Source of the DNA: Candidatus Dojkabacteria bacterium
Lineage (GTDB): Bacteria > Patescibacteriota > Dojkabacteria > B142 > OLB20
DNA length: 64,000 nt
Reading direction: 5' to 3'
Assembly: GCA_035444565.1 (NCBI GenBank)
Contig: DAOMOX010000003.1
Location: 31,488 to 95,487 of the forward strand
Part shown: in pieces, positions 1 through 64,000 of the stretch
Layout of the letters: each line of letters begins with the position of its first letter
Position numbering within the stretch: position 1 is the first letter of the stretch
Notes under the pieces: generated by a model
Database searches by the model: none
What the model saw: only the letters and a program-made list of their open reading frames with translations
What the model was told of the DNA's origin: nothing
Position numbers and translations under genes: made by a program

Positions 1-1818
1 CTTTCAGGTTAGACCCGAAGCCAGGTGATCTATCCATGAGCAGGTTGAACCACCTCGAAAGAGGTGGGGAGGACCGAACCCGTGAATGCTGCAAAATTCT
101 GGGATGACTTGTGGATTGGAGTGACACGCTAATCGTACTTGGTGATAGCTGGTTCTCCTCGAAACAGCTTTAGGGTTGGCCTCGGTCGGTAGCATATGGA
201 GGTAGAGCTCTGAATGAATCGCGGGTCCCGTTAGGGATACCGCATTCTCTCAAACTGCGAATGCCATATGTGGAACACCGGGAGTTAGACTACGGGAGAT
301 AAGTTCCGTTGGTCGAAAGGGAAACAGCCCAGACCATCAGTTAAGGTCCCTAAATATATGCTAAGTGGCAAAGGATGTGAAATTTCATAAACAGCCAGGA
401 GGTTTGCTTAGAGGCAGCCATCCTTTAAAGAGTGCGTAACAGCTCACTGGTCTAGAAGTTTTGCGCCTATAATGTAACGGGGCTCAAGCATATTACCGAA
501 ACTATGGATTTATTATCGTGAAGATAATAAGTGGTAGAGGAGCGTTGTATTCAGCAGTGAAGGTGAGCCGTAAGGCCAGCTGGAGCGGATACAAGTGAGA
601 ATGCAGGCATGAGTAGCGCAATTCCGGTGAAAACCCGGGACACCGAATATTCAAGGTTTCCTTGGCTATGTTAATCATCCAAGGGTTAGTCGGTCCTAAG
701 CCGAGGCAGAAGTGCGTAGGCGATGGACATCAGGTTAATATTCCTGAACCGCTTTTAAATCGTTATCAACTATGGGGTGACTGATTTGGAAATGTTTTTG
801 AGTCGATAGGTCGACTTTCAAGTAGTAAGTTAGTTCTGTTTGGTAAATCCGGCAGAATGTTTCCTCGATTCGTCGAGGATGGATGCGAGCTATTACGAGA
901 AGCTGAAATCTACGGATGGAAGCAACATAAACTATTCAGGTCACAAGAAAATCCTCTATGTGAGAGTTAAAGGCGACCGTACCGCAAACCGACACAGGTG
1001 AATTGGTAGAGTATACCAAGGTGATCGAGTAACCCCTTGTTAAGGAATTCGGCAAATTTATCCCGTATCTTTGGTAGAAGGGATGCCCACTATTATTCGT
1101 AATGGTGGGTCGCAGAGAAATAGCCCAATCGACTGTTTAACAAAAACACAGGTCCCTGCTAAAGCGCAAGCTGACGTATAGGGGCTGACGCCTGCCCAAT
1201 GTCAGAAGATTACGGAAGGAGGTTATCCCGCCCTCAGAACTCTTTATAGAGTCTTGAGGGCGGGAGAAGCTTCTGACCTAAGTCCTGATGAATGGCGGCT
1301 GTAACTATAACGGTCCTAAGGTAGCGAAGTTCCTCGGCGCTTAATAGGCGTCCCGCATGAAAGGCGTAACGAGTTGGGCACTGTCTCAACAGGGGACTCG
1401 GCGAACATTGAAATGGCTGTGAAGATGCGGCCTACCCGCACCAGGACAAAAAGACCCCGGGATCTTTACTGTAGCTTGGCATTGAAACAATGCTTTCATT
1501 GTAGAGTGTAGGAGGGAGACTTTGAAACCCGCTCGCCAGAGTGGGTGGAGTCGCCAATGTAACACCTCCCTTTGTGTGTGTTGTTTCTTATCCCAGCCCC
1601 TGATCGGGGTGGGAGACAGTGTTTGGTGGGCAGTTTGACTGGGGCGGTTTCTTACTAAAAAGTAACGTAAGATTCCAAAGGTCGACTCAAGCTGGATGGA
1701 AATCAGCTGTAGAGCATAATGGTATAAGTCGGCTTTACTGCAAGACTGACAGGTCGAGCAGTCACGAAAGTGGGGCATAGTGACCCTTAAGTAGCGTGTG
1801 GAAGCGCTTTTGTTTAAA

Positions 1819-1849
<31 letters not shown>

Positions 1850-1884
1850 GTCTTGCCCAAGCGTCCATAGCGACGGCAAGGTTC

Positions 1885-1915
<31 letters not shown>

Positions 1916-1929
1916 AGGTGGAGAAGCTT

Positions 1930-1978
<49 letters not shown>

Positions 1979-2182
1979 AACCGACGTGAGTCAGGTTGGT
2001 CTCTATCCGGTGTGGGCGTTAGAATTCTGAGGGATCCGACCTTCAGTACGAGAGGACCAAGGTGAAGTAACCTCTGGTGCACCAGTTGTTCCACCAGGAG
2101 CATAGCTGGGTAGCCAAGTTGCTATTAGGATAAACGCTGAAAGCATATAAGCGTGAAGCCACTCCCAAGATGAGAATTCTTC

Positions 2183-2515
2183 ATCCCGCCCTGAAAGTTT
2201 ATAAATATCAGAAATATTCCAGAATTGTTAATTAAAATATCTTATGATTTTTTATGTATATATTTTAAAATCTAAAAAATTAAATAAGCTATATTTCGGC
2301 TTTACCCCGAATTTATTGGTAAGAATAAATAAACATAATTCTGGTAAAAGTCTTTTTACTTCTAAAGCCAAAGATTGGCAACTATTATATGCCGAAATGT
2401 TTATTAATAAACAAGACGCAGTTAATAGGGAACAAACGTTAAAACAGTTTGGCGGATCTTATAGAAGTTTGAAAAAAAGACTAGAAAATACTTTTATAGA
2501 TTTTCAGGGCGGGAT
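2183..2515 (+). other. Insertion (IVS or expansion) in 23S helix 98, bounded by a perfect 14-bp inverted repeat (ATCCCGCCCTGAAA / TTTCAGGGCGGGAT) and containing a GIY-YIG ORF
   Basis: The 23S sequence stops after GAGATGAGAATTCTTC (equivalent to E. coli GAGATGAGTTCTCCC just before H98) and resumes at AAAAGACTCCCAGTAGACTACTGGGTTGATAGGC. The intervening 333 bp are AT-rich, unlike rRNA. The boundary repeats are exact reverse complements. Confidence 0.75.
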
Positions 2516-2531
2516 AAAAGACTCCCAGTAG
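2244..2531 (+). CDS. GIY-YIG nuclease-superfamily small protein (YhbQ/UPF0213-like), encoded inside the 23S rRNA insertion
   Basis: ATG start. N-terminal FYVYILKS...LYFGFTPNL..R...HNSGKS matches the GIY-YIG core (GIY..YIG, then Arg and a His/Asn-SGK segment). The ORF is 95 aa and its last 5 codons plus stop run into resumed 23S sequence. Confidence 0.65.
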   Translation: MIFYVYILKSKKLNKLYFGFTPNLLVRINKHNSGKSLFTSKAKDWQLLYAEMFINKQDAVNREQTLKQFGGSYRSLKKRLENTFIDFQGGIKDSQ

Positions 2532-2883
2532 ACTACTGGGTTGATAGGCTCTAGGTGTAAGCCCTGTAAGGGGTTTAGCCAAGGAGATACTAATAAGTCG
2601 TAACTTAAGGAAATTTTATTGAATGTTAATGCCTTCGTATTTTTTATGAGTACGATAAAGTTCTCGTTTTTACGAGAATAGGTAGGTGAATAACTTAGAC
2701 AACTAAACCTCCATGAATTAGAATAGTTCATCCCGCCCTCTGTAAAGGGCGGGATAAACTCTGGGCGAGAGCCCAGGGGACCAGACTACGTTTAAAAAAC
2801 TAAAAACGTTATGAAGTTGATAGGTCCCGGATTAAATCCGGGACACCAGACTCCGTAACAGAAAACAAGTTTTTTGAACGGAG

Positions 2884-2999
2884 TCTGGTGATTGTAGCGT
2901 AGTGGTCCCACCTCTTACCATCCCGAACAGAGAAGTGAAACACTATAGCGCCGAAGATACTCGACCGGCAACGGTCCGGGAAAATAGGTCGTCGCCAGA
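2884..2999 (+). rRNA. rrf: 5S rRNA
   Basis: TCTGGTGATTGTAGCG...CCCACCTCTTACCATCCCGAACAGAGAAGTGAAAC...GGTCGTCGCCAGAA. It has a CCGAAC loop, a GGTCGTCGCCAG 3' region, and helix I pairing of TCTGGTGAT with GTCGCCAGA. A processing stem (CCAGACTCCGT...ACGGAGTCTGG) overlaps the 5' end. Confidence 0.85.
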
Positions 3000-3002
3000 A
3001 CA

Positions 3003-3033
3003 ATCCCGCCCTCAGAAATGAGGGCGGTTTTGC
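3003..3033 (+). terminator. Rho-independent terminator of the rRNA operon
   Basis: CCGCCCTCA-GAAAT-GAGGGCGG followed by TTTTGCGTTT. A GC-rich stem plus U-tract sits directly after the 5S gene. Confidence 0.75.
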
Positions 3034-3327
3034 GTTTAAAAACAGGAGATTTTAAGTACAACTAAACTGAGGGCGGGATAGGTTGCAAAAAATTAGGTCA
3101 ACTGTCCTTTGTTATCTCTATCCACTAAATCAAAATACTCCCACTAGATCTATGTTTCGGTAGGTCGGGAAGTATTTGCGAAAATAAATACAACTAAATC
3201 TTTCAATTAACATTAATCTCTCGCTATATTTATAATTAATCTCTATAATTTATTAGATTTATTGAAACAATTTTAGTTTGTAAAGAAATTCTATTTTATC
3301 TAGAATATAGTAGTTATAATAAAAAAA

Positions 3328-3636
3328 ATGAATGATACTGCCTATCAATCCAAATTAGACCCTACAGAAGCCTTATTAAGGATAGTCCACGGAGATACAA
3401 AAGACCTCCACATTCCCCACAAATCAATTGTCACCGGAAAAAAGATTAGAAATTCTATACTTCGAAAATTTGTAGAAAAATATAGAAGCTTGAATAAACT
3501 CACCGACAAACAGCTTATCGATGTTATAATGTCATTTGACGAGGTAGTTGAAAAGGAATTATTGACTGATGATTTATTAGAAAAAATCAGAAAAGACCCG
3601 TCAATATTGCAAAAATTTAATTCTAAAAAGAAATAG
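3328..3636 (+). CDS. Hypothetical small charged protein (102 aa)
   Basis: ORF with ATG start on the coding strand of the downstream genes. I recognise no motif. Confidence 0.4.
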   Translation: MNDTAYQSKLDPTEALLRIVHGDTKDLHIPHKSIVTGKKIRNSILRKFVEKYRSLNKLTDKQLIDVIMSFDEVVEKELLTDDLLEKIRKDPSILQKFNSKKK

Positions 3637-3638
3637 AT

Positions 3639-5156
3639 ATGGCAAGTGACGATCAAAAAGAATTCATGCCAGATTTGACCGGAGCAGAAAATGTTGAGTT
3701 GCCTGATCCAGAATCAGCAGCTATAAGTGCAATCGTTGAGGAATTACCTGAAGGGACAGACGTTGGAATAGTCGGAGATTTAGCTTTTACTGCTGAACAA
3801 GGAGATGAAGAATTACCAACAACAGCCTCAACTCAAATCGAGGCTGGAGGGAAGGCCATAGATGTTGCACCACAACTTAATACAAATCAAAGAGTTAAAT
3901 CAACAGAAGATGCCGTTACTGCTGGCCAAGAAGCAAGACTTGCTGAGGAACAAGAGAGTTTCGCATCGGTAGATGACGGAGGGGGAAAAGAAACACCAGA
4001 CGGGGCACCAGCACCAGACGGGGCACCAGCACCAGACGGAGCACCAGCACCAGACGGAGCACCAGCACCAGATGGAGCACCTGCACCAGACGGGGCACCA
4101 GCACCAGACGGGGCACCAGCACCAGACGGGGCACCAGCACCAGATGGAGCGCCAGCACCAGATGGAGCACCTGCACCAGACGGGGCACCAGCACCAGACG
4201 GAGCACCAGCACCAACTGTGGCTGAACAAATTGACATCATACCAACCCCTCCAGCAGGTCCACCTCCGTCACCAGAAATTACACTTTTGGAGAACGAGTT
4301 AGCAGAGACGATTGATTACAGAAAAGGGGCAGGTAGATTACTAGAATTAATAAAAGATGGAAAAGTTACGCTTGAAGAAGCTGAAAAGCACGTAGGTACA
4401 ATGACTGCTGGCACTGAAAGAAAGAGAATATTTACGGAGGCTTTATCGCCGTTAGTAGCAGCGAAAGAATTCAATGACAAGGCAATAAAGGCTACAACTG
4501 TTGAAGGGATGCTTGCAGAAGTTGATAAACTTCTTAAAGATGATAGACTTTCACCTCTTGAGGCCCGATCGTTAAGGGCTGCAATAAAGGAAAAGAAAAT
4601 TGCTGTTACTAGGAATAAAGCATTGATGGTAGAGGAGAAGGCTGATATAGAAGCATCCAAAAAGTTGGCTGATGCGAGTATTAATGCTCAGAAATTAAAT
4701 AAACTAGTATTTGGGTTGAGGACGTTCGCACCAGGTATTGGGATTGCGACACTTGGTGCTGTAGTTGGTGTTTATTCAGGTAATTGGGCTCTCGCAGGTG
4801 GAATTGCAGGATTAGGTGCTGGGGTTGCTCTGTTCAGTGGAGTATCCAAGAAATGGAATCTTAGAAGTAGTGAAATCGAAAAGGCAATCCAGAATATTAA
4901 AACTGAACAATCTAGGCAATTATTAAATTACCAAAATAGACTTGCTGAAGCAAATACTCAAGTTGTCCATGGAATACGAGGAATTGCTGAAGCTACCGTG
5001 CAGATTTTTGCCGCTAAATATCCTAAACCACAAGGTATGTCTATGGATGAATATAAGGGGATTATTAGACAACAAATTAACTCTGCCAATACTGGGCAGC
5101 TGGAAGATGCGGTGAAGGCTGTAGACTTTGCATTATCTACATCATCAGATGATTAA
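3639..5156 (+). CDS. Hypothetical repeat protein: acidic low-complexity N-terminus, 12 x (DGAPAP), a proline-rich linker, a coiled/charged region, and a glycine-zipper transmembrane hairpin near the C-terminus
   Basis: 505-aa ORF. The codon-level 18-nt tandem repeat is in-frame. The segment FAPGIGIATLGAVVGVYSGNWALAGGIAGLGAGVALFSGV is a GxxxG-rich membrane segment. No homolog recognised. Confidence 0.6.
   Translation: MASDDQKEFMPDLTGAENVELPDPESAAISAIVEELPEGTDVGIVGDLAFTAEQGDEELPTTASTQIEAGGKAIDVAPQLNTNQRVKSTEDAVTAGQEARLAEEQESFASVDDGGGKETPDGAPAPDGAPAPDGAPAPDGAPAPDGAPAPDGAPAPDGAPAPDGAPAPDGAPAPDGAPAPDGAPAPDGAPAPTVAEQIDIIPTPPAGPPPSPEITLLENELAETIDYRKGAGRLLELIKDGKVTLEEAEKHVGTMTAGTERKRIFTEALSPLVAAKEFNDKAIKATTVEGMLAEVDKLLKDDRLSPLEARSLRAAIKEKKIAVTRNKALMVEEKADIEASKKLADASINAQKLNKLVFGLRTFAPGIGIATLGAVVGVYSGNWALAGGIAGLGAGVALFSGVSKKWNLRSSEIEKAIQNIKTEQSRQLLNYQNRLAEANTQVVHGIRGIAEATVQIFAAKYPKPQGMSMDEYKGIIRQQINSANTGQLEDAVKAVDFALSTSSDD
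3996..4211 (+). repeat. 12 tandem copies of an 18-bp unit (CCAGACGG[GA]GCACCAGCA), encoding (PDGAPA)n
   Basis: Direct reading. Third-position variants (gggg/ggag, gacgg/gatgg) show near-identical units. This repeat generates the spurious antisense ORFs at 3887-4302. Confidence 0.95.
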
Positions 5157-5175
5157 ATTTTAAAGAAATAATTTC

Positions 5176-5769
5176 ATGAAGAATTACTACATTGATAAGA
5201 AAATACTAAGTATCCTTTTTAAGATTTCTGATGATGACTTGCTAGAGGAAACTAATTTATTATTTTCTGATATTCTTCTAAGATTTACGGAAGGTCTTGC
5301 AAGAGAATTTCTTACTGAGAAAAATATCAGCGAAGTCGAAATTAATGAGTATTTAGACAATTTGGAATCCGAAAACCCCAGTATCAAAGAATTATTAGCC
5401 TCACAAGAATTTATAACTAAGTTAGTAAGGTCTAGAAACGAATTCTTGAAGAAAATTTATGATACATATCTTCCAGAGGTTTCAGAAGAAGGGAAGAGAG
5501 AATTAGAATCGTATATAGAGTTATTAGAGCTAGATAATAAAGGACAAATAGATAATATGAGAATGGTATTAGATTTAAATCAAAGGAAGGATAAATTTAT
5601 ACAAGAAGGAACATTAACCAAAGAAAGTTTCGATCAAATAATCGACGAGGAGATCAACAAGTTAGATAACACGGACGAAACCCAGACCCCAGAGGCCACC
5701 GATGCAAATCAACCTGTGCAGTCAGCTCCGTCTGACTCTCAAAATGTACCAACCCAAGTATCACAATAA
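5176..5769 (+). CDS. Hypothetical acidic protein (197 aa)
   Basis: ORF 19 nt after the preceding gene, with an E/D-rich low-complexity C-terminus. No recognisable domain. Confidence 0.45.
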   Translation: MKNYYIDKKILSILFKISDDDLLEETNLLFSDILLRFTEGLAREFLTEKNISEVEINEYLDNLESENPSIKELLASQEFITKLVRSRNEFLKKIYDTYLPEVSEEGKRELESYIELLELDNKGQIDNMRMVLDLNQRKDKFIQEGTLTKESFDQIIDEEINKLDNTDETQTPEATDANQPVQSAPSDSQNVPTQVSQ

Positions 5770-5889
5770 TTGTTGATATTGTAGATTGTAATTTCTGTGT
5801 GTTATAATTACCCCAGAAAGCGCTAGGCTCTTCTTTTTGTATCAGTCGATGATAAAGAGGAAAATCCAAAAGCATAGCGGAAATTCATA

Positions 5890-7119
5890 ATGAAAAGCGA
5901 GAAAAACCAAATCCAGACTAAACTGGATACCTATTTGGAAGGACTTACAGAACCTCCAAAAACATTCAAACGAGGAGAAATCATCACCGGCAATATTGTC
6001 AAAATATTAAAAGGTGAAATCTTGGTTGATGTTGGTGGTAGGGCAGAAGGAGTCGTTTCAGGTAGAGAGACCAAATTAGAAGGTGAAAAACCAAACTTCA
6101 AAGAAGGAGATGAAATTCTAGTTTACGTAATCAAAGGTGAAAACGAACTAGGACAAATCGAACTTTCCATTCGCAGAACAGGTACAGCACGTAAATGGTT
6201 CATGCTCTCAAAAGCAGAAACCAGCGATGAGGCTGTCACTGTCACTGTCATCGAAGCAAACACAGGAGGTGTTATCGTAGACATCGGTGGAGGACTTCGT
6301 GGTTTTGTACCTACATCACAGCTCGAACATTCACGAATCTATCCTCTTGGTGGATACTCCAATAAAAAAGACGCTGACAAAGAACTGCAAACAAAACTTG
6401 CAGAACTTATCGGCCAGGAATTGGATGTAAAAGTCATCGAGATAGATCGCGAAAAGAACAGAGTCATCTTCTCCGAGAAGAAAGTCACCAATGCAGGTGA
6501 ACTCGATAAACGAGCAGAAACTCTTGTCCGTGTGAAAGTTGGCGATGCACTCGAAGGTGAAATCACCGGTATTGCACCATTCGGTCTTTTTGTAAATGCA
6601 GAAGGACTAGAAGGTTTGGTTCATTTGTCCGAAATATCATGGGATAAAGTTGTTAATCCAGCTGACTTCCATAATGTCGGAGACAAAGTCAAAGTCCAAA
6701 TCATCGGAATAGAAGACGGTGGTAAAAGAGTCGCTTACTCGATTAAAAGACTACTAGAAGATCCATGGGATCAAATAGTGAAAGACTACAAAGTTGGTCA
6801 GAGAGTTAGTGGTGAAATTACCAAGATTGTTGACTATGGAGCTTTCGTCAGAATCGGAGACGGTTTAAATGGATTAGTTCATATTTCTGAACTTTCCGAC
6901 AAATTGGTCCGAAATCCTGAGAAGATTGTCGAAATGGGCAAAACCTACGAACTTGAGATTATTTCTATCTCCAAAGAAGAAAGACATCTAGGATTGAGTT
7001 TGAAAAGAGCTCAATCAGAATCTTCAGAGAAAGTTTCTACAAAAAAGAAAACAAGTAAAAAAGATGATGACTCATCACTCGAACTTGAGAGATTAAATGA
7101 ATTCTTAGGGGAAGAGTAA
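5890..7119 (+). CDS. rpsA: 30S ribosomal protein S1 (four S1 domains)
   Basis: Repeated S1-domain signatures: GEIITGNIVKI...VDVGG, GEITGIAPFGLFVNAEGLEGLVHLSEIS, and GEITKIVDYGAFVRIGDGLNGLVHISELS. Confidence 0.85.
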   Translation: MKSEKNQIQTKLDTYLEGLTEPPKTFKRGEIITGNIVKILKGEILVDVGGRAEGVVSGRETKLEGEKPNFKEGDEILVYVIKGENELGQIELSIRRTGTARKWFMLSKAETSDEAVTVTVIEANTGGVIVDIGGGLRGFVPTSQLEHSRIYPLGGYSNKKDADKELQTKLAELIGQELDVKVIEIDREKNRVIFSEKKVTNAGELDKRAETLVRVKVGDALEGEITGIAPFGLFVNAEGLEGLVHLSEISWDKVVNPADFHNVGDKVKVQIIGIEDGGKRVAYSIKRLLEDPWDQIVKDYKVGQRVSGEITKIVDYGAFVRIGDGLNGLVHISELSDKLVRNPEKIVEMGKTYELEIISISKEERHLGLSLKRAQSESSEKVSTKKKTSKKDDDSSLELERLNEFLGEE

Positions 7120-7140
7120 TAAGCCGTTAAAACAACTTAA

Positions 7141-7187
7141 ACGAGGGGCTGTATACAGAATGTACTCAGTCTCTCGTTTTTTTGTTA
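7141..7187 (+). terminator. Rho-independent terminator after rpsA
   Basis: AACGAGGGGCTG...CAGTCTCTCGTT stem followed by TTTTTTGTT. Confidence 0.55.
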
Positions 7188-7246
7188 CAAGTTGATTTGT
7201 TCAATATGTTAAGATTAAGTAACCTTATTTTGAGACCGTAATTTCT

Positions 7247-9736
7247 ATGAAAAATCAGGAATCCGTAAATGACAACATTAAAAACTTATCCAGATTGACT
7301 CGAAATCTTACGAAAGTTTTATTAAATTCATTTGAACTCGCTAGAAGAAAAGGTGCGAAGGAAATTTCCGCGACAGAGATATTTACCTCAATCCTTTCAA
7401 ATACTAATTGTATAGCAAGTAGATTATTAATAAGGCTTGGTATGGACATTGATGCCACCAAAGCATCTCTTGAAGAAAATTATACATCGAACGAAATTAT
7501 TAACTTCGCCCCAGAACTTGGTGAAAATGCGAGGCATCTATTAACTAGAAGTTTTCTTATTGCGAGTGAGCTTGGGCATGTTTATGTAGGAACAGAGCAT
7601 ATGCTACTTGCCATACTGCAGGAGGAGGATTTGGAATTTGTGAAAGAACTTTCTGCGAATGGGTTAACATACGAGTTTGTAAAAGGTGCAATGTTGAACT
7701 TCGGAGTTTATCAGCCAGGGGTATTCGCAGATAGCGATGAAAAACTCGAAGATGAAGAGAAACAAGAGAATATATACTTCTTCGCTCGCGATATGAACAA
7801 ACTGGCCCAAGAAGGAAGATATTTGAAGGTTTGGGGAAGAGATGAGGAAATAGAGAGGATGATTCATATTTTGTCACGAAAAACAAAGAACAATCCAATT
7901 ATAGTTGGCGAAGCCGGAGTGGGAAAAACTGCGATAGTTGAGGGATTAGTGCAGAGAATACTCGAAGGAAAAGTTCCATCATCGTTTAGAAATAAAACAA
8001 TTATTCAATTGGACTTATCAGCGATTTTGGCTGGTAGCAAGATTCGTGGAGATGTTGAGGAAAGACTTTTATCAATTATAGATGACTTGGCACAGCATCC
8101 TGATTGGATTGTGTTCATAGATGAAATCCATATGATAGTAGGAGCTGGAGCTGCTGGCTCTGGTGGATCTATGGACATCGCAAATATGCTTAAACCCCAT
8201 TTAACAAGCGGGGATATTAGAGTAATTGGTGCTACAACTTATGACGAATTTCAGAAACATATTGAGGATGACCCAGCTCTGGAAAGACGTTTCCAACCTG
8301 TGATGGTTGATGAGTTATCTGCCGAGGATTCGAAGAAAGTCTTGAAATTATTGAGACCTGCCTTCGAAAAATTCCATGGAGTAAAGATTACAGATGAAGC
8401 ATTAGAGGAAGCAGTCGAATTATCAAGTCGCTACATTACAAATAAATACTTACCAGACAAGGCAATCGATGTGCTCGATGAAGCCACAGCAGGAAAGAGA
8501 ATTAGTGCGGAAAAGACAGGAACAAATATTTTGGACATAAAAAAGGAATTAAATTCAGTGAAAAGTCTTAAAGATAAAGCATTGGACAAAGGAGATATTG
8601 GCAGTGCAGTTAAACAGAGGCAAGACGAGGTAGCTTTAGAGAAAAAAATGAGTCAGGTAAATAAAACATCTAAGAAAAAGGTAAATAATAAATTAAAAAT
8701 TGAAGTAGAGGATATTAGGAAAGTTATATCTAGATGGAGCAAAATCCCCGTTGTGACAATGAAAAGTGATGACTACAAGAAATTAGTAGAGTTGGAAAAA
8801 AATCTTGAAAAGAGAATAGTAGGTCAAAATGAAGGTATTAATAAAATTTCTTCGGTTTTAAAAAGAGCCAGACTAGGATTGTCATATGAGAAAAGGCCGA
8901 TGGCTTCGTTTCTGTTCCTAGGACCTACAGGAGTGGGTAAAACTGAAACAGCAAAAGAAATTGCTAGAACGTATTTTGGTGATGAAAAAGCCCTTATCCA
9001 AGTTGATATGAGCGAGTATATGGAACAACACAGTGTTTCGAAATTAATCGGCTCTCCACCAGGGTATGTAGGTTTTCAAGAAGGTGGACAGTTAACCGAG
9101 AAAATCCGAAGAAGACCATATTCTGTTGTATTGTTTGATGAGATCGAGAAAGCCCACCCAGACTTGTTAAACATAATGCTACAGATTTTAGATGAGGGGT
9201 CTTTACAGGACGCAAAAGGTAGAAAGATAAATTTCAAAAATACTATCATCATCATGACATCAAATATCGGTGCTTCTGAAATTGGGAAAGATGATGTATT
9301 AGGATTTGGAGTAGATGATTCTGGACAGACAGATGAAAAGGTAGACAAGGCTTTCGAGCAGATGCGCGAGACATTAATGAGAGAGTTAAAAGATGAACTT
9401 CCTCCAGAATTTCTTAATAGAATCGATGATATAATCATTTTTAGAGGTCTAGATTTGGGCGATGTTCGTAAAATCACAAAGATCCTTGTTGATGAGCTCA
9501 ATCAAAGGCTTAAAGAGAAAGGTATACAAGTTGCTGTCACTCAATCTGCAGTTAAACACATTGCAGAAGCTGGTTATGATAGTGAATATGGAGCTAGAAA
9601 CGTAAGGCGTAAAATTCAGGAGTTGGTTGAAAATCCATTGGCAGATTACATTCTCGAAAACAGCATTAAACCAGACGGAAGTAGGCAAATTATCGTAAAG
9701 CTCGAAAAAGGCAAGTCGGGTTTAGTTTTAAAATAA
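7247..9736 (+). CDS. clpC: Clp/Hsp100 AAA+ chaperone, ClpC-type (Clp_N domain plus two AAA modules and a short middle domain)
   Basis: Clp N-terminal repeats. Walker A of D1 reads GEAGVGKTAIVEGL and of D2 reads GPTGVGKTETAKEIA. The sensor/ClpB_D2-small region contains GARNVRR. Length is 829 aa. Confidence 0.85.
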   Translation: MKNQESVNDNIKNLSRLTRNLTKVLLNSFELARRKGAKEISATEIFTSILSNTNCIASRLLIRLGMDIDATKASLEENYTSNEIINFAPELGENARHLLTRSFLIASELGHVYVGTEHMLLAILQEEDLEFVKELSANGLTYEFVKGAMLNFGVYQPGVFADSDEKLEDEEKQENIYFFARDMNKLAQEGRYLKVWGRDEEIERMIHILSRKTKNNPIIVGEAGVGKTAIVEGLVQRILEGKVPSSFRNKTIIQLDLSAILAGSKIRGDVEERLLSIIDDLAQHPDWIVFIDEIHMIVGAGAAGSGGSMDIANMLKPHLTSGDIRVIGATTYDEFQKHIEDDPALERRFQPVMVDELSAEDSKKVLKLLRPAFEKFHGVKITDEALEEAVELSSRYITNKYLPDKAIDVLDEATAGKRISAEKTGTNILDIKKELNSVKSLKDKALDKGDIGSAVKQRQDEVALEKKMSQVNKTSKKKVNNKLKIEVEDIRKVISRWSKIPVVTMKSDDYKKLVELEKNLEKRIVGQNEGINKISSVLKRARLGLSYEKRPMASFLFLGPTGVGKTETAKEIARTYFGDEKALIQVDMSEYMEQHSVSKLIGSPPGYVGFQEGGQLTEKIRRRPYSVVLFDEIEKAHPDLLNIMLQILDEGSLQDAKGRKINFKNTIIIMTSNIGASEIGKDDVLGFGVDDSGQTDEKVDKAFEQMRETLMRELKDELPPEFLNRIDDIIIFRGLDLGDVRKITKILVDELNQRLKEKGIQVAVTQSAVKHIAEAGYDSEYGARNVRRKIQELVENPLADYILENSIKPDGSRQIIVKLEKGKSGLVLK

Positions 9737-9741
9737 CTTAA

Positions 9742-11055
9742 ATGTCAAAATTATCCCAAATAGGCTATATTTGTAGCAATTGTGGTTTTGAAACTAGTAG
9801 ATGGCTTGGGCAGTGTCCTCAATGTCTCGAATGGAACAGTTTCGAAGAAAATCTAAACAGTGTTACAGAGACTTTAGTAAAATCCTCGAAGTTAGAAGTA
9901 CTAGAAGCCTCGAAGTTAAAAACGAAGGCTTTAAATCGCCTTAAAACAGGAATCTCTGAATTCGACCGTGTGTTGGGGGGTGGGCTAGTTGACTCTCAAG
10001 TTGTGCTTCTTAGTGGAGAACCTGGCATTGGAAAATCGACAATTTTGTTACAAGTTCTCCAGAGTATTGCGAGTCAGAAAGTCGAATGCCTTTACATTTC
10101 AGCCGAAGAATCTGCCGAACAGGTCGCATTACGATCGAATAGGCTTTTTGATAAAAATGAATTATCCGGTATCAATATCGTCTCCGCAAGTGAAATTGAC
10201 TCAATTATAAATGAAATTGCAAAAAGAAAAATTAGATTTGCTATTTTGGATTCTATTCAGACTGTCTTTTCTACTGATGTTAGGGGATTGCCAGGTGGGA
10301 TGGCGCAAGTAAAAGCTACAGCCTCAAAGATTATTTCTTATGCAAAAGCGAATAACCTAACTTTGGTAATTGTTGGGCAGGTCACAAAAGAAGGGACGGT
10401 CGCGGGTCCTAAGCTTCTGGAGCATTTGGTAGATACAGTAATTGAACTTGAGGGTGATGAGAAAAGAGGATTAAGGGTTATGCGTTGTTTGAAAAACCGC
10501 TATGGTAGCGTAAATGAAGTTGGTCTATTTATGATGGAACAGAAAGGCCTCGTAGAAGTTTCGGACCCTACAAAATTATTTACAACTACTGATGATAACC
10601 AGGAAGTCGAAGGAGTATGTAAAACTGCGATGCTCGAGGGTAATAGGGTGTTAACATTTGAAATTCAAGCGCTTGTGGTCGATTCTGTTTATTCATTACC
10701 AAAAAGGGTAGCCGAGGGAATTGCCAGATCTAGGCTAGAACTTCTAACTGCCATCTTATCTAGACATGGAAGAATAAATCTATCAAACAAAGACATTTAT
10801 GTAAACGTTTCCCAGGGCTTTCGCATTAAGGAACCATCAAGTGATCTGGCGGTTTTGTTAGCAATTTATTCTGCTTCTAAACACATCCCAGTAAATCAGA
10901 AAAGAGTCGCAGTAGGGGAGGTTTCGCTATCGGGAAGTGTTCAGAAACCCCCTAGGTTCAGTATGATTGACAAGGAGATTCAAAGATTAGGCTATCAACT
11001 TTTGTACGATTTCGATAAAAAGCTTCCTCTTTTTAAAGTTTTATCCAAAAAATAG
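9742..11055 (+). CDS. radA: DNA repair protein RadA/Sms
   Basis: N-terminal C4 zinc ribbon (CSNCGFE...CPQC), a RecA-like Walker A (GEPGIGKST), the KNRYG motif, and a C-terminal Lon-like domain. Confidence 0.9.
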   Translation: MSKLSQIGYICSNCGFETSRWLGQCPQCLEWNSFEENLNSVTETLVKSSKLEVLEASKLKTKALNRLKTGISEFDRVLGGGLVDSQVVLLSGEPGIGKSTILLQVLQSIASQKVECLYISAEESAEQVALRSNRLFDKNELSGINIVSASEIDSIINEIAKRKIRFAILDSIQTVFSTDVRGLPGGMAQVKATASKIISYAKANNLTLVIVGQVTKEGTVAGPKLLEHLVDTVIELEGDEKRGLRVMRCLKNRYGSVNEVGLFMMEQKGLVEVSDPTKLFTTTDDNQEVEGVCKTAMLEGNRVLTFEIQALVVDSVYSLPKRVAEGIARSRLELLTAILSRHGRINLSNKDIYVNVSQGFRIKEPSSDLAVLLAIYSASKHIPVNQKRVAVGEVSLSGSVQKPPRFSMIDKEIQRLGYQLLYDFDKKLPLFKVLSKK

Positions 11056-11121
11056 TTAGAAATATTCTGGAAAAACTCTGAAGTTTCTAACGATAGTGCT
11101 TCACAAAAGTTAACTATAGGC

Positions 11122-11150
11122 TTGACGGTATATATATTATGGGATATAAT
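11122..11150 (+). promoter_or_regulatory. Near-consensus sigma70-type promoter (TTGACG, 17 bp, TATAAT)
   Basis: -35 TTGACG at 11122-11127 and -10 TATAAT at 11145-11150, separated by exactly 17 bp. Confidence 0.6.
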
Positions 11151-11156
11151 TTATTA

Positions 11157-11347
11157 GTTCTTTTATAAGGTTATTTGTAGTCAGGTTCCAGGGTCTGGTT
11201 CGCGTACATTATTCTAGAAAATTTTTAGGATAACAAACTGGGCTCTTGGATCTGATTACAATTCGATACTGCTCTAAGTGAATCGATATTGAATGCTAAT
11301 AGGCAATCATTATCGGGGTCGGTTGGGGCAGTACCGATCCCTTTTCT
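11157..11347 (+). ncRNA. Candidate small RNA or leader transcript (~190 nt), bracketed by the promoter above and an intrinsic terminator
   Basis: No ORF here. It ends in the stem GGGGTCGGT-TGGGGCAGT-ACCGATCCC followed by TTTTCT (11315-11347). A second promoter for rho lies downstream, so this transcript may be a separate unit. Confidence 0.3.
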
Positions 11348-11372
11348 AAAATCCCGATGTAATAGTATTTTC

Positions 11373-11401
11373 TTGACATTAGATATCCTTGTTTATATAC
11401 T
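11373..11401 (+). promoter_or_regulatory. Putative rho promoter (TTGACA, 17 bp, TATACT)
   Basis: TTGACA at 11373-11378 and TATACT at 11396-11401. About 140 nt of leader precedes the rho ATG. Confidence 0.45.
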
Positions 11402-11542
11402 TATAGTCAACGTAACCTCAACAAAATAAATATTTGAAATATTGTTTATAAATTATCCAGATTGAGACCAAAACCAGCTACCCTTAAGCTTCTTGTGATT
11501 TGTAACTGATATTTTTATTATTTAATTAGTTAATATTTACCC

Positions 11543-12814
11543 ATGGACAAAATTGCCAAGGCAATGACCTTAAAAGAGTTAGACGAGAAAACTGTAAAAG
11601 AGCTTAGAAAGATAGCTACATCACTATCTATTGTTGATAATGCCGACTACGGAAAAAGTGATTTAATTATCAAAATTTTAGAAGAACAAACAAAAAGAGG
11701 TGGAAACATTTTTGCGGAAGGTGTGTTAGAAATTATCAATACGGGTGGACATGGAGTACTTAGGTCCTTGAAATTAATGCCTGGTGAGAATGACGTATAT
11801 GTATCAGGCTCACAGATTAAGAGATTTAATCTTAGACAAGGAGACTTTATCTCAGGTCAAGCTAGGGCTCCAAAGGAAGGAGAGAGGTACTTGAGCTTGC
11901 TTAGAATCGAAGCAATCAATAACGAAAGTCCAGATAAAGCATTATCTAGACCGACATTTGAGAAAATGATTCCAATCTTCCCGAACGAACAGATTAGACT
12001 TGAAACAAACCAACATACTCTTTCTACTCGAATTATCGATTTGCTTTCACCAATTGGTAAAGGTCAAAGAGGAATGATCGTTGCACCACCTAAAGTTGGT
12101 AAAACGTGGTTGATGAAAGAAATTGCAGACGGTGTAGCAAAAAATCATCCTGATGTGCATCTTATGATTTTGCTTGTTGGTGAGAGACCTGAAGAGGTTA
12201 CTGACATGGAAAGATCAACAAAAGGAGAAGTTATAGCAGCAAACTTTGATGAAGCACCTGAAATGCATACAAGAATTGCAGAAATGGCTGTATCTAGAGC
12301 TAAAAGGCTTGTAGAGCAAGGAAAGGATGTAATGATCCTTATGGATAGTATTACTAGGTTGGCTAGGGCATACAACATCACAGCACCTCCTTCAGGACGT
12401 ACATTGTCTGGAGGTTTTGATCCAGTTGCAATTTTTCCACCTAAGAAATTCTTTGGTGCTGCGAGAAATTTTGAAGTTGGAGGTAGTTTAACAATTATTG
12501 CAACCGCATTGGTAGAAACAGGAAGTAGAATGGATGAAGTTATTTTCGAGGAATTTAAAGGTACTGGAAATATGGAATTGAAATTAGATAGAAAACTAGC
12601 GCAGAGTAGGATTTATCCTGCTATTGATGTTAAGGCATCTAGTACTAGAAATGAAGATCTTTTACTTTCGACTGATGTTTTGAACTCAAGTTGGAGAGTA
12701 AGAAGGATGTTAGATGTTTTAGGTGATAAAGAATCAGCTAGTCTTCTAATGGAAAGACTTAAAAAAACAAAATCCAATAGCGAATTTCTTGCAACTTTAC
12801 ATGAAGAACTTTAA
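11543..12814 (+). CDS. rho: Transcription termination factor Rho
   Basis: N-terminal LKELDEKTVKELRKIA, the RNA-binding OB region, Walker A GQRGMIVAPPKVGKT, and the conserved FDEAPEMHTRIAEMA / TGS R-loop region. Confidence 0.9.
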   Translation: MDKIAKAMTLKELDEKTVKELRKIATSLSIVDNADYGKSDLIIKILEEQTKRGGNIFAEGVLEIINTGGHGVLRSLKLMPGENDVYVSGSQIKRFNLRQGDFISGQARAPKEGERYLSLLRIEAINNESPDKALSRPTFEKMIPIFPNEQIRLETNQHTLSTRIIDLLSPIGKGQRGMIVAPPKVGKTWLMKEIADGVAKNHPDVHLMILLVGERPEEVTDMERSTKGEVIAANFDEAPEMHTRIAEMAVSRAKRLVEQGKDVMILMDSITRLARAYNITAPPSGRTLSGGFDPVAIFPPKKFFGAARNFEVGGSLTIIATALVETGSRMDEVIFEEFKGTGNMELKLDRKLAQSRIYPAIDVKASSTRNEDLLLSTDVLNSSWRVRRMLDVLGDKESASLLMERLKKTKSNSEFLATLHEEL

Positions 12815-12855
12815 ATAGTGTAGAATGTTAGAGGATTATCACTTAAATCATTAAA

Positions 12856-14046
12856 ATGACGAATTCAAATTTGAGTTCCGACACATTAAAAGTTTCCAAT
12901 ATCAGGCCTAACTTCTTTAGACATTTGTTTGGTTATTTTAGAACTCGTACAAGACAATTAGTTTTCTTTAGCTATGTCTTCATAATCTATCTGATTGATC
13001 TTGTTTTGGACTTGAAAACATGGTCAATACGTAGAATGTTCTGGGGTAGGAGTTCTTTCTATAGAACAAGTTTCCACTTAACAATCTCTGTTATTACTAT
13101 CGTAGCGCTTATATCTGGAGTATCATCTAGATTAAATATCATTTCAGCTAACGATACTCAGGGTTTAGATTTAACTTCAGGTGTTATTGGAAGGCAAGAT
13201 ATTTTTTCTCAATCAGGTACTGCAGAATCAATTTCTTCTGTATCCGAAGACGAGGTTGATTACAGAATCTTTCGACACAAAGTTCAAGAAGGTGAAACTC
13301 TTTCCCAGATTTCCGAACTTTATGGGATTAGTTCGAACTCCATCCGATGGGCAAACCAACTTACCAGTGATAGCATCAAGGTGGGCCAAGTTGTCCGAAT
13401 TCCAGAAATTGATGGTGCTTTTGTGAAAGTAAAAGCGGGAGATACATTAGAAAGCATTGCTGCTAAGAATAGCGGTAACGTTGCAGACATTTTAGATCTT
13501 AATAGCAACATAATCGATTATCGTAATCCCGTATTAACTGAAGGAATGGAAATATTTATTCCTGGAGGAGAAATTCCATTGCCAACACCTACAAAAAGAC
13601 CGTATGTTTATGCTTATCAACCTCGTGTCAATCCAGCACCTCCAGCAACAACGGTGAACATCCCTAGTGGAAGTTTCGTTCACCCATTATTAAATTGTGG
13701 TGGTTGGAGTTGGAGTAGAGGGTATTCTTCATGGCATAGAGGTGCTGATATGGCTAAGAATGGTGGATGCTGGATAAATGCAGCTGCAAGCGGTACGGTC
13801 ATTAGAGCCCAATGGGGAAGTGGTGGAGAAGGTAATCACGTTGTTATTGATCATGGTAATGGAATTTGGACTAGATACTACCACGGAACGAATAATTACG
13901 CCGTAAGAGTTGGTGATAGAGTTTCCGCTGGACAGAGTATTCTATACATGGGAAATACAGGGTATAGTTTCGGTACTCATCTCCATTTCGAGATAGTCGT
14001 AAACGGCGTAAGAGTAAATCCAGAGTCTTATCTAAGGCTCAGATAA
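12856..14046 (+). CDS. Cell-wall hydrolase with two LysM domains and a C-terminal M23 (LytM) peptidase domain; N-terminal TM anchor
   Basis: LysM-like segments (GETLSQISELYGISSNSIRWANQL and AGDTLESIAAKNSGNVADILDLN) and M23 motifs (HRGADM, HVVIDHGNGIWTRYYH, GNTGYSFGTHLHFEI). Confidence 0.8.
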   Translation: MTNSNLSSDTLKVSNIRPNFFRHLFGYFRTRTRQLVFFSYVFIIYLIDLVLDLKTWSIRRMFWGRSSFYRTSFHLTISVITIVALISGVSSRLNIISANDTQGLDLTSGVIGRQDIFSQSGTAESISSVSEDEVDYRIFRHKVQEGETLSQISELYGISSNSIRWANQLTSDSIKVGQVVRIPEIDGAFVKVKAGDTLESIAAKNSGNVADILDLNSNIIDYRNPVLTEGMEIFIPGGEIPLPTPTKRPYVYAYQPRVNPAPPATTVNIPSGSFVHPLLNCGGWSWSRGYSSWHRGADMAKNGGCWINAAASGTVIRAQWGSGGEGNHVVIDHGNGIWTRYYHGTNNYAVRVGDRVSAGQSILYMGNTGYSFGTHLHFEIVVNGVRVNPESYLRLR

Positions 14047-14068
14047 ATGTTATAATCACCTTGAATTT

Positions 14069-14142
14069 GGGCCTGTAGCTCAATTGGTTAGAGCGTTGCT
14101 ATGGCATAGCAAAGGTTGTCGGTTCGATTCCGATCAGGTCCA
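14069..14142 (+). tRNA. tRNA-Ala (anticodon GGC), no encoded CCA
   Basis: Cloverleaf drawn by hand: acceptor GGGCCTG/CAGGTCC with the G3:U70 alanine identity pair, anticodon stem TTGCT/AGCAA, loop ATGGCAT. Confidence 0.85.
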
Positions 14143-14286
14143 TTGCGTGATAAATTTGCTAAACAAATTTAAGCGCAATGAATTGGCAATCGGTCCCCAT
14201 TGTATCCTCTAAAGAGTTCTAAATAAAAGATATTAATTATTTCGCTTATTAACTAGTGATTTTCAATTAATTATTCAACAATTATT

Positions 14287-14883
14287 ATGGCTAAGGAAAT
14301 AGAAGCAAAATTTCTTAACATAGATAAGACAGAAGTAATATCCAAACTTGAGGCTATAGGTGCTGTAAAAATTCACGATGAAATATTATTAAGGCGATGT
14401 GCCTATAATCTTCCGAATCATATAAAAAATTCATGGGTTAGGATTAGAGATGAGGGAAACAAAGTGACTATGTCTTTTAAGCGAGTAAAAGAGAATTCAA
14501 TTCATGGAATGGAGGAGATTGAAATAATAATCAACGACTTTGAACAAGGGCGTAATTTCTTAAAGGCTATCGGACTTAGAGAGAAGGCATATCAGGAGAC
14601 ATTGAGGATTCGATATGCCATTCCTACTGATAATGTAGAGTTTGACATAGATACTTGGCCAGCCTTGAATCCGTTTATTGAGATTGAGTCGATTGATGAA
14701 TCTACTGTGAAAGGTTATGCGAAGGCTTTGGGATTCAGCTGGGGTGAAAGGATTTTTGGAAGTGTCGATACAGTCTATGTTTCGGAATATAAAATTACAA
14801 AGAACTGGATAATAAATTTATGCCCGACATTAACTTTTAAGGAATTTCCTCCGCAATTATTACCAGATAATAAACGGGATTAA
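14287..14883 (+). CDS. CYTH-domain protein (CyaB / thiamine-triphosphatase fold)
   Basis: N-terminal EIEAKFL matches the CYTH signature EIERKFL. Acidic residues are spaced as in the CYTH barrel. Confidence 0.55.
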   Translation: MAKEIEAKFLNIDKTEVISKLEAIGAVKIHDEILLRRCAYNLPNHIKNSWVRIRDEGNKVTMSFKRVKENSIHGMEEIEIIINDFEQGRNFLKAIGLREKAYQETLRIRYAIPTDNVEFDIDTWPALNPFIEIESIDESTVKGYAKALGFSWGERIFGSVDTVYVSEYKITKNWIINLCPTLTFKEFPPQLLPDNKRD

Positions 14884-14907
14884 AATACTCAGGGTCTATA
14901 AAAGTAA

Positions 14908-14936
14908 CCCACCCTCACGAGAGGGTGGGATTCTAA
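14908..14936 (+). terminator. Rho-independent terminator after the CYTH gene
   Basis: CCCACCCTC-ACGA-GAGGGTGGG followed by ATTCT. Confidence 0.6.
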
Positions 14937-15460
14937 TAGTTACAAGTGCAAGCTTGTTTAATTAGATATGAGGTAAACGGATAAATATGTTAACCGTTTA
15001 AGTAGAGGAGTGAGGAGGATTAAGATTAAAAAATTAATTAACATTTGAAATAGTTAAAAGTGCAAAAAATTAACTTAATAAATCTTTGCAGATACAAAAA
15101 TTTCTGTCAATAAGAAAATTGAAAAATGTAGAAATATTTTATACAGTCTTGATGCTAAACTTGATACAAGATTTTCAAGTCGCCTGGAAGACTGCTAGTA
15201 TTAGGGATAAAGAGGGTGTGGTCTTTGCGGGAATATGCGGGAATAATTTTGTTTGTTAAAGAATAAAATTCTGGCTTTGTATCAAAATATTTCCAATGAT
15301 TGAAATTAGAATTTAATTATTTCTGAACTACACCATTAACACCTCTGGTCATAGTAGTACATTTTGGTTATAAATTTTAACTAACTAATACCAATTAGGT
15401 GTGAATTTTGGTATACTTTTTATCTGTGAAACGTTTGAATCGTAACATTTATATTACTTT

Positions 15461-18025
15461 GTGGGCAACATGCGAAATTATAACCATTTAGAACTTGAGG
15501 AGAAGTGGCAGAAGTATTGGCATGAGAATAAGGTGAATAAAATTGACCTAGATGCTTCTAAAAAGCCATTTTATAATTTAATGATGTTTCCATACCCATC
15601 TGCGGAGGGGTTACATATTGGATCTGTCTATACCTTTACTGGGATCGATGTTTATGGTCGATTTAAGGCCATGAGGGGATTTGACGTTTTCGAACCCTTT
15701 GGGCTCGATGGGTTTGGGATTCATAGCGAAAATTACGCATTAAAAATTGGTGAAAATATACGAAAAGTCTCTGCTAGAACAGAAAAACATTACTATGATC
15801 AAATGCTTAGAACAGGTAACATGATTGACTGGGACAGGAAGTTGGAAACCTATGATCCGAATTATTACAAATGGACACAGTGGTTATTCATTCAATTGTT
15901 TAAAGCAGGTCTTGCTTATAGGAAAGAATCGGATGTTAATTGGTGTCCTAGTTGTAAGACAGTTCTATCTGATGAACAAGTGATAGACGGTCATTGTGAA
16001 AGATGTAACACCGAGGTTGTTAAAAAATCAATGAATCAATGGTTTTTCAGGATTACAGATTATGCACCAAGATTATTAAAGAATCTAGATAATATAGATT
16101 GGGTTGATGATGTGAAAACAGGCCAGAGGAATTGGATTGGGAAGAAGTCTGGAATTGAGATTGATTATCCATTATTGGATAAGAGCGGAAAACAAACAGA
16201 GAAAATGCTTACTGTTTTTACTACCAGACCAGACACTAATTTCGGTGCAACTTTTGTGGTTGTATCTCCGGAACATCCGATTTTAGAGGAGATTGTCACT
16301 TCCGAGAATAAAGATGCAGTGGATAAATATGTTAATAATGCTAGAAGTAAAAGTGATTTAGAACGAACAGATTTGGCAAAAGAAAAATCAGGGGTATTTA
16401 CTGGATCATATTGTTATTCGAGGCTTACCAAGAAGAAGTTGCCAATCTGGGTTGCCGATTTTGTACTGATGAACTTTGGTACGGGCGCAGTTGTGGGTGT
16501 ACCAGGACATGACAAAAAAGACTTTGAATTTGCACAAAAATACGGATTGGATATCATACGTGTCGTAACAACGGATGGGGATGAATTGGAGATTAAACTT
16601 ATCGATCAAGTTCAAGAAGAATCTGGAGTTATGATAAATTCCGACTTTTTAAATGGCTTAGAGATTATGGAAGCTAAAGAAAAAATCATGGATGAATTAG
16701 AAAAGAGAAAAGAGGGCAGAAGAACCACAACTTACAGACTACGCGATTGGTGCGTATCTAGGCAGAGATACTGGGGTCCACCTATTCCTATGATTTATTG
16801 TAAGTCTTGTAAAAATAACCAAGAAGGATATTATAAAGAGGAAATGCCGGGTTGGTGGCCAGATGAAAATTTGCCAATTATGCTTCCTGAGATTAAAGAT
16901 CAAAAAGAGACCATACCAGATGATAGTGGTAAAGGAGCGTTGGCAAGATTAAGTCATTTTTACGAAACTGATTGTCCTCATTGTGGTAAGAAGGCAAAGA
17001 GAGAAACAGATGTATCAGATTCATTTGTAGATTCTTCTTGGTATTTCTTGAGATACCCATTTACTGAGTATTCTGAAATCCCATTTGGTGGAAATTTCAT
17101 TAGTGAAAAATCACAATTTAATCCCAAAATTAGCAATCTTGAGCAGGACAAGGCAGTTAAACGTATGAAAAAATGGGGTCCTGTCACTAGTTATATCGGA
17201 GGAAAAGAACATACTGTACTTCACCTATTATATGCGAGATTTATTACTATGGCTTTCTGTGATTTGGGTTATCTCGATTTCGAAGAACCTTTTACTAGAT
17301 TTTATGGACATGGATTAATAACCAAAGATGGAGCCAAAATGAGTAAATCGAAAGGTAACGTTATCAATCCAGATGAGTATTTCGATAAATACGGTGCGGA
17401 TGCGGTTAGGATGTATTTGAGATTTATGGGTCCTTTTGATCAGGGAGGAGATTGGAGTGATACGGGAATGAAAGGGATGTTTAGGTTTATCCATAAATTA
17501 TTTAAAATTTATCAAGATTATCTAGATTCGACTGATAATACAAATGAGCCTTTAAATATCGCAGTCTTAGATAAAACTATTATGAAGGTTACGGAGGACT
17601 TGGAAAATCTTAAGTTCAACACTGCAATCGCAGAATTTATGAAATTAGTAAATTGGTATGTTGATCATGAGGATAAACTAACAAAGAGTCAGAAAAAAGA
17701 AATCCTTGAAACATTACTATTGATGCTTTCACCATTCATTCCACATCTTGCTGAAGAACTGTGGGAGCAAATGGGCAATAAACCAAGTATTCATAAGCAA
17801 GAATGGCCATCGTTCAATAAGGATAACCTCAAAGATGATTTGATTACCATAGCAGTTCAGATTGATGGGAAGACTAGGGGAACGATACAAATAAATCCAG
17901 AAATAAAAGAGTCTGAAATAATGGAAAATTTGTTAAAAGATGAATCATTTAACAAATATATCACAAGTAAACAGCCTAGAAAGTTTATTTATGTAAGAAA
18001 TAAAATAGTTAGTTTGGTAAATTAA
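15461..18025 (+). CDS. leuS: Leucyl-tRNA synthetase
   Basis: N-terminal MFPYPS...LH(I)G, the CP1 editing-domain block TTRPDT...GAT.VVV.PEH, the C...C zinc motifs, and KMSKSKGNV. The HIGH motif reads HIGS (see findings). Confidence 0.85.
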   Translation: MGNMRNYNHLELEEKWQKYWHENKVNKIDLDASKKPFYNLMMFPYPSAEGLHIGSVYTFTGIDVYGRFKAMRGFDVFEPFGLDGFGIHSENYALKIGENIRKVSARTEKHYYDQMLRTGNMIDWDRKLETYDPNYYKWTQWLFIQLFKAGLAYRKESDVNWCPSCKTVLSDEQVIDGHCERCNTEVVKKSMNQWFFRITDYAPRLLKNLDNIDWVDDVKTGQRNWIGKKSGIEIDYPLLDKSGKQTEKMLTVFTTRPDTNFGATFVVVSPEHPILEEIVTSENKDAVDKYVNNARSKSDLERTDLAKEKSGVFTGSYCYSRLTKKKLPIWVADFVLMNFGTGAVVGVPGHDKKDFEFAQKYGLDIIRVVTTDGDELEIKLIDQVQEESGVMINSDFLNGLEIMEAKEKIMDELEKRKEGRRTTTYRLRDWCVSRQRYWGPPIPMIYCKSCKNNQEGYYKEEMPGWWPDENLPIMLPEIKDQKETIPDDSGKGALARLSHFYETDCPHCGKKAKRETDVSDSFVDSSWYFLRYPFTEYSEIPFGGNFISEKSQFNPKISNLEQDKAVKRMKKWGPVTSYIGGKEHTVLHLLYARFITMAFCDLGYLDFEEPFTRFYGHGLITKDGAKMSKSKGNVINPDEYFDKYGADAVRMYLRFMGPFDQGGDWSDTGMKGMFRFIHKLFKIYQDYLDSTDNTNEPLNIAVLDKTIMKVTEDLENLKFNTAIAEFMKLVNWYVDHEDKLTKSQKKEILETLLLMLSPFIPHLAEELWEQMGNKPSIHKQEWPSFNKDNLKDDLITIAVQIDGKTRGTIQINPEIKESEIMENLLKDESFNKYITSKQPRKFIYVRNKIVSLVN

Positions 18026-18051
18026 TAATATATTAGTATTCTATTATAACA

Positions 18052-18837
18052 ATGCCTGGAAGTGATAAAAAAGACATCTTATATATTATATTAACGGTTG
18101 TATTATTTATCGTAATCGGCCTATATCTTGCCTTTACGCAGGGTCAATCCCTTAGCAATGTAGTCCTTATTCCGTTTCGTACAAATAATATTACTCCCAC
18201 CCAAGAAGAAAAATCCGAACAAAAAAATGACGACTCAGAGGATGGCGATGTAGACTATTTTGCTGTTATTGAAACGAATTTAGGAGTACTGGAGGTTGAT
18301 TTACTGGAGGACAATGCTCCTAATTCTGTAGAAAACTTTGTTTATCTCTCGGAGAGTAAATATTACGATGGGACAACATTTCACAGATACGTGCCAGGTT
18401 TTATCCTTCAAGGTGGAAGTAGGAACACTTTGACTCCAGATAAAGGCGATGATAAATTTGGAAATCCTGGTTACACAATCAATGATGAGATTAATTGGGA
18501 CAGTCTAGAACTTACCGATAATCAAAGAACAGAGCTTGAGAAAGAAGGTTATAAGAGTAATCAGGATGTCGAAAGTGTTAAGATTGATAAGTACACTCTT
18601 GTATGGGCTAGTTCGGAAGCGGATTCAAATGGTAGTCAGTTTTTTATCATACTTGGTGATCGAGAAGATGAAAAAGTTCTGAAATTAGACGGTAGACATA
18701 CGGTTTTTGGAAAAGTCACAAAAGGTCAGGATTTGATTGATGAAATTTCGAAGATGAATGTTGATCTGAGTATTCTCGAAGAACCCCGACCTGCAAAAGA
18801 AATCAAAATTAACTCCATTAAAATAGAAAAAAGATAA
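18052..18837 (+). CDS. Membrane-anchored cyclophilin-type peptidyl-prolyl cis-trans isomerase
   Basis: N-terminal TM helix followed by FHRYVPGFILQGG and GQFFIILGD (compare FHRVI.GFMIQGG and SQFFI of cyclophilins). Confidence 0.8.
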   Translation: MPGSDKKDILYIILTVVLFIVIGLYLAFTQGQSLSNVVLIPFRTNNITPTQEEKSEQKNDDSEDGDVDYFAVIETNLGVLEVDLLEDNAPNSVENFVYLSESKYYDGTTFHRYVPGFILQGGSRNTLTPDKGDDKFGNPGYTINDEINWDSLELTDNQRTELEKEGYKSNQDVESVKIDKYTLVWASSEADSNGSQFFIILGDREDEKVLKLDGRHTVFGKVTKGQDLIDEISKMNVDLSILEEPRPAKEIKINSIKIEKR

Positions 18838-18877
18838 TTCCTCATAATTTTTCCAGGAACAGATATTAAAATCTGTT

Positions 18878-19480
18878 ATGGAAATAAAAAATCTTTCAAA
18901 AAAACAAAGAATCATACTGATAGCAATCAGTCTACCTATATTAATTTCTGGATTTTATTTACTTAGTGGTAAAGAGAAGAGTTTAAAACTTCCTATAGAT
19001 GATAAAGGCACATCGATTCAAAACGATAATGATGATTTTTCAGAAGAAAAGTTTCAATACGTCGAAATAACAGGGCAAGTAGCAAGTCCTGGAGTATATC
19101 AAACCACAAAAAGATTGATGGTTATTGAGTTAATACAATTAGCGGGAGGTCTCACAGATTTCGCAGACTTAGAAACAGTTCATAAAGATATTTCACTCTC
19201 AAGTATTGTCGAAGATAGGCAGAAAATCTATATCCCTGCATTACCAGAATTCAAGAATGGATCTCCGAGTTCTGTTGGAATAATTGGTGGCGAAAATGGA
19301 GAAAAGATAAACATTAACACGGCCACACTAGATCAACTTGATGCCTTGCCAGATATTGGGCCTGCAACAGCAAATAAAATCATTGCAGCCAGACCTTATA
19401 AAACCATTGAAGATTTGAAAAATATTGAAGGAATTGGGGACAAAACTTATAACAATTTGATATCACTAATTACTTTATAA
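18878..19480 (+). CDS. comEA: Competence protein ComEA (SLBB plus tandem helix-hairpin-helix)
   Basis: TM anchor, then INTATLDQLDALPDIGPATANKIIAARPY...IEGIGDKTYNNL, a typical ComEA HhH DNA-binding tail. Confidence 0.8.
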   Translation: MEIKNLSKKQRIILIAISLPILISGFYLLSGKEKSLKLPIDDKGTSIQNDNDDFSEEKFQYVEITGQVASPGVYQTTKRLMVIELIQLAGGLTDFADLETVHKDISLSSIVEDRQKIYIPALPEFKNGSPSSVGIIGGENGEKININTATLDQLDALPDIGPATANKIIAARPYKTIEDLKNIEGIGDKTYNNLISLITL

Positions 19481-19494
19481 TCGCTGTAAGTAAA

Positions 19495-20979
19495 GTGGGA
19501 CTGAGATATGCATACCTAAAAATAGTCGTTAATAGAAATTATCGCATATTATTAATAATCGGGTTTGTCATCGGGTGTGTTCTTAATGAAGAGACTAAAG
19601 TAACTTACCTTACCGAAGCAATTGTTGTTTTAAGTATCATTAGTTTTATAATTGTTCCTAGATTTGGGGTGGTTTTGTTATTCATGCTTGTTGGATTTCT
19701 GCGAGTAGAATTAGCAAATCACATATCTGAAGATCATGTAGCGTTTCATTTAAATAATGAAGCAGAAATCAGAACTACAGTAATTTCATATCCTCAAATC
19801 AGAAACCAAGAGCAGATATTAATACTAAAACCTATCGAGTTGAACATTGATAAAACCCCGGTAGAGATAAGAGATGGTTATATGCAATTAAAGTTATCCA
19901 GGTTCATAAATATTGGAAAGGGCGATTTGTTGAATTTTTCTGCTTATCTTGAGGAACCAGAGAATTTTGACGGATTTGATTACAAGGCACATCTTAAGTC
20001 TCAGAATATATACGCTTTGGTAAAGAATCCAGAAGGTATGGAAATTTCGAAAAATCAATCACTTTTTGATTCAGTTATTTCCAAAATTAGGACTAAGATT
20101 ATACAAGACATAAATCAATCATTTCCTGATCCTCATGCAAAATTACTTGCAGGTATGTTAATTGGTACAAGAGAGCAATTCAGTTCAGAATTTGCTAATA
20201 ATCTATCGATTACCAGTACCAGTCATGTTGTTGCTGTTTCTGGATACAATATTTCTTTAGTCAGTTCATCAATACTGAGATTGTCGGGATTCATACACAG
20301 AAAACATCTGATTTTGCTATCGTTTGTGGGAATAAGTATTTTCCTTTTATTGGTAGGCTTAGACAACCTTCCGGCTTTTAGAGCTGGTCTAATGGGCTTC
20401 GTGATGTTAATAGCAATGATGATTGGTAGGAGAGGAGCGGGGGTTTTTACTCTTTTTTTAATAGCGGGTTTTATGCATCTACAAAACCCTTTTATCTACA
20501 ATTCTCTAAGTTTTCAACTATCGTTCACAGCGACTCTAGGCTTGATGCTATTATCTACAAATTTAAACTCATTATTATCACGAATATTCAAGAATAAGTT
20601 CAATATGGATGAGCTCGCAACTACACTTTCGGCGTTAATAGTTACTTTCCCGATAACTTTCTCCAACTTTGGAAAGATAACCGTATATGGTTTATTAGCA
20701 AACTTATTGATTGCCCCTTTGATAGTGTTTATTACGTTTTCGGGCATTCTTTTTATAGTTGTAAACAGTCTGTCTACTGGAATTGGGTATTTAATTAAGA
20801 TGTTTTTGTGGGGACTACTTGAAACAATGGTACGTATTGTAGACGTAATCGCTACATTTCCATACTCAGAACTTAACTTTAGTGAAAACCTAACACTGGT
20901 AAGTGTATTCGCAATAACAACTATTGTCGTTTTTGTATTTGAATTAAATTATAAAGAGTTTCTTAGTAAAAATGATTAA
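19495..20979 (+). CDS. comEC: ComEC/Rec2 DNA-uptake channel (DUF4131 plus Competence domains)
   Basis: Polytopic membrane protein with HVVAVSGYNISLV (compare the ComEC HLLAISGLHV motif). Confidence 0.75.
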   Translation: MGLRYAYLKIVVNRNYRILLIIGFVIGCVLNEETKVTYLTEAIVVLSIISFIIVPRFGVVLLFMLVGFLRVELANHISEDHVAFHLNNEAEIRTTVISYPQIRNQEQILILKPIELNIDKTPVEIRDGYMQLKLSRFINIGKGDLLNFSAYLEEPENFDGFDYKAHLKSQNIYALVKNPEGMEISKNQSLFDSVISKIRTKIIQDINQSFPDPHAKLLAGMLIGTREQFSSEFANNLSITSTSHVVAVSGYNISLVSSSILRLSGFIHRKHLILLSFVGISIFLLLVGLDNLPAFRAGLMGFVMLIAMMIGRRGAGVFTLFLIAGFMHLQNPFIYNSLSFQLSFTATLGLMLLSTNLNSLLSRIFKNKFNMDELATTLSALIVTFPITFSNFGKITVYGLLANLLIAPLIVFITFSGILFIVVNSLSTGIGYLIKMFLWGLLETMVRIVDVIATFPYSELNFSENLTLVSVFAITTIVVFVFELNYKEFLSKND

Positions 20980-21814
20980 AAATGTTTTAGTTGTTTTAGT
21001 CGTGTTCTGTCAGATAATTATTAACATAACTCAACATGGTGACGATGGTTTAATGTATTTGCACATGCTTGATGTGGGTCAGGGAGACGCATTTTTGTTA
21101 CGCACACCTGACAAGAAATACATTCTAGTGGATGGCGGACCTACTAGTGAATTGATTGATGTTATGTCAAAATATATGCCTTTTTGGCAGAATCAAATTG
21201 ACTTAGTTATTGCTACACATGGGGATTCCGATCATATTGGTGGATTAGTCGAGTTAAGCGAAAGATATGCTGTGAACCGTTTTATTTATAACGGAGAAAC
21301 TAAAAATACGCTTATTTACAAAGAGTTAATAAATAATATAACAGAGGACAATATTAATGTTACTATAGCCAAAAAAGGTCAGGAAATAATAGTTGGTTGT
21401 TGTACTAAAATAGATGTTTTATGGCCTGATTCTTCCGAAATAGAAGATAGTAATGATCAATCTGTCTCTATACTCCTTAAATATGGAAATTTTGAAGCAT
21501 ATTTAGCTGGAGATTTAGGTTATAAATACGAAGAAATAATAAGCAAGAGTTTGGTAGGAGATATAGAAGTAATGAAACTAAGTCACCATGGAAGTAGAAC
21601 GAGTACTTCAAGTAAGGTTCTCGATAGAATTAATCCAGAAATTGCTTTAATTTCTGCAGGTAGGGATAATAAATTTGGACATCCGCATCAAGAAGTAATA
21701 AATTTACTAGATAAAAATAAAATTATTCAGTTTCGCACAGATATGCATGGCACGGTGAGCGTTCGAAGTGACGGAGAAAATTATGATATCGAGACCGAGA
21801 ATGGTAACAAATAG
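20972..21814 (+). CDS. Metallo-beta-lactamase domain protein, the ComEC C-terminal nuclease domain as a separate ORF
   Basis: VGQGDAFLL...LVDGG, ATHGDSDHIGG, and LSHHGS motifs. The start overlaps the comEC stop by 8 nt, in another frame. Confidence 0.75.
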   Translation: MIKNVLVVLVVFCQIIINITQHGDDGLMYLHMLDVGQGDAFLLRTPDKKYILVDGGPTSELIDVMSKYMPFWQNQIDLVIATHGDSDHIGGLVELSERYAVNRFIYNGETKNTLIYKELINNITEDNINVTIAKKGQEIIVGCCTKIDVLWPDSSEIEDSNDQSVSILLKYGNFEAYLAGDLGYKYEEIISKSLVGDIEVMKLSHHGSRTSTSSKVLDRINPEIALISAGRDNKFGHPHQEVINLLDKNKIIQFRTDMHGTVSVRSDGENYDIETENGNK

Positions 21815-21976
21815 ATAACGCAGAGTTGGTGTTGTGGTCTGCAGGGTCTGGAAAAGTGCTATATTCTATTCGCACATATGTGGGTATTGTTTGTTTTCGC
21901 AATTAGAACTAATGGGTGGTAAAAGTTTGAAGCTGAGGTAAATTCTGATAGAATTAGCGTTATTAAAAATACTATT

Positions 21977-22609
21977 ATGTTTATTGTACTAGACGGAATT
22001 GATGGAGCAGGTAAAGGTCGTCAAAGATCTGAGCTTGTGTCAAAATTATCAAATAATAAGCAACAGATTCAAACAACAGATTTTCCAGACCACCAAGGTG
22101 AAATTTATAAAAATGTAATCCATCCAGCATTACACGAGGAGATTAGTTTAAGCCCACAAGCCTGGTTTTTGGCATTTGTCCTTGACCAACTAATGTGGAA
22201 GAGCAAAATTGATGAAACAATCGGTCAAAAAGATAAGCATTTTATCAGTGATGGATATTTTACAACTACATTGGCCTATCAATGCAAGTTATCTAACGTT
22301 ATGAATGTTGAGGAAGCACTTGAGCTTGCTGATAGGTTTGGAGTCCCTAAGCCAGACTTGGTGATTTTTATTGATGTCGATCCAATAGTCGCAATGAGTA
22401 GGAAAATGATTGAAGAGGGACATGATGAAGGATTAGATATTTTCGAGAGAAATATCACTAAACAACAGAAATTAAGACAGGCGTTCACTGATTTAGCGAA
22501 AGAAAATATCTGGACTGATTGGGAGATTGTAGATGGAAACCTCTCAATTGAAGAAGTTAAGGGTGCAATTATTAAAATCTTAAATAACAAAAAATTATTA
22601 AAAATATGA
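21977..22609 (+). CDS. Thymidylate-kinase-like P-loop kinase (divergent)
   Basis: FIVLDGIDGAGKG resembles the Tmk FIxxEGIDGAGKST motif, but the K is followed by G. The DRY/LID region is replaced by SDGY. It overlaps the next gene by 4 nt. Confidence 0.55.
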   Translation: MFIVLDGIDGAGKGRQRSELVSKLSNNKQQIQTTDFPDHQGEIYKNVIHPALHEEISLSPQAWFLAFVLDQLMWKSKIDETIGQKDKHFISDGYFTTTLAYQCKLSNVMNVEEALELADRFGVPKPDLVIFIDVDPIVAMSRKMIEEGHDEGLDIFERNITKQQKLRQAFTDLAKENIWTDWEIVDGNLSIEEVKGAIIKILNNKKLLKI

Positions 22610-23208
22610 AAAATTATCCAAATATAGAAAAAACATTTTTAATGATAAAGCCTGACGGAGTTAAAAGGGGATTGGTTGGAGATATTTTTTTTCGATTAGA
22701 ACGTGTTGGTTTGAAGCTAGTCTCAGCTAGGATGATTATGGCAACAGAAACACAAGCCAGAAAAAACTATCCAGGGACAAAAGATTGGTTAGTAAAAATG
22801 GGCGAAAAAACCATAAATAATTATAATTCTGATCTTAAGGCAGTCAAAGAGGATCTCGGTACTACTGATACACTTGAAATTGGAACCAATATTTACGAAG
22901 CACTTGTTAAATATCTTATGGAAGGGCCAGTAATTATCTCGGTGTGGGAAGGGAATCATGCGGTTAAAGTTGTCGAAAGGATTGTAGGAAAAACGGATCC
23001 TACAGTGGCGGACATTGGAACAATTCGAAGCGATTATGGATTTGATACTCCTCAGTTTGCAGTAAAATCGGGCAGGATTGTATTTAGAACGCTAATCCAT
23101 AGGTCCGACAGCTCTGAAGAAGCAAAGAGAGAGATAGAACATTGGTTTGGTAAGAATTATAAATATTTAGGAGACTATATACGTACAGATTATACAGACT
23201 CACTTTAA
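22606..23208 (+). CDS. ndk: Nucleoside-diphosphate-kinase-like protein, copy 1 (about 45-aa insertion relative to canonical NDK)
   Basis: TFLMIKPDGVKRGLVGDIFFRLERVGLKLV, GTIRSDYG, and the catalytic-His region LIHRSDSSEEAKREIEHWF. Confidence 0.7.
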   Translation: MKNYPNIEKTFLMIKPDGVKRGLVGDIFFRLERVGLKLVSARMIMATETQARKNYPGTKDWLVKMGEKTINNYNSDLKAVKEDLGTTDTLEIGTNIYEALVKYLMEGPVIISVWEGNHAVKVVERIVGKTDPTVADIGTIRSDYGFDTPQFAVKSGRIVFRTLIHRSDSSEEAKREIEHWFGKNYKYLGDYIRTDYTDSL

Positions 23209-23225
23209 TTGATTTATTCATAAAA

Positions 23226-23822
23226 ATGGAAAAGACACTAGTAATAATTAAACATGATGCAGTGAGTAGGGGATTAATGGGTACGATTATTTCGAGATTC
23301 GAAAGAGTAGGATTAAAAATGGTGGCATTCGAATTTATTCAAAGTACGCAGGACATGGGGCATGGGCACTATCCAACAACTGATGAATGGTTTCAAAAGG
23401 TTGGAGAGAGAACCTTAAACGATTATCTTGCAAAAGGTATCAATCCAAAAGATGAGTTAGGCACAGACAGTCCACTTGAAATTGGTAAACTTGTCAAACA
23501 ATGGAATGTGGAATACCTCACACATGGACCTGTCTTAGCTATCGTTTTTGAAGGCCCGGATGCAGTTACACTAGTTCGTAAGTTGGTAGGTAATACTATC
23601 CCATCAAAAGCTGATCCTGGGACGATTCGAGGTGATTTTGGAATGGATAGTATAGAAATGGCTAATAAGCAAAAACGACCTCTTTACAACTTAATTCACG
23701 CCAGTGGCGAGATATCAGAAGCAGAGGCTGAGATTTCTCTGTGGTTTGGTAATCAAGAGGTGTTTGATTACAAACTACATAGTAATTCCATGACTGGGGT
23801 ATATGGTAAACTAGGAAGTTAA
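23226..23822 (+). CDS. ndk: Nucleoside-diphosphate-kinase-like protein, copy 2
   Basis: LVIIKHDAVSRGLMGTIISRFERVGLKMV, GTIRGDFG, and NLIHASGEISEAEAEISLWF. It is a paralog of the preceding gene. Confidence 0.7.
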   Translation: MEKTLVIIKHDAVSRGLMGTIISRFERVGLKMVAFEFIQSTQDMGHGHYPTTDEWFQKVGERTLNDYLAKGINPKDELGTDSPLEIGKLVKQWNVEYLTHGPVLAIVFEGPDAVTLVRKLVGNTIPSKADPGTIRGDFGMDSIEMANKQKRPLYNLIHASGEISEAEAEISLWFGNQEVFDYKLHSNSMTGVYGKLGS

Positions 23823-24376
23823 TCCTCAACTATTTTTAAACATTCTTCCAGTAATAATGGAAATTTAGTGTATCCGGTTTCGGTGTTTAAATGTCCACCT
23901 TTTTCAATAATCATTTCCTCAACGTTCAATTTTTCTGATAGATACTTAAGTTCATTTTGAGGGACATATGGATCATCATTACCAAAAATAATAGATATAT
24001 TCTTCGTATTCTTGCGTATCATATTCATATCTATATGTTTTTCTTTTAGAAAATAACTATTCAGTTCCATTCCGTAATCTCTGGCAAATCCGGAAACGGA
24101 AACAAGTCCTAGGATGGCTTCTGGAGACTGTTCAATATAATCCATCGCCGTAACAGCCCCTAACGAGTGTGTGACAAATACAAGATTATTTGTGTTGATA
24201 TCTCTGAGTTTTTCTTTAAGGAATTCGAGCCATTCTGTTCTGTCGGGATGGTCAGGATTGGGCAGAGTAGGCATAATTACTTTTTGACCAGATTTCTCTA
24301 GCTCTGATTTAAGCCATGCTTGCCAGTGTTTCCCTGCGTGGCCTTGAATTCCGTGAATGATAAAGAATGTTTTCAT
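23819..24376 (-). CDS. Alpha/beta-fold serine hydrolase (YdeN/RBBP9-like)
   Basis: HSLGA nucleophile elbow (VFVTHSLGAV) in a 185-aa protein. Confidence 0.6.
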   Translation of the reverse strand: MKTFFIIHGIQGHAGKHWQAWLKSELEKSGQKVIMPTLPNPDHPDRTEWLEFLKEKLRDINTNNLVFVTHSLGAVTAMDYIEQSPEAILGLVSVSGFARDYGMELNSYFLKEKHIDMNMIRKNTKNISIIFGNDDPYVPQNELKYLSEKLNVEEMIIEKGGHLNTETGYTKFPLLLEECLKIVED

Positions 24377-24387
24377 AGTTATTAATT

Positions 24388-24460
24388 TGTTGCTGGAGGG
24401 ACTTGAACCCCCAACCTTATCCTTAGGACGGATCTGCTCTATCCATTGAGCTACAGCAAC
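24388..24460 (-). tRNA. tRNA-Arg (anticodon CCU)
   Basis: The reverse complement folds as acceptor GTTGCTG/CAGCAAC, D-arm GCTCAATGGATAGAGC, anticodon loop GTCCTAA, and T-arm GGGGGTTCAAGTCCCTC. Confidence 0.8.
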
Positions 24461-24625
24461 TACTAAATCAAGATTTCATAAATGAAGTGAAATGAAATCT
24501 TTGATTTTGTGTTGTCCCGCACAATCTAAGATTGATGCGGGACCTCATTTAAATAATAAATAATTAATTTCCTCATTTTCATGCATACCTCTTGGTGCTT
24601 ATCTAATTCGCTAATCCTGCTTTAA

Positions 24626-24784
24626 GGGACAAGTTCGGGTAAACTCACCTGCACTTCATTTGGTTCATTAACCCCTCGATTGATTTTATAGAGCAATGTG
24701 TAGGTCCCGTATAACTCGCTGTGCTCGTTTACGGGACAAGTTCGGGTAAACTCACCTGCACTTCGTTTGGTTCGTTAACCCCTC
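24626..24784. repeat. Two direct copies of a ~52-bp element (GGGACAAGTTCGGGTAAACTCACCTGCACTTC[A/G]TTTGGTTC[A/G]TTAACCCCTC), 107 bp apart
   Basis: Direct reading. The copies are at 24626-24677 and 24733-24784. A hairpin GTCCCGCACAATCTAAGATTGATGCGGGAC lies at 24516-24545. Confidence 0.8.
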
Positions 24785-24823
24785 ACATGATTATACCCCA
24801 CAAGATTATAAGCGTATAGGGCA

Positions 24824-26311
24824 TTAGAGGTTAAACGGAAGTGATGAAGTATTTAGTACAAGTTTAAATAGATTTTTGTTCAGTATATTTTCTTCTGAAG
24901 CGTCTTCAACCATAAGTGTGAGGCTAGATCCATCTTTCTGGAACTTATAATAGCCATTGTCGATAGTGGTATTATTCAAAATATCTATTATATTACTACC
25001 ATCATTCTCGCTAATTTGTATCTTTTCTAGAGGATAGTTATTTATAATCACAAGGTTTGAATTATTAATGTATTTAGGCTTTAAGTTTATATCAATCATT
25101 GACGGAGTAGTCTTAACAGACAAAGACAAGTCAATTAGTGATTTTTCAATTACGGTAAAGACGACTTGATTGTTGTTATTAAAGATAATACTTGTGCCAT
25201 CAAAGCTTATGTTGATAATTTCTCCAGTATCACTAATCTTAATAAATTGTTTTTTCTCCAGATGGTAATAGTAGTAGCTTGTATCACTTCTGATAATAAT
25301 CGAAGAACCATCTCTAGCTAATCTGAGGTCGTTTATATTATTTATGGGGAAATTCGAAGGCAACTGTAAAACACGAGCTACCTGATTCTGATATAAGCTG
25401 ATACTATTATTTATGGAAGAATATGCATAAAGTATTTCTCCATCTGTATCATAGATAGGTTTTGTCTCAGGTAAGTAACCTACGATTGTTTTTTCCTGAT
25501 TTACGATATTATATTCAATAATGATTTCATCATTCGATACTATAAGAGAGTTATTGTTGTTGAACCAGTTTACTTTAGTAGGATAGAAACCAATTTGTTC
25601 GTTTAAATTTATAATTTTTTCGGCTGTGTTTGACTTTGTGGGATCAAAAATTATGACAGTTTGAAGAGTAGGATTTACAATTAGCATCTTATTATTTGTT
25701 TGATCGATTTTTACTTCAATATCAGGATCGGTAAAATATGATAGTGAAGTATCTTCAAGCGCAATAATTTTTTCTGGATCAGAGTTTCTTCTAAAGAATA
25801 ATTCTTGTTCTTCAAGTCTAAGTCGCCATAGGCCTTGATCATTTGGTTCTACAAGGGAATCATTTACAAGATAATAAGCATAAGATCCATCTTCGCTGAA
25901 GAATAGTTTTGAGATGTTAGTTTGTGTTAATTGAGTAAGTTCTGGTTCGAGGGGAAATAACTTCACTTGAATAGTAGTAACGTATGAGGGGGAAATCTCA
26001 ATATCTTTTTCCCAACTATGAAATTTTGTGGATTCAATTCTAATGGTATGAATACCCGGAGTGATATTATTGATTAATCTTTCGTCTGATTTAATTTGTT
26101 TGTCATCAAGGTATACCAAATTTTCTTTATCTTCAGGTTGTATTTCTAGTCTTATACTACCAGTCTCGACTATACCTGTTCTGGTGATTTTCCCCCCTTG
26201 GGTGTAGATAATTGCTATAATAGCTGTACTAATGAATAGCGTAACTACTATAATTACCAATAAAGTATTGAGGAACTTTTTTGTTCTGATTCGTTTTTTT
26301 GATTTGCTCAC
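24824..26311 (-). CDS. Signal-anchored extracytoplasmic protein with a PEGA-like domain and a probable beta-rich (propeller-like) body
   Basis: N-terminal TM helix. GIHTIRIESTKFHSWEKDIEISPSYVTTIQVKL resembles PEGA. The rest is N/S/I-rich beta-strand periodicity. Confidence 0.5.
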   Translation of the reverse strand: MSKSKKRIRTKKFLNTLLVIIVVTLFISTAIIAIIYTQGGKITRTGIVETGSIRLEIQPEDKENLVYLDDKQIKSDERLINNITPGIHTIRIESTKFHSWEKDIEISPSYVTTIQVKLFPLEPELTQLTQTNISKLFFSEDGSYAYYLVNDSLVEPNDQGLWRLRLEEQELFFRRNSDPEKIIALEDTSLSYFTDPDIEVKIDQTNNKMLIVNPTLQTVIIFDPTKSNTAEKIINLNEQIGFYPTKVNWFNNNNSLIVSNDEIIIEYNIVNQEKTIVGYLPETKPIYDTDGEILYAYSSINNSISLYQNQVARVLQLPSNFPINNINDLRLARDGSSIIIRSDTSYYYYHLEKKQFIKISDTGEIINISFDGTSIIFNNNNQVVFTVIEKSLIDLSLSVKTTPSMIDINLKPKYINNSNLVIINNYPLEKIQISENDGSNIIDILNNTTIDNGYYKFQKDGSSLTLMVEDASEENILNKNLFKLVLNTSSLPFNL

Positions 26312-26375
26312 TTGAAATGTTTAAATTGATGAATACAAGTATAGCAAACTGTTAATTTGAATAAAATAAAATAAA

Positions 26376-27383
26376 ATGGCAGGAAAAAAAATAGCAATAG
26401 ATTTAGGTACAGCGAATTTTTTAGTAGCTGTAGAAGGCAAGGGCATAATTCTAAACGAGCCTACCGTTGTAGCTATTGATATGGACACCAAGAAAGTCCT
26501 TGCAGTAGGCACAAATGCAAAACAAATGTTAGGGAAAGTGCCAGGAAATATTATTGCTCGTAGACCACTTAAACAAGGAGTAATTGCAAGTTATAAGCTG
26601 ACTGAAGCGTTGATTTCTGCTATGCTTGCAAAAGCACTAGGTAGGACTAGGTTCTTTAAACCAGAGGTAATGATTAGTGTTCCTGCTGGCATCACGTCAG
26701 TGGAACAAAGAGCAGTTATAGAAGCTGCAGTTACAGCCGGGGCTGGTAAAGTTTATCTTGTTCCCGAACCAATTGCCGCTGCAATAGGAGCACAGTTGCC
26801 AGTGAGCTCCAGTGCAGGGAATATGATTGTTAATATGGGAGGAGGAACATCGGAAATTGCAATAATTTCAATGAATGGTATTGTCACTTACGAGTCCAAA
26901 AGAGTAGCAGGTGATGCGATTAATGATGCAATAATTAATTTCGTTCGAAAGAAATATTCACTGGCCATTGGTGAGCAAATGGCAGAGCAAATTAAAATTG
27001 ATATTGGAAGTGCTAAGATGATGGACAAACCATTGGAAAAACATGTTCGTGGTAGAGATGTAACAACTGGATTGCCACATTCAATTCATCTAACTTCAAA
27101 TGATTTCGTAGAGCCTATTAATCAAGTACTCAACCAAATTCTTGCATCGATAAAAAATGTCCTTGAGAAAACTCCTCCAGAGTTATCCTCCGATATTATA
27201 GATAGGGGAATAGTATTAAGCGGAGGAACTTCGATATTGAGAAATATTGATGAGCTTTTTACTAATGCAATTGGAGTTCCTTTTCATACCGTAGAAAACC
27301 CACAGGAATGCGTTATAAATGGTATTCTTGAGTCACTAGACCACATTGAGGTACTAAAAGCAGGATTGAGAAGTATTACCTGA
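26376..27383 (+). CDS. mreB: Rod-shape protein MreB (actin-like ATPase), paralog 1
   Basis: KIAIDLGTANFLVAV, NEPTVVAID, and GGGTSEIAIIS motifs. Confidence 0.85.
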   Translation: MAGKKIAIDLGTANFLVAVEGKGIILNEPTVVAIDMDTKKVLAVGTNAKQMLGKVPGNIIARRPLKQGVIASYKLTEALISAMLAKALGRTRFFKPEVMISVPAGITSVEQRAVIEAAVTAGAGKVYLVPEPIAAAIGAQLPVSSSAGNMIVNMGGGTSEIAIISMNGIVTYESKRVAGDAINDAIINFVRKKYSLAIGEQMAEQIKIDIGSAKMMDKPLEKHVRGRDVTTGLPHSIHLTSNDFVEPINQVLNQILASIKNVLEKTPPELSSDIIDRGIVLSGGTSILRNIDELFTNAIGVPFHTVENPQECVINGILESLDHIEVLKAGLRSIT

Positions 27384-28788
27384 TTTTTGATGGGTCGATT
27401 AAGAATTTGGTTAAAGATTTCCTACCTATAATTGCATTGTATGTAAGACCACTTCTGTCAAATATGGATACTTTTGTTTCGTATGTTGTGTCTTGAATTT
27501 TGATTTTAAGTATAATATTGACTCGGATACTCATCCCGTGACTAGATTTGACGAGATTCACCTCATAAACATCATCGTGTTTTTTAGTTAATTCCTTGTT
27601 TAATTTTCGCACAATTTTTAAACCTTCCTCATAGTCTACATTCTCAGGAATTATCCCACTGTCTATAATATCTAATACCTCTGTATATCCTAATTTCCTA
27701 GCAATTTCTTTGTCGATTGAAGTAGAGTCGGCACCTGTATCGACTTTTGCAATAGTAGCAGTAGTTTTATCGTCTTTTCCATAAAAAGTCACAGTTTCGT
27801 AAATACCAATAAGATCCTTTCCAGCTATGCTTTCAATACCTTCTTCAATTTCTCCTCCGAACATGTCTTTTCCAAGTCGTACACCTTTCTCGACATCTTT
27901 AACCTTCAAACCTGTGGCTTTTTTCAGTCTCCATCTTAGTCCATCATCGTTAGCTAATTGTATAGAAAGCCCAGGACGAGCATTTAGCTCAACAATAAGT
28001 GGTCCCAAATCTCTATCGAGAAGAAAATCTACAGCAGCAAATCTCAGGTTGGTAGCTTTTTGTGCTTCTACCGCATACTGCAACATTTTGCTCCAGTAGG
28101 GGATACGTAAACCGCTCAATCGAAGTTTAGTCCCAGGTACATATTCTATGTATCCACTTTTCCCGTGAATTGCGCTTGTTGTACGACCTTTTGCTAAGTC
28201 AATTCCAACTCCAATCGCCCCCATCGCCAAGTTAGCTTTTCCGGCAGATTCTTTTGTTGCTAGGCGGATATAGGACATAATTGGAATATTATTGAAAACG
28301 ATCACTCGGATATCAGGTGTTCCTTTGTAAGAATAGTATTTAAATTCATGATGAATTTTTACTCGTTCTTCAATCAGAATACTGTCTGGTTCTTGGTGAA
28401 TGGAGTAACGTCCATTTAATATATCGATGCAGTGATGATAAAATTCATCTGGGGAGACCTTTGATTTATCCGCACGAATCCAATTGTTCTGTTTATCCCT
28501 GTTATAAAAAATCTCAATTCCTCCACCTTCGAGACCTGTCACGGGCTTTAAAACGAAACTATTTGGTAAGGTACTAAAGTCAAGTTCCCTAAGTTCTTTT
28601 TGGTTATGGATTATGGTGATGAGTTTGGGTGTGGGTATTTCTGCCTTGTTTAACACAGTTTTGGTCAAAACCTTATCATCCGCAATCTTCTTGGATTTAG
28701 TAGTATTATACTCGCTAATGTACGAAAGATTTCTTTCGTTGATACCTAGCACTTGTTTTCTGTTTTTCCAATAATCGAGGTAGCTCAT
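27376..28788 (-). CDS. ATP-grasp amidoligase (RimK/alpha-L-glutamate-ligase-related) fused to a C-terminal retropepsin-like 'putative ATP-dependent zinc protease' domain
   Basis: ATP-grasp blocks (VLKPVTGLEGGGIEIF, IVELNARPG) and C-terminal VDTGADSTSI...IIGRKSL, the D-T-G-A aspartic-protease signature. It is translationally coupled (ATGA overlap) to the upstream 7TM gene. Confidence 0.65.
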   Translation of the reverse strand: MSYLDYWKNRKQVLGINERNLSYISEYNTTKSKKIADDKVLTKTVLNKAEIPTPKLITIIHNQKELRELDFSTLPNSFVLKPVTGLEGGGIEIFYNRDKQNNWIRADKSKVSPDEFYHHCIDILNGRYSIHQEPDSILIEERVKIHHEFKYYSYKGTPDIRVIVFNNIPIMSYIRLATKESAGKANLAMGAIGVGIDLAKGRTTSAIHGKSGYIEYVPGTKLRLSGLRIPYWSKMLQYAVEAQKATNLRFAAVDFLLDRDLGPLIVELNARPGLSIQLANDDGLRWRLKKATGLKVKDVEKGVRLGKDMFGGEIEEGIESIAGKDLIGIYETVTFYGKDDKTTATIAKVDTGADSTSIDKEIARKLGYTEVLDIIDSGIIPENVDYEEGLKIVRKLNKELTKKHDDVYEVNLVKSSHGMSIRVNIILKIKIQDTTYETKVSIFDRSGLTYNAIIGRKSLTKFLIDPSKIR

Positions 28789-29474
28789 GATTCAGAATCT
28801 TTTTTTAATAGTTCTCTAAATCTATAAATCTCGCTTAATCTTAGACCAGTGAATCTACCAATAAAATAATTCACTGGAAAACTAAGTAATATAATCCAAG
28901 GATAATTCAGGAAAGCATTTTGTACGCTCTGGGAGCTTATTACTAAGAAACAGATCATTCCAAGTAAGATTGTTTGCAATGATAACATGAGTGCGGTAGT
29001 TGTCTGTTTCGAAGCGAGTAGGTTAGTAAATCTCTCTGAAATTGAAGCGAGTAATATTAATGAAAATATGTCAACACGCAATATACCACCTCTGTCCATT
29101 AGGTCTAGTATAAATAGAACTACTAGTAGGGAAATTGTCACGTTTGTTGTGACAATGGCTAGCTTCGAATAATAATGTAGAGTTAAAGGCTGAACAATCT
29201 TATAACTAATATACGAACTAATAAAAACAATTAATGTGATGAAAAGTCCATATTTCAAACCCTGCCATACTGAAACACCTCCATCGATTCTACTGAACTG
29301 ATAGAACATAAAAGTTAATATCACTGGCACATAGATACCAAATGATTTCACGCCCATTATGTATTTGGCAAAGCTGATAATCGTAATAACAAGGGGTAGG
29401 GTAACCAAGAAAATTAGTGTGTTCGGATCTAGACTGAGATTGTTCTCAAATTGTGATAATGCGATTCCAGGCAT
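28785..29474 (-). CDS. Polytopic (7TM-type) membrane protein, the partner of the ATP-grasp/protease gene
   Basis: 229 aa with about 6-7 hydrophobic helices. The 4-nt start/stop overlap with the downstream gene implies an operon. The architecture matches the 7TM module of 7TM-transglutaminase/ATP-grasp systems (inference). Confidence 0.5.
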   Translation of the reverse strand: MPGIALSQFENNLSLDPNTLIFLVTLPLVITIISFAKYIMGVKSFGIYVPVILTFMFYQFSRIDGGVSVWQGLKYGLFITLIVFISSYISYKIVQPLTLHYYSKLAIVTTNVTISLLVVLFILDLMDRGGILRVDIFSLILLASISERFTNLLASKQTTTALMLSLQTILLGMICFLVISSQSVQNAFLNYPWIILLSFPVNYFIGRFTGLRLSEIYRFRELLKKDSES

Positions 29475-29544
29475 AGTTTCAATACTAAAATATGTGTAGA
29501 TTATACCTTAAATTAAATAAAAACAACACGAAACAAAAACCCCG

Positions 29545-29575
29545 TAATGAAGTACGGGGTTTAGTTTTTCGTGAT
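29545..29575 (-). terminator. Rho-independent terminator after rplL
   Basis: On the minus strand: CCCCGTACTTCATTACGGGG followed by TTTTTGTTTCG. Confidence 0.75.
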
Positions 29576-29582
29576 AGAGCAA

Positions 29583-29990
29583 TTATTTTAGTGTAACTTT
29601 TGCTCCAGCTTCTTCAAGTTCTTTCTTCAGTTTCTCTGCGTCTTCCTTGCTCAAAGCTTCTTTCACCATTTTAGGTGCAGCTTCAACTAGGTCTTTTGCT
29701 TCTTTAAGACCGATATTTGTAGCTGATTTTACAACCTTGATTACAGCGATTTTGTTAGCACCAATCTCTGTAAGTTCTACTGAGAACTCACTTTGTTCTT
29801 CTTCTGGTGCTCCTGCGTCTACTGCTGGGGCTGCTACTGCAAATGATGCTGGTGCTGCTGCACTAACTCCGAATTTATCTTCTAGAGCTTTGACTAATTC
29901 AGATACTTCTAAAACAGTCATTTTTTCTAGCATCTCTGCAATTTTTTTGGCATCACCCTTTAATTCTGTTGTTGTTTTTTCGTCTGCCAT
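29583..29990 (-). CDS. rplL: 50S ribosomal protein L7/L12
   Basis: [26 protein letters not shown], an Ala-rich hinge, and [19 protein letters not shown]. Confidence 0.9.
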
Positions 29991-30013
29991 TGTTTTAAAT
30001 TAATTAAATAAAA

Positions 30014-30538
30014 TTATGCTTGTTTATTGTCAGCTATTGCTTTCATAACATAAACAAGGTTTCTAGTATTTGCGTTTATTACATTAACAAAGCCTGTAAG
30101 TGGGGCATTGAACAAATTCAAAACTTGAGCGATTAATACGTCTTTACTTGGTAATTCAGCTAACTTTACAACTTCTTCTCCAGAGATTAGATTTTTATCA
30201 TAAATTCCTGCTTGTATTTCAACTCTTCCAGTATCTTTTGCGAATGTATTTATAACTTTTGCTGCTTCTGAGATATTCTCACCAGCAAAAACTACTGCAT
30301 GTTCGTTTGCGTCTAAGTTTTCAACAGCAGGTAAACCTTCTTGTTCAAGTGCGATTGAAAAAATCGAATTCTTAACCACATTGTAAGAAGATCCAACACT
30401 AATTAGGTCTTTTTTAATCTGTACCGATTCGTTTGCAGTGATTCCTGCAGGCTTAATAATAAAGACAGACTTAGAATTGTTAATTCTCTCTCTGTAGATT
30501 TTTACTAATTCCTCTTTAAATTTTCTGGTTTTAGCCAT
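30014..30538 (-). CDS. rplJ: 50S ribosomal protein L10
   Basis: Position in the rplKAJL cluster and L10-like sequence (KTRKFKEELVKIYRE...VFIIKPAGITANE). Confidence 0.85.
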   Translation of the reverse strand: MAKTRKFKEELVKIYRERINNSKSVFIIKPAGITANESVQIKKDLISVGSSYNVVKNSIFSIALEQEGLPAVENLDANEHAVVFAGENISEAAKVINTFAKDTGRVEIQAGIYDKNLISGEEVVKLAELPSKDVLIAQVLNLFNAPLTGFVNVINANTRNLVYVMKAIADNKQA

Positions 30539-30702
30539 TGTATTTAAATAATAAAAAAATGCCTGAACGGCATTTAGATAAATAATAATATTGTATCTGT
30601 TTTCCGTCTCGATAGGTCTTAATCTTACGAAGCTTCAGCGAAGTAAGATGCCTATTGTCTTTGACTTAATACACTAGATATTAAAGCAAATATTCAATTT
30701 TG

Positions 30703-31386
30703 TCAATTTGATTGAGTTGATTCGCTTACAACAAGGGCAGGTCCCATTGTAGGTTTTATGCGAATACTTGCGATGATAGAATTTCCGTATTTCTTTGTTA
30801 TCTCTCTTACAGACTTCATGAATGCTTCATAATTGGCAATTAATGCTTCTGGTTTCATATCGGTTTTTCCAATAACCATATTAAACTTACCTTCTTGTAA
30901 AAGTTTGTATGATCGTTGACCAGATTTGAATTTCTCTATAGTTTTTTCCATATCTGTTGTAACTGTTCCGTTTTTTGGATTGGGCATTAAACCTTTTCTT
31001 CCTAGTACTTTTCCGAGTCTAGCGATTTTAGGCATCATTGCAGGAATTGCAAGTACAACATCAAACTCCAATTCACCTTTCTCAACCTTACTAATTAATT
31101 CTTCGCCACCACTTATATCTGCAGATTTTGCGGTTTTGATATTGGTTGAATCTACAAAAGCAAGTACTTTCACTTCTTTTCCAAAATTATGAGGGAAAGA
31201 TAGAGACCCTCTGAAACTCTCTGATTTCTGTTTTTGATTCAGATTTAATCGAACTTCAACCTCAACACTTCCAGGGAATTTTGTTAATGAATTATCTTTA
31301 ATCATTTGCAGAATTTCCTCAGCAGAGTAGGACTTGTTTTTATCAATTTTTGTTTTCACAGCTTGATATTTTTTTGATCTTTTCAT
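30703..31386 (-). CDS. rplA: 50S ribosomal protein L1
   Basis: KRSKKYQAVKTKID...YSAEEILQMIKD and GKTDMKPEALIANYEAF. Confidence 0.9.
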   Translation of the reverse strand: MKRSKKYQAVKTKIDKNKSYSAEEILQMIKDNSLTKFPGSVEVEVRLNLNQKQKSESFRGSLSFPHNFGKEVKVLAFVDSTNIKTAKSADISGGEELISKVEKGELEFDVVLAIPAMMPKIARLGKVLGRKGLMPNPKNGTVTTDMEKTIEKFKSGQRSYKLLQEGKFNMVIGKTDMKPEALIANYEAFMKSVREITKKYGNSIIASIRIKPTMGPALVVSESTQSN

Positions 31387-31409
31387 AATTAATTAGTGAA
31401 TATCGTAAT

Positions 31410-31844
31410 TTAATCAACCACTTCAATACCCATGCTATGAGCTGTTCCTTCAACGATTCTCATTGCGGAGTCAAGTTTAGTGGTATTTAAGTCTTGTAAT
31501 TTAATTTCTGCAATTCTCTTAACTTCAGATCGTTTAATTTTACCTACTTTTTTAACATTTGCTGTCTCTGAACCTTTTTTGATTCCTGTTGACTTTAAAA
31601 TCAGAGATGCTACTGGTGGAGTTTTCAATTCAATCTTGAATGATCTGTCTTCAAAAATTGTAAGTACACAAGGTATTACCTCTCCCATTTTGTCTTTGGT
31701 TTTATTATTATATTGATTAACAAAATCAGCGATATTTACACCATGGGGCCCTAGTGCTGTTCCAATAGGTGGGGCAGGGGTAGCCTTCCCGGCCTCAATT
31801 TGTAGTTTTACTATAGCTTTAATTTTCTTTGATGGAGCTGCCAT
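31410..31844 (-). CDS. rplK: 50S ribosomal protein L11
   Basis: KLQIEAGKATPAPPIGTALGPHGVNI and the hallmark PPxGPALG region. Confidence 0.9.
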   Translation of the reverse strand: MAAPSKKIKAIVKLQIEAGKATPAPPIGTALGPHGVNIADFVNQYNNKTKDKMGEVIPCVLTIFEDRSFKIELKTPPVASLILKSTGIKKGSETANVKKVGKIKRSEVKRIAEIKLQDLNTTKLDSAMRIVEGTAHSMGIEVVD

Positions 31845-31862
31845 TATTTTAAATCTTCAAAT

Positions 31863-32444
31863 TTATAATTTAGATACTTTTATAAAATCGAGGGAAACAG
31901 GTGTTTCTCGACCAAATACTGATAGGAGAACTGTTACCTGACCTTTGTCTTCGTTGATTTCACTGATAGAACCGATAAAGTCAGCAAAAGGACCGTCTAC
32001 AACTTTCACAGCATCTCCAACTGAAAATGCAAATTGATATGCAGGTTGCTTCACATCCATGTATGCAATGATGCTTTGGGCTTCCTTTTCACTTAAAGGT
32101 GTAGGCTTTTTCTCTGTACCAATGAAACTAGTAACTCCTTCGGTATTTCTGACAATTTGCCATGTTTCCTCATTCATATCCATACACACCAAGACATAAC
32201 CCGGGAAAATTCTCTCCTCAACAGTCTTTTTCTTACCTGCTGAAACGACAATTTTCTCTTGTGTTGGAACAACTACATCGCTTACTGATTCTTCGAGATC
32301 ATTTGCTTTTACTCTTTGCTTGATTTGATTTGCCACTTTCTTTTCATGTCCAGAGTATGTACTGATGATAAACCATTTATGATCTTTGTTGGCTTTAGAC
32401 TTTGGTTCTTCAGGTTTTAAGTCTTTTTCTGAATCTGTTTTCAT
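31863..32444 (-). CDS. nusG: Transcription antiterminator NusG
   Basis: KWFIISTYSGHEKKV (NGN domain) and C-terminal KOW (FSVGDAVKVVDGPFADFIGSI). Confidence 0.85.
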   Translation of the reverse strand: MKTDSEKDLKPEEPKSKANKDHKWFIISTYSGHEKKVANQIKQRVKANDLEESVSDVVVPTQEKIVVSAGKKKTVEERIFPGYVLVCMDMNEETWQIVRNTEGVTSFIGTEKKPTPLSEKEAQSIIAYMDVKQPAYQFAFSVGDAVKVVDGPFADFIGSISEINEDKGQVTVLLSVFGRETPVSLDFIKVSKL

Positions 32445-32445
32445 T

Positions 32446-32655
32446 TTAGATGTTCAATGTTAAATAATTTCTAGCATAGTTAAATAATCCATCTAGTAGC
32501 AATAAAGCTATAGAGAATAGAATCGAAATAACTATAACAATGTGAGTATTTTTAAGAGTCATTGATCGAGTAGGGAACTCAACCAATTTTAACTCTAGAA
32601 AAATACCTCTCACGAATGAAAAAATACGTTTAGGTAGTTGTATCATTGCTTTCAT
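32446..32655 (-). CDS. secE: Preprotein translocase subunit SecE
   Basis: 69-aa protein with a single C-terminal TM helix, placed immediately upstream of nusG. FVRGIFLELKLVEFPTRSMT resembles the SecE amphipathic region. Confidence 0.65.
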   Translation of the reverse strand: MKAMIQLPKRIFSFVRGIFLELKLVEFPTRSMTLKNTHIVIVISILFSIALLLLDGLFNYARNYLTLNI

Positions 32656-32723
32656 AATGTTGATTATATCAATAATATCTATATTTTACTATTTAGTTTT
32701 TTTATTAAATTTTCAATTTTAAG

Positions 32724-32875
32724 TACAGGGTCACTAGCCCCGTATTTAATACGGGGGAACCTAGACGAAAGTATTTTGTTATTTACTTGTATACTTTCAT
32801 ACAGGGTCACTAGCCCTGGATTAAATCCAGGGGAACCTAGACGAAAGTATTTTGCTTTTTACTTAGATACTTTCA
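32724..32875 (-). repeat. Two 76-bp tandem pseudo-units, each carrying the 3' ~20 nt of tRNA-Trp (acceptor 3' strand plus T-stem flank) with the T-loop replaced by a hairpin, plus a second hairpin
   Basis: Units begin at 32724 and 32800, and the genuine tRNA at 32876, a period of 76 bp. The shared blocks are CAGGGTCACTAG and AACCTAGACGA[AG]AG. The inserted hairpins differ with compensatory changes (CCCCGTATTTAATACGGGG versus CCCTGGATTAAATCCAGGG). Confidence 0.8.
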
Positions 32876-32877
32876 TA

Positions 32878-32949
32878 CAGGGTCACTAGGATTCGAACCT
32901 AGACGAGAGGTTTTGGAGACCTCCATGCTACCATTGACATCATGACCCT
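32878..32949 (-). tRNA. tRNA-Trp (anticodon CCA)
   Basis: The reverse complement is AGGGTCATGATGTCAATGGTAGCATGGAGGTCTCCAAAACCTCTCGTCTAGGTTCGAATCCTAGTGACCCTG, with anticodon loop CTCCAAA. It sits in the classic position between rpmG and secE. Confidence 0.9.
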
Positions 32950-33132
32950 TCGTCGCAACAAGGCTCCAGCTTTCGTGAAGATGCTAAAGTACTTCACTTC
33001 AGCTTCCACCTGTTGCTCCTTTGAGATTTTAACTCCTTATAGTCGTTAAAATCTTAAAAGAAAATTATTAAAGAACGTTCATTATTCTAGCCTTTTAATC
33101 TCTTAATATTAAAATTTTTTAATTTTTAAATA

Positions 33133-33300
33133 TTATTTAACCTTTGATTCAACAAACTTCTCGTGTTTACGTGTTTTCTTATCGAACTTTTTGGTTTCAA
33201 TTTTTTCGTTCGTATTTATTCTATTTTTCTTTGTTATATAAAATGTACCAGTCTTAGGATTGGCCATTTTAATAATTATTCTGTTTCCTTTTTTTGCCAT
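33133..33300 (-). CDS. rpmG: 50S ribosomal protein L33 (55 aa; below the ORF-track cutoff)
   Basis: Hand translation of the minus strand gives MAKKGNRIIIKMANPKTGTFYITKKNRINTNEKIETKKFDKKTRKHEKFVESKVK, a typical L33 sequence. The rpmG/tRNA-Trp/secE/nusG synteny supports the call. Confidence 0.8.
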   Translation of the reverse strand: MAKKGNRIIIKMANPKTGTFYITKKNRINTNEKIETKKFDKKTRKHEKFVESKVK

Positions 33301-33439
33301 TATTTTTGTTATTAATAGTTATTTAAATTTTTTATTGAATAATCGTCAATGTGTCGATAATCAAACTTATAAAGATCCCAGATCCCGTAAGATCTTCCTA
33401 TAGTCGATCTACGGGATTACAACTTTTCTAATTTCGCTT

Positions 33440-33555
33440 TGCTCAATAAGAAAAGTTAGTAAGCTGGAGAGGGGACTCGAACCCATGACCGACGGTTTAT
33501 CCCGCTGGAGCTGGGGGAGAGATTCGAACTCTCGACCTACTGTTTATCACTCCTC
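33440..33555 (-). repeat. Partial tRNA copies downstream of tRNA-Thr(UGU): a 37-nt exact duplicate of its 3' end (33463-33499) and a second T-arm/acceptor-like fragment (33500-33555)
   Basis: GCTGGAGAGGGGACTCGAACCCATGACCGACGGTTTA occurs at 33463 and again at the start of the real tRNA (33557). The neighbouring fragment contains GAGAGATTCGAACTCTC (T-arm-like) but no D or anticodon arm. Confidence 0.75.
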
Positions 33556-33628
33556 AGCTGGAGAGGGGACTCGAACCCATGACCGACGGTTTACAAAACC
33601 GTTGCTCTACCAACTGAGCTACTCCAGC
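33556..33628 (-). tRNA. tRNA-Thr (anticodon UGU)
   Basis: The reverse complement is GCTGGAGTAGCTCAGTTGGTAGAGCAACGGTTTTGTAAACCGTCGGTCATGGGTTCGAGTCCCCTCTCCAGCT, with anticodon loop TTTGTAA. Confidence 0.85.
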
Positions 33629-33640
33629 TGAGGAGTGACT

Positions 33641-33758
33641 CTAACCAACTGCCTGTCCCACGTAGCTTAAGCGAAGCGGGAAGCTATCCCAGCTCCTGCG
33701 GGACTCTACCTAACTGCTTGTCCACCGTAGCTTTAGCGTAGGTGGAAGCTACTCCAGC
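33641..33758 (-). repeat. Two ~60-nt elements upstream of tRNA-Thr(UGU), each beginning (in tRNA orientation) with the tRNA's first ~12 nt (GCTGG[AG][GA]TAGCT) and followed by a covarying hairpin; a third copy sits upstream of tRNA-Thr(GGU) at 38070-38135
   Basis: Compare CCCACGTAGCTTAAGCGAAGCGGG, CCACCGTAGCTTTAGCGTAGGTGG, and (at 38090) CCTTCGTAGCTTTAGCGAAGAAGG. The loops are constant and the stems carry compensatory changes. Confidence 0.7.
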
Positions 33759-33973
33759 ATAGTATATTTATTATAAAGAGCTATTCTAATCTTTTGCCTG
33801 CCAGAGGCAGACACTCAATTCATCTACAACTCACCACGTTCGTTGGATGAATTGGTGCAGAGGGAGGGATTCCCCATGCAATCTCACTACGTTCGATTCA
33901 CGGAGTAAACTTCTCATCCCGATCGATAATTCGAACAAAACGTTTTTATTATAACGAGCTTTTACAAATTAAT

Positions 33974-34056
33974 TGCAGAGGGAGGGATTCGAACCCCCGT
34001 AGACTCTCGCCGCCAGATTTACAGTCTGGTACGTTTGACCGCTCCGTCACCTCTGC
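33974..34056 (-). tRNA. tRNA-Tyr (anticodon GUA, long variable arm)
   Basis: The reverse complement is GCAGAGGTGACGGAGCGGTCAAACGTACCAGACTGTAAATCTGGCGGCGAGAGTCTACGGGGGTTCGAATCCCTCCCTCTGCA. A 17-nt copy of its 3' end (GCAGAGGGAGGGATTC) recurs at 33853-33869. Confidence 0.85.
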
Positions 34057-34356
34057 TGCGTCGTCGAAGCAAAGTTCTAGCTCTTCCGTATTTAGTAAAG
34101 TACTTATGAATTCAGAACTTTCTAAAAATCAGCAAAAAGCATTAAATCCTTGCAAATCAAAGAACAATTGAGTATATCTCAAACCTCATTTTTTTTCCAA
34201 TTTTAAATAAGCCTGTGGCGGTTTTTATTCTTAAAATGGGAAATTATTAAAGGGTAGAAAGATTTTATCAGTAAAATGATTAAAAAAGAAGAGAAATAAT
34301 AATTTTTGGAAAATAAACTATTGAGATGTAAAATTAACAATAAAGTTAATTTATGT

Positions 34357-34431
34357 GGGCTTATAGTTTAATTGGTAAAATACCGCATTCGCATTGCGGA
34401 GCTATGGGTTCGATTCCCATTAAGTCCACCA
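34357..34431 (+). tRNA. tRNA-Ala (anticodon CGC) with genomically encoded CCA
   Basis: Acceptor GGGCTTA/TAAGTCC with G3:U70, anticodon loop TTCGCAT, and T-arm ATGGGTTCGATTCCCAT followed by ACCA. An imperfect long hairpin starts right after the CCA (34432-34470). Confidence 0.75.
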
Positions 34432-34622
34432 GTGGTGTGTGAGTGAAACGAACACAGACCACTGGTAGGACTCTGAACTAGATTCAGGGTCTTTAAAAGT
34501 CCAGCGAACAAAGTGAGCTGATGACAAATTGAGTGTAAAGTAAAATTTCGTAGAAATTTGTACGGGACCTTTGCTGGTAAAATCAAATTTTTTTATCATC
34601 TAATTAATTCTTTGTAATTCAA

Positions 34623-34922
34623 ATGAGATACAAAATCCAAAAAGACAGATATTATAAGAGTAGAGGTTCGAACACGAAGCTCTACCAAATAAAATGTAGT
34701 AGTTGTATGTCTAAAATTGCTAAATATCAAAAAGATGGACCAGGGATTCTTAAACGACTATATTTAGACAGAATATTCGATATTAATACTAAATCTGAGA
34801 ATAGTGATTTATACTGCGATAATTGTGATACTTTAATAGGAATTCATTACATTTATAAACCTGAGAAAAGACCTGCTTACAGGCTTTTCGTGGGGGCAAT
34901 TTCAAAATCCATTATCAAATAA
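34623..34922 (+). CDS. Hypothetical four-cysteine (CxxC...CxxC) zinc-ribbon protein
   Basis: CSSC and CDNC pairs about 45 residues apart. It is basic, and the next gene starts 5 nt after its stop. Confidence 0.45.
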   Translation: MRYKIQKDRYYKSRGSNTKLYQIKCSSCMSKIAKYQKDGPGILKRLYLDRIFDINTKSENSDLYCDNCDTLIGIHYIYKPEKRPAYRLFVGAISKSIIK

Positions 34923-34926
34923 CCTG

Positions 34927-35208
34927 ATGTGCAACTTATATATATTATTATGCAGGGACAACTCACTTTATACAGGTGTTGCTAAAGATATTGAAGAGCG
35001 TTTAGAAGTACACAATAGTGGCAAAGGGTCAAAATACGTTAACAGCAGGAAGCCATTTAAATTAATTTATACGGAATGTTTCGAGAGCTGGTCTGAAGCT
35101 TTGAAACGAGAGATTGAGATTAAGAAATGGAGTAGGGAGGAGAAAATAAATCGTCTTAAATTAAATATTGGGAATCTTCGAAACACCCCCCATATTGTCC
35201 GTAAATAG
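34927..35208 (+). CDS. GIY-YIG nuclease-superfamily small protein, second copy
   Basis: LYILLCRDNSLYTGVAKDIEERLEVHNSGKGSKY and a later conserved Glu. It is a paralog of the rRNA-embedded ORF at 2244. Confidence 0.65.
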   Translation: MCNLYILLCRDNSLYTGVAKDIEERLEVHNSGKGSKYVNSRKPFKLIYTECFESWSEALKREIEIKKWSREEKINRLKLNIGNLRNTPHIVRK

Positions 35209-35260
35209 GTTGATTCGACAAGGTAGGTATGATATCATTATATATAATTATTTTAATATC

Positions 35261-35464
35261 ATGTCTGGATCTACATCACCATTATTACAAGTTGGTCAAG
35301 TTGCTGGATTAGCCACAGCATCTGGAGCTTCTGGAATGGTCCTTGCCGCAACCGGCAGCTCGATTTTTCAATATTTATTTGTTGGTTTTGGACTTGTGTT
35401 CGCCCTAGTTCTTATAACTAGGACTATAAAAACAATTTCCACCGATATTGAAAACCACAATTGA
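35261..35464 (+). CDS. Hypothetical small hydrophobic protein (~67 aa from the internal ATG)
   Basis: Gly/Ala-rich segment followed by a TM helix (FQYLFVGFGLVFALVLI). Its stop overlaps the GT2 start. The upstream part of ORF 35168 overlaps the GIY-YIG gene and is unlikely to be coding. Confidence 0.3.
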   Translation: MSGSTSPLLQVGQVAGLATASGASGMVLAATGSSIFQYLFVGFGLVFALVLITRTIKTISTDIENHN

Positions 35465-36720
35465 TATTTATTGCATATCTAGTCTTTGTTCTAAGTGCTA
35501 TCAATCTAATCAGGATGGCTTTTTTTCTTATAGGAAGTGACGTTCACGATATAATTCGGAGTAGAAGACATGGCCAAAAAGAATTACAAGAATATAATCC
35601 ATTAGTAACGGTAATCGTTCCTGCTCATAATGAAGAAAAAACGCTATTAAGAAACATCAAAAGTGTAGCAGCAAGCACTTATAAGTACATTGAGCTTATC
35701 ATTGTAAATGATAGCAGTACTGACGCAACTAAGAGAATTGCTTGTAAATTTCAAAGAGAATATTTTGGAGTAAAAGTAGTGGATGTTCAAGTTCGTGGAA
35801 AAGCTAAAGCATTAAATCTCGGACTTAAATATGCTAATGGTACATTAGTTATGTGTTTAGATGCCGACTCAATGCTATCTCCAAATGCAATAGAAAACGC
35901 TGTCAAGGAATTTAGAGATGAGAACTTAGTAGCTCTTTCTGCCAATGTCAAAATTCTCGCTGATAAAGGGTTCTTAAATTTGCTTCAACGCGTTGAGTAT
36001 TTGTTGAATTATCAGATGAAAAAGGCCGAGGTCTTTGCACATATCCAATATATTATTGGGGGAGTAGGGTCTATGTATAGATTAACAGAATTAAAGGAAG
36101 TTGGTTTATATGATACGGATACAATAACCGAAGATATAGATCTTTCCATGAAAATAATTGAATTTTACGGAAAAGACAAAAAAATTGGTTATAGTCCAAA
36201 TGTTGTCGTATACACTGAAGCGGTCTTGAGCTTACCAGATTTGTATAAACAAAGAATTAGATGGAAATACGGGAGATATCAGTCATTCTTTAAACGAAGA
36301 AAGTTGTTCTTTTCCACTCGATACAACTTTTTACTAAGTTGGATATACTTACCTTATGCACTTTATGCCGAATTCTCTTATTTACTTGAGCCGTTGATTC
36401 TGGGTTACGTCCTATACCTGATTATTCAGGTGAACGATTATGGAACGTTGATTACATGTATAATTGTATTTGTTACTTTTACAACGTTCCAAATGTTGGG
36501 AGCTTCTAACGGTTATAATTTAGTGGAACGATTGAAATTATCCTTTTTATCGATTCTGTTAATGGTTCCTATGTATCTTGTAGTGTATTATGAGTATTTA
36601 GTGAGTGTTGTTGGATTGATAAGCATTAAAAAAATTATGTCCGAAAGAAAAAAAGGTACATTTAATTGTGAGTGGAATCCTGTTGAGAGATCTGGGAGTA
36701 CTACATTCATCGGTGGCTGA
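35461..36720 (+). CDS. Processive family-2 glycosyltransferase (NodC/HasA/PgaC/cellulose-synthase-like), integral membrane
   Basis: VIVPAHNEE, IIVNDSSTD, and CLDADSML (D, DxD) motifs plus the Q-R-I-R-W signature, with flanking TM helices. The true start may be the ATG near 35515. Confidence 0.8.
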   Translation: MIFIAYLVFVLSAINLIRMAFFLIGSDVHDIIRSRRHGQKELQEYNPLVTVIVPAHNEEKTLLRNIKSVAASTYKYIELIIVNDSSTDATKRIACKFQREYFGVKVVDVQVRGKAKALNLGLKYANGTLVMCLDADSMLSPNAIENAVKEFRDENLVALSANVKILADKGFLNLLQRVEYLLNYQMKKAEVFAHIQYIIGGVGSMYRLTELKEVGLYDTDTITEDIDLSMKIIEFYGKDKKIGYSPNVVVYTEAVLSLPDLYKQRIRWKYGRYQSFFKRRKLFFSTRYNFLLSWIYLPYALYAEFSYLLEPLILGYVLYLIIQVNDYGTLITCIIVFVTFTTFQMLGASNGYNLVERLKLSFLSILLMVPMYLVVYYEYLVSVVGLISIKKIMSERKKGTFNCEWNPVERSGSTTFIGG

Positions 36721-36754
36721 CTGAAACTTATTTTAAAACAGTAATATTGAGACC

Positions 36755-37321
36755 TCAAATAAACTTTTTCAATTTCTCAACATAATCAATAATCTTTTCG
36801 TAGATAATCCAACAGGGCATAAACTCTTCGTTCTTCGAACGGACTTTAGTTTTAAAGTCATCGAAGTCAAACCAAAATAGACCTTCAACTTCAGCATTTT
36901 CCACATTTAAGTTTATTTCTTCGTCAAGATTTAGAATATATATATGAACAAATTCGTTCTCAGATAAATCGACTTTAGGATTATGATATCCAACTCTATC
37001 AATACCTAGATAGGTTAAATCATCGGTTTTAATTTGTAAATTTATTTCTTCTCGTGATTCTTTTACTAAAGTGGAAAGTGGTGCTGCCCCAGATTTAATG
37101 TGGCCACCAACTGGGCATGCGTACATACTTGCAAACAGCATCTTATCTTTCGAGCGTCTTTGAAATAATACACGATTATTTTTATCTAAAATGTATAGAT
37201 GTATAGACTGATGCCAATTTCCATCTTTATGGATTAAGTCTCGAGTTTTTGATTGAGATGTAACCCTTCCTTGATTATCTAAGATGTCTATTGTTTCTGA
37301 TTTATTATCGGCTGTGTTCAT
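36755..37321 (-). CDS. Nudix-family hydrolase (probable)
   Basis: GGHIKSGAAPLSTLVKESREEINL approximates the Nudix box (G.{5}E.{7}REuxEExGu). Confidence 0.5.
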   Translation of the reverse strand: MNTADNKSETIDILDNQGRVTSQSKTRDLIHKDGNWHQSIHLYILDKNNRVLFQRRSKDKMLFASMYACPVGGHIKSGAAPLSTLVKESREEINLQIKTDDLTYLGIDRVGYHNPKVDLSENEFVHIYILNLDEEINLNVENAEVEGLFWFDFDDFKTKVRSKNEEFMPCWIIYEKIIDYVEKLKKFI

Positions 37322-37496
37322 TTAATATAATTTTAAATATTTATTTATTACTTTATCACTATACACTTTATTCTGAAAAGCATTGAAGCGGGGGAACTCA
37401 AGTCGATGAATTTGACAAACAATTGGTAGGGGAGATCCCGTACAACTCCTTTTAGTCGTTTACTGGATTACAGAGTTTCTAAATTCATGTGTGTCT

Positions 37497-38020
37497 TGAA
37501 AAGATCCTCGATAATTTCGCTTCGCTCAATTTCGAGGATTATTGATTTGCTAAGCTCATGCTTCGCTAAGAATATGCCTTGTATTAGATCCCGTACAACT
37601 CCTTTCAGTCGTTTACGGGATTACAACTTTTCTAAACTCGCAAGCTCGTTAAGAAAAGTTAGTAAGCTGGAACAGAGATTCCTAAACCAGCTGTTGGTGA
37701 AGAATGAACCTTACAGCTGGTTAGTCCCTGCCTTCAGATTTTTATCTGAAGGAGGGGAGAACTCAATTGGACCGTATTTAGATAAACAAAACAAGGGAAG
37801 ATCCTGTGCAATTAAATGTAGTGTTAATTGAAAAGATCCTCGATAATTTCGCTTCGCTCAATTTCGAGGATTATTGATTTGCTAAGCTCATGCTTCGCTA
37901 AGAATATGCCTTGTATTAGATCCCGTACAACTCCTTTCAGTCGTTTACGGGATTACAACTTTTCTAAACTCGCAAGCTCGTTAAGAAAAGTTAGTAAGCT
38001 GGAACAGAGATTCGAACTCT
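37497..38020. repeat. ~184-bp direct repeat (37497-37680 and 37838-38020) whose end contains the last 16 nt of tRNA-Thr(GGU); a further partial copy lies at 37415-37470
   Basis: The two ORF-track products (37487 and 37828) share an identical 60-aa string, so the DNA is duplicated. Each copy ends in GCTGGAACAGAGATTC, the reverse complement of the tRNA 3' end, but only the second copy continues into a complete tRNA. Confidence 0.85.
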
Positions 38021-38069
38021 GGACCCCACCCTTACCATGGGTGTGCTCTGCCAACTGAGCTATTCCAGC
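37997..38069 (-). tRNA. tRNA-Thr (anticodon GGU)
   Basis: The reverse complement is GCTGGAATAGCTCAGTTGGCAGAGCACACCCATGGTAAGGGTGGGGTCCAGAGTTCGAATCTCTGTTCCAGCT. Confidence 0.85.
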
Positions 38070-38452
38070 GTAGCTGGTCTCAAAACCAACTGCTTGTCCT
38101 TCGTAGCTTTAGCGAAGAAGGAAGCTATTCCAGCATGAGAAAAATTATAACAGAAAACAATTGAAATGAGCATAAAAAAGCCCTACTGCAGTTCCCTGAT
38201 AGAAGAATTGGAAACTCCTAAACCACAAGTGGTTGTCCTCAGTCCCATCTACACGTAGACAGGAAGATTTCGGATTCCCTATTGAAAGTGTCGAGTTCAA
38301 TTTGATCTATCAAAAGAGCATTGGTAGGGCAGTAAAGTATATCAAAATTGAATCCCAAGTAACAATAAATCTTCTGATATTGCGCAAACAACTAGAACTC
38401 TAGGTGGAATATTCCCTGTTACAAGTGGTAGAATATTGAACTTAACTTACCA

Positions 38453-39517
38453 TTGAACTCTGTGATAATTTTTAATAAGCTGCTCCCTGCTATAACTCAT
38501 GATGTAGGTATTGATTTGGGTACCACTAATACAATTGTATCTATAAAAGGTCACGGGATTGTGGTCAGTGAGCCATCTGTTGTTGCTATAAATAAAGATA
38601 CTAAAAAGATTCTAGCCGTCGGAGAGGAAGCCAGAAGAATGATAGGTAGAACTCCAGCAGCAATTATTGCGGTTAGACCACTTAAAGATGGCGTTATTTC
38701 CGACTTCGATTCTACAGAAGCGATGATTAGATATTTTATCCATAGAGTTTACGATGAATACCCTAAATTATTAAAAATAAAACGACCTAGAGTTGTAATA
38801 GGAATCCCTTCATCTATAACAGAAGTAGAGGCTAGAGCGGTAATTGATGCTGCTACATCCGCAGGAGCAAGAAAAGTATATATCGTGGAGGAGCCAATGG
38901 CAGCTGCGATTGGGGCTGGTTTGGCGATAGACGACGCTTCAGGAAGTATGGTCGTAGACATTGGCGGAGGAACTACTGACATTGCTGTCATTTCACTCGG
39001 TGGGATTGTTGTAGATACAACTGTACGGATAGCTGGAAATGAAATTGATGACGAAATATTAAATTATGTTAAAAATAAATATAACTTACAAATTGGTCTC
39101 AAATTTGCCGAGGATGTGAAAATAGCAATTGGATCAGTCAAACCATTAAAAAAAGAAAGAGAAATGGAGGTAAAGGGGAGAGATATGATTACGGGACTTC
39201 CAAAAATTATTACACTTACTAGTGTTGAGGTTCGTGAAGCAATGATCAAAGTTATCGATAAAATTGTTGAGTCAATCAAAGATGCTCTCGAGCAAACACC
39301 ACCTGAAATACTCTCAGACTTATTGGATAAGGGGATTACACTGGCTGGTGGTGGTGCTCTTATAGAGGGCTTGGACCGATATTTGGAGGAAAAGTTGCAA
39401 ACACCCGTGATTGTGGCTGACGATCCACTCACATGTGTAGTTCGAGGTACTGCAACATTACTAGAAGAAATCGATCTTTTAGAGCGACTCCAGTTAAAAG
39501 ATAGAGATATTTTTTAA
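38453..39517 (+). CDS. mreB: Rod-shape protein MreB, paralog 2 (the copy linked to mreCD-pbp2)
   Basis: DVGIDLGTTNTIVS and EPSVVAIN. It has the same architecture as 26376-27383. Confidence 0.85.
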   Translation: MNSVIIFNKLLPAITHDVGIDLGTTNTIVSIKGHGIVVSEPSVVAINKDTKKILAVGEEARRMIGRTPAAIIAVRPLKDGVISDFDSTEAMIRYFIHRVYDEYPKLLKIKRPRVVIGIPSSITEVEARAVIDAATSAGARKVYIVEEPMAAAIGAGLAIDDASGSMVVDIGGGTTDIAVISLGGIVVDTTVRIAGNEIDDEILNYVKNKYNLQIGLKFAEDVKIAIGSVKPLKKEREMEVKGRDMITGLPKIITLTSVEVREAMIKVIDKIVESIKDALEQTPPEILSDLLDKGITLAGGGALIEGLDRYLEEKLQTPVIVADDPLTCVVRGTATLLEEIDLLERLQLKDRDIF

Positions 39518-39528
39518 GTGTAAATAAT

Positions 39529-40347
39529 TTGCCCAGTATTAAAACAAACAAACAATTGCTATCTCTACCACTAAACATAGGATTGCTCATCTTGTGTCTA
39601 CTTTTACTTCTATTTGATGGAATCGGTTTTTTCAATCCAATAAAAAGCGTTGCACATAGCATTGGTGTTAATATAACGAATGATTCGTCACGAACAATTG
39701 ACAGTGTATTTAAAACCACAGATGTCTTTAAAGACAGAAAGGAAACATTAGAGAAAGTGGAGCAACTTGAAGAAGAAAATCTTATTTTAAGGTCAGAAAA
39801 CACCAAGTTATATACAAATCTCAAGGAACTAGAAATTATAAAAGAACAAAATACTTTTACCAATCAAGCTGAAACGATTCCGGCAACTGTTACCTCTTAT
39901 ATCCCTGACAAATTTGGACATGTATTAATTAACAAAGGAAGCATGGACAACGTGAAAGTTGGTGATGCATTAATTATCAAGAACTTCTTACTCGGAGAGA
40001 TTGTAGAAGTCAATAGAATAAATAGTATAGCCAGATTAATAAATTCGCCTGATACAATTATTTCTGCAATTTCTATGGAAAACAATGCAAAAGGAGTTAT
40101 CAAGGGCGACTTTAGTATAGGACTAGTAATGAACGAAATTCCTCGCGGCAGTACTATCAATGTAGGTGAGAGTGTCATAACTAGCTCTGAGAATGAGATT
40201 TTACAAAAAGGATTAGTTGTTGGGGAGGTGGTTGAGGTTAATGATAATGATAGCTTGACTACGAAAAGTGCAGTGTTAAAAATAATCCCTGACCTTAAAA
40301 ATTTGGATGAAGTATTTATACTTAGTATCGAAAGAAATGTTGAGTAA
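39529..40347 (+). CDS. mreC: Rod-shape protein MreC
   Basis: N-terminal TM helix, a coiled-coil (LEEENLILRSENTKLYTNLKELE), then beta-rich domains. It sits between mreB and mreD. Confidence 0.7.
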   Translation: MPSIKTNKQLLSLPLNIGLLILCLLLLLFDGIGFFNPIKSVAHSIGVNITNDSSRTIDSVFKTTDVFKDRKETLEKVEQLEEENLILRSENTKLYTNLKELEIIKEQNTFTNQAETIPATVTSYIPDKFGHVLINKGSMDNVKVGDALIIKNFLLGEIVEVNRINSIARLINSPDTIISAISMENNAKGVIKGDFSIGLVMNEIPRGSTINVGESVITSSENEILQKGLVVGEVVEVNDNDSLTTKSAVLKIIPDLKNLDEVFILSIERNVE

Positions 40348-40816
40348 AATATTTGGTTTCTTTTTATTCATTATTCTAGTTTTATTAGAAGTATCTCTAC
40401 TCGTTACCGACTATTGGTGGGTGGCTAATATTAATTTACTGATAATAGCAGGTACAATAAAGCTAACAAAAGGGAGTCAAACGGGTGGTTTATTTTTTAT
40501 CTTAATTGGAACAATTATTGTAGATTTGTTGATGTTTAGGAATATAACCTTGATTGCAATGTTTTATACATCAAGTATCTTGATCACAAGGTTTATCTCG
40601 AGATCCTTAAAAATTATTGGATTACCGGGAAGTAGTACACATTCATTTGTGGTTTTTCTTATATTTTTGATTATCAATAATACTTATTTATATATAATTA
40701 ATGTCCTAAATATTACTCAGATAATTTTTGTTACAATATCTAGTTTGTTGATTCTTGTTGGTTCCTTACTAATAACTTCAGTAAAACGCAAATCTCGCAA
40801 TGCTTTCAAAATATAA
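40307..40816 (+). CDS. mreD: Rod-shape protein MreD (polytopic membrane)
   Basis: Small hydrophobic protein in the canonical position after mreC. Confidence 0.5.
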   Translation: MKYLYLVSKEMLSKIFGFFLFIILVLLEVSLLVTDYWWVANINLLIIAGTIKLTKGSQTGGLFFILIGTIIVDLLMFRNITLIAMFYTSSILITRFISRSLKIIGLPGSSTHSFVVFLIFLIINNTYLYIINVLNITQIIFVTISSLLILVGSLLITSVKRKSRNAFKI

Positions 40817-42671
40817 AGAAAAACTCAAAATCTCAAGTAGAATTAATTTTAGTCAAAAAGAAGACTATAGTTTTCACTTAGTATACATATGCATTTTTTT
40901 AATTTTCGTGTTTTTGATTATCGGATTATTTCAAATGCAATTTCTTCAAGGTCGTCAAAACCTACTTGCAGCAACTAGAACAAGTCAAAATATATCTCTA
41001 GTACTACCACAGAGAGGGGTAATTTATGATGCAAATGGGAATATATTAGCTTATAACGCCCCGACATATTCTGTTTACGCAGACAAAACACAGATAGATG
41101 TCGAAAACGAAAGAGAGATTTTTAGTAAACTCGCAGATTTGATTGATTCTGATGTAGAGGTACTACTAGATGTATATCGGACAGAGTTGTATTCGATAGT
41201 AAAGGAGGAGAGCTTAATCCGTGTGAAGTCTGGGATTAATTCGGACACTTATTTCAGGTTGATAGAAAATTCGGATGAATTAATTGGCTTCACCATACAG
41301 AATGATACTCAAAGACGTTATTCTGATCCCGAGTATTTTTCACATATCCTTGGATATATTGGAAAACCAGCTGAAAATGAATTGTCAGATGAGATTTTCA
41401 CTGTTTCAAAGGTCGGTAAACTTGGTGTTGAAAAGGTCTATGATGACTATTTGAGAGGTAAAGTAGGTAAAAAAATTGAACAAAAACAATATTTAGAAGA
41501 TATCGAGTCAACTTTTATTTCAGAAAATAAAATTGATGGTGATAATCTTCATTTAACTATAGATTCCCGATGGCAAAAGAAGCTTAGCGATATTATGGAG
41601 GAAAGCTTGGTACAAGTTGAGGGATTTGCATCTGCAGGTGTAATTATGGATAGTAATTCAGGAGAAATTAAGGCGATGGTCGGAATTCCTGGATATGACA
41701 ATAACCTTTTTAGCGACGGAATCAAAAACGAACAATATCAGAAATTTTTAGAAGATGATAAAACCCCTCTATTAAACAGGCCAATTGCTCTACAATTACC
41801 TTCAGGATCAATTTTTAAGGTGATAGGAGCATCAGCAGGTCTTGAGACTGGAGTGATTAACAGAAATACAATCATAATGTCAGAAGGTTGTCTGGAACTT
41901 TCAGCAGGAATTGTTTTCTGTGAAGCTGATAAGAAGGTTTTGGGAAACCTCAATGTAGTTCAAGCCCTGAGTCAATCAAGTAATCTATTCTTTTGTAAGG
42001 TTGCAATGAGCTTAAATAGGGATGCTGATGGAATATATACAACACTTAAATATGCTGAGGATTATGGTCTTGGGAGTAAAACAGGAATAGATTTATATGG
42101 AGAACAGGTTGGCTCGCTTCCATCTCCTGAATTGAAAAAGAAATTATTTAATGAAAACTGGTATTTAGGAGATGACTGTAACAGTATGATTGGACAAGGG
42201 TTACTTACAGTCACTCCAATACAGATGGTTGTAGTAGCTTCCGCGATAAATAACGGAGGTGAAGTATTAAAACCACATGTGCTTGATAAAGTAGTGAGTC
42301 AAGAAAATGAGATTGTATTAGAGTCACAGAAAGAAGTTATAAGGAAAGTAAGCGTTTCTGAAACTAATCTAGATATAATAAAAGAAGGAATGAAATCCGC
42401 AGCAAAAGAGGGGAGTGGTAGTATACTGAGAGACTTGAATGCAGATATAATTATTAAAACAGGATCGGCTGATGCTTCGGAAGTGATTAATGGTAAGGTT
42501 TATTCAGGAGCACACTCCTGGATAATGGGCTGTTTCAATCATCAAGGTAGTGATAATTGTTTTGTCGTAATCCAACAATGGGCTGGAAGAGGATATCAAA
42601 CCGTCCCAATTATTAAAAAATTCGTAAATTGTGTACAAACTGATTTTTCTCCAAATTGCGAAAAAATCTAG
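40800..42671 (+). CDS. mrdA: Penicillin-binding protein 2 (class B transpeptidase)
   Basis: TM anchor and PBP dimerisation region. The transpeptidase motifs are SGSIFKV (SxxK), SQSSN (SxN), and KTGSA (KTG). Confidence 0.85.
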   Translation: MLSKYKEKLKISSRINFSQKEDYSFHLVYICIFLIFVFLIIGLFQMQFLQGRQNLLAATRTSQNISLVLPQRGVIYDANGNILAYNAPTYSVYADKTQIDVENEREIFSKLADLIDSDVEVLLDVYRTELYSIVKEESLIRVKSGINSDTYFRLIENSDELIGFTIQNDTQRRYSDPEYFSHILGYIGKPAENELSDEIFTVSKVGKLGVEKVYDDYLRGKVGKKIEQKQYLEDIESTFISENKIDGDNLHLTIDSRWQKKLSDIMEESLVQVEGFASAGVIMDSNSGEIKAMVGIPGYDNNLFSDGIKNEQYQKFLEDDKTPLLNRPIALQLPSGSIFKVIGASAGLETGVINRNTIIMSEGCLELSAGIVFCEADKKVLGNLNVVQALSQSSNLFFCKVAMSLNRDADGIYTTLKYAEDYGLGSKTGIDLYGEQVGSLPSPELKKKLFNENWYLGDDCNSMIGQGLLTVTPIQMVVVASAINNGGEVLKPHVLDKVVSQENEIVLESQKEVIRKVSVSETNLDIIKEGMKSAAKEGSGSILRDLNADIIIKTGSADASEVINGKVYSGAHSWIMGCFNHQGSDNCFVVIQQWAGRGYQTVPIIKKFVNCVQTDFSPNCEKI

Positions 42672-42729
42672 TTTCTCCAGAGATTTTTCATCTTCATAAT
42701 CCATAATCATAGATTAGTTATGGTGTTAA

Positions 42730-43746
42730 ATGGAGATATCAGAAAAATATGCTAGATTGAAATTTTCGCAATTGAATGGCTTCAAGTTTGCCAATTTTTT
42801 GGAAATTTTAGAAAAGTTTGAAACGATAGAGAATTTCTTTGAATACAATCCAAAAATAACGCATGGTAAGCTTCAACAAGGCGTAGAATCAGATAAATTA
42901 GATGATATTCCAAATGACAATTTCGTTGTTTACGGAGAAGGGAATTATCCAAGATTACTTACCGAAACTCCTTATCCTCCAATAACTCTTTTTTATAAAG
43001 GTGATATTTCGCTATGTAACGAACAAAACTTGATTAGCATTGTTGGAACCAGAAAACACAGCAGTTATGGAGAAAGAGTGACTAAGGTTATTATTGAGGG
43101 TTTAGGAAAATACAATTATGTATTTATCAGCGGTATGGCACTTGGAATAGACACACTAGTTCATAGTTACTCTTTAGCAAATAAACTTAAAACAATTGCT
43201 GTAATTCCATCTTCTCTTGATAAACCTATGCCGATGTCAAATAGGAAGTTATTTAATCAAATTGCCGAAGACGGGTTAGTAATCACCGAATGTTTAAACA
43301 ATTTCATCTGGAATAAAAGTGTATACGCTAAAAGAAATAGAATAATTGCCGGATTGTCTCCTAAGACAGTTGTTATAGAAGCACCTAGGAAAAGTGGTTC
43401 ACTCATAACTGCAAATCTAGCATTTGAATATAATAGGGAAGTGTATGCTATCCCCGGAAACATTGACTCCGTTTATTCTTTAGGTACAAATAAATTGATA
43501 AAAGACTTAAAAGCACAACTTTTTTCCGGAGTTGATGATATAATCCCCGGACAATTGAAAATGTATAAAGGTATGGACTCAAATAAAATTATAAATTTAT
43601 TAAGGGTCGAACAACTGGATATTGAACAAATTAGTGAATTGCTTGATATGGATATTAACGACACAAAAAACGAGATTCTACAGTTAGAATTAAAAGGCCA
43701 AATTTGCTTAAATACTGATGGTAAGTATAATATAAAATTGCTTTAA
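42730..43746 (+). CDS. dprA: DNA-processing protein DprA/Smf
   Basis: Rossmann-like block SIVGTRKHSSYG...ISGMALGID and a C-terminal winged-helix-like tail. Confidence 0.8.
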   Translation: MEISEKYARLKFSQLNGFKFANFLEILEKFETIENFFEYNPKITHGKLQQGVESDKLDDIPNDNFVVYGEGNYPRLLTETPYPPITLFYKGDISLCNEQNLISIVGTRKHSSYGERVTKVIIEGLGKYNYVFISGMALGIDTLVHSYSLANKLKTIAVIPSSLDKPMPMSNRKLFNQIAEDGLVITECLNNFIWNKSVYAKRNRIIAGLSPKTVVIEAPRKSGSLITANLAFEYNREVYAIPGNIDSVYSLGTNKLIKDLKAQLFSGVDDIIPGQLKMYKGMDSNKIINLLRVEQLDIEQISELLDMDINDTKNEILQLELKGQICLNTDGKYNIKLL

Positions 43747-43755
43747 AAAATTTTT

Positions 43756-45987
43756 ATGAATTTAGTAATTGTTGAATCGCCTGCTAAGGCAAAGACTATT
43801 GAAAAATATTTAGGTCGTGATTACAAGGTGTTAGCCTCAAAAGGACACATTGTTGATCTCCCTAAATCAAATATTGGTATCGATGTTGAAAATAATTTCG
43901 AACCTGACTATGTAGTCACAAATCAGAAATCTCTAACAGCTTTGAAGAACGCTGCTAAGGGTTCTGATACTATTTTAATAGCTGTTGATAGCGATAGAGA
44001 AGGAGAAGCAATAGGATGGCATGTAGCTCAGAAACTTGGATTAATCGATAAATCAGGCAAACCTAAACGTAATGCGAAGCCTCTTCACAGGATTACTTTT
44101 ACAGAAATCACCAAGGATGCACTGCTAAATGCCTTGGAGAATAAACATGATATCAATATCGCACTAGTAAATGCACAACAAGCAAGAAGAGTTCTGGATC
44201 GATTGGTTGGTTACAAGCTTTCTCCACTTTTATGGCAGAAAATTAGGTATGGACTCTCAGCAGGTAGGGTGCAGTCTGTGGCGCTTAGACTAATCGTCGA
44301 TAGGGAGGAAGAACGAAACAAGTTTGTCCCTGAGGAATATTGGAATTTATCTGCGTTACTAGGACAGGATAGAAGATCAGAAAAGAAAAACATCAATATT
44401 TTTACAAAAGAATCTGAGATTGCTTTTAATCCTACTGACTCTAACAATCTGCTTTTCAGATTGGTGAAAGTGAACGGTAGTAATCCAGATTTAAAGGAGC
44501 AGAAAACAAGCAAGAAGGTCATGGAGGATATAATTGACTCAGATTGGGTGATCAAAGATATTAGTAGACAAGAATCATTAAGAAACCCGAAACCTCCATT
44601 TATTACTAGTACATTACAGCAGACTTCTGCAAACAAACTAGGTTTTAGTGCCAAGCAAACGATGAAGTTAGCGCAAGATTTATATGAAGCTGGGCTGATT
44701 ACTTATATGAGGACTGACTCATTAAATATTGCGGACCAAGCAGTCAAACAAATTCGGACATTTGTGGAGAAAAAGTTTGGGCAGGCTAATTTGTCCGAAA
44801 ATGCTAGAACATTTAAAACAAAATCTAAACTTAGTCAAGAGGCTCATGAGGCGATAAGGCCTTCAGATGTGAATGTATTAGCAGAAAGCATAAAGTTCGA
44901 TGAAAAACATCAACGCTTATACAGACTTATATGGCAGAGAACTCTTGCTACTCAAATGAAAGAGGCTAGGGTCGAATCAGTAAAAGTCTCAATCGAGGTA
45001 AAAGGTTATCTTTTCCAACTCAATGGGCAACGATTATTAGAGAAAGGTTATTTAGAGGTATATCCTGAACAATTTACAGAGGCGCTTATTCCTGAACTTT
45101 CTGTTGGTCAACAACTTTACTTGGAAAGTTTAAATGCAGAACAAAAATTCACCGAACCAATTGCGAGATTTACAGAAGCTAGTCTAATTAAAGCATTAGA
45201 AAGCTATGGAATTGGTAGGCCCTCAACATACGCTCCAATCATTTCGACAATTACGTCGAGGAACTATATTGAAAAAGACGGAAGATCTTTGGTGCCAACC
45301 GATACTGGTATGGTGGTTATTAAATTGTTGAAAAAACATTTCGGACAAATTGTTGATACAAATTTCACCGCGCAAATTGAAAATGACTTGGATTCAATCG
45401 CTCAAGGGGAAAAAGATTGGATAAAAGTTTTGCACGAATTTTACACCCCATTCGATAAAAATTTAGAAGCGAAGAAATTGGAAATTAAGAAGGAAGATTA
45501 TACGGTAATTTCTAAAAGTGAAGAGAAATGTCCTGATTGTGGTGGCAAAATGGTCGTAAAACTTGGTAAATTTGGAAAATTCCACAGTTGTGTAGACTTT
45601 CCAAAATGTAAAGGCATGAAATCTTTTGGTGATGATACGCTATTAAATATGGATCAGAAATCCGAAGAATTCACAAATCTTTACTTAAATGCACCAAAAA
45701 CAGATGATGATAGAGAATATTTATTGAAAAGAGGAAGATTCGGATATTTCTGGGCTCACCCGGATTATCCCAAGGTTAAGGATGCAAAACCATTAGAATA
45801 TTCTACTTCAGTATTCAAGGAACTCTATGGATCTGCACCAAAAACAAAAAACGGCAAGAAAATGGTGTTAAGAAAGGGAAGATTTGGAGAATTCTGGGCA
45901 CATCCTGATTATCCAGAGAAAAAAGAAGTTTTTAGAATCAACAATAAAGAACTAAAGGAAAAGAAAAAAGAGCTTGGAGTAGAGTAG
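43756..45987 (+). CDS. topA: DNA topoisomerase I
   Basis: The Toprim start LVIVESPAKAKTIEKYLG, an active-site region with Tyr (LITYMRTDS), and C-terminal zinc ribbons (CPDCGG...CVDFPKC). Confidence 0.9.
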   Translation: MNLVIVESPAKAKTIEKYLGRDYKVLASKGHIVDLPKSNIGIDVENNFEPDYVVTNQKSLTALKNAAKGSDTILIAVDSDREGEAIGWHVAQKLGLIDKSGKPKRNAKPLHRITFTEITKDALLNALENKHDINIALVNAQQARRVLDRLVGYKLSPLLWQKIRYGLSAGRVQSVALRLIVDREEERNKFVPEEYWNLSALLGQDRRSEKKNINIFTKESEIAFNPTDSNNLLFRLVKVNGSNPDLKEQKTSKKVMEDIIDSDWVIKDISRQESLRNPKPPFITSTLQQTSANKLGFSAKQTMKLAQDLYEAGLITYMRTDSLNIADQAVKQIRTFVEKKFGQANLSENARTFKTKSKLSQEAHEAIRPSDVNVLAESIKFDEKHQRLYRLIWQRTLATQMKEARVESVKVSIEVKGYLFQLNGQRLLEKGYLEVYPEQFTEALIPELSVGQQLYLESLNAEQKFTEPIARFTEASLIKALESYGIGRPSTYAPIISTITSRNYIEKDGRSLVPTDTGMVVIKLLKKHFGQIVDTNFTAQIENDLDSIAQGEKDWIKVLHEFYTPFDKNLEAKKLEIKKEDYTVISKSEEKCPDCGGKMVVKLGKFGKFHSCVDFPKCKGMKSFGDDTLLNMDQKSEEFTNLYLNAPKTDDDREYLLKRGRFGYFWAHPDYPKVKDAKPLEYSTSVFKELYGSAPKTKNGKKMVLRKGRFGEFWAHPDYPEKKEVFRINNKELKEKKKELGVE

Positions 45988-46109
45988 TCAGAGAGTTTGG
46001 TATCACTTGGTTGATATGTTATAATCTTTGAAAATCACACACCCTAATTAATATGTAATTCTCCTTGTTTTGCATTAGCAAAATCTTATGGGTGGAGGAA
46101 TAAAGGAGA

Positions 46110-47096
46110 ATGTTTTTTATTATGACAAGTACAACAAATACTTCTGCACCTGTTGCAGACAAAAGCAAACCATCCCTAGAGGATTACGATGTTTCTTCAT
46201 TTCTAAAGGCAGGTGTTCAATTTGGACACGAAACCAAGAGATGGAATCCAAAGATGAAAAAGTTTATCTTTGCTCAGAAGAACAATATTCACATTCTTGA
46301 TATTTCTAAAACTATTGAGTTGTTGGATGTAGCATTGAAGTTCCTTAGCGAAACAGCCTCAAAAGGTGATATCCTATTTGTCGGAACAAAAAGACAAGCA
46401 GCAGAAATTATCAAAGAACAAGCGATAAACTCTGGTGCATATTACATCACAAACAGATGGCCAGGAGGGTTATTAACAAATTTCGAACAAATTAAACAGA
46501 GTCTAAAAAGATACAAGGAATTAGAAAAAGAGTTTCAAGAAGGTGTAGAAGGAAGAACAAAATTCGAAGTTTCGAATATGAAAAAAGAATGGGTAAAAAT
46601 GAATAGACTTTATGAAGGTATTAAAAACATGACTGGATTCCCTAAGGCAATGGTCGTGGTAGATGTAAATTTCGAAAGAAAGGTATTAACTGAAGCGAAA
46701 AGACTTGGAATTCCTGTAGTTGCTATTGTAGATACAAACACAGACCCTGATTTAGTAGATTATCCAATCCCTGGTAATGATGACGCGATTAATTCACTTA
46801 AGTTACTTATAGGATTCTTAGGAAGTGCTGTGAAAAAAGGAAACGGTGGAAAAGGCATCAAACACGAATACGTTGATTATTCCACATACGAGGTTAAAAT
46901 CCTTAAAGCGGAAGATAAAAAAGAAGAGTTAGTAGAAATTGGTGAAAAAGCGAAAGTTCAGGTCGTAGAACCTATGAAAGTTACATCAGGTAAAAAATCG
47001 GCTAATCAGAAAGGAATTTTAGAGAGTATTCAGAAAGAGCGTGAAGCAAAGAGACAAGTTGAGGCTTCACAAGAAAGAGAAGTATCTGCCAAATAA
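46110..47096 (+). CDS. rpsB: 30S ribosomal protein S2 (with a C-terminal charged extension)
   Basis: LKAGVQFGHETKRWNPKM, HILDISKT, and VVVDVNFERKVLTEAKRLGIPVVAIVDTN. Confidence 0.9.
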   Translation: MFFIMTSTTNTSAPVADKSKPSLEDYDVSSFLKAGVQFGHETKRWNPKMKKFIFAQKNNIHILDISKTIELLDVALKFLSETASKGDILFVGTKRQAAEIIKEQAINSGAYYITNRWPGGLLTNFEQIKQSLKRYKELEKEFQEGVEGRTKFEVSNMKKEWVKMNRLYEGIKNMTGFPKAMVVVDVNFERKVLTEAKRLGIPVVAIVDTNTDPDLVDYPIPGNDDAINSLKLLIGFLGSAVKKGNGGKGIKHEYVDYSTYEVKILKAEDKKEELVEIGEKAKVQVVEPMKVTSGKKSANQKGILESIQKEREAKRQVEASQEREVSAK

Positions 47097-47120
47097 TAAT
47101 TTAATTTTTAACTGACTAAA

Positions 47121-47735
47121 ATGGCATCACAATTAGATCAAATTAAAGAATTAAGAAGCTTAACAGGCGCCGGAATCAATAGTATCAAAGAGGCTTTGGA
47201 TCATAGCAAAGGTGATTTCGAAAAATCATTACTTTACCTAAGAGAAAAAGGCTTAGCAAAAGCAGCCAAAAGAGCAGATAAAACTGCTTCAAATGGCTTC
47301 ATTGCGCATTATATCCACGGAGAGGGTAACCTAGGTGTTTTAGTTGAATTGAACGCAGAGACGGATTTTGCATCCAGAAATGAGAAATTCAGAGAACTAG
47401 CTTTTAATATCGCTCTTCATATTGCAGCAGCAGCACCTGAATATATAAAGATTGATGATGTGCCTGCAGATATATTAGATAAAGAGAAAAGTGTTGCAAA
47501 AGCATCCATACCAGGTAATAAACCTGCTGAAATCCTTAATAAAATCGTCGAGGGTAGACTACAAAAATTTTACGAAGAGACAGTATTAATGGAACAGGTT
47601 TATGTTAAAGATGACAATAAAAAAATTAAAGATTTAGTCAATGATGCTGTTGCATCCATTGGAGAAAAGATTGAGATTGGGAAATTCTGTAGAATTAAAA
47701 TCAGTGCACCTACTAATTCTTGCGGAATAAAATAA
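47121..47735 (+). CDS. tsf: Elongation factor Ts (short form)
   Basis: IKELRSLTGAGINSIKEALDHSKGDFEKSLLYLREKG (UBA-like N-terminus) and VLVELNAETDFASRNEKF. Confidence 0.85.
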   Translation: MASQLDQIKELRSLTGAGINSIKEALDHSKGDFEKSLLYLREKGLAKAAKRADKTASNGFIAHYIHGEGNLGVLVELNAETDFASRNEKFRELAFNIALHIAAAAPEYIKIDDVPADILDKEKSVAKASIPGNKPAEILNKIVEGRLQKFYEETVLMEQVYVKDDNKKIKDLVNDAVASIGEKIEIGKFCRIKISAPTNSCGIK

Positions 47736-47802
47736 AATCTAGTATTAGATAATTTTATTCTCGACATGTTAAGATAAAACATAAATTTTTATCTGCGTTT
47801 AG

Positions 47803-48357
47803 ATGAGAATCACAGTCGAACAAGCCGAACAAAAATTCAGTGAAGTTGCAGATCATCTGCAAAAAGAACTTGCATCAATCCGCGCTGGTAGGGCAAACCC
47901 TAAATTAGTTGAAGATATCGAAGCTACGGTCTATGGCCAAAAGATGCAGATTAAGCAACTTGCAAACATCACTGTAGCTGATCCCACATTACTGATTATT
48001 CAACCATGGGATAAGAACGCATTACCTGAAATTAAAAAAGCTGTCGAACAAGCAGAAATCGGGATAAATCCTATAAGTGATGGTGATACATTGAGATTAC
48101 CAATTCCTGCTCTTACAGAAGAAAGAAGGTTGGAGTATGTGAAAATTATGAAACAAAAAGTTGAGGAGGCCAGAATCACCGTTAGACAAGTCCGAAAAGA
48201 CGTTTTGGTTGGACTTGATGCTTTGAAAAAAGATAAAACTCTTACAGAAGATGATTACACAACAAAGGAAAAGCAACTTCAAAAAAATGTTGATAAATGG
48301 AATGAAAAGCTCGAAAAAATTGCAGAAGACAAAGAATCTGAATTACTAACTGTTTAA
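47803..48357 (+). CDS. frr: Ribosome recycling factor
   Basis: [17 protein letters not shown] and [18 protein letters not shown]. Confidence 0.9.
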
Positions 48358-48361
48358 TCAC

Positions 48362-49954
48362 ATGGATATTTTTATCACTTTTGTCCTTACAATCCTCATC
48401 TTTGGGGTTTTGGTTTTTGTACATGAGTTCGGTCATTTTATTGTTGCCATCAAATCTGGAGTACATGTTGATGAATTTGCCTTCGGCTTTGGTCCAAAGC
48501 TGTTCTCAAAAAAGTGGAAAGGTGTTACATATCGAATTAATTCAATTCCCCTCGGTGGATACGTCAAGATGATGGGGGATATGGATGGTTCAAGTTTCAG
48601 AAGATACAGTTCTAAAGACACGGATTCTAAAGATAGAAAATTTGTAATGGACCTGTTATCAAAGAAGGGACTCGATAAGCCAAATAGTGACTATTCGAAA
48701 GTCATGAAATTCGTTAAAGCTCAAAAGTCCAAGCTTTCAGATGAAGATTATTTGAAGCTTGAGAATTATATGGTTTCAGAATTTATTCCGAATCATCCCA
48801 AAAATTTCGATAACAAAGGTTTTCTTCCACGATTCGCAATTCTTGTGGCTGGTGTTGTTATGAACTTCGTCCTAGGATCACTACTATTTTACGTAATGTT
48901 TTTCCTCACAGACTTCACGACAGATATGACAAAAGTAGGAGATCCTAAATTTATAGGTGCAGAAGTCTCGAATCCCCCTGTCATTTTTACTGTCTACAAA
49001 GAGGAGTATAAGGATTTAGAGGGTTCTTTACTGATAAGTGTTTCTAATCAGAAGTTACTTAATCAGAGTGATTTTGAGCGACTACTTACTCAGAATTACA
49101 ATAAAAAAGTAAATGTTGAAATTCAGAATTCTGAGGGTATCTTTGTAAGGGAAATGATACTTACAGGTGATGGTCTTTATACGAACTTCGATAGTGAAGT
49201 ACGTGATAAAGTTCTATTGATCAATGTTTCTGAGGATTCATCTGCTGAAAAAGCAGGTTTAGTTGCCGGTGATATACTTTTGACATTTGATGGAATTGAC
49301 CTAAAAGATTCTGATCATCTTCGTGATTTATTAAATGAATATAGGGGAGAAGAGGTTACAGTTCAATATGTAAATATTCAGGGAGAGTTTAAAAACACGC
49401 AATTAAATTTACCCAATCCTAAGGATGACGAGCCAATACTTGGTGCGATTCCTGTAAATAATAGCGCCTATTATGAGGATGCAATTCGATTAGACTACTC
49501 AAATAACAAGTTGTTTAGTGGAGTATTACATGCTACTAACCTCGTTACATACAACGTCACTGCAATGTCTAGTTTTATTGGTGAGGCCATTCAAGAAAAG
49601 AGTGTCCAGCCAGTTTTTTCAAAGGTAAATAGTATCGTTGCAATAGTAGATGTAACTCACTATTTTGTTAAGGTAGATAGTTTTATTAATATTCTAAACT
49701 TAGTTGCAATGTTAAGTGTCATCTTGGCATTTATGAATATACTACCCATACCATTATTTGATGGAGGTCATATACTTTTCTTGTTTATTGAAAAGATACG
49801 TGGTAGAAAGATTTCGATGGAAATGCAAAATAAAATCGGTCAGGTAGTATTTGTATTATTGATTTTATTAACAATAGCAATAGTTTTGAAAGACATACTT
49901 CAATTCGAATGGCCAAAAAGAATAGTAGGTACAGTTTCGGGTATTATAAAATAA
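48362..49954 (+). CDS. rseP: Site-2 protease RseP family (M50) with PDZ domain
   Basis: HEFGHF at TM1, a PDZ region ([13 protein letters not shown]), and C-terminal [10 protein letters not shown]. Confidence 0.75.
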
Positions 49955-50004
49955 ATTTATCTGATATAATCAAAACTCAACAATTTATTTAGGAGGTAAT
50001 AACA

Positions 50005-50223
50005 ATGTCAGTAATCGTTCATGATCAAATGTCTGTTGAACAGGCGTTAAAAATGCTCTGGAGAGAAGCCAATAGGGAGAATATTCCTAATGAAATCCTC
50101 AAAAATCGCTATAGAATCAAACCTACTAGTGAAGTACATGAGAAAAACAAAGTCTGGGCTAAAATGAAGCGCAGAAGACGTGCTGCAAAGCGACGCATGG
50201 CCAAAAAAGGCAAAATCGCCTAA
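50005..50223 (+). CDS. rpsU: 30S ribosomal protein S21
   Basis: 72 aa with SVEQALKMLWRE and NRYRIKPT, and a strongly basic C-terminus (KMKRRRRAAKRRMAKKG). Confidence 0.65.
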   Translation: MSVIVHDQMSVEQALKMLWREANRENIPNEILKNRYRIKPTSEVHEKNKVWAKMKRRRRAAKRRMAKKGKIA

Positions 50224-50271
50224 TCTCATTCACGTTTTTACAAAGTATCGTAATTATCTTTAGGGTCTTTC

Positions 50272-51828
50272 ATGCCTCAAGTACTATATAGAAAATACAG
50301 ATCAAAAGACTTTTCTGAGATTTACGGTCAAGACCGTATAAAGAAGGTTCTTATTCAGGCCCTCAAAGATAATCGCGTAGCTCATGCATATTTATTCACT
50401 GGACCCCGCGGTACAGGGAAGACTACAACTGCAAGAGTTCTAGCAAAGGCCCTGAATTGCACGAATCGTAAAGACTCCAACCCATGTAATAAATGCAACA
50501 ACTGTATTGCTATCAATAATTCCAGTTTTATGGATCTTATTGAAATAGACGCTGCCTCAAACAGAGGTATTGATGAGATACGTGAACTGAAAGAAAAAGT
50601 CGGGTTTTTGCCCGTACAAGGTACCTACAAGGTCTATATTATAGATGAGGTACACATGCTTACAAGTGAAGCGTTTAATGCCTTGCTTAAGACACTAGAG
50701 GAACCACCTCCGAATGTTGTCTTTATTCTTGCAACTACAGAAGTCCATAAATTACCACAAACGATAATTTCCAGAACTCAAAGATTTGATTTCAAATTGG
50801 CTACTAAGCAGCAATTAACAGAAAAGCTTACGCATATATTAAAAAAAGAAGGCGTTAAATTCGAGAAAGAAGCAATAGATATGGTAATTTCTTCCTCTGG
50901 GGGTAGCTTCAGAGATTCTGAGACAATCCTAGAAAAGGTTTTGTCCTCCACAGGTTTCGAAAAAGATAAAAAAATTGATATTGAGGATGTCACAACAGTC
51001 TTGGGTTTTGCGGACATGAAATTGGTCAATGATTTAATTGAATACACATATCATGGTGATGTAAATAAAGCGTTCGAAATAATTGCAACTTCTCTAAATG
51101 AAGGTGTTGATACTAATCAATTTGTTAAGCAGCTATTGTTACAGGCGAGGAATGAGTTAACCAAAACTATATCAGGAGGTCCTGCAAAGTACTCCAATAG
51201 ATTCTTATTCACCTTTATAAAGAACGTATCCGAGACTCTCGATAAAATGAGACTGAGTATCTTACCCTCTTTGACTTTAGAGATGGCAATTCTAAATATA
51301 GTAGAGATATCGGGAAACAATACCAGTTTCTTTACAGAGAAGATCTCTACTGGTTCCTCCACAAAAGTTAAGGTTGAAAATAATGAAAAAAACTCAAAAA
51401 TTTCTAACGAGACTAAAATAGAGAAGGATACAAAAGATGATAATGAAATAATTGAAAAGATTGAGGTGGCAACGAGTTCTGAATCGCTAAGTTCGGATAA
51501 AATCTTCTCGCAGTGGGGTAAGCTCGTTACGAAGGCGAAAGACAATAACCCGCATTTAGCTGCTCTCTTGGTGAATGTTGTGGTAAAAGAAGTTGATGGT
51601 GATATCATTAGGGTTGAGGTTCCATTTGGTTTTCATCAGAAACAGCTTGAAAATAACAGGGTTCGGAATGTGTTATCAGGTATGATGATAGAAGTTTTTG
51701 GATCAAATTTAAACATGGAGATAGTCGTAAACAAAAGTTTGGCAACCAAGAAGGATGAACAACCTGAGAAAGGTGATTCAAATGTAGATATGGTAGAAGA
51801 AGTCTTTAGTGATCCGGAGGATCTGTAA
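50272..51828 (+). CDS. dnaX: DNA polymerase III gamma/tau subunit
   Basis: YRSKDFSEIYGQD...HAYLFTGPRGTGKTT, a C4 zinc module (CTNRKDSNPCNKCNNC), the DEVHML box, and SRTQRF (sensor 2). Confidence 0.85.
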   Translation: MPQVLYRKYRSKDFSEIYGQDRIKKVLIQALKDNRVAHAYLFTGPRGTGKTTTARVLAKALNCTNRKDSNPCNKCNNCIAINNSSFMDLIEIDAASNRGIDEIRELKEKVGFLPVQGTYKVYIIDEVHMLTSEAFNALLKTLEEPPPNVVFILATTEVHKLPQTIISRTQRFDFKLATKQQLTEKLTHILKKEGVKFEKEAIDMVISSSGGSFRDSETILEKVLSSTGFEKDKKIDIEDVTTVLGFADMKLVNDLIEYTYHGDVNKAFEIIATSLNEGVDTNQFVKQLLLQARNELTKTISGGPAKYSNRFLFTFIKNVSETLDKMRLSILPSLTLEMAILNIVEISGNNTSFFTEKISTGSSTKVKVENNEKNSKISNETKIEKDTKDDNEIIEKIEVATSSESLSSDKIFSQWGKLVTKAKDNNPHLAALLVNVVVKEVDGDIIRVEVPFGFHQKQLENNRVRNVLSGMMIEVFGSNLNMEIVVNKSLATKKDEQPEKGDSNVDMVEEVFSDPEDL

Positions 51829-51868
51829 GTATTTTGTGATATTATGATTTATTAAATTAATTTTTATT

Positions 51869-52174
51869 TTGAATAATATGTTTGGAAAAGCAAAAGATTT
51901 ATATGCAATGCAAAAAGAGGCTAGGGCAATGCAAAAACAGATGAAACAGCTAAGAGTTGAAGGTAGGAGTGAAGATGAATTGGTTATTATTTCAATGAAT
52001 GGGGTGCAAGAAATTGAGAACATCGAAATACACAACGAATTGATGGATCTGAATGAAAAAAATCAACTTGTTAAATCACTCAAGCAGGCTTGGAAGGATG
52101 CGCAGAAAAACTTGCAGAAAGAAATGATGAAAGATTTTGATATGGATAAACTAAAAGGCATGCTTGGAGGCTAA
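51869..52174 (+). CDS. ybaB: Nucleoid-associated protein YbaB/EbfC
   Basis: MFGKAKDLYAMQKEARAMQKQM and a C-terminal MLGG, in the dnaX-ybaB-recR context. Confidence 0.85.
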   Translation: MNNMFGKAKDLYAMQKEARAMQKQMKQLRVEGRSEDELVIISMNGVQEIENIEIHNELMDLNEKNQLVKSLKQAWKDAQKNLQKEMMKDFDMDKLKGMLGG

Positions 52175-52784
52175 AATGTACCTCCCAAGAGATATTGAAA
52201 AGGTAATTAATCATTTTTCAAATTTGCCAGGTATTGGTCCGAAGTCTGCGTCTAGACTGGCTTTGGCATTCTTGCGTATTGATAAATTAATTGTAGAAGA
52301 CTTCGCCCATTCCTTGATTAATCTTAAAAATAATGTAACTTTCTGTAACAAGTGTTACAACCTTAGTGATGACAAACTTTGTGGGATTTGTATTGACGAA
52401 GAAAGAAGCGAGAATCAAATAATGGTTGTGGAAGATGTTCTTGATTTGGTGGCCTTTGAGAGAACTGGTCAATATACAGGTAAATATCACGTTCTAGGTG
52501 GCTTATTGTCACCAATGCAAGGAGTGGGACCCGAAGATTTGACAATAGATAAATTGCTAAAAAGGATTAAAATCATACCTGGACAGATTGAGTTGATCCT
52601 TGCTACGAGTCCAAGTCTAGAAGGGGAGGCGACCGCTATGTTTATAACAGAGCAGTTGCATGATATTCCCGAAATAAAAATCACAAGGATTGCCCGAGGT
52701 GTTCCTACCGGAGCAGATTTGGATTACACAGATAAACTCACATTGCTCAGGGCACTAGAGAACCGCACAAAAATGCCCCAATAA
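52164..52784 (+). CDS. recR: Recombination protein RecR
   Basis: HhH (LPGIGPKSASRLA), C4 zinc finger (CNKCYNL...CGIC), and the Toprim domain. Confidence 0.9.
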   Translation: MEAKMYLPRDIEKVINHFSNLPGIGPKSASRLALAFLRIDKLIVEDFAHSLINLKNNVTFCNKCYNLSDDKLCGICIDEERSENQIMVVEDVLDLVAFERTGQYTGKYHVLGGLLSPMQGVGPEDLTIDKLLKRIKIIPGQIELILATSPSLEGEATAMFITEQLHDIPEIKITRIARGVPTGADLDYTDKLTLLRALENRTKMPQ

Positions 52785-52969
52785 TCCCGCATCTTCTGTT
52801 AGATATAGTTATTCGCAGCATTTTGAGTGTTAGTAGGTGATATGTTAATCGGTTCTTACAAAACAAAAACTATTGTTTCACGAAATATATGTAACATTTG
52901 TGTACAAAAAGTTATTAATTTGGGAAAATTGTTTGTTTAATTTGGTTGATAAATGGTTAAATTACATAT

Positions 52970-54427
52970 ATGGAAATCGCAGAAATAAGAAAAAATTTAC
53001 CAGAATACGTATTAAATACATCAGATGTTTTGGTTAATCATGGTTATAAAGCTTTTTTAGTCGGTGGTGCAGTGAAAGATATGTTACTGGGAGTTGAGCC
53101 GAAAGATTATGATATTGCAACAAATGCACTCCCAGAACAAATTTCAGAGATATTTCCACATTCAGTATCTACAAATGCTAGGTTCGGGACGATTTTGGTA
53201 ATCAATAGCGACAGAAAAGGTGAACGTTACGATGTCGAAGTTACTACTTTTAGAAGTGAAGAAGACTATTTTGGAGGTAGATGGCCTTCAAAAGTAGAGT
53301 TCGCCAATGATATTACTACAGATTTATCCAGGCGTGATTTCACTATAAATGCAATGGCAATTGATCTCGATAATTTAAATGATCAAGGTAGTACTCATCA
53401 TGAAATAATTGTAGATCCATTTGGTGGCCAAAAGGACCTAGATGCCAAAACTATTAGAGCTGTGGGAGATCCTATGGAACGATTCGGTGAGGATGGTCTA
53501 AGGGCATACAGGGCTTGTAGATTAGCTGCCATACTTGGCTTCACTATAGAGGAAAGCACTTTCGAAGCAATAAAGGCAACTTTGAACATTTCAAAGATGG
53601 TTTCAATGGAAAGAGTTCGAGACGAGCTATTAAAGTTATTAAAGTATGCACCAAAACCATCAGTAGGTATCGAATTGTTTCGGACTAGTGGACTTTTAGA
53701 ATTGTTTTTACCTGAGTTACTGGAGTGTATAAATATTGAACAACCAGAATGGCATCACGATGATGTTTATACACATAGTTTAAAGACTTTAGATTTAGCA
53801 GAAGATTCAATTAAGATGCCTGCTTTATTACATGATATTGGTAAGGCTAGAACAAAGTCAGAAGATGAGAGTGGGATACATTTCTACAGTCACGATATAG
53901 TCGGTGCTGAGATGGTAAAAGTGATTATGGAGCGACTAAAATTCTCGAATTCAGAAATCAAAAAAGTATCGACACTTGTAAGATGGCATATGTTTTATTA
54001 TCCCTCTGCAGAGTGGAGGAAAGAAAATACACTTGAAATAATTACAGATCAGAAATCAAGTTCTTCTGGTGGATGGAGTGATTCGGCTATTCGTAGATTC
54101 ATTGCAAATGTAGGGGAAGAGTTTATAGATGACTTGTTTAAACTCAGAATTGCTGATGCAAATGCAAACCCCAAATCAGAATTCGATCCTATTGAAATAA
54201 AAGCCCTACAAGATCGAATATCAGAAGTACGCTCTAAAGACATGGCGCTAAAAATTACTGATTTAAATATTACAGGGGAAGACTTGTTTGAAGCTGGAAT
54301 CGAAAAAGGTCCCATGATGGGTGAGGTATTAAAACACTTATTAGAAAAAGTCATAGAAGATCCAATGCTGAATGATAAAGAAAAATTGCTTTCATTATCC
54401 AAGGATTATTTGAGTAGTAAGGCTTAA
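52970..54427 (+). CDS. cca: CCA-adding tRNA nucleotidyltransferase with HD domain
   Basis: LVGGAVKDMLLGVEPKDYDIAT (pol-beta NTase head with DxD) and the HD motif HSLKTLDLA...LLHDIGK. Confidence 0.8.
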   Translation: MEIAEIRKNLPEYVLNTSDVLVNHGYKAFLVGGAVKDMLLGVEPKDYDIATNALPEQISEIFPHSVSTNARFGTILVINSDRKGERYDVEVTTFRSEEDYFGGRWPSKVEFANDITTDLSRRDFTINAMAIDLDNLNDQGSTHHEIIVDPFGGQKDLDAKTIRAVGDPMERFGEDGLRAYRACRLAAILGFTIEESTFEAIKATLNISKMVSMERVRDELLKLLKYAPKPSVGIELFRTSGLLELFLPELLECINIEQPEWHHDDVYTHSLKTLDLAEDSIKMPALLHDIGKARTKSEDESGIHFYSHDIVGAEMVKVIMERLKFSNSEIKKVSTLVRWHMFYYPSAEWRKENTLEIITDQKSSSSGGWSDSAIRRFIANVGEEFIDDLFKLRIADANANPKSEFDPIEIKALQDRISEVRSKDMALKITDLNITGEDLFEAGIEKGPMMGEVLKHLLEKVIEDPMLNDKEKLLSLSKDYLSSKA

Positions 54428-54468
54428 ATTTCCACAAACGATATATGTTTATTTATTAAAAATTTATT

Positions 54469-55851
54469 ATGTTAAATATTACATTTCTAGGAGCGACTGA
54501 AACAGTAACTGGATCATGTTATCTTGTTCAATATGGTAAAACAAAATTTCTAATTGACTGTGGACTATTTCAAGGAGAAGACGTATATAAGAGGAATTTT
54601 GATAATTTTGAGTTTAACCCGAGTGAAATTGATTTCGTTGTTCTAACCCATGCGCACATGGATCATTCAGGTTTATTACCAAAATTATTCCGTAAAGGTT
54701 TTACTGGTAAAATTTATACAACACCACCCACAACACAATTAGTCGAGATCCTGTTATTAGATGCAGCAAAAATCCAGGAGTCAAACTTCTCCAGGGGAGA
54801 TCACGATAGTAATGTTGATATCATTTACACAACATTTGACTCACTGAATGCAATCGCAAATCTAGTTAGTGTGGATTTTGATGAAGAAATTAATGTCTCG
54901 CAAGATATAAAGTTTACTTTCAGAAAAGCTGGTCATATTTTAGGTGCAGCAAGTGTATTTCTGACTATTGGTGGAAAAAGGATTGTTTTCTCGGGTGATT
55001 TAGGAAGAGTAGATGAGGCTATTATTGAAAGTTTTATCAACATTCAGGACAATCAGTTCAATGCAGATTATGTAATTATGGAATCACTTTATGGTGGAGT
55101 AGTTCATCAAACCAGGCCTGATGCAACAAAGGAGTTGATAAATCTTATCAATGAAACGATTGGGAGAGGGGGAAATGTTGTTATTCCAAGTTTCGCTGTT
55201 CATAAAACCCAAGAAATTTTAGAAATCTTGAAGGTTGCATTTGCGAAAAACTTGATTGACCAAGAGGTTCAAGTAATATTGGACAGTCCTCTTGCTATCA
55301 AGGCTACTGGAATCTATTCGAATAATACTACATTTTTTGATCCTGTAAAATATAATCTGACAGATGCTCAAATTGTCCGAAATATTTTTAACTTTCCGAA
55401 TTTGAAAATTACTAGAACTCACAAACAGTCGTTAAAGTCATCAAATAAAATCAAATCCATATTTATCGCGGGAAGTGGCATGGCTGAAGGGGGTAGGGTA
55501 ATTCGACATTTGATAAACAATTTACCTCACAAAAATAACATGGTTATTTTCGTCGGATACCAGGCAGAAGGAACAAAAGGTCGAGAAATACTAGAAGGTC
55601 AGCAAGAAATTAAATTAGATAGAAAGCGCGTTAAAATAAATGCTGATATCAAACGTATAGAAGGATTTTCCTCTCATGGAGATCATCAGGACCTTTTAGA
55701 GTGGTTGAAAAATTTCAATCAGACGAGCTTGAAAAAGGTATTTTTGACTCATGCCGACCCTGATAGAAGTGAGGCTTTTAAGACTGCGCTTGATGAAAAA
55801 GGCATCAACTCCTATATACCAAAATGGAAAGAGGTAGTAGAATTAGATTAA
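54469..55851 (+). CDS. Beta-CASP/RNA-metabolising metallo-beta-lactamase ribonuclease (COG1236-like)
   Basis: TFLGATETVTGSCYLV...IDCG, LTHAHMDHSG (HxHxDH), and a C-terminal beta-CASP/RMMBL-like region with SHGDHQDL. Confidence 0.7.
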   Translation: MLNITFLGATETVTGSCYLVQYGKTKFLIDCGLFQGEDVYKRNFDNFEFNPSEIDFVVLTHAHMDHSGLLPKLFRKGFTGKIYTTPPTTQLVEILLLDAAKIQESNFSRGDHDSNVDIIYTTFDSLNAIANLVSVDFDEEINVSQDIKFTFRKAGHILGAASVFLTIGGKRIVFSGDLGRVDEAIIESFINIQDNQFNADYVIMESLYGGVVHQTRPDATKELINLINETIGRGGNVVIPSFAVHKTQEILEILKVAFAKNLIDQEVQVILDSPLAIKATGIYSNNTTFFDPVKYNLTDAQIVRNIFNFPNLKITRTHKQSLKSSNKIKSIFIAGSGMAEGGRVIRHLINNLPHKNNMVIFVGYQAEGTKGREILEGQQEIKLDRKRVKINADIKRIEGFSSHGDHQDLLEWLKNFNQTSLKKVFLTHADPDRSEAFKTALDEKGINSYIPKWKEVVELD

Positions 55852-55864
55852 TTATCATAAAAAC

Positions 55865-56962
55865 ATGAATTTATCACTTGGAATTGTTGGGTTGCCTAAT
55901 GTCGGTAAATCTACATTATTCAATGCCCTGACAAATCAAAAGGTACCAGCGGAAAATTATCCGTTTTGTACTATTGATCCTAACGTAGGAGTCGTAGCAG
56001 TTTCTGATTCTAGGTTTGATAGTTTAGTTAGCACTGCAAATCCTGAGAAAATATCACCTGCGATTATCGAATTTGTCGATATTGCTGGAATTGTAAAGGG
56101 TGCGCACGAAGGAGAGGGTCTTGGAAATGCTTTCTTAGCTAATATCCGAAATGTAAATGCCGTAATCATGGTGATAAGGGTTTTTGCTGATAAAAAAGTA
56201 ACTCATGTTCATGATGATATTAATCCTAAATTCGACAAGGAAGTCATAGAATCAGAGCTTATTCTCAAAGATCTGGATACAGTAGATGCTCGACTATCAA
56301 AGATGGAGAAAGAGGCTAGGTCTGATAGCACGAAGGCAAAATATCTAGAAGAACTCAAAAAGATTAAATCAGATCTTGAGAAAGGTCTACTAGCAAATAC
56401 CCACAAAGTTGACGAAAAAAATAAAGATATTGTTGCGATGAGAAAAGAGCTATGCCTATTAACGGATAAACCATTTATCTATCTAGTAAATGGTGATTGG
56501 ATAAATATTGATGTATCCTTAGCGACCAAACTCAGGAAGGAGCTCGACATAAATGAAGAGCACCCTTTATTACCAATTAATATCTCTCTTGAATACGAAT
56601 TGACCACCATGGGAGTAGAGGAAAGAGAAGAACTTATGAAAGATATGGGTATGAACTTTAGAGGTTTGGAAGAACTTACAAGAATTGGATACAGATTGTT
56701 AGATTTGATTTCTTTTTTTACTGTTGGACCAGAGGAAGTTAAGGCCTGGACAATTAGAAGGGGATCATCAGCACCACAAGCAGGAGGAGCAATTCATACT
56801 GACTTTGAAAAGAAGTTTATAAGTGCTGAGGTTGCGAAAGTAGATGACTACCTAGATAATCCAAACTGGCATTTATTGAAAGAAGAAGGTAAGGTCAAAC
56901 TAGAGGGAAAGGACTATATAGTTCAAGATGGAGATGTAATGATATTTAGACATGGTGCGTAG
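55865..56962 (+). CDS. ychF: Ribosome-binding ATPase YchF (Obg-family, with TGS domain)
   Basis: LSLGIVGLPNVGKSTLFNALT and the noncanonical NxxE G4 region. C-terminal TGS segment YIVQDGDVMIFR. Confidence 0.9.
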   Translation: MNLSLGIVGLPNVGKSTLFNALTNQKVPAENYPFCTIDPNVGVVAVSDSRFDSLVSTANPEKISPAIIEFVDIAGIVKGAHEGEGLGNAFLANIRNVNAVIMVIRVFADKKVTHVHDDINPKFDKEVIESELILKDLDTVDARLSKMEKEARSDSTKAKYLEELKKIKSDLEKGLLANTHKVDEKNKDIVAMRKELCLLTDKPFIYLVNGDWINIDVSLATKLRKELDINEEHPLLPINISLEYELTTMGVEEREELMKDMGMNFRGLEELTRIGYRLLDLISFFTVGPEEVKAWTIRRGSSAPQAGGAIHTDFEKKFISAEVAKVDDYLDNPNWHLLKEEGKVKLEGKDYIVQDGDVMIFRHGA

Positions 56963-57036
56963 TAAAAACGCGCAGGTTATTCTATTTTTTGAAAAATTAT
57001 GCTAATATCATCTCTATCGCTAATAGCGAGTTTTAG

Positions 57037-57351
57037 TTGTATTGTTTTAATTGTTTAGTGAGAAAATATATGAAATACGAATTGATGCTTATCCTGAAAC
57101 CGATGCTAACCGAAGATATTCGAGCAAACGTTTTAAAGAAAATCGATGAATATGTTACAAAGGCAGGAGGAAAGATTACCAAGGAAGATATATGGGGTAA
57201 ACGTCATCTAGCCTATATTATCGAAGGTAACGAAGAAGGCTATTATGTTGTTTATAACCTGGAGCTAGACAAATCTAAAGTAACCGAACTCCAAAACAAA
57301 CTCAAATTTATGAATGATATTTTAAGATTTCTTCTTGTTTTAGAAGACTAA
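57037..57351 (+). CDS. rpsF: 30S ribosomal protein S6 (start probably the ATG at 57070)
   Basis: MKYELMLILKP...GKRHLAYII, in the rpsF-ssb-rpsR context. Confidence 0.85.
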   Translation: MYCFNCLVRKYMKYELMLILKPMLTEDIRANVLKKIDEYVTKAGGKITKEDIWGKRHLAYIIEGNEEGYYVVYNLELDKSKVTELQNKLKFMNDILRFLLVLED

Positions 57352-57381
57352 TTAACTTTTTTTATTTATTAACGTATAAGA

Positions 57382-57894
57382 ATGTCAACCTCTAGATCAG
57401 TAAATAAAGTAATACTAATTGGAAACCTTACTAGGAATCCTGTTTTAAGAACAATCGGCAACGGTTCAGTTGTATGTAATTTCGGAATCGCAACTAACGC
57501 AACATGGAAAGATGGTGGTAGCAATGTACAAGAGAGAACAGAATTCCATAATTTAGTAGCATGGAATAAACTAGCAGAAATTTGTGCTCAGATATTAGCT
57601 GTTGGAATGTTAATTTATGTTGAAGGTGAGCTTCGAACAAGAACTTGGGATGATGCAAACGGTGTCAGACACTACAAGACAGAAATCAAAATTAATGATA
57701 TGAAATTACTTGATGATAAAGGCAAAAAAGGTGTTGGACTTGATGAGGCAAAACTTGCAGGAGAAGAAGAAGGAGGAGAAGTTCCTGTAGAGAGTTTAGA
57801 AACAGAAGTCGAAGAAAAAGACTCTCCTGTAGAAGAAGTTAAACAACCAAAAGAAGACCTTGATAAGGTTGATGATGGTGAGGATTTATTTTAA
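57382..57894 (+). CDS. ssb: Single-stranded DNA-binding protein
   Basis: VNKVILIGNLTRNPVLR, an OB fold, and an acidic C-terminal tip DDGEDLF. Confidence 0.85.
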   Translation: MSTSRSVNKVILIGNLTRNPVLRTIGNGSVVCNFGIATNATWKDGGSNVQERTEFHNLVAWNKLAEICAQILAVGMLIYVEGELRTRTWDDANGVRHYKTEIKINDMKLLDDKGKKGVGLDEAKLAGEEEGGEVPVESLETEVEEKDSPVEEVKQPKEDLDKVDDGEDLF

Positions 57895-57903
57895 TAAGTA
57901 AAA

Positions 57904-58146
57904 ATGGCTAAAAAGAATAACAAAAAAAAGATTAAGAAGCTCCCAAAACCTTCATGTCCTTTTGCAGGTGATAAAAGTAGAATCAATTATAAAGATGTCT
58001 ACAAATTAAAGAAATTTATCACTACTAGAGGCAGGATAATAAATCCAGAAAGAACTGGAGTATCACCATCCTGTCAAAGAAAGTTAGCAAGGGAGATAAA
58101 GAGAGCACGATTTATGGCGTTACTTCCATATAACGAGCTAACATAA
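57904..58146 (+). CDS. rpsR: 30S ribosomal protein S18
   Basis: CPF...IDYKDV.LLKKFITERGKI-like signature ([31 protein letters not shown]). Confidence 0.9.
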
Positions 58147-58166
58147 ACTAAAATACATTCTGCCCA

Positions 58167-60098
58167 ATGTTATTAGCATCAAACTACTTCTTGCTAGGGG
58201 ATTTCTTTAGTAGAAGAATTTCTATTGATGAAAGCGGTGCTAGATCAGTATCTCTCCATAGGGTAAACGGTTTCCTCAATAACTGGTATTCGACACAAGT
58301 TAATAAATCCTTTGAGGATGTTAAGTTAGTAAATATTTCCAAAACCAAGTCAGAAATAGTTTCAGAAAACATTATGAAACTATCAGAATATTATAAGTCC
58401 GATATAGAATATTATGACTTTGATTTCCACCGAGTACACAAATTTACCAAATCAGAGAGTTCATCTATAAAGATATCTCTAGAAAAGAATTTCATCAATT
58501 CAAAATACTTTAAAAAATTAACAAAGAATGGTGTTAAAAGTGATGTTTTGCTTGACACATTTTCTGCATATCCTGTTATTCCTGTGGAAAAGGAAACAGA
58601 AATTGTAAACTACGAAATATTTCAACGAATCTACCCTAAATTAAAGCCAAATACTGAAGTAGTAATTTTATCCGGGGAACTAGTTTGGAGTGGATGGCTA
58701 ACTATGGATATAATCCTAAACACATTAGATGACAACAAATACAATAATAAAATATTTATTATTGATAGCTGGGGCTTGGTACAACAGTTATTAAGCACTG
58801 TTGATTACGATAAGGATTATGGTATTGTCAATCATGATGATCTAATAGATAGTTTTACAACATCCCTGTACTTGACTACTAAAAAATTAAAAACATTAAA
58901 CGAGATCCCAAAGACAAAGAGCAATAATTATCCACTATATGCAAACAGTGAGTTCATTAAAACCTTCCCTTCAGGAGTGACTCATAAACCAGATTACAAT
59001 TATGTGATAAGTAAAAGTGCTAAATCACTCTTAAGTAAAAACGTAATTTCTATTGGTATTGATAACGTTACACCCCTCACTATTCCTAGAAGCATGCTTC
59101 AAAAAGTAGAACTAAGTTACTTCTTACCTGGTGGAGGTGTATTACAAAAGTATGAAGGGGAGAGGGTATCAATAAATGAAGACATAGGTTTAATTCCCGA
59201 ATACGAAAATCATCTACTGAGATTAAAATTGCCAAAACAACTAACTTTGAAAGTTAAAGACGGGCAATACGTAAAGAGGGGTGATGTTATTGCCGAAAGA
59301 GCGGTACTAAAAAACATGTTGAAGGAAAAAGTTGTCTCCCCATTTACTGGTTATTTAGAAACAAGCTTTTTAGAGCAAGGAATTCTGATATTTAAAGAAT
59401 TGAAGGATAAAAAGCAATTCCTAGCTGATTTTGAAGGAGAAATTTTATCCATAGATAAGTCAGAAACAGCTCAATCTGCAAAGATAAAAGCGAATTCATT
59501 TACTACCAATACAATTTATAAAATTGGAGATGATGTACAAGGAAAGCTTATGAGACTCGAAGACGTTCAAAACTATAGTGCATCAAAATTATTATTGGTG
59601 AAACCTAACGAATTAGGCGATATCACTCTAGAATTTATAATGAAAAACAATATTTCGGGAGTTATCGTCGATACTCCAGATTATTTAATGATACGCAGAT
59701 ACATTGCAAAAGTTCTTAAGAACTCTAAAGCTACAACACTCTGTGTCTTAAATCCATTCTCAATAAGGTCGAGTAGTAGCATAATAGATATTTTATATTT
59801 ATATACAGGGAATACAGTTATTATCTCTAATAATTCACTCCATCTTTTGATTGATCAAAAGCAGAGTAAAGAAATACTCCTAAGACTGAAATCAAAGGAT
59901 ACTCAGAGCAAGAAGAGTATATTGCGAAAAGGTGAGCATGTTTCTTTTTTTAACTATTCCCATCAAGATCCTTATGCTAGAATAGAAAATGTTTCGCCTC
60001 GGGAACTAGTTTTAAACACCGAAAGAGGCATAATAGTCACTAATTTCAGTAATATTATTAAATATACAAGTACATTCTATGATACAGAGAATAAATAA
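58167..60098 (+). CDS. Large hypothetical protein (643 aa, or less if translation starts at an internal Met) with one biotinyl/lipoyl-like hybrid-barrel motif
   Basis: Long uninterrupted ORF in the operon direction. KVKDGQYVKRGDVIAERAV resembles the hybrid-barrel motif of lipoyl/HlyD/NfeD-type domains. No other motif recognised. Confidence 0.5.
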   Translation: MLLASNYFLLGDFFSRRISIDESGARSVSLHRVNGFLNNWYSTQVNKSFEDVKLVNISKTKSEIVSENIMKLSEYYKSDIEYYDFDFHRVHKFTKSESSSIKISLEKNFINSKYFKKLTKNGVKSDVLLDTFSAYPVIPVEKETEIVNYEIFQRIYPKLKPNTEVVILSGELVWSGWLTMDIILNTLDDNKYNNKIFIIDSWGLVQQLLSTVDYDKDYGIVNHDDLIDSFTTSLYLTTKKLKTLNEIPKTKSNNYPLYANSEFIKTFPSGVTHKPDYNYVISKSAKSLLSKNVISIGIDNVTPLTIPRSMLQKVELSYFLPGGGVLQKYEGERVSINEDIGLIPEYENHLLRLKLPKQLTLKVKDGQYVKRGDVIAERAVLKNMLKEKVVSPFTGYLETSFLEQGILIFKELKDKKQFLADFEGEILSIDKSETAQSAKIKANSFTTNTIYKIGDDVQGKLMRLEDVQNYSASKLLLVKPNELGDITLEFIMKNNISGVIVDTPDYLMIRRYIAKVLKNSKATTLCVLNPFSIRSSSSIIDILYLYTGNTVIISNNSLHLLIDQKQSKEILLRLKSKDTQSKKSILRKGEHVSFFNYSHQDPYARIENVSPRELVLNTERGIIVTNFSNIIKYTSTFYDTENK

Positions 60099-61299
60099 CC
60101 ATGGAGGTCCTAAATACCTGATTATTTTTTTGTTAATAATCACAATATTTGTAGCTGGATTTTATGTAGGGAAAATTGATTTATTTGGAAATGCAGAGAT
60201 AGTCCCAGAGAAATACCAAATCACAGGGGATAAACTTACTGAAAGAAAGAATGTAGATGTAGGACTACTGTGGGAAGTTTGGTCAGAAATTGAAAGAGAA
60301 TATATAGATACGGAAGACATCGATGGTCAAGAATTGCTTTATGGAGCAGTAGACGGATTAGTAAAAGGTCTAGACGATCGGTACACAAATTTTTTAACTC
60401 CCGAGGAGACACAGGAGTATTTAAGTGGGAATAAAAGAGAGTTTGAAGGAATAGGAACCACACTGGCACAAGAAGGGGAGTTCGTAATTATTGAGAGCCC
60501 GATTGACGGTTCACCAGCACAAAAGGCAGGACTAAAACCTAAAGATGTAATACTTGAGGTCAACGAGGAAGATATGCAGGGTAAATCGGTTGTCGAGGTT
60601 GCCCAAAATATCCGTGGGGAAGCAAATTCAAAAGTTATGATTACTTATTATCGTCCAAGTAATAACGAGACGAATGATGTGGAAATAATTCGACAAAAGA
60701 TTGACTTGAAAAATATCGAGGTAGTTGACCTTGAGGATGGCATAAAAATGTTAAAAGTATATCAGTTTACAGAAGCCGATATAGAGACATTTAATAGAGA
60801 GTGGGACGCAAATATTAACCAAATAATCAAAGATGACCCAAAGGGATTAATCGTAGATTTAAGAAATAATCCTGGTGGTTTCGTAGATGCTGTAAGATAT
60901 TCAGTGGGTGAGTTTCTTCCAAAGGGAGCAATAGTCTTCCAAGAAGAAGACAGATCAGGAAGAAAATCTCAATATAAAGTTAATAGAGATGGTAAATTGC
61001 TAGACATTCCGATGATTGTCATTGTAAATGAAGGTAGCGCATCTTCTTCGGAAATCTTTGCAGGTGCTATGCAGGATAATGATAGGGCGCAAGTTGTTGG
61101 AACAAAAACTGTAGGAAAGGGAGTAGAGCAGAAGTTAATCAATCTCTCTGACGGTTCAATGCTGCAAATTGTCTTCCAAAAGTGGTTAACACCAAGTGGA
61201 AGAAATATAACGGAAGATGAGCCAATAACCCCAAATCATGAGGTAGAAGATAATGAGGAACAAGAGAAGAAGGCTTTAGAACTACTACTTTCTAAGTAA
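60079..61299 (+). CDS. ctpA: Carboxy-terminal processing protease (S41, PDZ-containing)
   Basis: TM anchor and PDZ (GSPAQKAGLKPKDVILEVN). S41 catalytic region IVNEGSASSSEIFAGAMQD (Ser) and downstream Lys. Confidence 0.85.
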   Translation: MIQRINNHGGPKYLIIFLLIITIFVAGFYVGKIDLFGNAEIVPEKYQITGDKLTERKNVDVGLLWEVWSEIEREYIDTEDIDGQELLYGAVDGLVKGLDDRYTNFLTPEETQEYLSGNKREFEGIGTTLAQEGEFVIIESPIDGSPAQKAGLKPKDVILEVNEEDMQGKSVVEVAQNIRGEANSKVMITYYRPSNNETNDVEIIRQKIDLKNIEVVDLEDGIKMLKVYQFTEADIETFNREWDANINQIIKDDPKGLIVDLRNNPGGFVDAVRYSVGEFLPKGAIVFQEEDRSGRKSQYKVNRDGKLLDIPMIVIVNEGSASSSEIFAGAMQDNDRAQVVGTKTVGKGVEQKLINLSDGSMLQIVFQKWLTPSGRNITEDEPITPNHEVEDNEEQEKKALELLLSK

Positions 61300-62185
61300 G
61301 TATTTTAAGAAACCTAGCTCTACCAAAGGTGTCTTTCAGTATCATTAGTTTTGTTTTTTTACCTAGAATCTCCTTAAATACTTTTAATGTATTTTCTGTA
61401 TTCATTGAATGTATCTCAAATATAGCCATGCCACCAGTGTTTAAATTATTCTTTACTGACAAAGCCAAACGCTTGTAGAATCTCAATCCATTAGAAAAAT
61501 CAGTTAGTGCTATTTCTGGTTCAAAGTATAGTGACTTTTCCAACTTTTTGTATTCGTCAAGGGGTATATACGGAGGATTCGAAATGATTAAATCAAAACA
61601 CTCACTTGGGAGTTCAGTCAATATATCTTGCTCGACAAATATAATTCTACTACGTCGAGATTTCTGTAAATTAATATTTACATTTCTCTGAGCAATCTTC
61701 AGTGCGCTCTCAGAAATATCTGTAGCAACTATTTGAACATCAATGTTTTTAATATTATTTAAAATTGAAATCGAAATACAACCTGATCCCGTACCAATCT
61801 CTAATATTTTTGATTTTCTATTTTTATTGAATTTATTTACGAAGGTAATGGCTTCCTCCACAATCAACTCGGTCTCGGGTCTCGGAATTAAAACTGACTC
61901 AGTAATAATGTAGTTTTCTTTATAGAAATCTATGTTACCTAAAATATACGAAAGAGGGTAGCTTCGTATTAGTTTGTCTTCTAGTGTAGAAACCATGTCT
62001 TTCTGTTTTTTAGACAAGTAGTTATCCATATTGATAAGAATGGACTGTTTGTCCATCCTCGTTACATAACTGATTACTGATAAAGCATAGATATATGGGT
62101 CTTTATAGGATGTCGATAATGCTTTAGATATTGAATCTACGGCATGATGATAAGTAAATGGTTTGTTCTCATCTACACGTTTCAT
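61292..62185 (-). CDS. prmC: Release-factor glutamine N5-methyltransferase PrmC/HemK
   Basis: SAM motif LEIGTGSGCISI and IISNPPYI (NPPY). It overlaps the prfA stop. Confidence 0.85.
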   Translation of the reverse strand: MKRVDENKPFTYHHAVDSISKALSTSYKDPYIYALSVISYVTRMDKQSILINMDNYLSKKQKDMVSTLEDKLIRSYPLSYILGNIDFYKENYIITESVLIPRPETELIVEEAITFVNKFNKNRKSKILEIGTGSGCISISILNNIKNIDVQIVATDISESALKIAQRNVNINLQKSRRSRIIFVEQDILTELPSECFDLIISNPPYIPLDEYKKLEKSLYFEPEIALTDFSNGLRFYKRLALSVKNNLNTGGMAIFEIHSMNTENTLKVFKEILGKKTKLMILKDTFGRARFLKILT

Positions 62186-63231
62186 TTGGGTAACGTTAAT
62201 TGTGTACGAACCTCTGTAAGAATTTGTTCAATATCTCCGCTAAGTATGCTTGGTAGACCATGCCACGATTTGTTAATTCTGTGGTCCGTGACTCTGTCTT
62301 GTGGAAAGTTGTAGGTGCGAATTTTATCAGATCTGTCGCCAGATTTAATAGACGATTTACGAATTTCCGATATTGTAGAATTTGATTCTTGAAGTTGAAT
62401 ATCATAAAGTTTTCCTCTTAAAATTGATAAAGCTTTTTCTTTATTTTTGAGTTGAGACTTACTGTCTTGGCAAGTTACTGTAATACCCGTTGGTTTGTGT
62501 GTAATTCTTATTGCTGAGTCAGTAGTATTTACACTTTGTCCCCCAGGTCCACTTGAACGATAAGTATATATTTCTAAGTCTGATTGGTTAAGTTCAACTT
62601 CGTGTTCTTCGACTTGAGGATATACTACAACTGAAACTGCAGAGGTATGAATTCTACCGGAAGTTTCAGTTTTAGGGATACGTTGGACTCTGTGTACACC
62701 GCTTTCAAACCTTAATTTTGAATACGATCCTTTTTGTGTAATCTCAACTATTACTTCCTTAATTCCACCAAGTGTACTTTCATTGGCAGATAAAATATTT
62801 GCTTGCCAACCTAGAGAGGCGAAATATCCTAAATACATTCTTAATAAATCTTGTGCAAACAGGCTTGATTCTTCACCCCCAGTTCCCGCCCTAATTTCTA
62901 ACATTCCCGGGTTTGGTAATTCTATCGATTTGGAAAGTACTGATTCTAGGTCACTTTGTGTATTAATTAGCAAAGAAGAGTTGGAACTGATAATATTCTG
63001 GTAAAGCTCAATTATGTCGGGACTTGACTCTGTTTCTAGTAAGTCTTTGGCTTCTTGTATTTCTTCGTTTAGACTTTGTATCTTTTTGGCATAGGAGTAT
63101 TTTTCTTTAAGATCGTCTAACTGAGAATTTAGTTCGGTAGATTTTTTATGGTCAGAATATATTTCGGGTGAGGAAAGTAAAGAGAGGATTTTCTCGTATT
63201 CAGAAATTATGGAATTTATTTTGCTATCCAT
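62182..63231 (-). CDS. prfA: Peptide chain release factor 1
   Basis: GGQ motif (SSGPGGQSVNTTDSAIRITHKPTG) and the RF1-type tripeptide PKT (PxT) in RVQRIPKTETSGRIHTS. Confidence 0.9.
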   Translation of the reverse strand: MDSKINSIISEYEKILSLLSSPEIYSDHKKSTELNSQLDDLKEKYSYAKKIQSLNEEIQEAKDLLETESSPDIIELYQNIISSNSSLLINTQSDLESVLSKSIELPNPGMLEIRAGTGGEESSLFAQDLLRMYLGYFASLGWQANILSANESTLGGIKEVIVEITQKGSYSKLRFESGVHRVQRIPKTETSGRIHTSAVSVVVYPQVEEHEVELNQSDLEIYTYRSSGPGGQSVNTTDSAIRITHKPTGITVTCQDSKSQLKNKEKALSILRGKLYDIQLQESNSTISEIRKSSIKSGDRSDKIRTYNFPQDRVTDHRINKSWHGLPSILSGDIEQILTEVRTQLTLPK

Positions 63232-63236
63232 TTAGG

Positions 63237-63566
63237 TTATTTAACCTTGGCAAGCATATCTTTAAGAGTCAGTGTGTTTTTTGTGTTGATTGATGTTGTT
63301 CTTTGTTTTCTTTGTGACTGTTTAGTCTTTTTTGAAGAAACTTTGTCAATATTTGCACTTTGTCGTCTTTTTTCGAATTTCTTTACAAGGTTCTCTGTGT
63401 CTACAATTCTATGTTTACCTGTGTAAAAGGGATGACTAAGGTTAGTTACTTCTGTAACAATCTCTTCTTTTGTGCTTGGTAATGTAAAAGTAGTCCCTGA
63501 TGAGAGATCTGTAACTTTTGCATTCATATGTAATTTTGGATGTATCCCTTTTTTCATTTCTTTCAA
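63237..63566 (-). CDS. rpmE: 50S ribosomal protein L31 (with a basic C-terminal extension)
   Basis: MKKGIHPKLH and HPFYTGK. Confidence 0.8.
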   Translation of the reverse strand: MKEMKKGIHPKLHMNAKVTDLSSGTTFTLPSTKEEIVTEVTNLSHPFYTGKHRIVDTENLVKKFEKRRQSANIDKVSSKKTKQSQRKQRTTSINTKNTLTLKDMLAKVK

Positions 63567-63702
63567 TTAAACTTTTGAATTATAACAATTTATTATGTTA
63601 TGTACAACAAACGACATTGATGTTCCTGTAAAAATTCAAATTAACTAGTCAAAAAGGTCTTAGATGATATAGTATAATTACTTAAATTTAGGATTTGTGA
63701 AT

Positions 63703-64000
63703 ATGAAAATAAAATTAGAAAAAAAGAATTTATTAGTTAATACTGATGGAAAGCGAGTATTATTCCACAAAGAAGGTAAATTTAATACAACTGACTATGC
63801 ATCCGTAGTTAACATTGGTGATATTGTACAACCAGACAACAACGTAATGAGTGCTCCTGGAGAATATGAAATTGAAGATATACTATTTAGCATTTTCGCA
63901 TATGGCGATAATCTTGATCATCCAGATATAATCTTTCTAGATAGTAACGAAAATATTCGAATTCTGTATTTATTGTCCCATGTTGACAACTTAGATAAAT
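63703..64000 (+). CDS. Hypothetical protein, 5' portion (runs off the window end)
   Basis: ATG at 63703 opens an uninterrupted frame to the window edge (MKIKLEKKNLLVNTDGKRVLFHKEG...). It is absent from the ORF track only because it is truncated. Confidence 0.35.
   Translation, partial: MKIKLEKKNLLVNTDGKRVLFHKEGKFNTTDYASVVNIGDIVQPDNNVMSAPGEYEIEDILFSIFAYGDNLDHPDIIFLDSNENIRILYLLSHVDNLDK

Follow-up and report, generated by a model that had tools for sequence, protein, structure and literature searches.

The 23S rRNA gene at the start of the 64-kb stretch of DNA analyzed here (hereafter, the window) carries a 333-bp insert at the place of helix 98 (H98), in which a small gene for a GIY-YIG nuclease is enclosed by the arms of an inverted repeat. 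Comparison with other assemblies and with metagenomic loci indicates that a hairpin-bounded cassette, widespread in CPR/Patescibacteria and present outside rRNA genes as well, has one of its copies here.

[quoted passage not shown] GIY-YIG ORFs in non-intron insertions of CPR rRNA genes have already been published (Tsurumaki et al., 2024, PMC11270868), in a survey that also cites Brown et al. (2015) on CPR rRNA-gene insertions encoding GIY-YIG proteins. Such ORFs number 15 for 16S and 15 for 23S genes in the survey, each in a non-intron insertion, and these 30 cases stand unexplained and are described as outside homing (PMC11270868). Its main text mentions neither H98 nor inverted repeats and touches on stems only in a general remark on insertion location; no site near E. 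coli position 2795 is among the frequent ones that it lists, and how the insertions spread and are removed is left open there (PMC11270868). The insert described here belongs to this documented category; what we add is the link to a hairpin cassette that reaches beyond rRNA, often by tRNA genes.

Position of the insert in the 23S rRNA gene

Window positions 1–2614 on the plus strand align to positions 701–2925 of the Rfam bacterial LSU model (cmscan, RF02541, 1965.9 bits), the 23S rRNA gene being truncated at its 5′ end by the window edge. In the alignment, the helix 98 loop is interrupted by 326 inserted nucleotides between CAUCC and GAU, in agreement with the location proposed in the preliminary description; the host hairpin corresponds to model positions 2817–2828, which is E. 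coli H98 at nucleotides ~2791–2805. At 326–333 nt relative to E. coli, the insert is well above the size of at least 100 bp used for recognizing CPR rRNA insertions. The whole element (2183–2515, +) comprises the left arm, a leader, the GIY-YIG ORF, and the right arm; it runs in the same direction as the rRNA, and the plus strand has no promoter-like site between 2183 and 2244. The 3′-terminal 23S segment, H99–H101, follows at 2516–2614 (+; model positions 2829–2925 in cmscan), and the 5S rRNA of the same operon at 2884–3000 (+; RF00001, 86.6 bits). No intron family reached the Rfam gathering score anywhere in the 64-kb window, in agreement with the earlier judgment that the insert contains no intron ribozyme.

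The arms had also been thought to replace the native H98 stem, a view that the nearest reference 23S sequence contradicts. In this sequence (L048, from a Ca. Dojkabacteria MAG and 80% identical), 12 of 12 H98 model positions are deleted, that is, the site is empty. The spacing to the anchor GGTTGATAGGC is 41–45 nt in L048 and other loci titled Patescibacteria, 55–61 nt in most non-CPR loci, and 378–379 nt in the window; these lengths come from a scan of genome contigs with a general 22-nt 23S pattern, the matches of which were mostly Planctomycetota. Because native H98 is missing in CPR relatives and the L048 site is empty, we count the arms, and with them the entire 333-bp hairpin, as the insert. 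L048 is the sole empty site, at 80% 23S identity, and none was found in a close relative. The spot at which the insert sits is solvent-exposed on the ribosome.

The closing stem

The arms ATCCCGCCCTGAAA (2183–2196) and TTTCAGGGCGGGAT (2502–2515) are exact reverse complements, and direct comparison confirms the perfect 14-bp inverted repeat first described as bounding the 333-bp segment (2183–2515). In the RNA, the 14 pairs are prolonged via G.U, U-A, and U.G to 23 contiguous pairs: the left arm of this closing stem, with 14 exact pairs and nine more including G.U and U.G, occupies 2183–2205 (+), and the right arm, which overlaps the last ORF codons, 2493–2515 (+). The minimum-free-energy fold (−101.8 kcal/mol, z = −6.3) has the 23-bp stem as its closing helix.

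Over four alleles, 94.8% of cells are paired and three pairs show compensatory change: pair 11 is G-C, A-U, or C-G depending on the allele, and pairs 3 and 18 likewise differ on both sides. Slid controls gave 0 two-sided changes, and the covariation score was reached in 5 of 500 shuffles. The arms are 93% conserved, compared with 61–75% nucleotide identity for the ORF. The arms form a stem of 23–24 bp that is kept through compensatory changes. The conserved G.U pairs would be tolerable as G.T in a DNA hairpin and fail to separate an RNA-level from a DNA-level role.

Two ideas about the arms were dropped. A C-rich arm upstream of the ORF gives no polarity, a perfect inverted repeat being the same on both strands, and derivation of the arms from tRNA acceptor stems, suggested by the likeness of ACCCCCAC-A-CCA to a tRNA 3′ end, fails in that the neighboring tRNAs within L133 and L134 differ in their acceptor sequences.

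Alleles at the H98 site

The same H98 insert is present in other assemblies, as L010, L011, and L012 (identical ORF) and as L001, L002, L216, L217, and L218; four alleles occur in other assemblies at exactly the same 23S site. L218 has 23S flanks that are 99.7% and 99.0% identical to those of the window and a 5S gene that is 99.1% identical, and its insert shares 68% nucleotide and 58% amino acid identity with that of the window. The flanks of L001 and L002 are 94–96% identical to the window, yet their cassettes are more similar to it than the L218 cassette is. Because the L218 insert has diverged within a near-identical rRNA background, the histories of cassette and host rRNA are decoupled at the H98 site. 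Ordinary homologous recombination by way of the conserved rRNA flanks could have replaced the alleles without any part being played by the nuclease. A mobile, fast-evolving block at this place matters in work on CPR bacteria when phylogenies are based on 23S or rRNA-depletion probes are used.

ORF-less hairpins in the same operon

With one mismatch allowed, the 10-mer ATCCCGCCCT occurs 12 times against 1.5 expected, a number reached in 0 of 100 shuffles, and the eight exact copies all lie between 1225 and 3079. The arm sequence of the H98 insert is common to three ORF-less hairpins of the rRNA operon. One of them (1225–1266, +), with the same arm core (CCCGCCCTCAGAA...TTGAGGGCGGG), is at the tip of a domain IV helix, which by the E. 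coli sequence is probably H68, and prolongs it by 24 nt relative to L048. Another, ATCCCGCCCT-CTGTAA-AGGGCGGGAT (2730–2755, +), is in the 23S-5S spacer; its 5′ flank (2717–2729) and that of the H98 insert agree at 20 of 23 positions, and unrelated hairpins take its place in L012 and L218. The last (3003–3079, +), with the same arms (ATCCCGCCCTCAG and CTGAGGGCGGGAT) around a 51-nt loop, stands just 3′ of the 5S gene and includes a terminator-like stem (3006–3027) followed by TTTTG. Across the 64 kb of the window and 7.8 kb upstream there are four arm-motif hairpins, all in the 3′ half of the rRNA operon; the remaining ~69 kb of the examined sequence contain none, the three ORF-less copies of the operon being the only ones. 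This confinement, in place of wide dispersal, counts against the Ssn-like mechanism proposed below.

The GIY-YIG protein

The ORF (2244–2531, +) encodes 95 aa, and its match to the Pfam family PF01541 (E=1.3e-14, 54.7 bits, cut-off 22.6) bears out the GIY-YIG identity assigned in the preliminary description. The conserved protein ends near ...TFIDF (at about 2504); the C-terminal tail QGGIKDSQ arises where the reading frame runs on through the arm into 23S sequence, and L001 (87 aa) lacks it. Among 19 sequences, Y6, Y17, G19, R27, H31, N32, and E63 are invariant, and the catalytic-core residues are present: the tyrosines of the GIY and YIG motifs, the arginine, and the glutamate that binds metal. 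The AlphaFold model (pLDDT 84) has the GIY-YIG fold, a three-stranded sheet with helices in the order E-E-H-H-E-H-H. Foldseek matched this model to UPF0213 (1zg2), Slx1, I-TevI, and the UvrC N-terminal domain; the matches to UPF0213 and Slx1 have E values of 2e-4 to 1e-2, better than the 0.3 of the I-TevI catalytic domain. Among solved structures the best relative is 1zg2, at no better than E=3.6e-4. The protein is, in sum, a bare Slx1/UPF0213-like nuclease domain of 85–95 aa, about 85 aa of it conserved as a protein, without a DNA-binding module and with no family match in PHROGs, PADLOC, or NCBIfam. It is under purifying selection, with pN/pS of 0.17–0.45 at saturated pS (0.65–0.77) and an excess of third-position differences.

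Named homologues are from Paceibacterota and Moraniibacteriota. An HMM built on the CPR cassette proteins scores the ORF itself at 115 bits, the other GIY-YIG protein of the window at 69, and E. coli YhbQ at 41. That second gene, at 34927, had been called a paralog of the inserted one; it is only 30% identical, no repeats flank it, and its single-domain GIY-YIG subgroup is a different one.

Related cassettes outside the H98 site

Most relatives of the window protein are encoded outside rRNA. Of 75 assessable metagenomic loci that lie outside rRNA, about 63 have a homologous GIY-YIG ORF of 83–98 aa between inverted repeats; the bracketed loci have the conserved arm sequence ACCCCCACACCAATT, and the metagenomic cassette loci also contain hairpins with these termini but no ORF. 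Inverted repeats of 13–26 nt surround the ORF in L003, L004, L005, L008, and L009, and one of these cassettes (L003) is in a 16S rRNA helix. Cassettes that are 97.6%, 92%, and 89.5% identical at the nucleotide level are found in unrelated flanks. A tRNA gene is present within 150 nt in 15 of 82 loci, each time on the strand of the ORF (15/15). In L137 and L138, a 9-nt direct repeat (GGAGGCGTG) surrounds a short hairpin at the 5′ end of tRNA-Ser.

A proposed mechanism and its alternatives

The Ssn proteins (Chenal et al., 2025, PMC11893778) are single-domain GIY-YIG nucleases of ~94 aa, encoded by genes with hairpin repeats on either side. They cleave single-stranded DNA site-specifically beside a hairpin and are inactive on double-stranded DNA and RNA (PMC11893778). 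We consider it reasonably probable that the insert is a co-transcribed GIY-YIG gene in a hairpin that is cut by RNase III, with a nuclease acting in an Ssn-like manner. The cassette would be transcribed within the pre-23S RNA, and the stem would join both 23S junctions and let the ribosome fold as in relatives. RNase III would most likely cut the stem and remove the insert, leaving a separate 3′ fragment of ~100 nt (2516–2614) and freeing the ORF RNA for translation. By analogy with Ssn and its NTS repeat, the nuclease probably targets its own repeat as single-stranded (hairpin) DNA; the spread and turnover of hairpins with and without the ORF would then be explained.

A broader proposal, which we put forward tentatively and again by analogy, is that the GIY-YIG inserts of CPR rRNA genes may be an autonomous element: a single-domain nuclease, its gene lodged in the loop of its own recognition hairpin, would act on that hairpin as extruded or single-stranded DNA, as Ssn does; hairpins with and without the ORF would spread, with a preference for stable-RNA operons (rRNA helices and tRNA flanks); and the stem would serve in addition for RNA processing, rendering the insertion harmless and freeing the mRNA. 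No description of such an autonomous mobile element was found in the literature searched. If the nuclease does recognize its own hairpin, the Ssn principle would apply in a distinct protein subfamily and in CPR bacteria as well, and the presence of a protein gene in a single-copy rRNA gene without harm would be explained. With an Ssn/NTS-like architecture, a selected stem, and allele turnover independent of the host rRNA documented for the cassette, the puzzle of the GIY-YIG rRNA insertions is now open to concrete experiments.

The preliminary description weighed an excised intervening sequence against a retained expansion segment, and these proved to be the right pair of alternatives. The former, in its ordinary RNase III-type form, would make the GIY-YIG gene passive cargo unrelated to the function of the hairpin, the stem serving only pre-23S excision as for the S23p ORFs of Coxiella and Leptospira. 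A stem-bounded insert with no intron signature in a surface helix of 23S is what this explanation predicts, and Tsurumaki et al. (2024, PMC11270868) suggest that CPR bacteria may contain such insertions. We nevertheless think it unlikely: the ORF lies in a stem with conserved arms in dozens of rRNA-free loci, the arms are common to ORF-less hairpins, and their conservation exceeds that of the ORF. Processing of rRNA alone accounts for neither the non-rRNA loci, the ORF-less hairpins, nor the arm conservation.

We similarly doubt that the 333-nt hairpin is permanently retained and protrudes from the surface of the mature 23S rRNA, with the ORF translated, if at all, from precursor or free transcripts. 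In favor of such a segment, H98 lies at the surface and is variable or missing among bacteria, and eukaryotes have their expansion segment ES39 at this position. An uninterrupted 23-bp duplex is, however, a typical RNase III substrate (cited in PMC11270868). Because the ORF is under strong purifying selection, a translatable ORF RNA is implied, and this is harder to picture in an assembled ribosome.

The suggestion that the insert is a hairpin-targeting homing element has fared unevenly. Its mobile side is supported by the incongruence of cassette and rRNA trees at the same site (L218) and by related cassettes in unrelated flanks; its homing side sits poorly with a bare domain, the lack of a PHROG match, and relatives that are mostly outside rRNA. 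In the classical form, the endonuclease would cut uninterrupted 23S DNA at H98 and the insert would be copied in by repair. Four alleles at exactly one site, incongruent cassette and host rRNA trees, and a fold known from homing endonucleases are all compatible with this, but we regard it as improbable for a nuclease domain of ~85 aa that has no DNA-binding domain, no PHROG family match, and no intron, whose fold is nearer to UPF0213 and Slx1 than to the I-TevI catalytic domain, and whose close relatives occupy many non-rRNA sites with arms of their own. A chimera in which an rRNA contig was misjoined to a protein-coding one, for which nothing speaks beyond the general risk of metagenome assemblies, is ruled out for practical purposes by identical junctions in at least eight independent contigs from different samples in ENA and Logan (the eight loci named above), which include divergent alleles with compensatory stem changes.

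Comparison with known systems

Like the insertions surveyed by Tsurumaki et al. (2024), the present one is longer than 100 bp, lies in a CPR 23S gene without group I or group II intron signature, and contains a Pfam GIY-YIG ORF; documented here in addition are its covarying stem, the turnover of alleles, and the connection to cassettes outside rRNA.

With the RNase III-cut 23S intervening sequences of Coxiella, Leptospira, and Salmonella the insert shares a bounding stem, a place at the tip of a surface helix, the lack of a ribozyme, and the possible presence of a small ORF. The insert ends form a long duplex in both, here of 23 bp and supported by covariation, and a fragmented 23S rRNA is predicted here too. 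The site is different, H98 rather than the classical H9, H25, or H45, and cleavage is a prediction in our case. The cargo is a GIY-YIG nuclease instead of the four-helix-bundle protein S23p, an ORF for which is carried by the helix 45 intervening sequence of Coxiella burnetii (PMC4990558).

The 4.5S rRNA of land-plant chloroplasts offers a parallel for the predicted break. It corresponds to the 3′-terminal ~100 nt of 23S rRNA, as a separate molecule split near the H98 region. The ribosome can thus function with a break near H98. The chloroplast gene differs in having a fixed spacer without an ORF, and fragmentation in our case is predicted.

Palindromic REP/REPIN repeats and their RAYT genes resemble the cassette in pairing a small nuclease gene with palindromic repeats on its flanks, which occur in scattered gene-less copies too. 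RAYTs, however, are HUH/Y1 enzymes related to IS200/IS605, not GIY-YIG proteins, and REPs number hundreds of copies per genome, compared with four hairpins in about 72 kb here. I-TevI-type homing endonucleases differ from the cassette protein, which lacks a DNA-binding domain and is neither in an intron nor matched by a PHROG.

The nearest characterized system is Ssn/NTS, although the window does not contain the published repeat motif: the SRM pattern HGTCWYN(0-2)YYVSBRHN(0-5)WNVSBRGN(0-2)RNCYNB (Chenal et al., 2025) has 0 matches in the window and 4/4 in an Azospirillum control locus. An Ssn-like HMM, used as a proxy for CDD cd10448 (GIY-YIG_unchar_3), gives 47 bits for the CPR cassette proteins and just as much for the UPF0213-like paralog. 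With 0 SRM matches and a profile no closer than to UPF0213, membership in the Ssn family is not established, and the CPR cassette proteins form a separate subfamily. The sole plasmid match of the window ORF in tblastn is an Ssn-type gene flanked by canonical NTS-like repeats. The ORF here lies inside the loop of one hairpin, its flanks being half-sites, whereas Ssn genes are flanked by full hairpins; Ssn also cuts a hairpin assembled from two half-oligonucleotides (PMC11893778). The CPR host and the rRNA site are further differences, neither being mentioned in that work. The likenesses extend from protein to repeat: the CPR ORFs, at 87–98 aa with PF01541 as sole domain, are similar in size to Ssn; the gene has a hairpin-forming repeat on each side that is also found gene-less, as is the NTS/SRM repeat of the Ssn genes (PMC11893778); and the arm core TTCAT CCCGCC resembles the NTS sequence GTCAT TCCCGCG.

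The helix 98 insert and its boundaries

Alignment to the Rfam bacterial LSU model assigns window positions 1–2614 (+) to RF02541 positions 701–2925, and an Rfam scan places the 5S gene downstream, at 2884–3000. In a closer scan the 23S alignment of 1900–2700 is unbroken save at a small hairpin, model positions 2817–2828, whose E. coli counterpart is helix 98 (H98; nt ~2791–2805). There cmscan finds 326 extra nt, with CAUCC on one side and GAU on the other, which bears out the preliminary description of a 23S gene colinear up to an insert at H98. The arms of the insert, ATCCCGCCCTGAAA (2183–2196) and TTTCAGGGCGGGAT (2502–2515), are exact reverse complements, so the reported 14-bp inverted repeat is indeed perfect and the insert measures 333 bp. 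As RNA, pairing of the arms extends through G.U, U-A, and U.G to 23 contiguous pairs (2183–2205 with 2493–2515), and this stem is the closing helix in the predicted fold of 2160–2550 (−101.8 kcal/mol, z = −6.3). No intron family reaches the Rfam threshold in the window, in line with the earlier statement that the segment is too short for a group I or group II intron ribozyme. The insert is not an assembly artefact, because the same junctions are found across independent assemblies: in L010, L011, and L012, where the ORF is the same as in the window, and in L001, L002, L216, L217, and L218, which hold divergent alleles at this 23S site. We regard the identity and anatomy of the insert as very probably correct.

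The arms had been read as a replacement of the native H98 stem, a reading that comparison with relatives contradicts. Scanning species-representative genomes with the 22-nt 23S pattern just upstream of the site yielded 120 loci, for which the spacing between this pattern and the conserved anchor that follows, GGTTGATAGGC, was measured. The spacing is 55–61 nt in most loci from outside the CPR, among them every Planctomycetota-type match, where H98 is present; 41–45 nt in Patescibacteria-titled loci, where H98 is absent; and 378–379 nt in the window, L001, and L002. Among the 23S sequences sampled, the nearest is that of a Candidatus Dojkabacteria MAG (L048), 80% identical and colinear across 2195 nt; it reads GAATTCGTC-TGAGACC over the insertion site and has 12/12 H98 model positions deleted (cmscan). 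When 2183–2515 is removed from the window, the junction equals that of the H98-less relatives in length. An empty site of the kind to be looked for among related rrl genes exists in L048, and the arms are part of the insert, not native H98.

Allele history and rRNA history

The rRNA of L218 is nearly that of the window (711/713 identical positions in the 23S 5′ flank, 99.0% identity in the 3′ flank, and 99.1% in 5S), whereas the inserts share 68% nucleotide and 58% amino acid identity, the latter value also returned by the representatives search. L001 and L002, with flanks 94–96% identical to the window, carry cassettes nearer to its own (73–75% nucleotide identity). The history of the cassette, as read from these sequences, is decoupled from that of the rRNA, and the incongruence points to one of three processes: allele replacement at the site, recombination via the conserved rRNA flanks, or the persistence of old lineages.

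Selection on the protein and the stem

The ORF (2244–2531) encodes 95 aa and matches the Pfam GIY-YIG family (E=1.3e-14), as first assigned; the core residues Y6, Y17, G19, R27, H31, N32, and E63 are invariant in 19/19 family members. Among four alleles at the H98 site (window, L001, L002, and L218), the proteins are 51–79% identical across 84 aligned codons. Codon-aligned comparisons give pN of 0.13–0.31 vs pS of 0.65–0.77, with pS saturated, and differences pile up at third codon positions (e.g., 16/8/39 by codon position); the gene is functional and under purifying selection. The AlphaFold model of the product has GIY-YIG topology (pLDDT 84), and its best solved structural matches are UPF0213 BH0048 (1zg2) and Slx1, a structure-specific nuclease (TM about 0.6, rmsd 2.3–3.0), with the I-TevI catalytic domain ranking below them. 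Searches of PHROG, PADLOC, and NCBIfam with the ORF matched no family; in the full representative library, 3936 clusters matched with E<=1e-3, of which 160 also reached E<=1e-10. In the C-terminal tail, QGGIKDSQ, the reading frame runs on through the right arm and into the 23S; the L001 ORF, with its stop within the arm, has 87 aa. No promoter-like site was found within the insert.

Covariation among the four alleles indicates that the stem, too, is kept by selection. Stem cells are paired in 94.8% of cases, the arms are 93% conserved vs 61–75% nucleotide identity for the ORF, and two-sided changes occur at stem pairs 3 (C-G or U-A), 11 (G-C, A-U, or C-G), and 18 (U-A or A-U). Slid controls of the stem contain no two-sided changes, and the covariation score was matched in 5/500 shuffles, a modest statistic with n=4 sequences.

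The ORF at 34927–35208 (+), previously called a paralog, is a second single-domain GIY-YIG ORF but belongs to another subfamily and appears UPF0213-like. It encodes 93 aa, is 30% identical to the H98 ORF, and lies 500 nt downstream of tRNA-Ala; no GC-rich inverted repeat flanks it.

ORF-less hairpins in the rRNA operon

The arm core of the insert is found three more times in the operon, each time without an ORF: at 1225–1266, in a domain IV helix tip 24 nt longer than in L048; at 2730–2755, in the 23S-5S spacer; and at 3003–3079, directly after 5S, with a terminator-like stem nested within. All exact copies of ATCCCGCCCT (8/8) lie between 1225 and 3079, with none in the other 61 kb of the window nor in the 7.8 kb upstream (L010). 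The domain IV helix, presumably H68 to judge by the E. coli sequence, is just CTGCC-TTT-GGCAG in L048, and the 24-nt extension is made of CCCGCCCTCAGAA / TTGAGGGCGGG arms, as in the H98 insert.

The hairpin blocks between 23S and 5S differ from those of the window both in L012, where the ORF is identical, and in L218, where the rRNA is nearly identical; by this comparison the hairpin modules of the spacer turn over fast. Across 2729–2885, the blocks are unrelated among strains whose 23S and 5S are identical or 99% identical; a CCCGCCCTCC hairpin of L218, its loop about 80 nt long, extends into the 5′ end of 5S. At 2717–2760, the 5′ flank of the spacer hairpin (ATTAGAATAGTTCATCCCGCCCT) and the H98 junction (ATGAGAATTCTTCATCCCGCCCT) are alike at 20/23 positions, and this stretch resembles an ORF-less copy of the H98 element with a common flank. 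Positions 2804–2826 (GAAGTTGATAGGTC) echo the 23S segment GGGTTGATAGGC.

A wider family of hairpin-bounded cassettes

More distant homologues, about 45–53% identical, lie mostly outside rRNA and share the anatomy of the H98 insert. The L009 ORF sits within a perfect 20-nt inverted repeat, flanked by two protein genes; L008 has arms ATCCAGCCCTTCC / GGAAGGGCTGGAT; and L004 and L005, which lie in different gene neighbourhoods, have 20–26-nt arms nearly identical in sequence. The L003 cassette (ORF 1967–2224; arms 1934–1949 and 2220–2235, a 16-nt perfect repeat) is inside a CPR 16S gene (1869–3359), in what by inspection appears to be helix 6. Two more AT-rich, insert-like stretches can be seen by eye in L003, at about 2320–2450 and 3090–3290.

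A metagenome scan with one subfamily gave at least 525 confirmed pattern matches, and 80 loci were examined. Among the loci listed, conserved repeats (left ACCCCCACACCAATT, right AATTGGTGTGGGGGT) bracket the ORF in about 63 of the 75 that are assessable, the proteins are 57–100% identical to the query, and no rRNA is present. These loci also contain ORF-less hairpins that share the termini, with loops of a few to about 125 nt; two 111-nt copies in L180 (2378–2488, 2771–2881) are 106/111 identical. Cassette ORFs share 97.6% (L171/L172), 92% (L149/L191), and 89.5% (L005/L133) nucleotide identity between pairs of loci with no detectable similarity in their flanks, and the block common to L171 and L172 stops about 10 nt beyond the arms. 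A tRNA gene lies within 150 nt in 15/82 cassette loci, on the ORF strand in 15/15, and all rRNA-borne copies are co-oriented with the rRNA. The H98 insert is one copy of a wider family of hairpin-bounded cassettes, apparently mobile, that show an affinity for stable-RNA genes.

The palindromic elements of the metagenome loci (L133–L212) conserve their termini, ACCCCCACACC...GGTGTGGGGGT (e.g., L174 3000–3030, L180, L195 2314–2451), and hold no cargo, about 30–125 nt of non-coding sequence, or a GIY-YIG ORF. At L137 1735–1790 and L138 2712–2770, the 5′ end of tRNA-Ser is overlapped by a short hairpin, CCTCCACACCAA...TTGGTGTGGAGG, on either side of which stands a direct repeat of 9 nt, GGAGGCGTG, that may be a target-site duplication. 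In the window, a 17-bp perfect inverted repeat, TCACTCCTCAGCTGGAG, around tRNA-Thr(TGT) (33547–33638, −) lengthens the acceptor stem by about 10 bp and may be a leader-trailer processing stem.

A proposed mechanism

A hairpin-targeting homing element had been suggested; classical homing by the nuclease of the insert is unlikely. We propose that pre-23S RNA would include the cassette transcript and that the stem would bring the two 23S junctions together, so that 23S would fold as in H98-less relatives. RNase III would cut the 23-bp duplex, as in classical 23S intervening sequences, freeing the ORF RNA and leaving the 3′-terminal ~100 nt as a separate piece. A break in this 23S region is tolerated in land-plant chloroplasts, as their 4.5S rRNA attests. 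We lean slightly toward excision of the insert. The substrate of the nuclease would be its own repeat, folded as a single-stranded hairpin, and this activity would drive the spread and turnover of ORF-bearing and ORF-less hairpins; such Ssn-like activity, suggested by analogy, is a tentative proposal to which we give somewhat less than even weight.

Comparison with known systems

GIY-YIG proteins encoded by CPR rRNA insertions are described by Tsurumaki et al. (2024; PMC11270868), who cite Brown et al. (2015) and count 15 such ORFs in 16S and as many in 23S genes, every one in a non-intron insertion. The main text of that paper mentions neither H98 nor inverted repeats, and names stems solely in a general remark on insertion location. 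Because such insertions are published, the H98 insert is a member of a documented category; what the present analysis adds is its connection with a family of hairpin-bounded, apparently mobile cassettes of Ssn-like architecture, which makes the question on CPR GIY-YIG rRNA insertions directly testable.

Of the characterised systems, Ssn is the closest. Ssn enzymes are single-domain GIY-YIG proteins of ~94 aa that cut ssDNA beside a hairpin repeat, NTS/SRM, and are also active on a hairpin built from two half-oligonucleotides (Chenal et al., 2025; PMC11893778). The repeat stands on both sides of the Ssn gene and is scattered genome-wide, a layout that the authors liken to insertion sequences and REP/RAYT; rRNA and CPR are unmentioned in that paper. 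A plasmid search with the window ORF had as its sole match an Azospirillum lipoferum gene (34% identity, E=2e-4). On A. lipoferum 4B plasmid AZO_p3 (255380–255990), an Ssn-like GIY-YIG gene lies between sufB and sufC, with an inverted doublet of CGTCATCCCCGCGAAGGCGGGGATCCAG on each side that is canonical NTS-like and fits the published SRM pattern. This pattern has 0 matches in the window and 4/4 in the Azospirillum control. An Ssn-like HMM scores CPR cassette proteins and the UPF0213-like window paralog at 47 bits each, and a CPR-cassette HMM gives the paralog 69 bits and the Ssn-like protein 57. Membership of the CPR cassette in Ssn/SRM is not established, since the SRM pattern has no matches and the HMM scores are no nearer Ssn. 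The two are alike in architecture, and NTS (GTCAT TCCCGCG) resembles the arm core of the H98 insert (TTCAT CCCGCC); we would class the CPR cassette proteins as a single-domain GIY-YIG subfamily of their own, in a system Ssn-like in look.

What the first reader, a model, noticed from the sequence alone, without database searches (positions are those of the whole stretch)
27376..29474. Two-gene 7TM membrane protein plus ATP-grasp/retropepsin-like 'zinc protease' cassette, wedged between mreB and the rplL operon
The membrane gene and the ATP-grasp gene overlap by 4 nt, so they are translationally coupled and form a unit. It sits between the otherwise housekeeping mreB and rplKAJL clusters, where bacteria normally continue with rpoBC.

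RimK-like ATP-grasp amidoligases fused or linked to a DTGA aspartyl-protease-like domain, and paired with a 7TM (often inactive-transglutaminase-fused) receptor, are predicted peptide-ligation or peptide-tagging systems. Their substrates are unknown. This minimal version has a 7TM-only partner and no transglutaminase domain, which is unusual. In a reduced genome, such a system next to the ribosomal operon may modify a ribosomal or envelope protein.
Basis: partly seen in the sequence, partly recalled or inferred. Interest (0 to 1): 0.55.

Follow-up and report, generated by a model that had tools for sequence, protein, structure and literature searches.

The report
Membrane-linked peptide ligase–protease gene pair
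A Dojkabacteria (candidate-phyla-radiation) bacterium carries two tightly coupled genes, one for a seven-helix membrane protein and one for a glutamate-type peptide ligase fused to a retrovirus-like protease; together they are a stripped-down version, found in several classes of this phylum, of the recently named rlo stress-tolerance system of Pseudomonas, whose chemistry is still unknown.

Summary
Two minus-strand genes overlap by ATGA. The first (28785-29474, 229 aa) is a PF14402 seven-helix protein. The second (27376-28788, 470 aa) is a PF14397/TIGR02291-type ATP-grasp ligase fused to a retropepsin-like domain with an invariant DTGA motif.

The window comes from a Dojkabacteria (Patescibacteria) genome. 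The same pair, 7TM gene directly upstream of the ligase-protease gene, occurs in about 75 of 80 related loci from several Patescibacteria classes. It is therefore a conserved module, not an oddity of this genome.

It is homologous to rloABC of Gammaproteobacteria, with three differences:
- the protease is fused to the cytoplasmic ligase instead of being secreted;
- the membrane partner lacks the inactive-transglutaminase ectodomain;
- some relatives add a MATCAP-type carboxypeptidase domain.

Haloarchaea fuse the 7TM domain directly to the ligase, which argues that the two proteins work in physical contact.

The link to rplKAJL is synteny specific to Dojkabacteria. A terminator-like hairpin separates the two, so the position does not point to a ribosomal substrate.

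The most likely function is a membrane-docked alpha-glutamate/peptide ligase with a built-in protease that trims acidic chains, acting on the envelope. The substrate is unknown. This is a new variant of a known but poorly understood kind, of moderate interest.

The parts
28785..29474 (-). Gene for a 229-aa seven-helix membrane protein (PF14402; RloB-like 7TM module without ectodomain), predicted N-out/C-in
   Evidence: ORF. PF14402 1.5e-16. NCBIfam RloB model matched only at positions 312-507 of 508. BLASTP to Legionella RloB residues 310-508, E 3e-9. AF2 model has seven long helices plus a C-terminal helix, pLDDT 79. Topology is my reading of the charge distribution, and agrees with the signal peptide + PKD ectodomains found N-terminal to the 7TM in long homologues.
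28815..28850 (-). Cytoplasmic C-terminal motif TGLRLSEIYRFR of the 7TM protein (residues 209-220); candidate docking site for the ligase
   Evidence: G210, L211, R212, E215, R218 and F219 are invariant in 18 sequences. A strict form of the motif, G[LIVM]R[LIVM]xE[LIVMFY]x[RM][FY][RKQ], was found by pattern search in 43 of 72 loci, and a related form occurs in Legionella RloB. In haloarchaeal fusions the ligase starts about 40 residues after this motif.
29034..29036 (-). Codon of invariant intramembrane Glu147 (SISERF, helix 5)
   Evidence: Invariant in alignment A2. Aligned to the ER of Legionella RloB. Lies inside helix 136-155 of the model.
28785..28788 (-). ATGA overlap of the 7TM stop codon and the ligase start codon
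   Evidence: Sequence. The same 4-nt overlap occurs in 7 loci; overlap or a gap of at most 27 nt in 63 of 72 loci. The same 4-nt rloB/rloC overlap is annotated in Legionella.
27376..28788 (-). Gene for the 470-aa ATP-grasp ligase / retropepsin-like protease fusion (cytoplasmic; no signal peptide or TM segment)
   Evidence: ORF. More than 120 homologous clusters of about 470 aa. 132 genome hits. AF2 model pLDDT 84, two domains joined by a disordered linker at residues 313-324.
27919..28734 (-). ATP-grasp ligase domain (residues 19-290), RloC/TIGR02291 type
   Evidence: PF14397 1.3e-62. TIGR02291 8e-77, 258 bits against a cut-off of 314. 34.5% identity to the Legionella RloC-type protein, which scores 436 bits on TIGR02291. 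Foldseek top hits are ArgX/LysX and RimK. K81, E140, D254, E267 and R271 are invariant.
27385..27816 (-). Retropepsin-like aspartic protease domain (residues 325-468), one DTGA per chain, no cysteine
   Evidence: Family profile against the solved PF05618-type chain 9g58_A, E 5.9e-5 over residues 327-469. NCBIfam RloA3 3e-6. Pairwise alignments to 2pma, 9g58 and 9g59 and to Legionella RloA-like.
27730..27741 (-). Catalytic motif D350-T-G-A353, preceded by K348
   Evidence: Read from the sequence. K348, D350, G352 and A353 are invariant in 48 sequences. Corresponds to K46/D48 of RloA.
29537..29562 (-). Intrinsic-terminator-like hairpin (10-bp stem, T-rich tail) between the rplL stop and the cassette
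   Evidence: Analogous hairpins of different sequence in 26 of 36 loci with rplL-7TM adjacency.
29500..29505 (-). Perfect TATAAT hexamer 25 nt upstream of the 7TM ATG (possible own promoter; consensus match only)
   Evidence: Read from the sequence. Not reported by the promoter scan because the -35 region is poor.

Best explanation
This is the Patescibacteria form of the rlo (RimK-like ligase / 7TM / retropepsin) system, compacted into two proteins.

Shown:
- A PF14402 seven-helix membrane protein and a cytoplasmic RloC-type ATP-grasp ligase are encoded as an overlapping pair.
- The ligase carries a C-terminal retropepsin-like domain with an intact DTGA motif.
- That domain keeps the Lys/Arg residues that bind poly-glutamate in RloA.

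Inferred mechanism:
- The ligase docks on the conserved cytoplasmic face of the 7TM protein, at the C-terminal TGLRxxExxRF helix.
- It uses ATP to add alpha-linked glutamate (or a similar residue) to a carboxylate acceptor, building an acidic peptide or tail.
- Ligase oligomers bring two protease domains together to form the two-aspartate active site.
- That site cuts long acidic runs and so sets chain length and turnover, as RimB does for RimK.
- The 7TM partner couples the activity to the membrane or envelope, either by exporting or presenting the product or by gating the enzyme.

The substrate and the physiological role are not known. The Pseudomonas genetics suggests envelope or osmotic homeostasis.
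For: Domain identities.

Homology to a canonical rloABC operon, found on Legionella plasmid L081:
- the RloC-type protein there is TIGR02291 (436 bits), and our ligase is 34.5% identical to it;
- our 7TM aligns to RloB residues 310-508 and shares the ER and G.RL.E..RF motifs;
- the gene order 7TM then ligase and the 4-nt overlap are the same.

Obligate pairing: the 7TM gene is directly upstream of the fusion gene in about 75 of 80 loci, down to 36% identity (72 in the clustering, a few more by tblastn); the exceptions are loci cut at the contig end (L055, L067, L070) or where the 7TM gene was found by only one of the two methods (L041, L079). These loci come from Dojka-, Woese-, Roizman-, Microgenomates, Morani-, Paceibacterota and Kerfeldbacteria.

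Rosetta-stone fusion: 7TM (PF14402) fused to the ligase (PF14397) in one polypeptide, in 71 haloarchaeal clusters of at least 500 aa among the hits.

Protease competence: K348, D350, R422 and R445 are invariant. Their spacings (2 and 23 residues) match K46, D48, R114 and R137 of RloA. Those residues coordinate poly-Glu, and R114 and R137 are required in vitro and in vivo (alignments). The domain has no cysteines, as in cytosolic RimB-type enzymes.

Precedent: RimB trims poly-Glu and stimulates RimK, and an N-terminal RimB-RimK hybrid is proteolytically active.

Support for a write/erase logic: related loci add a MATCAP-type carboxypeptidase domain to the same polypeptide.

Genetics in P. aeruginosa: deleting rloB or rloC suppresses loss of the RloA proteases.
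Against: - There is no biochemical evidence for any RloC-type ligase. Glutamate specificity is inferred from family kinship and from the protease pocket only.
- The ligase scores below the TIGR02291 trusted cut-off (258 against 314 bits). The protease domain scores far below all the RloA and RimB equivalog cut-offs.
- In Pseudomonas the protease acts in the periplasm. Here it is cytoplasmic, so the logic of the pathway may differ.
- The 7TM fold matches no solved transporter or receptor (best Foldseek E about 1), so its role is open.
- No candidate acceptor was found. The window has no poly-E proteins. The C-terminal tail of the 7TM protein itself is not consistently Glu-terminated.
- D. psychrophila RimBK showed protease activity but no detectable glutamylation of RpsF.
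Confidence: 0.55

Rival explanations
1. It is a ribosome-modification system of the RimK/RimB type. The ligase would poly-glutamylate a ribosomal protein (S6, or a protein of the neighbouring operon), and the fused protease would trim the tail.
For: - The domains are homologous to RimK and RimB.
- The cassette lies directly downstream of rplKAJL in 36 Dojkabacteria-type loci.
- Ribosomal protein S1 in this window ends in ...GEE.
- RimB-RimK fusions exist.
Against: - The ligase belongs to the RloC/TIGR02291-PF14397 branch: 258 bits, against 52 bits on the RimK family model whose cut-off is 143.
- It is always paired with a membrane protein, and in Haloarchaea it is fused to one.
- The rplL linkage is missing in the other Patescibacteria classes.
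- A terminator-like hairpin separates it from rplL.
- L7/L12, L10, L1, L11 and NusG do not end in Glu.
Confidence: 0.1
2. It is a cell-envelope building or remodelling enzyme. The ligase would add amino acids to a peptidoglycan, teichoic-acid-like or polysaccharide precursor at the membrane. The 7TM protein would act as the flippase or scaffold, and the protease as an editing activity.
For: - Pfam describes PF14397 as 'sugar-transfer associated'.
- In many related loci the pair is followed by extra ATP-grasp ligases: RimK-like in 24 loci, GSH-S-like in 13, ATP-grasp_4/LAL in 5. A Mur-ligase M+C protein follows in 6 loci, and GT2 glycosyltransferases also occur.
- mreB and a conserved membrane-anchored 495-aa protein are neighbours in Dojkabacteria.
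- Pseudomonas rlo mutants have defects in cell shape, beta-lactam sensitivity and osmotic tolerance.
- A Shewanella RloB-like mutant over-produces vesicles.
Against: - None of the accessory ligase genes is present in this 64-kb window, so they are not obligatory partners.
- The protease pocket looks tuned to poly-acidic peptides rather than to muropeptides.
- The 7TM model has no similarity to known flippases.
Confidence: 0.2
3. It is a sensor-effector pair. The 7TM protein would be a membrane receptor, as ectodomain variation in other members suggests, that switches the cytoplasmic ligase/protease on or off. The product would be a cytoplasmic acidic peptide, for example an osmolyte store.
For: - The region N-terminal to a constant 7TM core varies: none, PKD, a short segment, or inactive transglutaminase.
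- Conserved residues concentrate on the cytoplasmic loops and the C-terminal helix.
- Glutamate is an osmolyte, and the rlo phenotype is osmotic.
Against: - Minimal forms without any ectodomain are common (63 of 150 clusters).
- An invariant buried Glu and polar residues within the membrane suggest more than a passive anchor.
- In Pseudomonas the proteases that act downstream are periplasmic, which implies that something crosses the membrane.
Confidence: 0.15

Closest known systems
rloABC operon of Pseudomonas aeruginosa and other Gammaproteobacteria (Lormand et al. 2025, PMC12239564); canonical example inspected here on Legionella adelaidensis plasmid NZ_LR134414.1
   Same: - All three modules are homologous: a TIGR02291/PF14397 ATP-grasp ligase, a PF14402 7TM module and a PF05618 retropepsin with DTGA.
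- The gene order is 7TM then ligase, with a 4-nt overlap.
- The Lys/Arg residues that bind poly-Glu in the protease are conserved.
   Different: - The protease is fused to the C-terminus of the cytoplasmic ligase. It is not a separate secreted protein with a signal peptide and a disulfide.
- The membrane protein lacks the roughly 300-aa inactive-transglutaminase ectodomain.
- The host is a Patescibacteria lineage, whereas the paper reported 96% of RloB hits in Proteobacteria.
- Scores lie below the NCBIfam cut-offs.
RimK-RimB (RimABK) ribosomal S6 poly-glutamylation system, and the RimBK hybrid of Desulfotalea, Flavobacteriales and Rhodobacterales (PMC11957791)
   Same: An ATP-grasp alpha-L-glutamate-type ligase is combined with a cytoplasmic retropepsin-like poly-Glu endopeptidase. 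A ligase-protease fusion exists, and its protease half is active.
   Different: - The domain order is opposite: RimB is N-terminal in RimBK and C-terminal here.
- The ligase belongs to a different ATP-grasp subfamily (RimK model 52 bits against a cut-off of 143).
- RimK systems have no 7TM partner.
- Their target is ribosomal S6.
LysX/ArgX-LysW amino-group carrier system
   Same: These are the closest solved structures to the ligase domain, together with RimK (Foldseek E about 2e-11). That these enzymes ligate to a C-terminal Glu of a carrier protein is recalled from memory.
   Different: No LysW-like carrier, no biosynthetic operon and no membrane partner. The sequence relationship is remote (TIGR02144 at 30 bits).
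Eukaryotic tubulin code enzymes: TTL/TTLL ATP-grasp ligases together with MATCAP carboxypeptidases
   Same: The logic is to add and remove C-terminal amino acids. Some Patescibacteria relatives of this gene fuse the ligase to a PF08014 MATCAP domain with HExxH and EEGLA/QEGF motifs.
   Different: The protein in this window has no MATCAP domain. The similarity lies in logic and domain family, not in orthology.
Haloarchaeal 7TM-ligase fusion proteins (PF14402 + PF14397), annotated only as 'sugar-transfer associated ATP-grasp domain-containing protein'
   Same: They have the same two modules as this cassette, in the same order, joined in one chain.
   Different: No PF05618 is recorded in the precomputed domain lists for these proteins. 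The lineage is archaeal, and the proteins are uncharacterised.

Membership tests
rloABC system | RloC-type ATP-grasp ligase (NCBIfam TIGR02291, alpha-L-glutamate ligase-like) | tested here: inconclusive
   TIGR02291 is by far the best model (8e-77, 258 bits, positions 9-291 of 317), but the score is below the trusted cut-off of 314.2. The control Legionella RloC-type protein scores 436 bits. Pairwise identity is 34.5%.
rloABC system | RloB: 7TM module (PF14402) encoded directly upstream of the ligase | tested here: met
   PF14402 at 61 bits, above the cut-off of 25. Aligns to RloB residues 310-508. The gene order and 4-nt overlap are as in Legionella.
rloABC system | RloB: N-terminal periplasmic inactive-transglutaminase domain | tested here: not met
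   The protein is 229 aa and begins about 17 residues before helix 1. The RloB model is matched only at positions 312-507 of 508, at 36.9 bits against a cut-off of 900.
rloABC system | RloA: separate, secreted retropepsin-like protease with a signal peptide and a conserved disulfide | tested here: not met
   The protease domain is residues 325-468 of the cytoplasmic ligase polypeptide. It has no signal peptide and no cysteine. The RloA models give 17-27 bits against cut-offs of 210-280.
rloABC system | Protease active site DTGA plus basic residues that bind poly-Glu (K46, R114, R137 of RloA) | tested here: met
   K348, D350, G352, A353, R422 and R445 are invariant (T351 in at least 90%). The spacings are identical to those in RloA and 2pma. 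The mapping rests on motif spacing and on alignment to 2pma, 9g58 and 9g59, not on a direct alignment to the P. aeruginosa RloA sequence.
rloABC system | Role in hypo-osmotic tolerance, cell shape or antibiotic tolerance; loss of rloB or rloC suppresses loss of rloA | not testable with these tools
   This is genetic evidence from P. aeruginosa only.
RimK/RimB ribosomal modification | RimK-family ligase (TIGR00768 / PRK10446) | tested here: not met
   TIGR00768 gives 52 bits against a cut-off of 143. PRK10446 gives 14 bits against a cut-off of 331.
RimK/RimB ribosomal modification | Substrate is ribosomal protein S6 ending in Glu-Glu | not tested
   I did not look for rpsF in the window. The adjacent ribosomal proteins do not end in Glu.
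RimK/RimB ribosomal modification | RimB equivalog (NF052261) | tested here: not met
   The model is not among the hits at E <= 0.1 for the window protein. It does hit the Legionella RloA-like control.
Clan AA retropepsin-like peptidases (PF05618 'Zn_protease') | Single DTG(A) lobe that must dimerise; retropepsin fold | tested here: inconclusive
   The window protein alone scores 17.5 bits, below the cut-off of 27. The family profile hits the solved PF05618-type chain 9g58_A at E 5.9e-5 over the whole domain, and most homologues pass PF05618. A related 944-aa protein scores 36.5 bits. The fold of the domain could not be searched on its own, because ATP-grasp hits filled the Foldseek list. Dimerisation was not tested.

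The most novel reading that the evidence does not exclude
The two-gene Patescibacteria module could be the minimal working core of a machine shared by Patescibacteria, Gammaproteobacteria and Haloarchaea. In this reading the PF14402 seven-helix domain is a new kind of membrane translocase or acceptor with no solved structural relative. It would take a ligase-made poly-alpha-glutamate (or other acidic peptide) to the cell surface, with the fused retropepsin setting chain length. That would make it a previously unrecognised envelope or osmotic-homeostasis polymer pathway in reduced-genome bacteria that lack most envelope biosynthesis.
Probability: 0.2. Interest if true: 0.7.

Novelty: new variant of a known kind. 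Interest (0 to 1): 0.45.

Why it matters
The biochemical function of the rlo system is unknown, even in Pseudomonas, where it affects antibiotic tolerance, biofilm formation, cell shape and osmotic survival. The Patescibacteria version reduces the system to two proteins: a bare 7TM core and one polypeptide that carries both the ligase and the protease.

This has three consequences:
- The transglutaminase-like ectodomain and secretion of the protease are dispensable for the core function.
- Together with the haloarchaeal 7TM-ligase fusions, it argues that ligase and 7TM act as a physical complex.
- It offers a small construct for reconstitution and structural work.

It also widens the known range of the system well beyond Proteobacteria. 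The published survey put 96% of RloB hits there.

Tried and rejected
1. Idea: the ligase glutamylates the acidic C-terminal tail of its own 7TM partner. In the 43 loci where the C-terminal motif was matched, the tails are short (median 9 residues). They most often end in Lys (15), with Glu last in only 7. Not supported.

2. Search for poly-E or acidic-run proteins in the window as encoded substrates. No run of at least 4 E and no run of at least 6 D/E was found. Only three proteins end in E.

3. Structural clue to the 7TM function. Foldseek against the PDB gave nothing with E <= 0.001. The best hits (RnfA, NqrD/E, TM-score 0.45-0.57, E about 1) are not significant.

4. Test for a hidden relationship of the 7TM to other membrane families, for example capsule CapC-type proteins. 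I scanned 18 members against Pfam at E <= 10. Only PF14402 was shared by more than one member.

5. Search of this window for the accessory ligase, Mur-ligase and MATCAP genes seen in other loci. All were absent. The only match was an unrelated GT2 gene at 35461-36720.

6. Attempt to read Iyer et al. 2009 (PMC3268129), the original prediction of this gene neighbourhood. The paper is not held, so what it says about fused or 7TM-only forms could not be checked.

7. A multimer prediction of the 7TM + ligase complex could not be run with the tools provided.

Full report
OBSERVATION

The junction reads TCATGAGC, so the start codon of the second gene overlaps the TGA stop of the first by 4 nt. Upstream on the same strand lie secE, nusG, rplK, rplA, rplJ and rplL. 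Downstream, mreB converges and overlaps the 3' end by 8 nt. No ORF in the window is large enough to be rpoB or rpoC.

The window is identical to a Dojkabacteria (WS6, Patescibacteria) metagenome-assembled genome.

DOMAIN CONTENT

The 229-aa protein matches only PF14402 (7TM_transglut; 61 bits, cut-off 25). It matches only the 7TM part of the NCBIfam RloB model, positions 312-507 of 508. All 18 aligned homologues hit PF14402 and share no other family.

The 470-aa protein has three parts:
- an N-terminal ATP-grasp domain: PF14397 1.3e-62; best NCBIfam model TIGR02291 'alpha-L-glutamate ligase-like', 258 bits, below its cut-off of 314;
- a disordered linker (residues 313-324);
- a C-terminal domain of about 145 residues.

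On its own, the C-terminal domain hits PF05618 and the RloA models only weakly. At the family level it is a retropepsin-like peptidase:
- most homologues at 54-66% identity carry PF05618;
- a 14-sequence profile hits the solved PF05618-type chains 9g58, 9g59 and 2pma over the whole domain;
- K348, D350, G352 and A353 (T351 nearly so), R422, R445 and G455-R456 are invariant in 48 sequences.

The RloA paper names K46, D48 (catalytic), R114 and R137 as the residues that bind poly-Glu. R114 and R137 are needed both in vitro and in vivo. The spacings K-x-D and R(23)R are the same here and in the aligned structures. The domain has no cysteine, as in cytosolic RimB-type enzymes and unlike the disulfide-stapled secreted RloA.

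The closest solved structures to the ligase domain are ArgX/LysX and RimK. RimK adds alpha-linked Glu to the C-terminus of RpsF and makes poly-alpha-L-glutamate; that ArgX/LysX ligate to the C-terminal Glu of the carrier LysW is my recollection.

IS IT A UNIT, AND HOW WIDESPREAD IS IT?

A scan of one genome per GTDB species found 132 genomes that encode a relative; 80 loci were fetched. The 7TM gene lies immediately upstream of the ligase-protease gene in about 75 of these 80 loci, down to 36% identity; the exceptions are loci cut at the contig end or with the 7TM gene detected by only one of my two methods. The record titles span Dojkabacteria, Woesebacteria, Roizmanbacteria, Microgenomates, Moraniibacteriota, Paceibacterota/Parcubacteria and Kerfeldbacteria. 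In 63 of 72 loci the genes overlap or are at most 27 nt apart.

By contrast, nusG-rplKAJL is upstream only in the set of loci that holds every Dojkabacteria-titled record. The other classes have unrelated housekeeping neighbours: genes I read from their sequences as ruvC, yebC, pth, mnmA and dsbA-like.

In this window a 10-bp GC-rich hairpin with a T-rich tail (29562..29537) follows rplL. A perfect TATAAT hexamer lies 25 nt before the 7TM start. Hairpins of this kind, with different sequences, are present in 26 of 36 rplL-7TM spacers.

The cassette is therefore a conserved, probably separately transcribed module. Its position after rplL is synteny specific to one class, not an insertion particular to this genome and not evidence for a ribosomal target. 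Read-through, as at the E. coli rplL-rpoB attenuator, cannot be excluded.

RELATION TO KNOWN SYSTEMS

In 2025 the gammaproteobacterial three-gene neighbourhood was named rloABC: RloA, a secreted retropepsin; RloB, an inactive transglutaminase + 7TM protein; RloC, an ATP-grasp protein.
- The RloA proteases cleave runs of at least 8 Glu in vitro.
- They are needed for hypo-osmotic survival, normal cell shape, biofilm formation and beta-lactam tolerance.
- Deleting rloB or rloC suppresses the protease-less phenotype.

I retrieved a canonical operon on a Legionella adelaidensis plasmid.
- Its three proteins match the RloA models, the RloB model (472 bits) and TIGR02291 (436 bits).
- Its rloB and rloC overlap by 4 nt.
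- Our ligase is 34.5% identical to that RloC-type protein.
- Our 7TM aligns with RloB residues 310-508, including the intramembrane ER motif and the C-terminal G.RL.E..RF motif.

A second relevant precedent is RimK/RimB. RimB is a cytoplasmic retropepsin-like endopeptidase that trims poly-Glu tails and stimulates RimK. A natural hybrid with RimB N-terminal to RimK is proteolytically active.

The fusion here differs from that hybrid in three ways: the domain order is opposite, the ligase is of the RloC type rather than the RimK type (RimK family model 52 bits against a cut-off of 143), and it has a 7TM partner. It is therefore an independent fusion.

VARIATION WITHIN THE FAMILY

A profile search of 1.84 billion representative proteins found 1,897 PF14402-type clusters. 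The 7TM module always lies at the C-terminus. Of the 150 closest clusters:
- 63 are 7TM-only (265 aa or shorter);
- 35 carry a short N-terminal extension;
- 52 are longer than 450 aa.

The seven longest of ten non-minimal relatives sampled (492-743 aa) carry a PKD domain; the three shorter ones (290-432 aa) show nothing beyond PF14402, and none shows a Pfam-detectable transglutaminase domain. The bare 7TM form is thus normal in this lineage.

On the ligase side, some relatives differ from the window protein:
- some have a second tandem ligase-protease paralogue;
- some extend the polypeptide with a PF08014 MATCAP-type metallocarboxypeptidase domain;
- in one Dojkabacteria sub-clade that extension comes with a degenerate DTS motif in the retropepsin domain.

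Many loci place further ATP-grasp ligases, a Mur-ligase-like protein and GT2 glycosyltransferases just downstream. None of these is present in this window.

An unannotated 584-aa ORF on a Halobacterium plasmid fuses PF14402 to PF14397 in one chain. This architecture recurs in about 70 haloarchaeal clusters. Such a Rosetta-stone fusion, with the ligase attached to the cytoplasmic C-terminus of the 7TM, is the strongest computational evidence that the two products of this cassette act as a physical complex.

THE 7TM PROTEIN

The AF2 model (pLDDT 79, pTM 0.73) shows seven long helices plus a C-terminal amphipathic helix. I infer an N-out/C-in topology from the charge distribution and from the signal-peptide/PKD ectodomains of longer homologues.

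Invariant residues cluster in four places:
- the first cytoplasmic loop (G41-x-K-x-x-G-x-Y-x-P50);
- Y101;
- an intramembrane Glu (E147);
- the C-terminal TGLRxxExxRF helix.

Foldseek finds no significant solved relative (best E about 1). The structure therefore does not settle whether the protein is a transporter, an anchor or a receptor.

MECHANISM, WITH SHOWN AND INFERRED STEPS MARKED

Shown:
- the domain identities;
- conservation of the catalytic and poly-Glu-binding residues;
- obligate and translationally tight pairing of the two genes;
- fusion of the two modules in another lineage;
- homology to rloABC.

Inferred:
- the ligase docks on the cytoplasmic face of the 7TM protein;
- it builds an alpha-linked acidic (most likely Glu) chain on an unknown acceptor;
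- two protease domains pair through ligase oligomerisation and cut long chains;
- the 7TM protein exports or presents the product, or gates the enzyme;
- the physiological output concerns the envelope or osmotic homeostasis.

I put this at about 0.55. The rivals are an envelope-precursor ligase (0.2), a sensor-effector pair that makes a cytoplasmic peptide (0.15) and RimK-like ribosome modification (0.1).

NEGATIVE RESULTS

- The window has no encoded poly-E or acidic-run proteins, and the neighbouring ribosomal proteins do not end in Glu.
- The tail of the 7TM protein itself is not consistently Glu-terminated.
- Iyer et al. 2009, the original in-silico description of this neighbourhood, could not be read.

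VERDICT

The finding is real and was correctly identified. It is a conserved variant, spread across several Patescibacteria classes, of a known but biochemically unsolved system. Its location is not informative about its substrate. Its value is as a minimal form of the rlo machinery and as evidence, with the haloarchaeal fusions, for a 7TM-ligase complex. Novelty: new variant of a known kind. Interest: 0.45.

Noticed in passing
L083 3164-4918 (Halobacterium sp. DL1 plasmid CP007061.1, record 106092-107846, reverse strand): A 584-aa ORF with no CDS listed in the PLSDB table fuses the PF14402 7TM domain (residues 51-243) to the PF14397 ATP-grasp ligase (residues 286-557). The same architecture recurs in about 70 haloarchaeal protein clusters of 526-823 aa.
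   Followed up: yes
L039 6001-8340; L063 5986-8463; L056 5992-8826 (also L035, L048, L049, L052, L064): In some Patescibacteria the ligase-retropepsin polypeptide is extended by a PF08014 MATCAP-type metallocarboxypeptidase domain (HExxH, EEGLA/QEGF motifs). In L039 and L063 (the only two of that sub-clade whose sequences I read) the retropepsin motif is degenerate (DTS-RR instead of DTGAD).
   Followed up: partly
Loci L008-L070, downstream of the ligase-protease gene (e.g. L012 7423-8697; L028 9603-10496; L052 7021-8301): Recurrent extra genes lie just after the cassette: a RimK-like ATP-grasp (24 loci), a GSH-S-like ATP-grasp (13), an ATP-grasp_4/L-amino-acid-ligase type (5), a Mur-ligase M+C protein (6) and GT2 glycosyltransferases. 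This suggests a larger peptide or envelope biosynthetic neighbourhood in some genomes. None is present in this window.
   Followed up: partly
L050 4434-6032; L058 4353-6014: These are long Patescibacteria 7TM partners (532-553 aa). They carry a signal peptide, a PKD domain and an unassigned region of about 200 aa in front of the PF14402 module, instead of a recognisable inactive-transglutaminase domain.
   Followed up: partly
window 5890-7119 (+): Ribosomal protein S1 (four S1 domains) ends in ...FLGEE. A Glu-Glu C-terminus is what RimK-type ligases extend on S6. I did not check whether this terminus is conserved or relevant.
   Followed up: no
window 24824-26311 (-): A 495-aa protein with an N-terminal membrane anchor has no Pfam match. 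It is conserved next to mreB in 19 related Dojkabacteria loci. It may be a lineage-specific cell-shape or envelope factor.
   Followed up: no
window 22606-23208 and 23226-23822 (+): Two tandem nucleoside-diphosphate-kinase paralogues of about 200 aa each match the NDK profile in two separate stretches, which suggests an insertion. The tandem pair recurs in many related loci (cluster c9).
   Followed up: no
window 1-2614 (+): The 23S rRNA match covers model positions 701-2925 (2,225 positions) but spans 2,614 nt. About 390 nt are therefore extra, which could be an insertion or intron of the kind common in candidate-phyla-radiation rRNAs. A 174-aa ORF (1386-1910, -) lies inside.
   Followed up: no
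L041, L043, L057, L062, L073-L075, L078, L079 and many loci titled 'uncultured Candidatus Saccharibacteria': The record titles of these third-party metagenome bins ('uncultured Gammaproteobacteria', 'Pseudomonadales', 'Saccharibacteria') disagree with their gene content. They share flanking gene clusters with Woesebacteria, Roizmanbacteria and Microgenomates loci or with Dojkabacteria loci, so the titles look unreliable.
   Followed up: partly
L067 876-1322; L051, L053, L054, L061, L065 (second gene after the fusion): Some genomes carry a second tandem ligase-retropepsin paralogue directly after the first. In L067 there is instead a stand-alone retropepsin-like ORF of about 150 aa.
   Followed up: no

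Follow-up and report, generated by a model that had tools for sequence, protein, structure and literature searches.

Nested tRNA-gene fragments and dispersed hairpin repeats at the tRNA loci of a Candidatus Dojkabacteria bacterium

Results

tRNA genes accompanied by copies of their own ends

Four tRNA genes in a 64,000-nucleotide stretch of a Candidatus Dojkabacteria genome (hereafter the window) are accompanied by partial copies of themselves. The best reading of the region is that of a lineage-specific, fast-turnover set of tRNA-gene fragments, and not of a conserved functional RNA. We consider it probable that these fragments are DNA-level scars, produced by serial allele replacement and by duplication at loop-coding breakpoints, and that the dead copies were colonised by mobile mini-palindromes.

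The window is a gene-dense, AT-rich bacterial segment containing a partial 23S rRNA, a 5S rRNA and seven tRNAs. On the minus strand, the gene order is tRNA-Tyr, tRNA-Thr(UGU), rpmG, tRNA-Trp, secE, nusG and rplKAJL. NusG homologues and gene order assign the segment to Candidatus Dojkabacteria (CPR/Patescibacteria), and a plastid origin, which the AT richness had at first suggested, was rejected on these grounds. ARAGORN and Rfam agree on the tRNA calls for Trp, Thr(UGU) and Tyr, all on the minus strand, and place them where the original prediction had located them (Table 1). Exact copies of their own ends, in the same orientation and no more than about 330 nt away, are found at these three genes and at tRNA-Thr(GGU), again all on the minus strand. 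No such copies occur at the other three tRNAs of the window, Ala(GGC), Arg(CCU) and Ala(CGC). The 17-mers of the stubs are found only at the tRNA and at its own stub, against an expectation of 0.08–0.19, which excludes a chance origin. The original prediction that the Trp, Thr and Tyr genes are flanked by partial copies of their own ends is correct for every fragment that it listed, with coordinate offsets of 1–3 nt, and the descent of the fragments from the adjacent tRNAs is confirmed by the exact copies and by allele matches in relatives.

The breakpoints fall at loop-coding positions, namely in the D arm, at 34–36 in the anticodon and at 56/57 in the T loop. For Thr(UGU), the copies start at position 36, for Tyr and Thr(GGU) at 57, and for Trp at 56/57; they are separated by spacers of 9–146 nt made up of non-coding hairpins. 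Mini-palindromes at loop positions are carried by the dead tRNA copies, and by these only. An assembly artefact was ruled out, because the same structures are present in at least seven independent assemblies (L007–L012 and L018).

Table 1 Features of the tRNA loci in the window (positions are those of the window).
Feature	Position	Strand	Description
Two 76-nt pseudo-3'-halves of tRNA-Trp	32724..32875 (32724-32799, 32800-32875)	-	Anticodon position 35 to 72
tRNA-Trp(CCA), intact	32878..32949	-	ARAGORN, Rfam
Two dispersed hairpin repeats, AACTTTTCT..AGAAAAGTT and TAATCCCGTA..TACGGGATC	33380..33461	-	Further copies at 37470-37992
D2	33462..33499	-	3' half (positions 36-73) of the resident allele A, with native downstream flank; exact 38-nt copy
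Trailer GAGGAGTGA + D1 + linker CCAGCGGGA	33500..33555	-	Linker CCAGCGGGA pairs with U1 tail
D1	33509..33546	-	Allele B/B' 3' half from position 36; lies inside 33500..33555
tRNA-Thr(UGU), intact, allele A	33556..33628	-	ARAGORN, Rfam; tip of a 17-18 bp helix (acceptor stem + leader/trailer)
U2, middle shell 5' part	33629..33693	-	Allele B' 5' end (GCTGGGATAGCT..CAGTTGGTTAGAG), 30-nt hairpin, leader ACTCCTCA
U1, outer shell 5' part	33694..33758	-	Thr type A positions 1-12, 30-nt hairpin, D-arm remnant, linker CCGCAGGA
Tyr stub unit	33856..33973	-	Spacer, then GGGAT..hairpin..(G)AATCCC, then 17-nt tRNA 3'-end copy
tRNA-Tyr(GUA), intact	33974..34056	-	ARAGORN, Rfam
Thr(GGU) insert + repeat	37496..37827	-	146-nt insert 37682-37827 ending in a hairpin, then 186-nt repeat
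tRNA-Thr(GGU), intact	37997..38069	-	About 4 kb from the Thr(UGU) locus
U3	38070..38134	-	First 12 nt of tRNA-Thr(GGU), 30-nt hairpin (stem TCCTTC/GAAGGA), degenerate remnant

Stubs and tandem units at tRNA-Trp, tRNA-Tyr and tRNA-Thr(GGU)

The two 76-nt Trp pseudo-units are present as predicted. Each retains tRNA-Trp positions 44–55 and 61–72 exactly, while the T loop is replaced at 56/57, after TTC, by a GC hairpin of the form CCCCnGnATTwAATnCnGGGG. The stem sequences differ between units with pairing preserved, as had been described. At tRNA-Tyr, the predicted 17-nt copy of the 3' end exists, but it lies at 33856–33872, 3 nt from the proposed 33853–33869. This stub matches tRNA positions 67–83 exactly; the T loop is broken at 56/57, and the copy starts at 57.

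The tRNA-Thr(GGU) locus carries a 186-nt exact duplication (37496–37681 and 37828–38013) comprised of the last 17 nt of the tRNA, from T-loop position 57, and 169 nt of downstream hairpins. Relative L001 has the same insert and stub as the window, but its intact gene has a different T arm. U3 lies directly upstream of the intact tRNA-Thr(GGU); two U3-like units are found in L001 and none in L003.

Nested shells around tRNA-Thr(UGU)

The most elaborate arrangement surrounds tRNA-Thr(UGU). The copy of its 3' end that had been reported as 37 nt (33463–33499) was confirmed as a copy, with its extent revised to 38 nt (D2), and the further T-arm/acceptor-like stub corresponds to D1, a second 3' half with 74% identity. 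The two upstream units predicted to mimic the 5' end are U1 and U2, each of 65 nt (33629–33758). U2 has the same build as U1, with a different acceptor (GCTGGGA) and stem. On the sense strand, the order is U1, U2, intact tRNA, GAGGAGTGA, D1, CCAGCGGGA and D2, which forms a gene-in-gene-in-gene nesting, U1(U2(tRNA)D1)D2. Pairing of the leader and trailer is perfect, giving a 17-nt inverted repeat (I1) that includes the acceptor stem. In a further inverted repeat (I5), the U1 tail and U2 acceptor pair with the D1 acceptor and trailer at 15 of 16 positions. The whole stretch is predicted to fold (z = -6) into a single interrupted hairpin whose tip is the tRNA.

We compared the shells to the intact genes of relatives. 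D1 is identical at 38/38 nt to the intact tRNA-Thr of the sister lineages L003 and L014, and the 5' part of allele B' in U2 is found intact in the tRNA-Thr gene of L014. The intact tRNA-Thr of L001 is 100% identical to allele A of the window, and the flank downstream of D2 is orthologous to that downstream of the intact L001 gene. These allele matches, together with the orthology of the D2 flank, indicate that the resident gene survives as its two ends, U1 and D2, that an inserted allele-B' gene parts U1 from D2, and that another allele-A gene in turn splits B'. The comparison shows that the tRNA copies come from alternative alleles of the same tRNA genes, of which they are displaced pieces.

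Both shells, U2 with D1 and U1 with D2, lack positions 26–35, which include part of the anticodon, and ten target nucleotides were lost per Thr insertion. A functional tRNA therefore cannot be rebuilt from the shells, and we rejected a split-tRNA reading, since neither pair yields a complete cloverleaf with an anticodon. A tandem, head-to-tail arrangement of mini-tRNAs was also rejected for U1, U2, D1 and D2: it suits U3, but the U1 tail is unpaired with its own head, and the native flanks of U1 and D2 demand nesting. Group I intron remnants were ruled out by the size of the inserts, the lack of an Rfam match and the exon-end base. Phage donors of the Thr alleles were likewise dismissed, as a search of viral contigs for either allele gave no match.

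A leader-trailer helix built from unrelated sequences

The acceptor stem of the intact tRNA-Thr(UGU) is extended by a leader-trailer helix of 10–11 bp in nine lineages, including those with a clean locus, and this helix is built from at least five unrelated sequences. On average 10.2 of 11 positions pair, compared with 6.2 ± 1.9 in cross-lineage controls. L005, L162 and L164 lack the helix. A processing stem is one possible reading of it, and a palindrome lengthened by template switching is another; whichever of the two is adopted, every incoming Thr cassette brings its own helix.

L008, with 98% NusG identity to the window, has the same A-in-B' arrangement with a single shell, yet its linkers, CCGTTTAA and TAGACGGGA, are unrelated to those of the window and still complementary to each other. 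D1 and the trailer are 100% identical between the two, whereas the neighbouring spacers are only about 87% identical. The same arrangement with different complementary linkers means either that site-specific insertion has recurred or that the helix is under selection, and the use of one A-in-B' site with different helices suggests, at the sequence level, recurrence. The lineage-specific Thr(UGU) helix and the repetition of cassette insertion at one site are two puzzling features of this locus.

Fragment sets differ between close relatives

Approximately 15 syntenic relatives were compared, their loci being retrieved via NusG homologues. A compact locus with no fragments was found in L003, L158, L159 and L161, in L005 and L006, and in L164. 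The presence, copy number and content of the units vary between strains with identical or 98% identical NusG; L013 differs from L014, and L154 from L155–157, although each comparison is between strains sharing the same NusG. The comparison with sister genomes that had been suggested as a check thus reveals a variable unit number, even between strains with the same NusG protein. The idea that the fragments might be unrelated to the tRNAs falls with the exact copies, while the relatives without units that had also been envisaged do exist (for example L003, L005 and L164).

For Thr(UGU), L018 has the shells of the window, and L016, L014 and L154 each have a variant of the nesting. The fragments decay by deletion, the D part being truncated in L013 and lost from L154. 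Two Tyr stub units are present in L008, one in each of L001, L014 and L016, and none in L003, L005 and L154. There is one Trp unit in L001 and none in L003, L005 and L164, and full-length Trp pseudo-tRNAs with an anticodon insert are found in L008, L013 and L154. Strains with identical NusG protein carry reciprocal Trp haplotypes: in L013 and L154 an intact allele A is followed by a pseudo-gene with a 30–53 nt hairpin insert at 34/35, and in L014 and L155–157 the allele A 5' half and an insert are followed by an intact allele B. The distant Dojkabacterium L163 has independently acquired two 122-nt tandem units, each closing with the final 12 nt of that genome's tRNA-Trp. Gene content downstream of tRNA-Thr(GGU) also differs among the relatives.

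Dispersed hairpin families

The 30-nt hairpin of U1–U3 has the form TCCNNN-TTCGCTNAAGCTAC-NNNGGA-CARG. We searched 185,579 species genomes with this strict pattern and obtained six stretches on five contigs. Two share a single contig of DTUPAT2, a Dojkabacteria-like MAG closely related to the window, and the remainder are in four further genomes. One stretch is upstream of tRNA-Phe in an unclassified MAG, one is upstream of tRNA-Met in a Nitrospirales MAG, inside a copy of that tRNA's own first 12 nt, and two are in Verrucomicrobia-labelled MAGs, in frame within a LarC-like ORF. The hairpin is common to Patescibacteria, Nitrospirales and Verrucomicrobia-labelled MAGs.

A looser pattern matched at least 120 metagenome loci, across phyla, and 10 viral contigs. 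At the metagenome loci, a copy often sits within the loop of a related hairpin. Across 131 distinct copies, the three variable stem positions are paired in 86% of cells, compared with 69 ± 1.4% after shuffling, which indicates some constraint on hairpin formation. Direct repeats of at least 6 nt flank 23 of the 131 copies, against six in the control. A tight association with tRNAs was considered and proved weak, with 9 of 136 copies among the matches listed lying within 300 nt of a tRNA. Two of these nine, at the unrelated metagenome loci L111 and L134, have partial tRNA-Pro copies beside them. The T-loop hairpin and the anticodon-insert hairpins recur at the unrelated loci L067 and L076. The hairpins therefore have the many dispersed copies, shared core and between-strain insertion polymorphism of miniature palindromic repeats (REP/MITE-like). 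The involvement of a small repeat family, one of the candidates put forward originally, is upheld by these dispersed families in metagenomes and other genomes. Neither the hairpin sequence nor its peptide gave any relevant match in the literature.

The backbones of the window and L018 are about 97% identical, and the differences are concentrated in the hairpins, which are replaced, flipped or inserted as whole modules, with presence/absence differences in addition. The changed modules include the U1 insert, Trp unit 1 and the hairpins that lie downstream of D2. The U1 of L018 has a different 95-nt two-hairpin module as its D-loop insert, and other family members take the place of the hairpins of 33380..33461. 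Such whole-module exchange accounts for the "compensatory" stem differences, so stepwise selection at the RNA level is not needed to explain them.

Searches for functional RNA and integrative elements

Rfam, scanned at the gathering threshold and also at E values up to 5, gave no match beyond tRNAs and rRNAs, and no terminator-like sites were found on the unit hairpins. Among the relatives, the units show neither conserved position and structure nor stepwise compensatory substitutions. No recombinase or transposase was seen near the locus among the ORFs scanned in the window; the neighbours of the locus include a GIY-YIG protein, a Nudix protein and a glycosyltransferase. Direct repeats of a tRNA 3' segment starting in the anticodon or T loop are present, as at att sites. 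Neither an integrase nor an island lies between the tRNA copies in the window or in the syntenic relatives examined, and a search for distant att partners of the stubs found none.

Discussion

The resident Thr(UGU) gene, allele A in its native flanks, was split between about positions 25 and 36 when a complete allele-B' tRNA, bearing short flanks complementary to each other, was inserted. Another allele-A cassette then split B' at the same place to give U1(U2(tRNA)D1)D2. At the Trp, Tyr and Thr(GGU) genes, duplications or insertions extend to the gene end from breakpoints in loop-coding positions (the D arm, anticodon 34/35, T loop 56/57) and have left stubs and tandem units beside the intact gene; the stubs often carry the allele found intact in sister strains. 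The mini-palindromes in the dead copies belong to dispersed families whose members insert into one another's loops and are swapped or inverted as modules. Recombination of the resident gene with allelic DNA from relatives, together with local tandem duplication, may drive these events, which probably begin when tRNA genes, as single-stranded DNA, form hairpins that break at the apex. As for the hairpin repeats, they may be non-autonomous mobile or copy-converted palindromes, and the fragments themselves would have no required RNA function.

Three other explanations deserve comparison. A dedicated mobile system would move mini-hairpins and tRNA cassettes, each a tRNA with complementary leader and trailer, by means of a trans-acting, structure-specific recombinase or HUH-type enzyme directed at hairpin loops, those of tRNA genes among them, the cassette replacing the gene destroyed by insertion. 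It would fit the repeated insertion at the same tRNA-Thr site with different linkers (window, L008, L016, L014 and L154), the breakpoints at loop apexes, the hairpins nested in the loops of related hairpins at many metagenome loci, and the differences in hairpin presence between near-identical genomes. However, no candidate enzyme was found among the ORFs scanned in the window, few of the listed hairpin copies (9/136 within 300 nt) are near a tRNA, and ten target nucleotides are lost with each Thr insertion. The elements are also only 15–30 nt long, which to our knowledge is below the size of any known transposable unit. We therefore regard such a system as unlikely. A more specific form, in which a tRNA with a variable leader-trailer helix homes repeatedly into the anticodon arm of a resident isoacceptor and displaces it, while 15–30 nt cross-phylum palindromes enter the apexes of DNA hairpins, is likewise doubtful; if true, it would represent a new class of loop-targeting mini mobile elements.

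A functional structured RNA, with units co-transcribed with the tRNAs as processing, stability or decoy elements and stems under selection, would agree with the strong predicted structure (z of about -6), the stem covariation across the hairpin family and the retention of the Thr(UGU) leader-trailer helix in nine lineages with unrelated sequences. The original prediction preferred this reading on the basis of covariation. We find it improbable, since the units are missing, truncated by deletion or built differently in close relatives, hairpins change via module replacement, the pairing of the outer shell is degrading in L018, and neither a terminator-like site on the unit hairpins nor an Rfam match was found. 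Classic att scars, in which integrase-mediated insertion of islands or phages at tRNA 3' ends is followed by loss of the element interiors, match the 3' copies that run from the T or anticodon loop (both reportedly known integrase sublocations in tRNA genes) to the tRNA end and the variable gene content downstream of tRNA-Thr(GGU), but are very improbable given spacers of merely 9–146 nt, the additional 5'-end copies, the two-sided Thr(UGU) nesting, and searches that gave no integrase, recombinase or island in the neighbourhood, no distant stubs and neither Thr allele on any viral contig. The earlier comparison with att duplications holds in part: the T-loop and anticodon-loop breakpoints agree with it, and the spacers of down to 9 nt, the nesting and the lack of a recombinase or island between the copies do not.

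Comparison with known systems indicates what is shared and what differs at these loci. As in the att duplications of integrative elements, same-orientation tRNA 3' copies start in the T or anticodon loop and a stub adjoins an intact gene reconstituted with foreign sequence; here, no element or integrase separates the copies, and tandem arrays and 5'-end copies occur. The hairpins resemble REP/REPIN, RPE and miniature palindromic repeats in being short, dispersed, imperfect palindromes with conserved and variable parts, polymorphic between strains and tolerated in non-essential DNA, and resemble RPEs in occurring even in frame inside genes. They differ in their length of only 15–30 nt, in the cross-phylum distribution of one family and in their insertion into the loops of each other and of dead tRNA copies, and no RAYT-like gene accompanies them among the ORFs scanned in the window. 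The disrupted tRNA genes of Archaea and algae (split, permuted or with multiple introns) likewise have halves that lie apart in the DNA with complementary flanks that form a helix, whereas the shells here lack positions 26–35 and stand in a bacterial host that always retains an intact gene. In Patescibacteria, tRNAs contain group I introns at 35/36 (PMC13011429). These share the phylum and the anticodon-loop position of the Thr break, but the inserts here are 30–90 nt hairpins or a whole tRNA and not ribozymes, the upstream exon does not end in U, and Rfam gives no intron match.

In practical terms, such tRNA fragments cause breaks in assemblies and can lead tRNA annotation astray. What looks like covariation in repeats can come from module exchange and not from selection at the RNA level. 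The loop-apex breakpoints, the recurrent insertions at the same site and the cross-phylum 30-nt hairpin could open questions on how palindromes originate and spread. If the fragments are scars of allele replacement, as we think probable, essential single-copy tRNA genes in minimal CPR genomes would turn over by replacement of alleles, leaving readable, nested fossils behind.

A dispersed hairpin and a helix specific to tRNA-Thr(UGU)

The 30-nt hairpin, the mini-palindrome found inside the 5'-end units of tRNA-Thr(UGU) (U1 and U2) and tRNA-Thr(GGU) (U3), has the form TCCNNN-TTCGCTNAAGCTAC-NNNGGA-CARG. Among the matches listed, it occurs at more than 120 metagenome loci and on 10 viral contigs, and it is also carried by Nitrospirales- and Akkermansia-labelled MAGs. 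Often it is nested, sitting inside a related hairpin's loop. A LarC-like gene contains it in frame at two loci (L020 and L022), where it encodes the peptide STFAEATADKQ. We searched Rfam and the literature for this hairpin and found no match.

The acceptor stem of tRNA-Thr(UGU) is lengthened by a leader-trailer helix of 10–11 bp. Comparison with the other loci that share this helix reveals that the complementarity is always kept, while the sequences are unrelated from lineage to lineage. The helix is not present at tRNAs other than tRNA-Thr(UGU).

Coordinates of the features in the window and at the comparison loci (L-numbers)
Feature	Window	Strand	Comparison loci
23S rRNA match	1-2614		
18-nt tandem repeat	3994-4214		
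57-nt repeats, tRNA-Arg(CCU)	24600-24800	minus	
~115 nt upstream module	32950-33065	minus	L008 5440-5552; L016 300-400, 1075-1185; L162 1300-1600
Leader-trailer helix, tRNA-Thr(UGU)	33547-33638		L001, L003, L008, L014, L016, L154, L158, L161
30-nt hairpin	33666-33689; 33729-33752; 38090-38113		L019-L022, L024-L153
tRNA-Ala(CGC) and hairpins 3' of it	34432-34600		
Inverted segment, tRNA-Trp insert			L013 455-510; L014 1975-2030

Surroundings of the other RNA genes

Across Dojkabacteria, a conserved module of ~115 nt is located immediately 5' of tRNA-Trp or tRNA-Tyr. It comprises a hairpin with AAGGAG in the loop, followed by a long hairpin (GGAGCAAC..GTTGCGACGA), and may be a leader or a promoter-associated structure. 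In the tRNA-Trp anticodon, an internal segment of the hairpin insert is inverted between two strains (L013 and L014) with identical NusG proteins.

Upstream of tRNA-Arg(CCU) are two copies of a 57-nt repeat (95% identity). After one of them comes a hairpin, CCCGTAAACGA..TACGGGA, whose family also includes the hairpins adjoining the Thr genes.

The 23S rRNA match is ~390 nt longer than the matching model positions, which suggests an insertion of the type common in CPR rRNA genes. Elsewhere, a 505-aa ORF contains 12 copies of an 18-nt tandem repeat.

The CCA end of tRNA-Ala(CGC) is encoded in the gene, and several stable hairpins lie beyond it. Since gene content between tRNA-Ala(CGC) and tRNA-Thr(GGU) varies among the relatives, this stretch behaves as a tRNA-flanked variable island.
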